A stretch of 64,000 bases of DNA from Sphaerodactylus townsendi. Lineage: Eukaryota. The notes below the pieces were generated by a model. The model had not been told where the DNA came from, searched no databases, and worked only from the letters and a program-made list of their open reading frames with translations. The DNA is taken from the NCBI RefSeq assembly GCF_021028975.2, contig NC_059429.1, forward strand, positions 80,476,001 through 80,540,000, in the 5' to 3' direction. Within the stretch, counting starts at the first letter, position 1. The number at the start of each line of letters is the position of its first letter. Shown one piece after another: positions 1-64,000 of this stretch. The position numbers were made by a program, and so were the translations under genes.

Positions 1-252
1 AAGGAGTTTAATCCAGACGGGGCACCTGGTTAGTTTGAACAGTGTCCACTGTTTTTTATATGGCCTCAGACCATTCTGTTTTATTTTTAAAACCTGGCCT
101 TTTTTGTTAGTTTCATATTTTACCACAGCTAGGAATGAAAAACATTCAAAAGGAAAAAGAGGAAAAACTTTGTTACTCATAAACTGACAAGTACAAAATG
201 CTCAAACAGACAGAAAATAGGGATGAAATAAGAAAAATCCCAAGATATATCA

Positions 253-4936
<4,684 letters not shown>

Positions 4937-5689
4937 TCCAGTTGAACAGTTAGTGCTCGTTTGAGGTGTTTGTTCCAGGTGGGTTGTGTGTTGACCTGCA
5001 GTAAAAGAAAAAAATCTGAGTCCAGTAGCAAACAAAAGGCCAACAAAAGGTCCAGGGCATATGCTTACAGAAGCCAACGCTCCCTTCATCAGGTGGGTGA
5101 TTGGAATTCCAAAGTGACAGCCTATCTGTAGAAAGGATTTTCTTTCCACTTAGTACCAGTAATAGTTTACTGGCCAGGATGGTGGAACTGAACAAGAATT
5201 ATTTTTCACCTTTCCTAACTCATCAAAACACACGGCAAGCTAGTATCACTTTGTAGCTATGCTGTGAACTAAGAAGTCCCCTGTTCAAATATTGCTTCTG
5301 CCTGGACTCCGCAAGGTAGCTTTAGGCAAGCAACCACCTCTTAATCTTTGTTGCAATATGGAGGTAATACTGACCTGCCTTACAGGCTGCTGTTGTAAGG
5401 TTGATTAAAATTATGCATTTATACCCCAACTTTCCAGTAGAAACCTGAAGCTGTTTACATCATTCTCCTCTCCATTTTATCCTCACAACAATCCTGTGAG
5501 GTAAGTTAGGCTAAGTGGAAGCTTGCTGGCCTAAGGTCACCCAGCAAGCTTCCATAGCACAAGCAGGAACTACTTTGATCTCAAAGCGCTATATAAGTAC
5601 TAAATATTATTCCTTCCACCAATTACTACACTGTTTCAGATTCAAGGAAATCAGATCCAAAAATGTGAATTTTACTCCTCTACATTTAC

Positions 5690-5895
5690 CCGATCTCCCC
5701 GATTTATTTAGATTACACTACTTGCTGGACAATCCTGATCTTTCTCTCTGTATGATAGTGGCAGACTTTCTCCTGGAAATTACTAAATGCCAGTAGATTT
5801 CCGCCCACAACATTTATTTCCTGTACTATATATGTTTTTTTAATCAGTTTTTTACTATTGTTGTACTGTTGTCTATGCCAATAAAGGCTTGCTTA
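5690..5895 (+). mobile_element. 5'-truncated LINE 3' end
   Basis: ORF end LLDNPDLSLCMIVADFLLEI, then a U-rich UTR and CCAATAAAGGCTTGCTT. Confidence 0.5.
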
Positions 5896-5908
5896 GAATA
5901 TTATTCCT

Positions 5909-5950
5909 TAAAATAAAATAAAATAAAATAAAATAAAATAAAATAAAATA
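5909..5950. repeat. (TAAAA)n microsatellite
   Basis: About 8 tandem units. Confidence 0.9.
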
Positions 5951-7664
5951 CCATCCAGCCATCTGCTCACTTCCCGGTATCTAGAATTATTTTGTTATTG
6001 GATTAAATGCCTAGCTGCAGAGAGCACTATTCACTTACGTTTGAGGTAGAGTCTTGTTTCTGTACATATAATGCAGTTTAGCACACAGGACAAAAAAATG
6101 AGATACTACCATGTCAGAGTCAGCAATTATTTCTTCAAGCAAAGTGAAATTTACTACAGGTGGCCTGTAATAGTTCATCTTCTATTTGTCTTTTTAGTCT
6201 TTCTTTTCACAACCTTATAGTTATTTCCTTCATCTGTATTTGATAACTATAGCATCAGAGTCAGAATCATTAGCCATGATCCTGCACTGTCCTTGGCCAG
6301 TGACTTCTTAGCAGGCAGTTGTATGAGGTGATCACATTCAATAAGCACAAGAAGTTGTCCTGCTGGAGCCAGACGGAGATCTCCCAGTGGAAACAACATA
6401 ATTGACTAAGAGTGCACATGAACAACCCTGTATTTGCATAGCAATTTTCTTTTGTGATATGTTCATATGTAGTTCAAGAAGAAAATGTTTACCTACATCA
6501 ATAGTGAATTTTGTCATTCTTGTCCTACTTCCAGGGCTTGAGCAAACACAAGGCCCTTTGAATCTTGGATATTCTGCCTTATCGCAACTGGCAGCTTGTC
6601 CCCTTAGACTTTGTGGTATCTGATTCTAAAGGCCTAACCTTTTATACATTTCAGGCCCTTTTTGCTGCTCCACAGTACAGGCAAAGGTCTGTTTAACCAC
6701 CAGCCCCAAAAGTAAGCATCTGAACTGTGTTTCAGCCAAAGCCTTTGTCACAAATCACTGAGAAGGAGTGAGTTTAAGAGTGCTTTGCCCGTGTCTTTCA
6801 GGGGAATATATCAGCAGGTACAGTCAATATTACTGGTCCTTCAGTTCTTGAGCTATTCAGAATTTGGCTATCCCATTAAGAGTTGGTTTCTGATCAGGAC
6901 TGACTATTTATAACCATTGTCAGCCAACTGTACTAAGAAAAATTAAATCATTTGTTACCAAGGGCAATGCAGAATGCTTCTGTTGTGTTATCTACACCTG
7001 TTATGGAAGAATGTGATATTAAAAAAATCCAAATTGCTAATTTAAAAAGGAGGGTTTTTATGTTTCTTGCTTTTCATAAGACCTAGCCAGGTATAATATG
7101 TAAAAAACGTTATATGATGGTTATTTCTATCGTGGACATGCTAATAGGCTTGCCAAGATCTGGAGAAAAATGCCTGTTACTTTAATACAGATTTAATGTG
7201 ATGTTATTTCTCTCTATGCCATGAAAAGTTTCAAGTGACCTTTTCTACAAATTAAGCTTCTACTGAAAGAAAAGGCCTGTCGGCAACCCTGCAACTGAAA
7301 GCATTTTGAAAAGACTATCAATATCTGGTAATGAAAAGGTGAACAACTTTACAGGCCGTACTTTGACACACTTTAATTCTACACAATTAATAGTCACTTG
7401 GATATCATTTTGATAAACATGGCAGATACTATAGCTAATGAAGACAATGTATTTAGTTATACAATATTGACTTATTAGAGATAGGTAGCTTTCTATTTAC
7501 TTGGTACGACATTATCAAAGACATTTGTACTGTTCTGAGGACAAGAAACGCACAAAAGCCACATTTTCAAGGTTTTGGTAAGAACTGCTCTGAGTGACCA
7601 CAGATTGTTTACATCTCTAAAAGGTAACCTGATCAGTTGGTCTTGCATACTACAGTAATCTTAC

Positions 7665-7769
7665 CTGTCAAAGGTGTTTGCAGACAGCAGATACCAAAAA
7701 GAACCCTTTGAAAACAAGTCAGTGTCTCAGACTCAAAATGACTTTATCAGTTCACAAGTATCATCTTGC
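7665..7769 (-). other. candidate 5'UTR exon of KCTD20
   Basis: Strong acceptor (ctttctctttctattAG) and donor (ACAG|GTAAGA); stops in all three frames. Confidence 0.5.
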
Positions 7770-7959
7770 CTAATAGAAAGAGAAAGTGGGACAAATAGGT
7801 GTAACTAGGGAAAATCAAAACTAGGTTTTTAGAAGCACAGCCCCCTATTTTTGTCCTTATTGTTACAGACATAGCACTGCTAATAATCTTCTCTTTTTAA
7901 CCATAAAACAGCTTGATCTGAGATACAAAATACTGGCATGAGAGCTTCAGATTGTGACA

Positions 7960-8660
7960 AATCCTGCGAGCCATGTCACGGTTTGTACCGGACAGACTCA
8001 CGCTGGCTTCTCATAATCGCTTAACAAAGGATTTAGCAGCGTCTGCCCCCAGCCCTTGTTTCCTGGCCGTCTTGCAGTGCTCTACTAGGCAAAGCTATCG
8101 GAAGGCCTACAGTAAACATGGACGGGAGCCTTTCCAACAGGAAACCATGCAGGGTGTTTATCCGCCAAAGCAAAGACTGTGCTTCCAAACTACCTGCATT
8201 TGTAACTTCATCCACTGAACTGTCCCAGTTCTTTAGCATTCTAATATTTGCGACTTTAAACTTGTCCTTTCCCCGACACGTCTTCATTATGTAATCTGCA
8301 TTTCAAGTGCCAGAAATCTCCGGAGTTTCTAAAAGCTGCTTGGCTTTCCGTTCCAGGCCTTAACCAAACATATCCATAGAGAACTTGGGACCATCGGAAA
8401 CACGGCTCCAAACTATTTCAAATCCTATTTCCGGAACGCAGTTCTCCCACAAAGATTCTTTTGTAGAGCAAATTAAATATACTCCACTTACCTATGCTGA
8501 ATGCACAAATGGTCGCCGCTGACAAAATCGCACAGAAATCTTGAAATCTGTCATTGTAAGAACGGGTTACGGGCACGAACCTACACAGCAGACCAGAGCA
8601 GCCGAGAGTTAAAATTGCAGCGATCAAACTCTCCTCCCCCTGTCTTAAAACCCCGGTAGT
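7960..8660 (-). promoter_or_regulatory. CpG-enriched region, probable KCTD20 promoter/first exon (donor CAG|GTAGTT at 8194)
   Basis: Roughly 25-30 CpGs in about 700 bp of moderate GC against a CpG-depleted background, with several CCGGA/CGGAA ETS-like cores. Confidence 0.5.
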
Positions 8661-9149
8661 GATGCATGTAAATATTTCAAATTAAGAGTCCCCTGCCAGC
8701 TCATACACAAGAGAGACAGCACTTGCCAACACTCAGTGCTAAGGTTTTGTTGAAACGACAATAATATGAATTCACGTGGGATGTCTTAAAAATATCCCTC
8801 AGAAGAGCTCCACTTTTCACTCCTGTTCCAGAACCTAAGACTACACAACTCCTTCCTGATTCAACATGGTCAAGTTTTATACATTTATGTAGCGAGTAGC
8901 GACACCATCTTGCCAATATGAACCCAATTCCAAGAGGCTAGATTTTAAAGGGAACCCCTATCGGACTGGTGTGTAAGAACATCAAACAGACCAATTAAAA
9001 TATCACAAAGCTGTTTACTACCTTTTCACTTCTCCATGATTCTTCATGAGGCCAGATGTTCAGTACCGAAAAAAAGGAGGCATGGGGAGCAAAGCAATAC
9101 TTTCAGAGCATGGTGGGAAAGGATAGTCTGTAGCCTATCCTTGTAACAT

Positions 9150-9765
9150 GGATGAGAGAATCTAAACCAAGGGACATTTTCAGTCAGAAAATTATAAAGT
9201 GTTTTACTTTGGAAATTACAAACAGAAGAACGGGAGTTGTTCTAACAGTGAGGCAAGATGTAGCAAAAGCAGTCAGGGACTATAATGCAAAATCTGACCA
9301 AATAATATCAATCAGACTTCCCAGAAAGCTGATCAATACAATTATCATTCAAGTTATTCTCCAACTACAAATGTTGACAAAGAAGAAAATGAAAACTTTT
9401 ACGCAAGAGTCCAGGAAGAAATTGATCACACACCTAAACAAAATGTATTTATAATCATAGATGGCTAGAATGCAAAAGTAGGACTCAAAGTAGAATTAAA
9501 TATTGTTGGAAGATTTGGAGTAAAAGTACAAAATGAAGCGGTAGATATTTATTTATTGTGAACATGTTTCAGATAGCCAGACAATTATATTCATTAACAT
9601 TATCAAATGGCCAATAAAATATTTATATCATTGGAAGCAGAAGAAGGAGAAGCTTATTCTCTCTGCTAAAACAAGACCAAAGCTGATTATGGTACAGACA
9701 ATGAATTCCTGTATCAACAGTTATGGTACAGACCATGAACTACTATATTGATAATTAGAATAATG
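9150..9765 (+). mobile_element. RTE/BovB-like LINE fragment (AP endonuclease)
   Basis: RTGVVLTVRQDVAKAV.DYNAKSDQIISIRL..NTIIIQV..FYARVQEEIDHTPKQ..NAKVG, with frameshifts. Confidence 0.8.
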
Positions 9766-10639
9766 CTTTTCAAGAACTTCTTGCTTCAGCTCTGCTGATT
9801 CTTCACCTCTCCCATCATGGAAGTTAAGAAGGACAAGACAAGACAACCTTAATGACACAGTAAGTTAAGAAGGGCTCTGACCTTTTCAAGAAGTATGTAA
9901 CTTGCACTTCGAAAATGGCTAACACTGATAGTCATAAGGAGTGCCTCCAGTGATTCTATCTTCAACTTCTTTGGCAAGGCCTTTGCCTTGTCTCTCACCA
10001 AAGACCATGCAGGATAGGACCTAAAGGCAGCCCTATATAAAAAAAATCTCTGTCTCCTTCGAGCGCTATAGAGCAAGGGGAGAAGAGGGCTTGTTCCCCA
10101 GCCTCTGTTTCTGTCCCTCCTCGCAAAACCTTTGAGATTTTTTCTGACCTGGTGTCAGGGGGATGCTATCTAGTTGATTGAGAGGCATTCCCAGAACCAT
10201 GTGCTGGCTTAAAATAACACATCGCTGCTGCAATTGAGGTATATGTAACCAGCCTGCTATATGTAACCACTGTCATCTGCACATTCTTCCCTTGATCTTT
10301 GCTTGATGGCTTCACACACTCCACCTGTAGACAACTAGGTTTCCCCTGGCCCTCATATCCCATGGGGACACCTCCTTTCTTCACAATTCTTCTTCTTATG
10401 ACCCTTCTTTTGAGGGGGCTCTGAAGCAGCCCAGGTGTTAGGTCTCAGACCCTTAAGCCAACAAATGGACTCTGAAGTATTGATCAGTAGCGTTCATTGA
10501 GCAGGCATTGAAGTACCACACAAGCAAAGATAGTTCTGCTGAAGTTTGAATTCACAGTTCCCTTTATTCCCAAAGCAAGCCCCCCTCCCATTTTTCCAGG
10601 AATTTGTGAAAAACAATATTTGGAACTTTCATCTTAGTT

Positions 10640-11830
10640 TGGATTCTTTCCCCTCTTTTCTCATCCACTCTGCAAGTATTGTCTCAAAGGTTTGCAAAAT
10701 ATGCATCCCCACCTGTTAAGAGACCTATGCCACAGTGGAGTTTGACTCTGGTTCTCACTGGGTTAATGGGACTCCCCTTTGAATTTATGACCTGCAGTGA
10801 CTTATCACTCCTGTTCTATAAGACCGCCTTCCTCATTGCCATCATTTCTGCTAGTATTGGGAGAGACCTGAGGGCTCTCAAGTGCGATCCAGCTTTTAAT
10901 AAATTCCAGCAAGAAAAGATGGCGTTCCGTTTCAGCCTGGAGCATTTGCCTAAGGTGGTTTCAGCATTCCACATGGGTTAGGACATTGTGTTGCTGGTGT
11001 TCTTCCCCAAACTGTCTTCTCCAGTGGAGCAGTCCCTGGTAGCCCTGATAGAACTACACAGGGCATTGCTTTTCTATCTGCATCATATTGCAGACATGAG
11101 GAAGGACAATAATTTTTTTTCATTTGTTTTAGGGGACCACATAAAGGCAAGCTGTAGGTACGCAAACCCTTTCCAGGTGGTGTCCATTGGACGTTCACAC
11201 TCACTCCACCAGAATACAAGCAGTGTCAGTTGCCTGGGTATCAAATGTACACATTTAAGACATTTGCAGGGTGACCACATGTTCCTCACTGATGACTTCC
11301 TTTTGACGCTATTTGGTGGAAATTGACTCTTGCAGGGAGACTGCAGTGGGCAAAGCAGTTCTGCAGGCATTAGTCAAATAGACAGCCACCACCAGGTTAC
11401 TTGAACTTGCTAGTCTCCCAGTATGGGGCTGCACAGAATACTTATAAAGATTAAATACAGTATTGTACTTATCCATAAAACTGTAGTTCATCAGGTGGGT
11501 TTCTGTGCAGACACACATCCCTCCCTCTTACGCTGCCATGGGCTACTACTTTTTGCTGCACTGCAACTGGCTTTTCAGATCTTCCTTGTCTAGCTGTGGC
11601 AGTGGTAGAAGAATGGAAGGAATAGCACTTCTCCTCCCATCACATAACCATTTGAGTGGGGGTGTTTCCTCCCAAGGGGAGTGGGAGTGAGTGTTTCTCA
11701 GATCTGCAGAGCAGATGGAAAGCTTGTTAATCTTTCCATGGCAGAACTGCACAAGCCCAGTCCCAATGTGTGTCTGCACAGAAACCCACTCAATGAACTA
11801 CAGTTACATAGGTAAGTGCAACACTGTATA
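10640..11830 (+). mobile_element. old DIRS remnant: degenerate YR, ICR and 3' ITR
   Basis: PPVKRPMPQWSLTLVL..YKTAFLIAI..LPKVVSAFH..LHRALLFYL, with stops and frameshifts; about 11457-11519 is an inverted repeat of about 11766-11829. Confidence 0.85.
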
Positions 11831-11844
11831 CTTGCATTATTAAG

Positions 11845-12390
11845 AATGGGAACTAGTAGAACTATGGGTTGAAACCAAAGATAGTGTCAAGGAAGAATGC
11901 ACAAAGACTACTCCTGCAGCCAAAAGAAATGAGCCTCTACTTATGAAACGCTTAAAATTGCTAAAGAAAGACGAGAAGCAAAAGTTAAAAGTGACAGACA
12001 TAGAATCAGAATACAGCATTGCAGAAACAGGCACATAGATACTATTCTAATAATCAGTGTAAGGAAATAGAACAGCAAAACAGGAAGAATAAGATCCAAG
12101 AAATCAAAAGGAAATTGAAAGCAGTTAGTCATGCTGAAAGATCAACACAGAAATAGATTAACTGAACAGGAAAAAGTAAAAAAAAAGATGAGAATAATAC
12201 ACTAAAGAATGTTGCAGAGGGGGTGAAAGGATGACAGATTCATTCAAAGAAGAAACTTTTGAAGAAGAACCTACAGTTTTAGAAAATGAAAACTGTACTT
12301 GGAGCAATTGGGAGAAACAAATCACCAGGAGTACATGGAATATCAATAGAGCTATTCAAAGCCATAAAAAAAGGAGTTCATCAAAATCAC
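11845..12390 (+). mobile_element. RTE/BovB-like LINE fragment (continuation of 9150-9765)
   Basis: ELWVETKDSVKEECTK..YETLKIAKERREAKVK..NSKTGRIR; A-rich and degenerate. Confidence 0.7.
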
Positions 12391-13986
12391 AGACCCAAGG
12401 TGCCTGAAGTCAGCCTATAATGGGGGTCAAAACCAAAGGTGGTCTTAGGGACTTTTGGCAATATGTGCCCTCTCCTAAAGAGAAATATTCAGTCTCAAGG
12501 CCCTATTACTGTCTGCCTCAGGGGCAAACTGCTGGCACATTTTACAGGTCGAGACATTTTGACCCTTACCTAGGTACATAAGGTACAATTCATGCTCACT
12601 GTCTCAGTATTTGGATGCCCTGCCTGAGGATAAGTGAGCCCTTGCAAAACTGATCCAACCTGAAGCTATTCACCTGTCCAAACCAGAAATCAATGCTGGC
12701 AGGCATGCATCAGATTCTTCTGCAAGATCTGTAGCCTCTGCAAAGTTTTGCATGACCTCTCCTGTTTCTAGATTATAGCCCTGCCTTTGAATATCCACTG
12801 TAAAAGTGGAGGATTTGTTGTTTGAAGGACAAACACTGTTTTCCAACTCCATTGATTACTTCCTCTCAACTAAGAACAACAACAGATAGCCAAATCACTG
12901 GGGTTTATACGTTCTGCACACCCAACAGCAGAGCTACTCATCCTTCTGTTATATGAGTCTGAGTGTCAAGAGAGAAGTCATCTTTTGAGGAAATTTCCAC
13001 TGTAAAAATTCATCCTTTTTTTTGCTCTAGTTTGTTAGTAGCAAATATCAGTTAACATGCCCTTTCTTCAGGCCTACTAACTAGCTCACCAGATTCAGTT
13101 GGGGGTAGGGAGAGGGAGAAATTTGCTTTGCTTCCAGAATCTTTCTCAGAGTCAGCGCAATGCTTGGTTAGAGAAGGTCTGAAGGTCTGTGGTCCATGTT
13201 TCTATAAGGTTTTCAATCCATTCCTTTCTAATTCCCCTTTCTAATTCCCCTTTTCCTTAAGCTGTAGCTGCATGGAGTTTTGCTGCCTGCTTTGGGAATT
13301 TTGCTAGAATCCTCATGAGTTAAGAGTTACACTTAAGTAAAGGTACCTAGATAGCCAGTTTTATTAGCTGGAGCCCTACGGGGAAGTAAAGGTACCTAGA
13401 TAGCCAGTTTTATTAGCTGGAGCCCCCCGTAGCCAGAGCCCTACGGGGATGGGGCGGTATAATAAATCGAAAAAATAAATAAAAATAAATAAATAAATAA
13501 AGGTATATTGCTGTGAGTTATCAGATCAAACCTAGATTAAGCTTGGTTACAATACTGTAGAGAAGCTTGCTCCAGGGTCCCAGTTTGGAGAAATCTCCTG
13601 GATTAAAGTGAGTCAGCCTTGACACCGAGGTGGACCCAGATGCAGCAGCCTTTGTCTGAACAGTAGCAGCCGGCATCATTCCACAAGAAGAGACGTTTGT
13701 CCAGGTCAGGGTCTCAACCTAATTTTTCCAAAGAGCCCTCTCAAAAATTCTCCCTACTTATGTATCCTGCCTGGGGCACCCTGAATTTTAGGAAGAGACT
13801 TGTGCCCTTCTATCAGCATGGCAAAAACATTTCTTTGGACTCCTGGGTTCTATCCAAAGTTCAAAATGGTTATAAGTTAGAATTTAAGTCACTGCCATCA
13901 TGTGAGCTTCCCTTGCATGTAGTGTACGACACCTTTCTTAAGTTAGGTTTGCAGGAAAATGGCTGTTGGTGAAGAATACTGTAGAG

Positions 13987-14217
13987 CAGTGGTTCTCAAC
14001 CTGGGGGTCAGGACCCCTTTGGGGGTCGAACGACCTTTTCACAGGGGTCGCCTAAGACTCTCTGCATCAGTTCTCCATCTGTAAAATGGATAATGTTCTC
14101 CATCTGTAAAATGGATAATGTTAGGGTTGGGGTCACCACAACATGAGGGTTGGGGATCACCACAACATGAGGAACTGTATTAAAGGGTCGCGGCACTAGG
14201 AAGGTTGGGAACCAGTG
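13987..14217. mobile_element. SPIN-like hAT MITE (different internal part)
   Basis: Same ends as 849-1044, with two internal tandem duplications. Confidence 0.82.
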
Positions 14218-14301
14218 CTGTGCCTGTACATGCAGATTCCCAATTATGAAGCTTCTATTCTAGGTTCTTCCTAGTAGGCAAGGAGGATGGAGGGTCTAGA
14301 C

Positions 14302-14458
14302 CAGTGTTTCCCAACAGGGGGTGCATACCCCCCCTCCCCCCCGGTGTATGCGCCAGAGTATTTAGGAGTATGCCAAAAATTATGTAATGTTAACTAATAT
14401 GGAGGTACAATTTTATGGAAATGGGTAGCCAAGGGTACATGAGTGAAAAAAAAAACTG
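14302..14458. mobile_element. short hAT MITE
   Basis: CAGTGTTTCCCAAC start and degenerate AAACTG end, flanked by ctagac repeats. Confidence 0.55.
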
Positions 14459-14685
14459 CTAGACCAGTCCCTGACCTTCACAGATTAAACAAGGTTTTGC
14501 ACATCACCAAGTTCAAAATGCTCATGTTATCAGTGGTTTTTGGATTCTTAAAAATAAATGTGGTTTGTTGTCTTGGATTTAAAATGTTTTTTAAATGTAT
14601 TCATCTATGAGGGACATCTCAGACAGTGCTAGTTCAACATAAGGATGGTGTTTTCCAGTGCACATCTCTCCCCTTTGACTTAGCT

Positions 14686-15329
14686 CAGGGGTCCCCAAAC
14701 TACGGCCCGAGGGCCAAATGTGGCCCCCTGAAGGCATTTATCCGGCCCGCCAGGCATGGCGGTGATGGCTCCATTCATGTGCAATGGGGGCTCGAGGGAG
14801 AGGAGGAACCGGCCTCAACGGCTGTTGATTGCAGTTACATGATGGCACCCCCAAATCTCCATGAATTTTCTGACCCAGAGTTGGAAACCTTACATGTGGC
14901 AATGCCTGCTCCGCCCTTCCCTCTCAGCTACTCCATGTGTTGCTCTCAGGCTTTCTGTTCCGCCTCACTCCCATTGGCATCAGCCAGGCTGGCGAATCGC
15001 TCGCTGGCTGCTAGGGAGGAAAGAACCCAGGAAGATACCTGATCCTGGGTTAGATGGAATGTTTCATTGGGAAAGTGCTGCTTTTTTTTTTTTTTTACAA
15101 GGGAAGGTATTCCACAGCCTCCCCAACAATATTTGGAGCCCACCCTGTACTTGACATACTTTGGTCACTGTTCTAAAAATAGACCATGACAGAAAGGCTG
15201 AAAGGTGAAATCAAACATTTTACAATCATTTGTGCATAGGAATTTGTTCATAGTTTTTTTTAGTCCGGCCCTCCAACAGTCTGAGGGACAGTGAGCTGGC
15301 CCCCTGTTTAAAAAGTTTGGGGACCCCTG
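14686..15329. mobile_element. OC1/hAT2-like non-autonomous hAT
   Basis: Perfect TIR CAGGGGTCCCCAAACT and perfect 8-bp TSD acttagct (14678-14685, 15330-15337). Confidence 0.88.
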
Positions 15330-15831
15330 ACTTAGCTCATAGTGCCCAGGTTTTCTACTAAGTGCATGGGCAGTGGGCACTGTGGTAGCCCAGTTGAGAA
15401 TGAAGGGTTGGTCAATCTTCCCATACTTAGATAGCCGGCTTATTACAGCTCCCAAAGGTTTGCTCATCCGGCTCAGACTGTTTCGGTCACATGGACTTTT
15501 TGTCGGAGGATCCTGCAAATTACAGTAACCCAGATTAACGCACTGTCGAGATCGACTCCTGCTGCCCTTTGGCAGCCTCGCCTCGCCTCGCCTCGCAAAA
15601 GAGGCTCTGCGATCTCCTTGCGGTTGCAGCTGTTTTTCGGTCCAAACTCCGCCGCGCTCAGATCCGGCTAGTTTCATTTTTATTTTCGTTTCCTGGAAGG
15701 CCAGACTCGGAGCCCACGCTGCTCGGCAGTTGCCTTCTAGCAGATCCAGAGGATAACTTTGTGCGGAGGAGGAGAGCGTGGCATCCAGAAATTCCCAGCC
15801 CCCTGAAGCAGAGGCTCCACCTCCACCTTTC

Positions 15832-29861
<14,030 letters not shown>

Positions 29862-30051
29862 AAGCCTTTCTAGGTATAGTTGGCACCAAGAAGTTGTGTT
29901 GTGCAAAGGCTTGAAATGACAAAGTGAAGTAAAGAGATGTCTCGGGGCTTCTCTCTGCTGTAGTGTATCCATAGCTCAGATGGATAGTAGAGGGTTTCTG
30001 TCTCCTTCCTCGCTGATCATCTGCTTTGAAAATGCTCCTTTGTGAGTTCAT

Positions 30052-30929
30052 GGCCGTTTTTTGCACGGCACAATTACACCGGGTTGAGATGGGATCATAT
30101 ATACCTGGGCTATTTTATCCTGGTTTCTCTATACGCGCGGTTCCCTGCTTCTGCCCAGGAGCAGAGTTGGTAATGCTCCAGTTTGCTCCACATGACCTGA
30201 ATTTCTGTATTTGCTTCGGAAGCATTTCTGAGCATGCCCAGTGTCCCGTGTTCCAATTGGCTGTTGCTTTTGATTGGCAGCTTGAACGGACGTCAGCCGA
30301 CTGAGCAGGAACAATACACTTGGGTCTGGGAGGGTGGGAGATCAGCCGGCTGGGCAGGAACAATACACTTGGTCTGCCCTTGATTGGTGTTTTTGTGTAT
30401 GTGCTGTGGGAATGGAAGAAATTGTTCTGTGTTTTTAATGGTTTAAAATAAGATTTTGCTATCAGAGGGAGAAAACTAGTGAACAGGTCTGCTAATTGAT
30501 TTAAAATAAAGCTTGTACTGAGGAAAATAGACCAAGTGATTTTTCTGATTGGCTGTTGTTTTTGAGTGGCAGCTGGAATTACCTGTGAGCTTCCCCAATA
30601 TTCTGCGTTCTGATTGGCTGCTGTTTTTGAGTGGCAGCTTGAATGAACTTTAGGCAGGGAGATTAGCCGGCTGGGCAGGAAAAATAAACCGGTCCTGTTC
30701 CTGGTTGGTTTTTGCACGGCACAGGCACAAGCAGCATCACACTGGGATTTTTAAAAAGAACCTCCAGACTGGTGATTTTTGAAAATCCCAGGCTAAGGTA
30801 AATATTGCGGGGAGGGGGGGGGCACACTGAGGCAGACCCTGTGCAGTTTCAGGAGCCGTGCGGAATTCCCTGCTGCACAGGGATATTTTCCATGCTCACC
30901 CCGGGATATTTTGACCGTGTAAAAATTAC
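30052..30929. mobile_element. TIR element (PIF/Harbinger-like) in the ETV7 3' region
   Basis: Imperfect TIRs of about 35 bp (GCCGTTTTTTGCACGGCACAATTACACCGGGTTGAG vs CTCACCCCGGGATATTTTGACCGTGTAAAAATTAC) and internal repeated GATTGGCTG units. Confidence 0.6.
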
Positions 30930-31183
30930 ATGTATGTGGGGCATTCTGGTCCAAGAAGACAGTCTCATGAATCAGCTCCCCACTCACACCTTGTGACTGA
31001 GGAGTTTACACATCTGAGAGATCAGTTTTGATTAAGAAATTTTTTCAGTCACAGCAAGTTGTGCAGTTATGCAACCACCACCACATACATCTACACCTTT
31101 TGTGCCCAGTTAAAACGAGCAAAAGGAGGATAGAATGAAAAGGCACAGGATATCCAATATAAACAATTGCAAAAGCTACCTAT

Positions 31184-31691
31184 GGCCGTTTCCGCACGGC
31201 CTCCTTGCGCCCCCACGCCGCCAAGAGTGCTGGCGTGGAAGCTCTTCGCGACGCAAGCGTCGCGAGCAGGCCAAGCGGAGGCCGCCGCAGGAGAGGCGGC
31301 TCCACACGGAGCCGCCTCTTCGCCCTCCTCCGTTCTACTCACGATGTCCTCGTCGTCGCCTGCTGGCCGTCGGAGCCCCGCCCACGCTGCCCTCCAACCC
31401 CTGGAGGTGGGAGGACAGTGTGAAGGCGAGAATCCAACTGGCGATATCATAATAGAACGGAAGGCTAGCAGCATTATCTTGTGGCCTTGGTTCGCACCGC
31501 ACCTCCGGGAAGGCGCTTCCTCTAACAACAACCCAGGGGTTTGTTTGTTGTTTAGAAGCTGACAGCGCCCTGGGGAAGCGCATTCAGGTCGCCCGCTGCT
31601 GCGTTGCAGCAGTGAAAGCGCGTGCGGCATTAAACTGGGCTGGCGTTTTTTACCGCCCAGGCGATCGTTTATAGACGTCGCGAGAGCGGCC
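31184..31691. mobile_element. young CpG-rich PIF/Harbinger-like MITE
   Basis: GGCCGTTTCCGC...GCGAGAGCGGCC ends and a 3-bp TSD TAT. Confidence 0.7.
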
Positions 31692-32616
31692 TATGTGAGT
31701 TAATTAGGATGTCAGTTTCCTCCCATTTTGTTATCTTTTAGTAGAAGAGTCACCTCTCAAAAGTGCTGCAGCCTATGTTGTACAAACCCTTTGGGGATCG
31801 GGCGGTATAGAAATTGAATAAATAATAATAATAATAATAACTTTCCAGTGTGTCGATATCAATATTCAGATTAGCTTAAAGTAGACTTTAGAAGCTGTTT
31901 TTAATCCACTTCAGCACTTTCATAGTAAACTGCTGATGCAGATCTAAATCAAGATAATGGTTCTCATGTTTCTTAAATGCTTTTGCCAGGAAGATTACTT
32001 CAGTTTTTACTAAAGGGAAATGGAAGTTGAGTGAGGGAAAAGAAAGGTATTGATTTAGCAGCCCTGCAAATGAAAACAGACATTGGTCTTACCTGTGAAG
32101 GTGATTTCTCCATTGAGCGATTGGGAACATCTGGGTATTTGCTAATCCACCAATCAGGGAGGCAGGAATTTGCATAAATTTTTCCCAGGATTCCCTCTGT
32201 GCCTTGCTTCTCCTCCTCTCCTCAGTTTTGGATTCTCCCATCAGTAGTGACAGACGTGATGACAGTGTAGAGGTCATGTTCTCCATTTGAATAAATGGCA
32301 TAAAAAACTCCAGAAAATTCAGAACAGTTAACTGTAATAACTTGAACAAACACAATGTCAATAATATATCATGAGGAAAAATCCAATGAAGAGGAAAAAC
32401 AGCGGGTCAATCCAGAGGTGACCAACATTATAAAAAACACTGGGAAAAGAAACTAGTCTTGTAAAGAATTGATGAGAGGATGTCTGACCAATTTTTTGGG
32501 GGGCAGATGTTCCCAATCGCTCAATGGAGAAATCACCTTCACAGGTAAGACCAATGTCTGTTCTCCATTGAGCGAGGGAACATCTGGGTGACCTCCCCTA
32601 GCAGTGTCACAATCTT

Positions 32617-33630
32617 TTACAGGGTGGGGTCAAAATCCTCTCCAATAATATGTTGTAACACTCTGCGGCCATAGTCTGCATCTGCCGCACTGAAAATATT
32701 AAGCTTGTAATGTCTTACAAATGTTGAAAGAGAAGACCACGTTGCCGCTCTACAGATCTCTGTGACTGGGACATTATTATTAAAGGCTGCATTCGTGGAG
32801 GCATTACGTACGGAATGCGCCGTGATCCCTACAGGAATCGGCAACTTTTGGGTTTTGTATGCCTCTTCTATGCACTCTCTGAGACATTTACTGATAGCTT
32901 GAGAAGACAACTTTTGCCCCTTGTTGTGATTGGCAATGGAAACAAATAAAGACTCTGATCGTCTAAAAGTCTGAGTTCTAATGAGGAAGGCCTTCAAGGA
33001 CCTCCTAACATCTAGCTTATGCCAATAAATTTCTTTTGAAAACACTCGGGGGGCGGTACAAAGTCCGAAGGGGAGGGCCCTGAATTGGAAGTGATCCTCC
33101 CCTATCCCGAATCTTAGGAATCTGCGATGCCCCTCGAAGATCGGGATATGAAGGTATGCCTCTGAAAGGTCTACCGACGTGAGGAACTCCTGGGGGTGAA
33201 GGGAATCCGCTATGGATCTCAGTGTCTCCATTCTGAAGTGTTTTAATTTTACAAATTGGTTGACGTATTTTAAATCTAGAATGGGCCGCCATTCCCCGTT
33301 TTTCTTGGGGACTGTGAATAGAATGGAGTACACCCCTTTTTCCCTTTGTTCCCGTGGAACAGGTTCCACTGCTTCGATTAGTAGCAGGTGAGAGATGGCT
33401 TCTAATTTTCTTAGTCTTTTTTCCGGATTTAAGGAGAGAGGGGACAGCAGGAAACGACTGGGGGGAAGGGCTGCAAACTCTATTACATAGCCTGAGGAAA
33501 CAATTTCTAGGGACCAGGCATCTACCTTGGATGTCTTCCAAATCTGTTGGTACCTTAGAAGTCTGCCCCCCACTGCTACGCTGTTGGCGTCAGGCTTTGC
33601 TATTACGTGAGTCTTGGAAGGACCGGTCAT
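32617..33630 (-). pseudogene. DIRS RT(N-half)-YR(C-half) in-frame deletion fusion ORF
   Basis: VGGRL..W..GYVIEF..VPKKNGEWRPILDLK..FRMETL..DLSEAYLHIP..LPFGLCTAPRVFSK joined directly to EIYWHKLDVRRSL..TAHSVR..CRAATWSSLSTFVRHY. The RT YxDD motif, RNase H, methyltransferase and first catalytic Arg of YR are missing. Confidence 0.9.
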
Positions 33631-35083
33631 TTCCTTGTTGCTTTCTGGGCATGAAGCCCTTCTTGAATTGCTGGCGGCCTTGGTTCCAGTACGGGCGCCT
33701 GAAGTCTCTTTTGGCCTGGCTGAAACTCTGCTGAAATGTCTGTCCCTGGTAGGGACGAAAATTGTTGCCGGAGCCTGATTTCTTGTCGAACCTGCGAAAG
33801 GACTTAGGCAAAAGTTTAGGTTTTTCTTTGGGGTCTATTAGGAACTCCTTAAGTTCATCTCCGAAGAGCTTATGCCCTTGAAAAGCGCACTCAGATACCA
33901 AAGCCTTGGATTTCCAATCTGTTTGCCATGCTCTTAACCAAAGGAGCCTGCGTGCAGCAACTGAAGATGCCATGGCTCGTGCCGCAAAGGTCACTGAGTC
34001 TATTGTGGCGTCTGAAGCAAAACACACTGACTTTAGCATCCTATTTACCCCCTCTATGGATCTGGTCTCACTTTCTGGGAGTAATTCTAATACTTTTCTT
34101 CCCCATGCAATGGATGCTCTGCACACAATGGATGCTGTGGCTGACGCTCTGATTACCATGGCCATCGCTTCATGAGACCTTCGGCATAATTGGTCTGCGC
34201 GTCTATCTTGCAGATCCTTAATTTGTCCCCTACCATCTTTGGAAACCGGCCCTGTGGACTGGAGAGCCGCCACCGGGCCATCTATAATAGGTACTTGCAA
34301 AATGGCATTGGCATAGGATGGTAGTGCATAAAGCTTTCGTAGGAAATTTGGGCATCGCCTATTTGCGGCTGGCTTATCCCATTCATTAGTGACCTGGGTC
34401 TCAAAGTATTCAGGAAAGGGGAAAACCTTTTTTGAATGGGCGTTGGAAGGAAAATATTGGCCATCCCCTTTGTGTAGTGAGGTCGGCTTTCTTTTGGATG
34501 CATCCTCACCACTCTTGGCTTCACCTAAATGTAGGGCAGAAACCGCTTTGGATAATAGGTATTGGTAGTCCTCAATTTTGAAAAAACGAGAGGACTGTTC
34601 AGTGACCTGGATCTCCTCAAGATCCTCTGTATCTGATAAGACTTCCCCCTCCTCTCTGCTGTGTGAGTCTGAATCGGAGGAATCATCTGCTCCAATGGCT
34701 GGGCTCAGCCTGGGCTTCTTGAGAGCTGCCTTTGTCTGCCAAACAGGGTTCATTCTCTTATTTTCCCTGATGGTGTGGCGTGGAGGGGAAGCCCTGGAAC
34801 TATGCGGAGGACTCGAGGGTTCACGGCAAAGCTGCTCCCTGTACATGGCTAGCATTTCCTCCCTCATAGTGGCTTTCTCTTGTTGGAATGCCCCTTTAAC
34901 GTAACTAAAAATTTCGGATTTTAAATCCTTCAGGGAAAGCTTACCCTCTGCCTGCGACTCTGCCAGCGATTGTGACTGGTCCTCTGGTAATATTAAGGCA
35001 GCATCTGAGCCCTGGCCTGGGACACCAAGGCACAATGGGCTGTTTGGAGCTTCTCCTGCTCCGTCGCGCCTAACGGCGGCCAT
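33590..35083 (-). CDS. DIRS gag-like ORF (497 aa; probable true start at 35277)
   Basis: Long intact ORF with features typical of vertebrate DIRS1 gag (FPFPEYF..WDKP, ARAMASSVAARRLLWLRAW..FQGHKLFG). Confidence 0.85.
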   Translation of the reverse strand: MAAVRRDGAGEAPNSPLCLGVPGQGSDAALILPEDQSQSLAESQAEGKLSLKDLKSEIFSYVKGAFQQEKATMREEMLAMYREQLCREPSSPPHSSRASPPRHTIRENKRMNPVWQTKAALKKPRLSPAIGADDSSDSDSHSREEGEVLSDTEDLEEIQVTEQSSRFFKIEDYQYLLSKAVSALHLGEAKSGEDASKRKPTSLHKGDGQYFPSNAHSKKVFPFPEYFETQVTNEWDKPAANRRCPNFLRKLYALPSYANAILQVPIIDGPVAALQSTGPVSKDGRGQIKDLQDRRADQLCRRSHEAMAMVIRASATASIVCRASIAWGRKVLELLPESETRSIEGVNRMLKSVCFASDATIDSVTFAARAMASSVAARRLLWLRAWQTDWKSKALVSECAFQGHKLFGDELKEFLIDPKEKPKLLPKSFRRFDKKSGSGNNFRPYQGQTFQQSFSQAKRDFRRPYWNQGRQQFKKGFMPRKQQGNDRSFQDSRNSKA

Positions 35084-36889
35084 TTTACGCGCCTCTTCCT
35101 TTTTAGTAGCGTTCTTTTCGGCTCGCCAGTACGCGATTCTCCGTCGAGAAAGCGGAGGCGGCCCCTCTCAGGGCTGCTGTCGCCTTCCCCGGCTGTTTCC
35201 TCGGGTGGTCGGCGGCTGGAGACGGTTCCGTCGCTCTCCTCCTCTGAGGAGAGAACCGTGTCCCGTTTTCGCGGCATGGCGGCTCTTTTTCCCGCCGCTC
35301 GCTGCTTGCCTGCAAGAGAGGATTGCCGGGCAGAGCGAAAAGCCGCTTGCGAGAGCCCGGCGGTTGCCGTTTGCGCGCCTTTTGAAAAACGCGCCCCTCG
35401 CCTCTAAACGCCAGCAATGGCTGGCAAGCTAAATAACAGTTATCGAAGAATATCAGTGGCAGTGAAGCCACTGCGACTGCACTCCCTAAGGCAGGAAACA
35501 AAACTGAGGAGAGGAGGAGAAGCAAGGCACAGAGGGAATCCTGGGAAAAATTTATGCAAATTCCTGCCTCCCTGATTGGTGGATTAGCAAATACCCAGAT
35601 GTTCCCTCGCTCAATGGAGAACAAAGCTTTTCTTGTCCCAGTCATACAAAAACAACACACAAACTTGCATTACTGGGTTCCAGATATTTTAAGATGATGT
35701 AAGCAGGAATTGAGTAGGTCATGCTGCCACATAACTATGAGGGGAAATCCTCAGTCTTTTTCTTGTAATTGTTTTCCTTACCTGTTTATTTTGATTTGGT
35801 TTGTCACTATCATGTATAGGGTGTCACATGTGTTGGTTTCATTTCAAGAGCATTCTGACTTCTATCATTGGCCAGAGATCTGCATCTAATTGCATGCCTG
35901 GTGATCTCAAGTGATGACTGGTGATCTTTGAGGATGCATCAAATGATTTACCTAGCTTGTTCACTGATAAACTGAAGTGAGTGCACATCTGAATTACACA
36001 TAATAACTTTGTTTCTGCTTGTGGATCTACTGTCTTTGGATCCAAGAGCTGATCTATGAAGACCTAGAATTTTATTTATTTGCACTGGATCTTGAATTAT
36101 GGAGTGGACTTCCTTAAAGGTCACAAGACACATGGAGAGGGATGCAACTCTGGGCAGGGGTACTATTCCTGGGGCAAGTGAAACCTTTATCAGCTAAGGC
36201 CAGGTTGGGTAAAATGCCCTTGACAGAGAATGCTCACTGGACCATCTTGGATTTGAGGGACTCGCTGCATTCTCCTTATCTGTCATTGCACACTAATTTA
36301 GAAGGAAGGGAACTCAGAAAGAGGCCAATATACCCTACACAAAGGTACTATTTATTCATATTCTAATTTTAATGTGGGGATGGCAATACAATCCTCTCAT
36401 GTGCCAGCAGGTTCTTTGCCTACAGCTGCATGCAAAAATCTCACATGCCTATTTGTGGATCACTTAGCTTGTGCTCAGCAGAGCAGAAGCGGAGTTTTTA
36501 ACTGCTTTGCATTTTATGTTTCTAAAAGGTTCTAATTTTGAAAGGATTTGTGCTTGGGTCAATTTTTCAACTTGTTTTAAAATGTTTGTCTTTTTGCATT
36601 CTTCTGGTTTTACAGTTCTTTCTTTAGTTGTTTTAAAGATCTTTCTGTGTTGTATTTTTTGGAAGAGTGGTTTTGTGGAATTTTGAGTTGTTCCTGTTGG
36701 CTTTTAAATTTAAAAATATTTTAGCAGGTTCCAAGAAAAATTCTAATTATGTTTAATTACATTAACTACAAGTGAGAGTTTTGGCATTTTTAAAAAACAC
36801 AAATGTCAAGCTTAGGGTTCCGTTCTCAAAAATATGTAAGGTTTGGTTAAGGCGATTCAGGCGATTAAAAAAATTAACTGAAGCATTTG

Positions 36890-37060
36890 TGCATAAAGTG
36901 CTATCAAGTCGCACCCTACATATGGTGACCCAGCAAGGAACTTTCAAGGCAGATGAGAAGCAGTAGTAGTTTGCCAGCTCCTTCCTGGCAATGACTTCCT
37001 TGGTTGTCACCCATCCAAGCACCGACTCTGTTTAGCTTCTTAGATCTGAAATTGACACAT
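36890..37060 (-). mobile_element. 5S-headed SINE (second, more degraded copy)
   Basis: CAGATCTAAGAAGCTAAACAG..TGCTTGGATGGGTGAC head; same tail as 16515-16725. Confidence 0.65.
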
Positions 37061-37432
37061 CTCAGACAATCAGCTGTGAGGAATCTTGTTCCCCAATAAT
37101 AGGAGGGAAGACACAGTAGCAACAAAACAGCCAGACCATTCCAATGGTTTGACTGGGATATAAGGACTTAGATCTCCATTCCAATTTGTATCTGACGAAG
37201 GGTGTTTTGACTCTCAAAAGCTTATATTCCCAAAATCTTGGTGGTCTCTAAGGTGCTGCTGGATTTGAATCTAGCTGTTCTACTGCAGATCAATACAGCT
37301 ATCCCCTGAAACTATTTTTTTGTAATATGTTATGTGTACATAGACTAAGTGTTGTCTTATAATAATTCAAACAGCCCAGCAAGTGGCAAGAGAACAAGTG
37401 TGTGTGGGTGCTGATCCTGCCCATTCCTCTAA

Positions 37433-37540
37433 GGCAGATTCAGCATGGGTTAAAAACAACGGTGTGAAAACAATGTAAAATGGTTTAAAAGGGTTTACAC
37501 CGTTTTCACACCGCTGTTTTTGGCCCATGCCGAATCCGCC
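37433..37540. mobile_element. palindromic Harbinger/Tourist-like MITE
   Basis: Near-complete hairpin with TAA TSD on both sides. Confidence 0.8.
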
Positions 37541-38216
37541 TAAGAGTCACTGCTGTACTAAAAGGAACAGGTTTTCACACCGTCATGCAGATATAGCTTA
37601 GACCAGTAACCAAACCAAACAATTCTCCACAATCCTGACATTCATGATAGAGCACATTGAATTTGGACTTTGTCTTGCATAGCAGTTCACATGAATTGCC
37701 TAGATGACTGAGAGTATACAGGTATGTATTAATCCTGCCAAACAAAAAAGTTGCGTTGCATCAACTGCTCTTTATGTGCACCCCAGTGTACAACGTAACC
37801 GTGAATAAAGTGCAATATTACAATACAAAACAACAGTAGTACGACTATTATTGAAGTCAATATCTCTTCCAGTGAGGCACAATTATTGAGTATTTGAAAC
37901 AGTCACTTTAAGACGAGAATCCAACAAATGTTGCAACACAACTTTTTTGTTTGGTTGTATTAATGTTGCATCATTGTGGTATATTATACTATGTATTAAT
38001 CCTGGCCATGAATCTTTAAAGTGAAGACAGAGCCTTCCTGAATTTGATAAGAAGGAGACGTTCTCAGCTTGCAGAGTAGTTCTAAGCATGCATCGACCCA
38101 CCAACAAATATCACATTGTTTTTCTTCCAGATTGCCTGAAATTGTTCAGCATTCCTGCAATTCCATGTGAACAGCAAAAATTAGATCAAAAGCCAATGGC
38201 ATATTTTATAAACATT

Positions 38217-38222
38217 TTTATT
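38217..38222 (-). terminator. probable distal NFYA poly(A) signal (3'UTR about 2.9 kb)
   Basis: AATAAA on the - strand at the end of a U-rich, repeat-free stretch. Confidence 0.5.
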
Positions 38223-41114
38223 GGTTGGATAATGTACACAGTACTTACAGTTGTATCTATTAAAGACAAAATACACTTCAAAATGCAGCATAAAAAATTA
38301 TAAACTTTTGAACTATATACAAACTTTGTCTTACATTACACAAATATTAATGCCTCCCATCCCCATTCACAACCCCCCCAATTATTTTTTTGTACATGCA
38401 AAACATTTGAAAAGGTTTAGCATCACTTGGGAGTTTCAACTCTATCCCGCAAGTGTCAACCCTCTTTAAGTGGGCTCAATATTCCAATGTCAAACAAATT
38501 TGTGTGTCAAAGAATTTATACTTTTCTCAAACTTAATACAGCCTTCTTCCTTCCTCTACATCCAATTAAATATTTCATGGTCTTATTTTTCACTTCCCAT
38601 CAGCTTGTTTTGTCATTGCTTCTGCTTTACATTTCACTTGCAGCAGAAGGTTTTGCAACATGTTGTAGTACAAGGCTCTCACTATGAACAACTATTCTGA
38701 AGTAAGGGTAACCTACACACATTAGGTTGAAGCCACAGGCCTAATAGATCCTATCAGGACATCTACACCGTTACAAAAAAACCTAAGTATAGAAATTTTT
38801 TACAGACCAAAAATTAAATGTCTATGCATAATCTACACATAGATATCACAAAGACCAATTTTGTTGTTTAAACATGGGGAAGGGCAGTAATGGCTAAGAC
38901 TTTTTGAAATTGCAAATGTCTTGTTATATTTTACAAATACACAAAGAAGCGGGACAATCCTGCTTCCTTTACTTCCCAATTTGCAGAGTTGGAAGGGGGA
39001 AATGGAGAAATAACTTGAATCCAGACTATCAAATCTTCGCCTTTCCATGTCTACCGCTATCTCAGAATGGACCAATGCTCTTAATATTTACAGCAATGCT
39101 GAAAAACAATCATACCAAAACAAAGCATTCATTGATCCTTAACTAAGACAGCTTACTTAACTGTCAAATTGGATATTATTGTGAAACCAATGAACAGAAC
39201 TTGTAGGCAAGTATTGAAGCAGCCAGCTAAAAAATGCCATAATGGAAGCCCAAAACACGGTGGAAACCAATAATGGAAAGGAATGAACAAAAAGATTTAG
39301 AACAAACAAAGCAATTCAGAAACATGTAACCTACATGCAAGTTTACAAATGGACAACAGCATGAAATAAGATTTATTTATTTTTAATTTGCTTCCCAAAA
39401 CATAAGTCATAAATCACCATAAAATATGCATTGCCCAACCTCTACTTCATATATGGAGCTTCACCTGGTTTTGTCCTCCATTGTTCCAAGGCTTAGCAGG
39501 GAAAAGCTCACCATTAAGAAATGAAACTAAAGCATTAATAAAGTTAGCCTGAAGGAATATCAGTTCTTGATGACAGTTAGCTGGCCCAAAAAGCTCTAAT
39601 TCCAATGAACTGGGACAAATCTATAAAATTAATCACAAATCCTTAGAACTGAATTCTACTTTTCATTTTAAGCAATGAAAATGAGGGCTTATAGAGGGTA
39701 CCTTCCTCAAAATGAAAACCAATGTGTACTTTCTATCTTGGTACTTCTTCCAATGGCATCACAGCCTCCCTATAAAGCTCAGTAGTCAATAACTAGACCC
39801 CTTCTATCTTAATGGCTTTCACTTCACAGCTCATCTTCCTGTAATGGCCTGACTCCTGTTCTATAACACTTTCAATCCTGGTGAGCAATGCAGGCTTAAC
39901 ATATGATTGTAAATATATAAAAACAAAACACAGTGCCAGATGAACCACAAAACACTAGCTAAATATAGGTAATGACAAGGGGAGAAGCAGTTGCATGCTT
40001 CTTGCTAGAAAGGGCCTCAATTTATCTCCAAAAACTGAGCTATCAACTGCAAAAACAAACCGCACTCTCATACCCCTTAACATACCTAATTACCAGGCAG
40101 TCATAACCTAACTAGAGCAGCCACTGAAAAGAAGGCTGCAGAATTGTTATGTGTCAGATTTACAAGGAACATTACATAAAAAGTCGGAAAGGATTGCCTA
40201 TACTAGCTGTCTTTCTACTAAGCAGGATATAACAAGGTTCAGTTTGGTTAGGGCAATGGCACAGGTATGTCGTCTGATCTTGGAGAAATAACAGCATCAA
40301 TTATACAAGACAGTTTGTCTGGGAATAATCATTGCCTGCATTTCAGAAGAGCAAGCCTGTCATCCCTAAATGACTTAAACAGGATTTCAGCCAGTTCCAA
40401 CACCAGCCAAATTTTCTCCTCTCCCGTTCCCTGTGCAACCCTCCCCACCCAACCCCAAGAACATGCGTATATCACTTCAAATCTTTTCCAACACTTTGAA
40501 AGAACAGATTTTGTCCTAGACAGATAATTCATGACAATTTATGTATGATAATACTTCAAGAAAAACTTTCAACGTCTTATCAAAGCTTCTCTAGAATTCC
40601 ATCGGCAAAGATGCTGCTACAGGGTGTTGACAGCAAGTATAAAGTCCAAGGCTGTGAGGTGGGACCAAGAAGACTACATGGAGAAAACAAGGTGAAGGTG
40701 TAGGCTTCTCAGCTATAGCTTCTCCCGATATCAGTCATGTGATTGCAGAGCTGTGGCTTCCAAATGGCTTAAAAGCTAGCCCTATTTCAACATGCCAGTT
40801 ATTGCTGAGGCAGTGGCCGTTTCAAGCTGGGCCACTGTTATTGTCAAGGATGTCAAAGGCCTAGAGAGTGAAACCCGAAGCTCCTTGATCTGAACTGGAA
40901 AGGCAGATACCCAAAGTCAATAGGTGTTCCCATTTGCTGGGGGCCTGGCAGTTAAAATCCTAAAACAAACCATTACTGAGACTGTGGAATTTGTTCTGAA
41001 GAAGAGAAAAGGGTGTGCATATGGCAATTTTCCCATTTGGAAGTTCATCTGATAGGGAGGACAGGAAATAGGAGATACAGCATTTGTCCAGATGATTTGT
41101 TCTATAGCTAATTG

Positions 41115-41168
41115 TTAAGATACTCTGATCATCTGTGTCATCGCTTCTTCATTTGCTTGGGTTGGATC
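41115..41168 (-). CDS. NFYA: NFYA last coding exon
   Basis: DPTQANEEAMTQMIRVS*. Confidence 0.95.
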   Translation of the reverse strand, partial: DPTQANEEAMTQMIRVS

Positions 41169-44100
41169 CTGTACAGAAAGAGAAAAATATAATTTTTTAA
41201 CTTGCAGTCTTCTTCAAATCATCTATTTAAAGTACACACTCTAAGATCCTGTCTGTTAAGGTAAATGCTCAACTATTCTGAAACAGCAACTGACAGTTCT
41301 GGAGGTTAAATTTTGGATAAGTGCTTCTTTTCTTTCTGTTCAAACTTTGTTAAGTAGTAAACTAATACTGCACCAAGAAAACTCAAATTACATTTTCCGA
41401 ATAAACAGGTTTTGAAAGGCCTGTGTTCTGCTTTCAGTATAAAAGATGGATAGCCGTTCTCATAATGTTTCAGAAAACTGATACAGAAACTGGTAATAAT
41501 ATAGTTCACACTAATTGTCTCTTCTGGCTCACAGATCTGAAAGGTATTACATAAAAAAGCACTTTCCCCCAGTTGTTTTAAGTGCTGTAGCACTAAACCA
41601 GAAGAGGAATAAAATGCACTACAAGGAAAAAGTACCAGCTACACTGAAGATTTTGTGCCACTTCTCATGTAGATAAGCAACACAAATTACCACATCAAAT
41701 ATGTGACATGCAGGTGTATAATGTCAAAACCAGCGTTTCTGACCGTTCACTAACAGTCAGATAAGTGTGTCCTATTTCTCTTAAATATTGTCAGTAAGGC
41801 ATTAATCCAAACTATTCTTTCACTCAGAAAAAGTCTGGGTGAGCGGATGACACGGAAACATATCAGGCCAGCCCAAGCAGGGCTTGAGTCGGCATGGTAC
41901 AGTGGTTAGGAGCAGCAGACTCTAATCTGGAGAACCAGGTTTGATTCCCCACTCCTCCTCATGAGGGCTGCTGGATGACCTTGACCCAGTCACAGTTCAT
42001 TGAGAACTCTCTCAGCCCCATTTACCTCACAAGGTGTCTGTTTGGGGGGAAGAAAGGGAAGGTGATTATAAGCCACTTCGAGACTCCTTAGAGATACAGA
42101 AAAAGTAGGGTATAAAACCCAACTCTTCTTCTTAAAAGTTGCACAGCAAAATCCTAATGGCAATGTCAGCAGCCCTGCTTCCACAGCATACCTTAATGAA
42201 CACACACTCCCCTATGAACCTACCCAACCACTGTGCTTTGGCTACCTCTGCCGTGTGAAGTTAAGCACATGACATCCCGAGAACTGGCCTTCTCAATCAT
42301 GGCACTAACCCCCGCTTTCCTCAATACTTGTGTTTTTTGCCCTTATGGTGGTTGCTGAGAGCAAGCCAGAAGTAAATTTGAAGAATGTGCATATAACTAT
42401 CTACTAACCAAAAAATAAAAGTTTTGCGTACCTGCATATGAGGGCTATCCTTTTCTTTTGGTGAGAAAAACCGACCACCTTCTCCCCGCTTCCTGGCCAT
42501 GGCATGACGATGGCGGGACTCATGCAGATATTTCTGCAAACAGAACCATACAGTTGAAAGAATGAAAATGATCCTAACAATTCTTGCATGTTAATGTAGA
42601 CCACTCATTTTACCGTGGTCACAAGGAGAGCAAGTGCAAACAAGTATCCCACACTAAAAGTAATAGAAGGACAGGTCTGGAGGCCAGGATATGAGATTGC
42701 CAATAACAGTGAAAGAGGAAATGGTGTGGGGAAAAGCATAGAGAAGCAGAATTAACATTTCCCATTCTTGTTGGGAATGCTCTGTATTTGCCTTCCTTAT
42801 TATACTGGTAGGTCAGAGACATTCTGTAATTGACTAAAATCCTTTACTGTTTCAGTGGATGAGTTAACTACTATAAACAAGTGGTTGTGAGGACACACGT
42901 ATATCCTATTCTGCTTGTCAAGTATATTTGATCGTAACCTCACCCTTCGCTCTTTAGGGATTTTCCCTTCTGCTTCCAGCTTGGCTCTTGCTTGCCGCCT
43001 CTTTAGAATCCGGTGGTACTGTTTAGCATTAACATACAGGGGCTCCTCTTCAAGCATCTCTGCTCCAGGCAAAGGTATCCTCTGGATAGCTGGAACAGAT
43101 CCAGTCCCTGGCACCATCTGTATCAAGGCAAGGAAACAGTTCTCTTACATGAATGCATTCAAGCTGGATACATAAAAAAGAAGTTTTAAACACTTATGGT
43201 TCTTAGAAATTAAATCTATTGGAAAACAATCTATTGGAAAACAATCCTGCAGTCAAGAGTTTATTCAAATTCTACAAGAAAAACTTGGCATAAAAGCACA
43301 GTCTGACCGTTTACTATACTAGATTTAACGCAATACCAAATAGAAATCACAACAAATAAGACATAAAAGCCTTCTTCTGGCTTTGCTCCATTGTCAGAGA
43401 AAGACAGTTCATAAATAACGTAAATAAACAAGTTTCCTAGACATATACATTGTTACTAAGAACAAACTGGGACTTAGAAAACTGAACAAGAAATTATTCT
43501 GTAAATAAAATCTGGGGTGGAGTACAAGACAAATTAAGTACGTACCATCACCATTCCACCTGAATTGACCACATTTCCAGCAACAGGCAGTGTCACAGTT
43601 ACTGTCCCTTGTCCACTGCTGGTTGTGTTGGTGTTCGCTCCAGCCTGAACTATCTGGGCTCCAGCCAAACTGGCTGCTGGGATGGTGATCATGCCTGTAA
43701 CAGGGACTGTAACTTTAACAAACAAAAACAAAACAAAAAACATACACAAAAGATGAAGGGAACATAATTAGTCCCACTTCAGATTTTATCTCTCTGTTCT
43801 GAAATACACTTATGAATAACTGGATTCACAACCAACTTGTACTAAATTATAGATTGGTGTGAAAGAGTTTGTGCTTTGTGTGTGGAAGGTTCAAGAGAGA
43901 CCCGGGAGCAAATTCCCACTCTACTATGAAGCCTGTTTGGTGACACTGGGCTAGTCACAGTCACTTAGCTTAACCCATGTGACAGGGTTGTTGTGAGGAT
44001 AAAATGGAGAAGACAAAGAGATAAACTGTTCCCCACTGGGAAGACATGTGAGGTATAAATGAAGTAAATACAAAAATAAAATGTATTTTATGAAAAATAC

Positions 44101-47100
44101 TTTTATCCTGCCCTCCCAGCCAGTTGGTGCCCTCAAGGCACTGAACAGCTAAAACTAAGTTTAAAACAATATATTCATAATAATAGCAATTAAAACAGGA
44201 AGATGGATCAATGAGGGAACACCAATGAAAAAAGAAGTCTTCAGCCCTAGAGAGTTTCCTTGCCATGACTGAGAAGGCCCTTTCTTGGGTTGTCACCCAT
44301 CCAAACTCATATAAGGGGACACCCAAGCAGGGTCCTGACCATAATGATCAGGTATGTTTGTGTGTTATGGTGGCCATGGACATATTATGATCCTAAGTTA
44401 TATAGGGCTTTAAAAGTCAATACTACTACCTTGACGTGGCCCTGGAAGAAACGGAACAAGAGTAGAGTGACATTCTGTACCAACTGCAGTTTCTAGGAGG
44501 GCAACCCCAACCTTCAAGTAATCTGGATATTACTTATGTATTCACCATGGTGGCAAGATTTTTTACCCAAGGATAGTTGAATCTGGCTACCAGCTGAAGG
44601 ATACTACGATCAATGGAATCGACACCAATGAGGCACGAATCTACACTGCCCATCTCCCCAAACAGGTCATTTCACTCCCATATCTAGACCTGATACCACA
44701 TTGGAACAATCCACTTCATTCAGAAATCCTTGAAGTTGCCAGTCACCACTCATTCATTCACCCTTGCTCAAGAATGAAATGTGTGAGACTAGACAACAGT
44801 CATTCAAATATCCTGGGTCCGCAGTGCATTTCTTCAGAACACACCACTGCCTGTTTCATGCTTGAGGTAACCACTCCCTCTCCCAAGGATTTAATCAGTT
44901 CTTTGGTTTTCTGTGTCTCCCTGATCCAGTTAACCAGTTCCACCCCGCAACCCCCGGGGCAGATTTAAGCAACCAGAAGGTGCATGGGTAACAGAAGCAC
45001 CCTTATTCTTCCTGTGCTGCCCTTTCTCCTGTCTTAGCATACTGCAACGATCTGTGGGGTTTTTTTAAAGCTATATAAAACACATCTCACGTAAAGCAAG
45101 CTTTTGGCTTTTCTAAAAAAAAATAAAAATAGAATGCTCAGTTTCAAAAAGAAACTAGAAAGTGACACTTGTGATAAGCCAAATCAATGCTCCACCGCTT
45201 AAACTCAACACATCTTGCAATGTGTTCAGAGTCTTCAAATGGCATACATCAATGTAATTTCTTATGTTCTCAATTTCACGGCCCCAAAAAGCTACAAAAA
45301 TAGTCAAATGAATTTATGAATTTTAATTATCTTGGTTTCTAAAGACAAAAAAGCAAACAATACATATTGTTTTGAAAATGGTCAATACTATTTTTACATC
45401 CTTTTCCATGGCATGTAGAATTCTTACCTTGTTGAAGAATTGTTCCATCAGCATTAACTGGTTGATAGACAATTGTCTGGCCCTCAGCTGTCTGCGCCAC
45501 CTGCTGACCTTGGACAGCAATTTGAGGTTGCGTCTGAGGAGTACAAAAATATTCAATCAGACAAAATACAAAGCAATACAAAACTACAACACCGTATAAT
45601 TTTCTAATGTTCTAGGAACAACTTTAAAAAGAACTCACATTTCTTGATTAGGAGTGCTCAGACCAGTACTGAGCATTTCATTTTACTTTAGTCCCTCACT
45701 GCCATAAGTAAAATCTTTGCATTTTCTATGAACATATTTCCATCTCTTGGAAATGGGGATTCCAGTATCTTAATATTTTGTTTCCTTAAACATGGTAGTA
45801 GGTGATTTGATGAGTACAAAGGTGACATGAGAGAAGTATAGAACTTTAGACAAGATCATGAAGAAGCTAGAATTAACACATGAAATGAGGTAGGTGTTTA
45901 TGATAATTGGGTATACAGGAGCTGTAACAAACTGGCTAGAGAGTGTCAAGTATTAGCTGGGTGATGGTTTGCTGCGTCTAGCTGTATTTTAATAGCTTAT
46001 TCATTCTTTATCTGAATAGGTCAGACAAATCATGTAAAATCTGTACCACAAGCGCCTGTTTTGGGATAACATACAATTCTCTCAGAAATCCCATCAAGTG
46101 GAGCATAACAGACAAAATGATGCAGTATGTCAGTTGCACCTCCTCACATGATTATAGCAGATCAAAAAGAGAACTAGTGATCTGGATGTATTTCTATACA
46201 GACTTCAGTAAATTGCAAGGATATGACCATTGAAAACAACAAACTGAACACAAATTTCAGCGAACTCAAACAAATTATAATGGGATGTGTGTGGAATCAG
46301 GACTTATAATCATTATAGTACAGATCAATATAGTAAAGCATACAAACTAATTAGATAAATTGAATATCCCCCCCCCCCCAATATGCATGTGAACCAAATT
46401 AGATAAGTTAATTATTTCCCCCAGATGACGGCCAAGTCTTTCAAAAGTATATACAAATCCACTTGCTCTCACAAGTTTTCTCTTCATTTTCACACTTTTA
46501 CCTGTGTCTGGCCAGCAGTAACTGCAGTTTGGGGCTGCTGGATGATGATTTGCTGTGTCTGGCCTTGCTGACCTTGAACTTGCACAGCTTGCCCACTCTG
46601 AATCTGAATCTGGCTGGGCTGGACCAACTGAATCTGGGGGGAGAAAAGATAAATTAACTACTGTCACAACCTCAGACTTGATCAATGAAGGAATCAATAC
46701 TTTGAAAGCAGAATTCTCATTTATTGATGGCAAGCACAGGAAAGCTGTTGACTTAAACTGTCAGAACTGAGTACATTACAACAGGCAAAGCATTATATCC
46801 CCCACAGATATGTCAGGCCCACAATCTCCCCTTCTCGCCTCTGAAGTGGGAAGGTACTGTTTCACACTCTCACATGTTCCTCAGATGGTGAGAAATGGGA
46901 TGAAAACACTGCAGCTTTCTACCCCACCTCTGCAGCTGCAGAGGTAAGGACAGACTGGTACAGGGAAACATTCCCAAGTCTGCTTGAGCAGTAAGCATTC
47001 AGTAGATACAAATATGGCAGGACCCAGGCTAAGACACTAGAGAGTCATGACAACTACCATGTAAAACCTCAATATTGGCATTATCTAAATTATTCTCAGA

Positions 47101-50100
47101 TAATCTCAACCTTCAGCTGCCAACAAACCAAACCTGATTTTTCCTCTTATAAAGCCAGAACAAAGACAATATATGCAATTACTAAAGCAAGGTCAAAACA
47201 ACAGCAAAAAACCATTAATAAAAGATCATTAAATTTCTAAGCAAGCAGAATGGAAGTCTGAATCTTGCTGTAAAAGTTCCTTCTACCTGGAATTTGGAAG
47301 ACATCATTTTTGATACTTGGGGTACTCCAGTATTCTTCGATGAAGGAAACTAACTGAAGACTTCAGTCTTTGCCCAAGGGATTTGTGCACTAAAACTACC
47401 ATCAAAAATGCCTACCCCAATAACAACTTTGTTAACAAACAGTTAACATACTTCTAGAGTGTAATGAAGATATTATAGTTTGCTAGAGAATATTGGGAAA
47501 AATCCCAGCAGACCAGAGATCACAACTGAGAAAACAGCAATCCATCTCCTGTTGTGCCTGTCTATACCCGGGGGGGTGGGGGGGGGGGAGGATGTCTTCT
47601 GAATCCCAGGTAGAAGAAACTTTTATAATCAGTTCAACAAACCATTCTCTGCTGGAACCAGAGTACATGATTTTAATGACTGGGATATTATAGACATACA
47701 AATTAGGGGGGGGGGGGATTTCCAATCCCTCACTGATTATATAATTTGCTGATGCCTATTTGCCCAAATGCTGTACCATCTAAGGTAATGGTATTCAATC
47801 TGTAGTGTCAAACCACTGTGGAGAATGAAGTTTTATAAATTTCCAGCACCAAAACATTTTTTCTGAAGGCAGCATTTATCGCAGAGCTCTAACAGTGATG
47901 CCCCCTCCTGCATGAGAATCACAAACTTGTAGGCTATGTGAATGCATTGTTGCAGACAGTCACCTCAGAAAACCTTTTGCTATGGGATGAAGAATATGAA
48001 ACAGAAAATGGATTTCCTGAACAGAGCCATCTTTTGAATGTGAATATGTAGAACTCTGTGCAAGTCTGCAGAATGTTAATCTTTCTCCATTGGATGAACT
48101 GGATTGGGCAGAAAGGGGGTATTGTTAGTTTCTGAGTCTTATGAAACTGTGACCGAGGCCCCTTCTGCACACGCAAAATAATGCGTTTTCAAACCACTTT
48201 CACAATTGTTTGCAAGTGGATTTTGCCATTCCACACAGTTTCAAAGAGCACTGAAAGCAGTTTGAAAGTGCATTATTCTGCATGTGCGGAATGAGCCCAA
48301 CTGTGGGACAGAGGTGCGATGTGAACAAAAGACCACCTTATCCTTGTGAAAAACAAACAATTCTGGTCCAAGGTAAAGTAGTCCAATTCTGATATACAAC
48401 TTATTGAAGTGACCCTGTGTTAGGAGACTGGCAAAAATGGCCAGCATAGCAATAAGGATAATTTCACCAGACTGGAAAACCATGACTTTCTAGGTCAGTA
48501 GAGTGATGCATATCAATTTGGTCCTGGTCTTCTCCCACTTGAGTTTCTTTATCAAGTCAGAACAGTGCAGAACAGAGACAACATTGATTTGTTCTGTCCT
48601 AGTCACTGAACAAAGAACTGTTCTGAGGAGATGCAAACAGCTCCAACTGAGGGCTTTTGAAACATCTGAAAACCCAAGGATCCAAATTCCATTTCCTTGG
48701 TTCGAGTGTTCCCTAATGAGCAAGTTTGTCATTGTGAATGCCTCTGATGTGTTCTGCCCTCTGTGTAAGAAGCACTGTATCAGACCATATGTAATGATCT
48801 TATGGAATACTCCCAACACCACACAGATGGCTCTTAAAAGGCACTAGAAAAATTCATCAACCATTGGCCTATCAACAATTATTAGCAAAAGTAGTTAAGA
48901 ATAGAATTTCTGCATTCAACAGCATCAGACTGCTGGAAACAAACATCAGACATTGTGCCATGCTGGTTTGTCCATCAATCTTTATTTCATGGAGTTGGCA
49001 TACCGACCTGTTGTAGTCCCTGTGATCCTGAAACTGGAACTTGCATAATGGTCTGACCTTGACTCCCTGGTACAGCCTGCACCATGATTGGCTGACCAGT
49101 TGATGTGATCAGCTGACCTCCACTCACTTGTACCATTAATGGCTGACCCTGCACCTAAAGAAATAAGGAAAAACAACACAGTGAAATAGAAATCCAATAA
49201 GTTGTATATTATCAACTACACTGATACACTACCTACACATAAGTCAAAATATAACACAAATGAAAATAACATATTAGCCTGAACTGAGATGTATTTGCTT
49301 CTCAGAAACTCCTAGTTTGCCCTACCATCTACAAAATGCCAGATACAAGAAAAAGAAACCCACCACTGGTCTCTACCTGGATAAAATATGGAGCAACAAA
49401 GTATGTACAGCCAGAGTTATAGATCACACAAAGATAAGTCATTACAGAGCCCTTAAGGGTAGTATCTTAAGACCAGCAAATCAAGGACTTTTAACTGCCA
49501 TTTTCCAACCTTCTTTCATGTACCCCTTTTCAGCTAAGGAGCCTGTGCAATTAGAAGCAGAAGAGAAAGTAGTATATAAGCAGGAGAGGGCAAGCTATAT
49601 GCTTGGAGTCATGTTTTGCATATCTGTACAGAATTCAGAGTCAGCAATATGATCTGTATCAGAGAACTGATGGTAGACAAACTATTGCTAACCAGCTGAA
49701 GTTTCAAGGCAGTTCATATAATAGTCATGGTGTAGGTAATTCTAGATCCCTGAAATATTGAGATCTAAACATATGGTGCCTCTATTAGCCTTTCAAACAC
49801 TGTACGTTGCGCAAAAAGCTCTGCCTTTTTTTCTTCCCAAATATACTTCAACTCCAATGGCTACATATTCAGGAAAATAAAGTTTAGATATTCAAAATTT
49901 TAACAAGAGAGGGATAGGAGCATGCAGATGTACTGTTCACCCACAGATGTCAGCTCTGCTAAAAAAACTATAGCCTGCTGGCTTGACACAAGGACTGTTT
50001 TCATGACTAGAGAGATTTTGCCCAAGGTAGATATGATTAAGAAAAATCATGAGGAAAACAAAGCAGAAGAGAGTTTTTTTTAAAGATGACATATGAGAAT

Positions 50101-52394
50101 CAGTTGTCAAAATCTACTTCTCCAGCAGCCAGCTCTTCCTTTCTTAGAGTCTGAAAGGGGATAGTAGACAGTAATGTTTTCCAGAGTGTTAAGCACAGAA
50201 AGAAACAGAACTGAAGAGGAGCTCAGGGTTAACTCTGGACTAAGTCAACATAATATAAGCAAGTCTTTTTTTTTGTATTAGTTCACTGGATATTAATTCA
50301 TTACATTCAGAACTATTGACCTTTACTTTAGAACCAGATGCCAATTTCACAAGCACCTCCTCCCCACAAGCAAAACAAATCACTGTAAACCCCTGAAGAA
50401 AAAAAGCCCCCAAAGAGAGAAAGGTGAACAACTTAAGTCATAACATTCACCAATGAAAAATTAAAAATGCTTCAGACAGTCCTGGCACAGCTTACAAATG
50501 AGATGATGCTCACAATGACAACCATTTCACAAGAGTACACATCAAGGTCTGAAATATCCCTTCTCAATGGATCACAATTTTAATCTAATTAATTTTTCAG
50601 ACTAATGTAATACAAATAACGACATCATCTAATCTGCTTTAGTAAGATTTTAAAAAGTTCTGAGCTTCTTTAAATAAAATCTGATTGGGATGAGGGAAGC
50701 AAGGGTGCACCAAGTGTCATTGTTTAGGATTTCCTTCAAAAGAAGAGGCTGCACTATACAATGCTTTCTCTCTTTGCTGCCTATTCAAAATAAGGATCTT
50801 CCTATTTATAACAACAGAAACTTCATGGAACGGCATGCAGCTTATGGGACACTGCATGCAGATCAGCTCCAACAATTTTGTTAATTGTACTTTTATCCAT
50901 CTACAGTTAGCATAAGCCATAGCAGTTACAGAGCATTAAAAATGTTACTATTCTTCTGTTCCTATTTCAAGCTCCAGTACAAACACAGCATCAGACATGA
51001 GGTGATGGGGTGATTCATGCAGTGCTCACAGGAATACAACAGATAGATCACCACTACCTGGAGGGTCTGGACTTGCTGGCCTGAGGCAGATGCCACCTGA
51101 GCCTCAGTCTGCAACTGGACAGCAGTGACACCACCCTGCTGCTGGGAACAGGAACAGGAAGAGCTTGAAACTTTGCAGGAGGGCAGGAAAAACTCAAAAC
51201 AAAAAACATCCTTACTATCAGCAGAAGAACAGACCTTATGTGGCTTTGCTTGTTGTGATAACCACTAGTGCTTGACTTGAGCTATATTTACTAACAAGAG
51301 AACAACAAAGGCCCCATATTAAAATTTGGAAACTTAAAACTTTNNNNNNNNNNNNNNNNNNNNNNNNNNNNNNNNNNNNNNNNNNNNNNNNNNNNNNNNN
51401 NNNNNNNNNNNNNNNNNNNNNNNNNNNNNNNNNNNNNNNNNNNNNNNNNNNNNNNNNNNNNNNNNNNNNNNNNNNNNNNNNNNNNNNNNNNNNNNNNNNN
51501 NNNNNNNNNCTAAAGAACAAATCTCAATAACCTCTTGGAGGATGTTACCTATATCAGTATACCTTTAATAATGTACTGTTAGGACCCCCCTAAGAAACAA
51601 AAACATACCAATCTATGAAAACAGAGGTAGGCTAAGATAAGAAAGGGAAATAAAGTTACACTGACCAGCTTAAAACCACTCACTACATCATTAATATGTA
51701 TACTACTACACAGAGCCTCACTGAACTGACTATTTTGCTCTTATCTGAACAAGCAAAACTTTCCTTCCTGGTTCAACAAATCAGATCAAAGGGAGTCTGT
51801 ACTATTACTCAAGAAATACTACAAAAGTCTACACTAAGTGAAGTGTGACTGATATTATGTTTCGTATGCACCACAATGCCTGCTCCACAGACTGAACTGT
51901 ACAGAAAACCAAAGAACTGATGAAATAGTGTTAAGGCCACCTATCTACACAGATGATATGATCAATCCTTCCATTTTTTAGGCATTCTGAGATTTTTTTC
52001 AAACTTTCCCGTATTCTCATAAAAATAACATATCATCTTACACAGTACAGAAGAAAAACAAAACCACTTTGGAAGAACAGGTGGGAGAAAAGCAATATAG
52101 AAAGAAACTAATTTAAAAGTCAAAATGCTTTGATACTGTGTATTATGGCACATGCTCAGACTAAGACATATTGATTTACAGGAGATTTCTTACATCTTCA
52201 GGCAAAGTAAGCTCTAGATAAAATCACAACCAGTAAAGCAACATCTATGCTCATTGGTGTCTAAAACAGAAGCGAATAACCAAAGCCTTGAGCTCATCCT
52301 CATAAATAATTTCCCACACCTGTTGTTGAATCTGGCCAGCTTGTACAACTATCTGTTCAGTCGAACTATTGCTGTTTGTTGTGTACTGCTCCAT
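41115..52394 (-). CDS. NFYA: NFYA nuclear transcription factor Y subunit alpha, long isoform; join(52394..52320,51141..51055,49154..49008,46633..46502,45533..45428,43712..43546,43117..42944,42533..42432,41168..41115), 347 aa
   Basis: MEQYTTNSNSSTEQIVVQAGQIQQQ..., a Q-rich activation domain, the HAP2/CBF-B domain EEPLYVNAKQYHRILKRRQARAKLE...KYLHESRHRHAMARKRGEGGRF, and the C-terminus EEAMTQMIRVS*. Exons sum to 1044 nt. Confidence 0.97.
41887..42133 (+). mobile_element. Squam3-like SINE
   Basis: TGGTACAGTGG box A, GGTTTGATTCCC box B, CTT tail. Confidence 0.8.
42432..42533 (-). CDS. NFYA: NFYA exon 9 (CCAAT-binding helix A2)
   Basis: KYLHESRHRHAMARKRGEGGRFFSPKEKDSPHMQ. Confidence 0.97.
42944..43117 (-). 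CDS. NFYA: NFYA exon 8 (subunit-interaction helix A1)
   Basis: MVPGTGSVPAIQRIPLPGAEMLEEEPLYVNAKQYHRILKRRQARAKLEAEGKIPKERR. Confidence 0.97.
43546..43712 (-). CDS. NFYA: NFYA exon 7 (alternative acceptor at 43694)
   Basis: VTVPVTGMITIPAASLAGAQIVQAGANTNTTSSGQGTVTVTLPVAGNVVNSGGMVM. Confidence 0.95.
44080..44900 (-). mobile_element. L2-like LINE fragment
   Basis: Degenerate RT C-terminal region (QERAFSVMA) and tail GGGAGGGCAGGATAAAAGT. Confidence 0.55.
45428..45533 (-). CDS. NFYA: NFYA exon 6
   Basis: TQPQIAVQGQQVAQTAEGQTIVYQPVNADGTILQQ. Confidence 0.95.
46502..46633 (-). CDS. NFYA: NFYA exon 5
   Basis: IQLVQPSQIQIQSGQAVQVQGQQGQTQQIIIQQPQTAVTAGQTQ. Confidence 0.95.
48157..48297. mobile_element. 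141-bp MITE (copy 1)
   Basis: Long TIRs; a near-identical inverted copy lies at 63263-63403. Confidence 0.8.
49008..49154 (-). CDS. NFYA: NFYA exon 4
   Basis: VQGQPLMVQVSGGQLITSTGQPIMVQAVPGSQGQTIMQVPVSGSQGLQQ. Confidence 0.95.
51055..51141 (-). CDS. NFYA: NFYA cassette exon 3 (long isoform)
   Basis: QQGGVTAVQLQTEAQVASASGQQVQTLQV; CAGCAGCAG acceptor and tandem donor GTAGTG. Confidence 0.93.
51344..51509. other. assembly gap (166 N) in NFYA intron 2
   Basis: Run of N. Confidence 1.
52320..52394 (-). CDS. NFYA: NFYA first coding exon (exon begins at 52434)
   Basis: MEQYTTNSNSSTEQIVVQAGQIQQQ|GTGTG. Confidence 0.95.
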
Positions 52395-55300
52395 TTTTTT
52401 TCAGTCTTCTGTACAGCAAGCTTCAACTGTAATCCTAGAAAGAAAAAGATTATTCTTAAAGTTGATCAAAAATGTCAGGAAAAATGAAAACAGTACATTC
52501 TTCTACTTAGGATGCCTTAACAACGAAGCAATCCAGCTTTCCAATTATCTAATTATTAAAATCATATTTAAATAACTTTAAACAGAACACATATTGAAAA
52601 TATTTTGTAGCATTCAATATTTTTATTGCCAGGATTGTGGAAATCTATTCTGGAAGTGCAACTTTCATTTTTCTTAATATGGTGTGCTTCATATTTCTTT
52701 AGAGCAGGAGCTTAGTTCTATGAACCATTTGGGGTTTTCAGTTAGAGCCTTAGAGCTGAAAGATCTTATCTGAGGCTTTCAACTATAAAGCACACTTGAA
52801 GATCAGTTTACAAATTCTGTGTACTCTGTATACTGCGAAACTTTGCTTCCAAGGTCTTATTCTTCTTCAATAACTACTTCAGAAGTCAAGAAAAACTAAA
52901 GATCTTCCATTTATTTATTGCCTTAAAAACATACAAAACAACAGATAGCATGAATGAGCCTGCTTCTGCTTCGAAAGTTGGAGGTGAGATATTCTTGTGG
53001 GACAATTTTTACATAGCTGCCTGTTGCCCTCTGGCTAGTTCTTTGCAGATTACCAGTTTTTTAAAAACTGACACCAGTGTTCACAAACTACAGATTTTTT
53101 AAAAGTAAAAAAACCCACCTTACTGGGACTGTCTTGGAATAAATCCTACTCATAAACTCCCCCCATCACTCATCCCATTTTGGGGGTCCATATGTTACCT
53201 ACATACAGGGGCCAGCAATAGAACTAAAATAAAATATAGAACACTTTGCAACCAAACAAAATCAGTAAAGTACCATATTACCAAGAACAATATACGTTTT
53301 CAGCACAGATTAATCACCTTCAAGGATGATTCAACAGAGAACCTACAGTAAAGATTCCTCATAAAGGTAAACAACAAATAACAGCAATATACCTGGCTGA
53401 CATGTGAAGGTCACAGCACAAAACAAACCAACAGAAGACAACACACAGAAGTACACCAGACTATAATAAATCAAGCAATTATGTTTATCAGAGGAATGAG
53501 CAAATAGCCCCTAGGTCTGTTTTACCTGACCTGCTAATTGATAACCTGAGTTCCTTCTTCTTACCACACACTGAGACAAGCTCACTTAACATTACATTTG
53601 ATGTTATATGAATTACATTAACTGTGGAAACAGCCGCAGTATGGCTCCTTCCAATGTTCCTTGGTTTATATCAGAAACTTACACACACATGGCAGAAGCC
53701 CACAGAAGCCTGTCAAGGGAGCACCACTCCTCCCAAAACTTAGGTGATGCTGGTGAAGGAAGAAACCAGATCATCATGGACTCTGGTTACACAACTTGAG
53801 TCTTCTGATACAATCAAGGCAGCATGTAAATGTGTTGCACTGCAGTGGCTCCCGTGTCATATAGGTTGTGTCAAAATGAGAATTTATTGCTTCTGTGCTG
53901 TTTCCCCCACTCTGTACAGCCCCATCCCAAACACCCAAGCCATTCTAACCATGTACATGTGTGTGTATATATATCTATCCATAACTGATCTCTGGATGTT
54001 GTGCAGGACTAATGAAACTATGATGGATGGTGAAAGGAGGCTGCAAACAGCAAGAAAAGGGTTCATGACACTTCACAGATCTTTTTTGAGTTGGAAAGAC
54101 TAAATGCCATCTCTCTGGATCAGCTCCTGTAGTTAAAAAAGCAAAAAACTCAAGTCTCCTTAACAGTTGCATTCTCTGAAGGCAGGTTAAGGACAGGTCT
54201 CTTACAGCTCCAACCTAAAAAACTAGTGTTCATGATCAGAGGTTTCTGGGAACAGGATTGCTTTCAGCAACACTCCTCAAGTGAAAGCAAATGTTATATA
54301 ACTTCCTAATGTCTGGGGCTTATGAATGAGACAGAAAGAAGCAATGTATAAAGAGAGCAGAAACTGTTAATACCAAGATCAATAAGGAAGCATTCAAAAT
54401 AGTTGATAAAAGATTGCCTATGGCATCACTCCCTTTCTGTCCACATTTCCAAGGCTGATTAATATGCACATATCAAGTCTAAATGAAGGTACAAAGATAT
54501 TCTAGGTAGTGCCTTCACAAAATGGAGCCCCTTTCCTTCAAAACATGCCCAAGTCTGACATCTTCTGGAAGAAATGCACTTTTAAAAGCTGCATTTTCAT
54601 GTCCATGTTTAAGGTATCTTAAATAAGCAGGTTTTGGAGAATAAATTTTCTCTTATCTCTTAATGTTTTAAGAAGAGCATTATTTTGCATCTGCTTTTCT
54701 AAACTGCAATTTGCCAAAATATTTGCAATATACTGGTAGTAGAATGGTAAATCTGTCAGAATTTATTACTAGTTAACTAAATAATTTTCTTTGGCAACTT
54801 ACTAAAACACTGACTTTGCATCATAAAATGTTTTTTAAATACAGGAAAATATGGTGAAAAGTGTAGGTTATACAGTTCCTTTTTGTTTGGTCACCAATTG
54901 TATTTATACAACTCAATTTTATACAAGTGTATTGAAAAGTAATTTACAATGGGACGAAGTATCCATAATGTTACACTCCTTAGGCACAAAAATAAAGATG
55001 TACTGATACTAATCTGCAACACAGCAACTGAAAATGTCGCTTCCAGAGTTAATAAATCTCACGTTTTGACAGGAAAATTAAATTATAATATATTTCCAGG
55101 TTCAGCCATGAATGTTACTGCCAGATTTTAGCAAAGCTTTTAACAGTTTCTGAACTTCCAAAGAACAAAACATTTATTACAGTTGGGTTGTTTATCAACA
55201 TTACACCTTAGGATTGCATTCTGAACCTCCCCAACTGTATTACACTTGAGGAAGTAAAAGGTTTATTCAGAAAATCTGGAATATTTTCAAAAAGTTGTAG

Positions 55301-55651
55301 GATAATGTGTCAAACACTTGGAAACTAGATAACTATGAGTTTCCCCATCACTCTGTCTTTCTTCTGTTTTCAAAAGCATTCTGGAGATGAGCAGTTACGA
55401 GCTACTCCACTGCCATAGCTCAGTAGTTTATTTTCATCTCTCATACTCCAAAATCAACAGCTATCAATAAACAAGTGCAGTTTATTGATAGAGAAATGCT
55501 TGATATCTTTACTACAGTATGTCTTATAGGCTAATAAATAAAGAGGACACTAACAGTGCAATTCAAAGAAGACTTGAACTCCAGTCGAAGACCACTGAAA
55601 TTAACTCCAGTCGAAGACCATTGAAACTTCAGTCGAAGACCATTGAAATTA

Positions 55652-56084
55652 AGGGGTAGGGAACCTGCGGCTCGAGAGTCGCATGTGGCTCTTCTAACCT
55701 TGCACTGTACCTCCATGAGCAGAGCCGCCGGCCCCATCCTTGCCCACCCTGCAGGCAGCAGGGCGGGCGCACCAACTGCCCACGGTTGGCTGGGCCATGC
55801 CGCGGGCTTCCCCTCTCGCCTGCCCCATTGGAGCGGGGCGGGTGCTTTCCCGGCGGCCAGCGAGGCCGAGCCGCCGGCTTCATCCTTGCCCGCCCTGCAG
55901 GCAGCAGGGTGGGCACATCCATGCGCTTCTCAGAATGAGCGGAGTAAAAGGTAAAAAAACCCCTATACATAAAGTGTTATCTTTATTTTAAATGTCAAAA
56001 ATTATTTGCGGCTCCAAGTGTTTTCTTTTCCCGTGGAAAACAGGTCCAAATGGCTCTTTGAGTGTTAAAGGTTCCCTACCCCTG
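55652..56084. mobile_element. hAT-Charlie-type non-autonomous element
   Basis: TIR AGGGGTAGGGAACCT / AGGTTCCCTACCCCTG with a CpG-rich interior. Confidence 0.82.
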
Positions 56085-56689
56085 GACTGGAATAACACTC
56101 TTTAGGATTGCACTGTAGAGCACTTTGGTCTCAAAATGGTAAAACCATCTATTGGAAACAATTTATGATTAATCTCTCTATAAGGAGAAACAATTTTTGA
56201 AAGTTTTTTTTCTAAATTCAAGTACAATCCAGATTTACCTAACAGAAGACAAATACAGCCTCTTCGTATATAAATTAAATTGTAAAAAGGAATAATTATT
56301 ATATTGCACTCCCTTTCTTCATGTCGCTGGATGGTACACAAATCAAGTACTATTAATTTCAAGCTTTTTTTTGTTCACTTTCTTCTGAGGAAAAAAATTG
56401 CACTAGGAAAAGCGTCATAAAAAATAAAAGTAATTATTCCATAATCTTGTGTTTCAGAAAGATGCTAGATCATTCACTATATGAAAACAAAATGTAGTTA
56501 AGAGTCTTAATATCACGAGCTATACCTTTTTCAAAATTAAATAAATCTACATTCAACTTTTTTGCCCTAACAAGGGTCAAACTGACAGCTAACAAATTAA
56601 AATATGCATAATAAAATCACCATTAAATATAACAACAAAGAACTAAGCTAAAATATGTACAAATAAAATAACAATTAAAACATTTGGTG

Positions 56690-58150
56690 AGGAAGGGAGG
56701 GATCACTGAAATCAAGCAAAGAAAAAGTCTTCACTTGCTGGAGGAAAATAACAAAATAATCCTCTTTGGGGAGGAGGAAGAGTTCCAGAGTTTGGGTGTC
56801 ATGACTGAGAAAACCTTCTGGGTTGCTGCTTGCCTAATCTAAAAAAGCGAGTTACCTGAAGCAGAGCCTCAAAAGATGATTACAATGGTTGCGTAGGATC
56901 ACAAGGGAGAACACAGGTTTTTTTACATATGTTAGTCCTAGACCATGTAGGGCTTTACAGGTCAACATCAGTCCCTTGGATTGTGCCCAGAATCAAAATG
57001 GGAGGCCTATGACTTATGCCAGTTAGCATCCTAGCTGTAGCATTCTGCACCAACTGCAGTTTCTGAATGCTTATCAAGGGCAGGCCTATGCAGAGCACAG
57101 TACAGTAAATAAAGCCTGATGGCAAGCAGAACAGTGGCCTGTTCTATTTCACAGTGGGCTGAGAAGTCGAAGCTGATAAAAGGCATCCCAAATTACAACT
57201 GTAGAACTGTGTCCAAGAACACCCTGACAACTGTAGAACGGTGTCCAAGAGCACCCTGACTACAGACCTGTTCCTTCAATGGAAGTGCAAGCCCAGCTAG
57301 GACAAGTGACAACTTTAAAGAAGAGTGGGATTTATATTCCCCCTTTCTCTCCTATAGAGACTCAAAGCAGCTGACAATCTCCTCCCCCCCCCCCAACAAA
57401 CACCCTGTGAGGTAGATGGGACTGAGAGAGCTCCGAAGAACTGTGACTAGTCCAAGGTCACCCAGCTGGCATGTGTTGCAGTGCACAGGCTAATCTGAAT
57501 TCCCCAGATAAGCCTCCACAGCTCAAGCGGAAGAAAAGGGAATCAAACCGGGTTCCTCCAGATTAGAGCACACCTGCTCTTAACCACTACGCCACTGCTG
57601 CTCCTGATTCCAGATCAGCTGTTCTGCTCACCAGAAGCATTTCTGTCTTGCTGGGATTAAGCTTCAGTTTATTTGCCCACATTCACTTCAAAACATCCTC
57701 CAGGCACTGATTCAGGATTTCTACAGCTTTCCCAGAATCAGCTGGAAGCACAAGATCAAACTTAGTGTTGTTCTCATATTGGTGACAACCTAGTCTAAAT
57801 CTCTAGCTGACGTTTTATGTAGATGTTAAAGATAGGTGATAAGATGAAACCTTGCCAGACTGCATAGGCCAAGGGGTAGAGCAACAGTCATCTACCACCA
57901 TGTTCTAAGACTAGGAAGGTCCATAACCACCTCAGCACAGTGCTTTCTAATCCCAGCCTGGAAAGGCAGTCCAGGACACCATGACCAATGGTATCAAAGT
58001 CCAGGAGAAACAAACTTGCTTTTCTTTGTTCATCTGGCACTGCAGGTCATTCATCAGGGTGACCAACAATTAGGATGGAAAGGACTAAACAATTCATCTC
58101 ATCCAAGAAAGATTGAAATCCCTTCAAGCTGCAAGACATGTCACTTCTCT
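56690..58150 (-). mobile_element. L2-like LINE fragment
   Basis: Degenerate motifs (KLQLVQNA; DFDTIGH) interrupted by a SINE. Confidence 0.55.
57319..57603 (-). mobile_element. Squam3-like SINE nested in an L2-like LINE
   Basis: Highly similar to 21743-22043. Confidence 0.85.
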
Positions 58151-58689
58151 TTACAAAACATACAAGTACACTGCACTTACCTCTTACCATTAATGACAAA
58201 GATTAATTTTCTTTGTACAAAATGTTATTCTTATCTTGCAAAATATACTGATAATATAATTTTGTAACACGTAAGAGTTCTTGCGTTGAACTAATCAATC
58301 ACCAGTTAACAGCAACAATGTTTTCTGAGACAATGGTACCATTACTGCACACAAAAAAATACCATCTTGCATGATGCAAAGGGGAGAAGACCACCTTTGT
58401 ATCCTGAAAAGGCCCTACAGCACCGAGTTAAGGCCTTAGCCAACCATTTCCTAGGGATATACTGCTTGCAATTAAAACACCAGGAAGTCCCGTTAAGACT
58501 AATGAATTTATTGCAACATAAAACTTCACAAGCCAGATCCCACTTTCTCAGGTGCAAATTGTTTTCAGAATACTGCCATCATGGAAGAAACATTTCAGTG
58601 CAAAAGATCGCATTTAAGAGCCAAGAATTTGGCAGAGAAACTAACAGGACTTACTAAGGACACTGAACTCATTCAGTATATATTCAGTT

Positions 58690-59620
58690 ACTGTCCACGG
58701 TTTCTACGCTGCCGTGAAAGGCAGCCCAAGCGTAACTGACCTCGCTGAGCAGGAGCACCCAGAGGCAAGGCGACCAACTCCTAACTACGCGTAACCGCCT
58801 CAGTCTGGACAAGGCCGGCCGCTCCTCCCTCCCCGAGAAGCCATCCCCATGAGGGAACTTTTCCATAGGGAGCGGCCGGTGGGTTTCCTCATTTTCCCTT
58901 TCAGCAGCTTCGCCCCATCCACTCAGTGGGGTCCACAAAGGGCGCTGCCCCAAAGCTTCTCAGAGGAGGCCACGGGGCCACCGTACCAGGCGGCCTTGCC
59001 AATGCTCCCCCACCCCGGAGCCATCCCAGCGCTCTAACCAGCCGCCCCATCGCCACGTAAAGTCCGGGCGCTCGACGGGCCACAAGCGCTCGCTGCCCCA
59101 GCGCTCGCCCAGCCTTAGCCCCACGCGCGGCCTTCTGACTGGCCACTCGGCCCCGCCAATCCCGGCTCTTGGGCCGGCGCTCGGGGGCTCCATATTGGCT
59201 GCTCGCACTCACCGTGCCTCGCTCCCCCGGTTCGGGTGCCGCTCTGATTGGCTCCGCCACCGGTCCCCGAAACCCAATCAGCGCCTCCACTCAGCCGCCG
59301 CGCAAAATGGCGCCCAACCCCCGACGCCCAACAAAGAGAAGAAGAGGACGCCACCGCGCAGGCGCTATACAAGAGCTCCTCCCGCCGAAGCTTGCGCTTG
59401 TTTGAAACTCTGCGCGCATGCGCCCGGGTGGGGGTCTTAGAACTCTCGTGCATACTAGGCAGTCCTACTATCGTTTCACTCTTTTCACTACAGGCGACTT
59501 CTCTACGCATGTGCAACCGAGCATAATTTTAATGCTCTTTTCCTATGGTAATTCATAGCCCGTACATATCGCCAGCCAATACTGCGTGCTGATACCATAG
59601 AGCTTTACGCCTAGAAGGTC
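58690..59620. promoter_or_regulatory. bidirectional CpG-island promoter NFYA/OARD1 with multiple CCAAT boxes
   Basis: CCAAT at 58999, 59156, 59274, 59576; ATTGG at 59194, 59247; YY1-like CAAAATGGCG 59303-59312; NRF1-like GCGCATGCGC 59414-59423; divergent genes on either side. Confidence 0.88.
58741..59000 (-). other. NFYA: NFYA non-coding exon 1 (5' end approximate)
   Basis: Donor GCGAG|GTCAGT at 58741 at the edge of the CpG island. Confidence 0.55.
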
Positions 59621-60051
59621 GTATTCGTTGGTTGCCATTTTATTCTTTGCATTTGGGAGAAAATAGGACAGGTACTAAGCAGAGGAATGGGATACCTGGG
59701 GACAATTTAAGAGTTGAGGCTACGCGAAAGCTTTGCCTTTGTGCATTCTGGGTTGGGAGGTAATGACACTTTTCTCTACAGCGCCATATTATGGGCGCTA
59801 AAGTTTTTTGGGTCATGACTTCCATAAGATAGGGGTTGTGTTGTGGAGTCGTCAGGTACAGCAACCGTTACCAAGCTTAAAAACTAGAGCTATCAGACAT
59901 CCTTCAGAAACTTGTTCTTTACCCTCAATCGTTGTAGCTAAAAACTTTTGATGTTTAAAGGCTCTCAGAAATAGAAAGAACATCCCAGAGGGAACAGCGC
60001 TTCCTCCTCCAAACACCATACTTTTAAAGGGGCATTTTACGGTCTGGTTAG

Positions 60052-60300
60052 TAAGAACGTAAGACAGAGCCTGCTGGATCAGACCAGAGTCCACCTAGTC
60101 CAGCACTCTGCTACTCGCAGTGGCCCACCAGATGCCTTTGGCAGTTCACATGCAGGATGTGAAAGCAATGGCCTGCTGCTGCTGCTCCCGAGCACCTGGT
60201 CTGCTAAGGCATTTGCAATCTGAGATCAAGGAGGTTCAAGATTGGTAGCCATAGATTGAGTGCTCCTCCATAAATCTGTCCAAGCCCCTTTTAAAACTAT
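60052..60300 (-). mobile_element. CR1-type 3' end
   Basis: Matches 26410-26670. Confidence 0.7.
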
Positions 60301-60497
60301 CTGTATTTACTTATATTTATAAGTTTTGTATGACTGTAGCTTTCTAGTTCCTCCATTCAAAGGCCATTACAAACTCTTCCCTCCCTTACCACACTCATTA
60401 CTTCTACTGAAAACTTTCCCAGTAATACGTGTGTTCATTTTATTTTTCCCCATAGTTTTTGCATCTTAAGAAAACTTTGCAAGGCTTTCTCATCGTC

Positions 60498-60530
60498 ATG
60501 GCTTCTAAGCAGTCTGGAAAAGAAGAAAGA
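60498..60530 (+). CDS. OARD1: OARD1 first coding exon (exon begins at 60456)
   Basis: ccccatAG acceptor; gtcATGG Kozak; AGA|GTGTGT donor. Confidence 0.8.
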
Positions 60531-63028
60531 GTGTGTAGAGGAGTATTTTTATATATTGTAAAGCAGTTTTATGGATGTTGGTTGTGGTTTTAATTTTTGT
60601 AGAGGAAAATAGCAGTATTCCAAACATTTGATATTACATAGTTGTGAAATAGGGTGATTTGATTATGGGATTTAGTTTAATGTAATAAACAGAGAACTCT
60701 TAAGGACTTATATTCATAAAATTAGCTGAGCCAACCTTGTGCTTGTTCTCTTTCATTTTGGTACACCACACATATTGCTTAATATCCTTGAGCTCTGATT
60801 TGGTTTCTTATTTTTAAGAAAGTTGTGCTCTGTTCTCCTTTCAAAGGCCGTTTAGCAGTATTGTTCTGACAGAACACACAATCTTGTTTTCGAGGTGAGC
60901 TTCATCTTTTACTGGTGCAGGTTGGGGACTTTGATTCCCCCCTACAGTGCTGTTCTTGCAGTGGTCACAAAGCCACTGACAGTTTTTGCAACATTTCTGA
61001 AAATAAACACATTTGATATTTACATGTCACCAGCACTGACTGTAATTTCCATACCATGTCTTTACACACCTGCTTAACTTCTCATCAGGAATGCCTGCTT
61101 TTTTTTAACCAACACCTACTTATTCACTCATTTTCCTGTACATTGTGGGTTTAAACAAAGCACACAGTGAGTGACCTCTGAAGTAGTAACCATAGTAACC
61201 TCCTCTTCCATGGTGTTAAAAATACTACCTGTATTTATAAAGCAATATAAATAGCAAAATTGCTAGCTAGTTTACTTCAAGTGTGCCTTGTGGCCCAATC
61301 CTAAAGGGGCAGGGAGGGGGTGACCAGGCTGATGGAGGTAGCAGGGGGCCATGGTGGCGCATTTGTCCTTTCCCCTGGTGTAAGGGGCACATTGGTAGAA
61401 AGGGTAAAGATGCCATGCCCAGGTGCACCTCAGCTCTGTGGCGGCGAAACCCAGAAGAGGGTGCTGCTGCAATAGCATGGGGCATGTGCCAAGGCATTCC
61501 CAGGGGTGGACCCAACTATAGTCGGCTTCCACTTAGGCTTTCATGCTGCAAGTGCTGCAGCCAGTGCCCCCAGACAGGTGACATAAGTCCATTTTGCCCC
61601 ATGGGGGGCTTTCAGGCAACTGGGAGGTTTTTTTTTCCTGCCTCCCCATGCCACCTGAAAACCCTCCAGAGGTGGCAGCACAGCACAGTAGTAGCACTGT
61701 CCCAAACTCCCTCAGACTTTGGATTCTCTGCTAGGATTCTCTTCTTGCAGAGAGTAACTTCTACTGAATGCAATATGTTGACTTATTTCTGAGTAAATTT
61801 CTGTTGGAGTTTTCTGTTAAATGAAGTTGTCAGTGACTTTGACAATCCTGTGCGTTACATGGAATCAAGGACGTAGGTAAGAGGGGTGGTTCTCGGGTTC
61901 AACCCCCCCGTTACATGAACGAAGCTCCACCCCCCGTTTGTGATTTTTTTGGGGTATTTTTTAGTTTTCCGGTTTTTGGCCTGGACGCAGTATTTAGGCT
62001 AGCGGCATCAAAATTTCAGGAATTTGTTGGGAAACTCTTCTGATGATACCACCCAGGTTTGGTGAGATTTGGTTTAGGGGATTCAAAGTTATGAACTCCC
62101 AAAGGGGACGCCCCATCCCCCATTGTTTCCAATGGGAGCTAATAGAAGATGGGGCTACACTTTTGAGGGTCCATAACTTTGGACCCCCTGAACCAAACTT
62201 CACCAAACCTGGGTGGTATCATCAGGAGAGTCTCCTAAAGACACCCTGAAAGTTTGGTGCTGCTAGCTTAACAATTGCACCCCTGACAGCAGGCACCCCC
62301 CCCCAATTTCCCCAGACTCTTCTTTTAAATCCACCCCCTTCAGCATGGATTTAAAGAGAGAATCTGAGGTCCCCAGTTTTAACATTGAAAGTGATGCTGT
62401 TTCAGGGTGGGGGATAATCCACCCCAAAACAGCATCACTTTCAATGTTGTTTTAATTGGGGATCCCAGATTCTCCCTTTAAGGTGGAGTTAAAAGGAGAA
62501 AATGGGCTCCCTAAACACCATTTAAAGTGATGCGATTTGGGGGTGGATTCCAGCATCACAGTGGCTGCCCATGGGAGGGGCGGGGGGGGCACAAAACTCA
62601 GATTTTGCACCAGGCTCCATTTTCCCTAGCTACGCCTGCCTGGCCTTGGAGAGCTACTTCTAAAAGCACTGAGGCCGGGGGCGGGGCTTGGGGAGGCATG
62701 GCCATGCCCCCGGGGGGGGGAGAGTGGTCCCGAACCCCCCTCCCCAAATCTATACCTACATCACTGCATGGAATGCATGGGATTTCTGCCTTAAGCTTTA
62801 GGACTCTTTATGATTCTGCCTTCACATGTTTTCTAAACCAAATGCTTTTTTCTCTCATTCTTTTTGAATGTTCTGGGAACCAGATCAGGTATGTGAAGGG
62901 AGACCTTTTTACCTCTCCTGGAACTGATTCCTTGGCTCACTGCATCAGTGAAGATTGCCACATGAGTGCTGGCATAGCTGCCATTTTTAAGAAAAAGTTT
63001 GATGGTGTGCAGGAACTCTTGAATCAAA
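60498..63028 (+). CDS. OARD1: OARD1/TARG1 macrodomain ADP-ribose glycohydrolase, 5' part; join(60498..60530,62884..63028), continues beyond the window
   Basis: [11 protein letters not shown]|[48 protein letters not shown] matches the recalled OARD1 sequence; head-to-head with NFYA as in mammals. Confidence 0.93.
61866..62766. mobile_element. hAT-type non-autonomous element (901 bp) in an OARD1 intron
   Basis: Imperfect TIR CAAGGACGTAGGTA / TACCTACATCACTG and perfect 8-bp TSD catggaat. Confidence 0.8.
62884..63028 (+). CDS. OARD1: OARD1 second coding exon
   Basis: IRYVKGDLF...VQELLNQ A|GTAAGT. Confidence 0.95.
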
Positions 63029-63262
63029 GTAAGTGATGAAGCAGTGTAAACTAGATCTGTTTATAAAATGTAAAAATGTTGGTTCTTTTGGAATCCTCTA
63101 GTGCTTTTGGGTTAAATACAGCCCCATAGAAGCTCACAAAAATGAAATATCAGAAGTACACATTCCTGTGCCATCTTTATGGTAGTCTTAAAATACTGAC
63201 CTTTCTGATATTGAACTCTTGGGAATTGTAATAGTTACTGATTATTTTAGAACCAAAACCTA

Positions 63263-63403
63263 GACTCATTCCGCACATGCAGAATAATGCACTTTCAAAC
63301 TGCTTTCAGTGCTCTTTGAAGCTGTGCGGAATAGCAAAATCCACTTGCAAACAATTGTGAAAGTGGTTTGAAAACGCATTATTTTGTGTGTGTGGAAGGG
63401 GCC
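63263..63403. mobile_element. 141-bp MITE (copy 2)
   Basis: Reverse complement of 48157-48297. Confidence 0.8.
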
Positions 63404-64000
63404 CAAGATTTGTTACTTGGCATACATGAGAGTGTGTGTGTATGTAAATAAATGAATTGACAGAGCTGTTGATTTGACAGTTTTGACAAGTTCTCTTTCT
63501 CTCCCCCTCCCCCTCTCTATATGTGAATGAGTTCATCCTCTCTTTTGCTAGCCAGCAAAGTACCAGTAAGTTGTTTCAACCTGGAACCTAGATCAGATGT
63601 TTCTTGGCCAACATGTGATTGCTTATGAGAATGCTGGTGCTGGTATGCTTGTTATACAGGTGGATATCTATATGGAAGAAGTGGACTTGCTGTTGTGATT
63701 TATGCAATTAATAAATTAATAAATTTTACCTCTGTTCATAGAATCTGCCTCATTATTCGTTAGTGCCTTGATAAAGGAGATTTGCCGTAGGTTAAACAAC
63801 AGACTTCCTTCAAGAAAATGATTAAGTAATCCAAATACCACTATTGCAGCTCCATGTAATATCATCATTATTGTTTGTATCTGATTATTCTTTTTTCTCG
63901 TCTTTTGTTTTTGTAACTTTGTAGTAAATTTTAAAAATTATATTAAAAAACAGGCTTCATTCACCTTCTGTGGAAATATAGGACTGAAGAGTAGAGTTTA

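What the first reader, a model, noticed from the sequence alone, without database searches (positions are those of the whole stretch)
32075..35623. Young, internally deleted DIRS1 element with all cis-elements and gag retained and an in-frame RT-YR fusion
Seen: near-identical ITRs, a perfect ICR, a stop-free gag, and one 337-aa ORF in which RT stops at LPFGLCTAPRVFSK and continues directly into the YR C-half (EIYWHKLDVRR..HSVR..RHY). The junction is at about 33034, within TCAAAAGAA. Known: autonomous DIRS1 elements also need RT YxDD, RNase H, a methyltransferase-like domain and the first catalytic Arg of YR, all absent here. Inference: this may be a gag-only non-autonomous DIRS family mobilised in trans, analogous to gag-only LTR elements, rather than a one-off deletion. 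Keeping the frame would also avoid a premature stop in the pol frame.
Basis: partly seen in the sequence, partly recalled or inferred. Interest (0 to 1): 0.75.

Follow-up and report, generated by a model that had tools for sequence, protein, structure and literature searches.

The report
Broken gecko DIRS1 jumping-gene copy
This is a young DIRS1-type jumping gene, likely from a gecko, that lacks the middle of its enzyme genes and has a frameshift near the start of its gag gene; it likely sits at one place in the genome beside a few full-length relatives, so it is likely an ordinary broken copy rather than a new parasitic family.

Summary
The anatomy is real: a minus-strand DIRS1-like element at exactly 32075-35623, ITRs 123/125 identical, a perfect 86-nt ICR, and a 337-aa frame joining the RT N-half to the YR C-half. 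The break lies at 33041|33040. The 60-nt junction also occurs in contigs of 3 of 5 sequencing runs (two studies), so it is not an assembly artefact. All five runs also carry full-length-type continuations; about 1.95 kb is missing. Two parts of the interpretation fail. (1) Gag is not intact. Homologous gags start at a Kozak ATG (35277) that is out of frame here because of a lesion at 35104-35157, where family contigs have 67 letters against 54. (2) There is no sign of an amplified family. Junction depth is about 1.0-1.6 times single-copy controls in the two usable runs; the 2-3-fold excess in a third comes from a GATC-cut library. The fusion frame is a one-in-three outcome, and the same deletion stops the overlapping frame seven codons later. 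Most likely this is a single dead-on-arrival copy from a reverse-transcriptase template jump at a short imperfect repeat. Two or three trans-mobilised copies remain possible (about 20%).

The parts
35499..35623 (-). Left terminus / left ITR; begins with the (T)GTT core at 35623-35620
   Evidence: flank contigs start at 35594, 30 nt inside the end
34993..35277 (-). Natural gag start (GCCGCCATG, 35277); this frame closes after 94 aa because of the lesion below
   Evidence: homologous gags align over residues 1-38/40 in this frame
35104..35157 (-). Frameshifting lesion in gag: 54 letters here, 67 in family contigs
   Evidence: table 5 (X1, X3, X4); frame change; inversion test inconclusive
33590..35167 (-). 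Stop-free gag body (525 aa; first Met 35083), LAP2alpha domain
   Evidence: PF11560 E 8.6e-15; 63-79% identity to 10 Sphaerodactylus townsendi proteins, 39% to an 11th
33041..33630 (-). RT N-half (Met 33630 to ...APRVF), ending before YxDD
33017..33589 (-). Overlapping 190-aa open frame following the gag stop in the gag frame; likely the start of the long YR ORF; stops seven codons after the junction
   Evidence: identity as YR ORF inferred from DIRS1 layout (PMC3266345); no homologue found
33033..33041 (-). Deletion junction 33041|33040 beside an imperfect TCAAA(AG) microhomology; about 1.95 kb missing
32617..33040 (-). YR C-half (H-S-V-R and R-H-Y kept, first catalytic Arg lost), in frame with the RT N-half
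32504..32589 (-). ICR, 59 + 31 nt overlapping on the 4-nt (T)GTT circle-junction core
32075..32230 (-). Right ITR plus right extension; ends in the (T)GTT core 32078-32075; splice-donor-like AG|GTAAGA at 32094-32087
   Evidence: X3 flank contig ends at 32104

Best explanation
This is a young, internally deleted and gag-frameshifted copy of a DIRS1-like retrotransposon, likely present at a single locus and likely dead on arrival: reverse transcriptase likely jumped about 1.95 kb along a full-length RNA at a short imperfect repeat, and the shortened DNA, with ITRs and ICR intact, would then have been completed and inserted by proteins made from that same full-length RNA. Shown: the anatomy, the breakpoint, the junction in other samples, full-length-type relatives about 99.6-99.8% alike, the gag frameshift in the window's sequence. 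Inferred: single locus (from rough contig depth), template jump rather than later repair, cis supply of proteins. The RT-YR fusion is likely a by-product without function: it has no RT catalytic YxDD and lacks the first YR arginine.
For: Junction depth is 17.9 vs 18.3 for a control contig in X2 (0.98), and that control is 0.85-1.12 times the flanks in X3, the same sample. In X1 it is 49.4 vs 43.3 (1.14) or vs flank 30.8 (1.6). Full-length-type branches leave both breakpoints in all 5 runs laid. Their first 30 letters, translated by hand, read VLINLVVLL after RT and LPTFCPAPKH before the YR half, matching homologues. A TCAAA(AG) motif sits at both breakpoints with one mismatch beside it. The four substitutions that separate the window from the contigs of X1, X3 and X4 alike are all synonymous (P about 0.008 under neutrality). 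8 of the 12 substitutions in 33041-35103 outside the junction base are synonymous (P about 0.009). These look inherited from a selected parent, leaving almost no post-insertion decay beside two structural lesions. Other joints with different breakpoints appear in related contigs (table 5). An earlier, unchecked note describes an RT mis-jump in another DIRS copy of this genome; a lead, not support.
Against: The tool states that contig depth is no copy number. X1's 1.6-fold excess over the flank is significant under a Poisson model (P 0.0015), though not against the control contig (P 0.21). The junction is 29-50% of family depth in three runs. Contigs cannot link the junction to this locus in other animals. 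The breakpoint is blunt unless one substitution is allowed, so microhomology is suggestive only. The 54-letter gag lesion is absent from the laid contigs of X1 and X3 (depth accounting exact); it could be private to this copy and removed by contig cleaning, or be an error in the window's assembly.
Confidence: 0.55

Rival explanations
1. A full-length copy inserted here and later lost about 1.95 kb by double-strand-break repair (microhomology-mediated end joining); the deleted allele then spread in the population.
For: The short imperfect repeat at both breakpoints fits repair as well as a template jump. X3 shows both flanks joined to the ends but no junction, which could mean a full-length allele here.
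Against: X2 is the same sample as X3 and has the junction at single-copy depth. X3's main path is a variant with an extra base in the G-run at 33048-33053, so contig cleaning can have dropped the junction. The copy shows almost no neutral substitutions, leaving little time for two large lesions.
Confidence: 0.2
2. The deleted element was transcribed and re-inserted once or twice with proteins from full-length copies, giving two or three loci with the same junction (an incipient non-autonomous lineage).
For: All cis elements are perfect. Junction/flank is 1.6 in X1 and 2.3-2.4 in X5. DIRS-1 RT acts in trans and the ICR is the essential cis element (PMC7192593, section 21 and passages read). TOC1 is a non-autonomous DIRS-order element (PMC9940879, passage).
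Against: X5 is a GATC-cut proximity-type library: 7 of 16 listed piece ends fall on GATC sites versus 0 of 16 in each of X1, X3 and X4, and a GATC duplication appears at 33093. Its depth is therefore unusable against flanks, and subtraction gives 11.3 rather than 21.6. X2 gives 0.98. In PMC7192593 the truncated DIRS-1 did not complete retrotransposition, although that assay was confounded by failed splicing of the marker.
Confidence: 0.2
3. A selected gag-only (TR-GAG-like) or fusion-bearing (IAP 1-delta-1-like) DIRS family in which gag or the RT-YR fusion aids mobility in cis.
For: Stop-free gag body and an in-frame fusion. Precedents exist in LTR elements (PMC8704663, PMC6466679; passages).
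Against: Gag is frameshifted after about residue 40. Depth shows no amplification. No RT-N/YR-C fusion with this joint was found among the 120 listed homologues (of 156 hits): 77 match the RT half only, 41 the YR half only, 2 both with different layouts. The frame is a one-in-three outcome, and the overlapping frame is truncated.
Confidence: 0.03
4. The deletion is a mis-join in the window's assembly.
For: The 60-nt junction records have 30 letters on each side, one short of the tool's bridging rule of 31, and the junction is absent from X3 and X4 contigs.
Against: A 60-nt record identical to 33011-33070 stands at depth 49.4, 17.9 and 21.6 in X1, X2 and X5 (three samples, two studies, two organism labels). 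That length is what a 31-mer graph gives between two branch points. One of these samples may be the window's source; two remain.
Confidence: 0.02

Closest known systems
Vertebrate DIRS1-like elements (AcDIRS1/2, GaDIRS1/2, TnDIRS1a, XtDIRS2; PMC3266345 section 10 and passages read; Xenopus DIRS-like families, PMC9210276 passages read)
   Same: ITR plus right extension, two-part ICR (31+59 vs 36-46 + 56-61 nt), GTT/AAC circle junction as in GaDIRS1/2, LAP2alpha gag, overlapping RT and YR frames, inferred full length about 5.5 kb (5.3-6.2 kb for the vertebrate elements in Table 3).
   Different: This copy lacks YxDD, RNase H, MT and the YR N-half, and its gag is frameshifted. Degenerate families are common: 36 of 75 X. 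tropicalis families show some degeneration (PMC9210276).
trDIRS-1, the engineered truncated Dictyostelium DIRS-1 (PMC7192593, section 21 read)
   Same: Internal deletion with ITRs and ICR kept; reverse-transcribed in trans.
   Different: Engineered, lacks ORF1; full mobilisation was not achieved or not readable, so trans-integration of an ITR/ICR element is still unshown there.
TOC1 (Chlamydomonas) and SIRE (Trypanosoma) non-autonomous YR retroelements (PMC9940879, PMC6681497; passages)
   Same: Defective members of the DIRS order.
   Different: Multi-copy families of split-direct-repeat type (for TOC elements per PMC3266345); this copy is ITR/ICR type and appears single.
Mouse IAP 1-delta-1 and plant TR-GAG (PMC6466679, PMC8704663; passages)
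   Same: Internal deletion of about 1.9 kb with an in-frame fusion (IAP); gag-only layout (TR-GAG).
   Different: Those keep a translatable gag or gag-pol ORF and produce new insertions; here gag is broken, the fusion is RT-YR, and amplification is not seen.

Membership tests
DIRS1-like YR retrotransposon | Inverted terminal repeats | tested here: met
   123/125
DIRS1-like YR retrotransposon | ICR complementary to both ends, overlapping on a short circle junction | tested here: met
   31/31 and 59/59 inside the element; (T)GTT core
DIRS1-like YR retrotransposon | Junction motif repeated at both ends (NTT rule), no longer target duplication | tested here: met
   TGTT at 35623-35620 and 32078-32075; rule from PMC3266345 section 10
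DIRS1-like YR retrotransposon | Gag-like ORF1 (LAP2alpha domain in vertebrates) | tested here: met
   PF11560 E 8.6e-15; present but frameshifted
DIRS1-like YR retrotransposon | RT-RNase H-MT pol and a YR ORF | tested here: inconclusive
   Only the RT N-half and YR C-half are in this copy. Relatives continue into RT and YR sequence at both breaks, but only 30 letters of each were shown, so RH and MT were not seen
Autonomous DIRS1 element | YxDD, RNase H, complete YR tetrad, intact gag | tested here: not met
Gag-only non-autonomous family (TR-GAG-like) | Intact gag ORF from the natural start | tested here: not met
   Frame change at 35104-35157; whether the lesion is in the animal or only in this assembly is not settled
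Gag-only non-autonomous family (TR-GAG-like) | Several loci with the same junction and different flanks | tested here: inconclusive
   Depth ratios 0.98, 1.14, 1.6 in usable runs; no genome held
Gag-only non-autonomous family (TR-GAG-like) | All cis elements kept | tested here: met
Gag-only non-autonomous family (TR-GAG-like) | Purifying selection on gag among deleted copies; transcription | not testable with these tools
   No second deleted copy in hand; no RNA holder listed
IAP 1-delta-1-like fusion helper | Translated in-frame fusion from the gag start that promotes mobility in cis | tested here: not met
   The fusion is RT-YR, downstream of a broken gag, without catalytic YxDD or first Arg

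The most novel reading that the evidence does not exclude
The deleted element has been copied at least once after the deletion: two or three loci share the 33041|33040 junction. That would make it a natural ITR/ICR-type DIRS1 derivative mobilised entirely in trans, without a usable gag, and would show that the vertebrate DIRS tyrosine recombinase and gag serve foreign RNA.
Probability: 0.2. Interest if true: 0.5.

Novelty: new member of a known kind. Interest (0 to 1): 0.17.

Why it matters
As a single broken copy it matters little: a polymorphism marker, and one more likely example of a replication slip in a young lizard DIRS1 family. If the junction proved to sit at several loci, it would answer a point that the one experimental study read here left open (PMC7192593 section 21): whether DIRS proteins other than RT act in trans. 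The phrase searches for non-autonomous DIRS returned only TOC1; Repbase/Dfam entries and subscription papers could not be searched, so novelty in print is not established.

Tried and rejected
Genome-wide junction count: no genome is held; replaced by contigs of public runs. Five of the 10 listed runs were laid (X1-X5); X6-X8 (share 0.16) and X9-X10 (0.00) were not. RNA: no RNA holder listed; no evidence either way. A second copy in the window: none. Splicing as the cause of the deletion: rejected; from the loose ends the removed part starts CT and ends CA on the element strand, and no register within the repeat gives GT..AG. X5's apparent 2-3 copies: set aside as a GATC-library effect. X5's 4-nt insertion at 33093: first read as a frameshift in the fusion, then rejected as a GATC ligation signature. 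Inversion as the nature of the 54-nt gag lesion: inconclusive (best P 0.02 for 1 of 6 homologue segments, uncorrected). Homologues of the 190-aa overlapping frame: none among 334 candidates (weak evidence). Absence of the junction in X3 and X4: not taken as evidence, since contigs drop minor paths. Earlier scan notes near this locus or like its sequence: none. PMC8498967 passages gave nothing on deleted DIRS families. A six-frame Pfam scan of long stretches failed on stop codons and was redone on 120 of the 136 listed plus-strand stop-free frames. No structure or complex prediction was run: neither half of the fusion is catalytically complete. Supplementary files of the papers were not opened; those of PMC3266345 and PMC9210276 may list deleted copies.
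Full report
Anatomy. The element lies on the minus strand from 35623 to 32075. Self-comparison gives ITRs of 123/125 identity (35499-35621 vs 32106-32230) and an ICR at 32504-32589 that matches the left end 31/31 and the right end 59/59 inside the element. Both ends and the ICR share the core TGTT, in line with the GTT/AAC junction listed for stickleback DIRS1 elements (PMC3266345, section 10 read). No other copy lies in the window. Alignments show RT ending about 25 residues before YLDD, with RNase H and the MT region absent. The YR half lacks the SARR motif with the first arginine but keeps HSVR and RHY. The closest named gag proteins are all from Sphaerodactylus townsendi (11 of 11 hits; 63-79% for ten), so the host is probably a gecko (inference).

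Is the deletion real? No genome is held, so I laid contigs of public runs. Ten runs were listed, five at share 0.5 or more; those five were laid. A 60-nt record identical to 33011-33070 stands in X1, X2 and X5 (depth 49.4, 17.9, 21.6; three samples, two studies, two organism labels) and is missing from X3 and X4. It has 30 letters on each side, one short of the tool's bridging rule, but that is the length a 31-mer graph gives between two branch points. All five runs also have contigs that leave the window's sequence at the break. Their first 30 letters, translated by hand, continue RT (VLINLVVLL) and precede the YR half (LPTFCPAPKH) as homologues do. In X4 these contigs run 552 and 1432 letters beyond the breaks, so about 1.95 kb is missing if they abut, giving a parent of about 5.5 kb, within the range of vertebrate DIRS1 elements. 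The break is 33041|33040. A TCAAA motif (TCAAAAG in a variant seen in X3 and X5) follows in both parental positions with one mismatch before it: an imperfect microhomology. No register gives GT..AG ends, so splicing is not the cause.

Insertion. Flank contigs run 30 letters into the ends without breaking at the boundary (X3 both sides, X1 right side), and none of the 13 listed joints skips the element. This confirms the coordinates and suggests the insertion is homozygous in those samples (inference).

Gag is not intact. Homologous gags begin MP.(K/R)KDTVLSSEEESD and align over residues 1-38/40 to a frame that starts at GCCGCCATG (35277) and closes after 94 aa; the rest aligns to the stop-free frame (clear for P0121, P0122, P0125, weak for P0123, out of 11). 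Contigs of X1, X3 and X4 have 67 letters where the window has 54 (35104-35157), which accounts for the offset. A shortened gag from Met 35083 is conceivable by leaky scanning but sits behind a strong upstream start (inference). The window's 54-letter version is not among the laid contigs of X1 or X3 (bin depths reproduced exactly without it). It is therefore either private and cleaned away, or an assembly error; an inversion test was inconclusive.

How many copies carry the junction? The tool warns that contig depth is no copy number, so these are rough ratios. X2: 0.98 times a control contig of another DIRS family, which in X3 (same sample) is 0.85-1.12 times the flanks. X1: 1.14 times that control and 1.6 times the flank (Poisson P 0.21 and 0.0015). 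X5: 2.3-3.0, but 7 of its 16 listed piece ends lie on GATC sites against 0 of 16 in each of X1, X3 and X4, and the junction sits in a short GATC fragment. This marks a restriction-cut proximity library (inference), so I set its ratio to flanks aside. Locally the junction is 29-32% (X1), 40-46% (X2) and 47-50% (X5) of family depth, and the family is about 2-5 times the flank in X1 and X3. One homozygous locus beside two to five full-length alleles fits all three; a further heterozygous copy in X1 is not excluded.

Age and selection. The window differs from the long family contigs by 4/1962 (X1), 7/1955 (X3) and 9/2069 (X4) letters. Leaving out the junction base, 8 of 12 distinct sites in 33041-35103 are synonymous in gag or RT, against about 0.3 expected (P 0.009). 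The four differences common to X1, X3 and X4, including one in the YR half, are all synonymous (P 0.008). These include RT and YR sites, which would be unconstrained after the deletion, so they were probably inherited from a working parent. This speaks for an active family and a copy with almost no decay since insertion, not for a long-lived deleted lineage. Two structural lesions with hardly any neutral substitution point to errors made during replication (inference).

The in-frame fusion. RT and YR are separate, often overlapping ORFs in DIRS1 elements (PMC3266345, PMC9210276; passages), so one deletion length in three joins them. The same deletion ends the 190-aa overlapping frame seven codons after the joint, so no premature stop is avoided overall. 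Among 120 listed homologues none has this joint (77 RT half only, 41 YR half only, 2 both with other layouts).

Mechanism. Most likely a full-length RNA supplied its own proteins, RT skipped between the two TCAAA motifs, and the ICR, which is essential in DIRS-1 (PMC7192593, passages and section 21), let the shortened cDNA be completed and recombined into a TGTT site (0.55). No trans step is needed for this. Later repair-mediated deletion (0.2) and one or two rounds of trans-mobilisation (0.2) are the live rivals; a selected gag-only family (0.03) and mis-assembly (0.02) are unlikely.

Comparison and novelty. It works like, and belongs to, the DIRS1-like superfamily as a defective member. It fails the gag-only test on gag integrity and is inconclusive on copy number. 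Non-autonomous DIRS-order elements are known (TOC1, SIRE), as are gag-only and fusion-bearing LTR elements. Eight literature searches (listings and abstract starts seen) showed no natural non-autonomous ITR/ICR family by title or abstract start, but Repbase and subscription papers were out of reach. Verdict: ordinary broken copy, interest 0.17; the multi-locus reading (0.2) would deserve about 0.5.

Noticed in passing
window 32000-32149 and 32450-32599: Contig depth on the terminus and ICR is about 80-350 times the flank (X1 2516 and 4676 vs 30.8; X3 6400 and 19071 vs 55-72), while the interior is 2-8 times. Repeats are counted at two places, but many related elements share these ends. They may be other DIRS families or end-only derivatives; a better place to look for non-autonomous DIRS than this copy.
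   Followed up: no
window 32258-32501 (table 5): A joint skipping about 242 nt between ICR and right ITR at depth 115.5 (X1), 280.8 (X3), 14 (X4): a multi-copy relative with a short or different spacer. Other joints: 32692-32868, 32614-32982, 32610-33008, 33097-33289.
   Followed up: no
window 33048-33053: A full-length-type path in X3 and X5 has one extra base in the G-run, i.e. a frameshift in RT; some full-length relatives are also defective.
   Followed up: partly
   Followed up: partly
window 19290-19814, 27119-27394, about 28090-28190 (+ strand): Exons of an ETS factor with SAM/Pointed and Ets domains, ETV6/ETV7-like by recall. The DIRS lies about 3.9 kb beyond the last exon found, antisense; last intron or 3' flank not resolved.
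   Followed up: partly
window 62515-63036 (+): The end of this frame reads like an OARD1-type macro-domain exon (recalled; no Pfam hit at 1e-3).
   Followed up: no
window about 31780-31845: LINE-like 3' end with an (AAT)n tail about 230 nt from the element's right end (family not tested).
   Followed up: no
run X5: Contig ends cluster on GATC sites and show GATCGATC: a proximity-ligation signature that distorts depth and can mimic 4-nt insertions.
   Followed up: yes
window 51344-51509: Assembly gap of 166 N.
   Followed up: no
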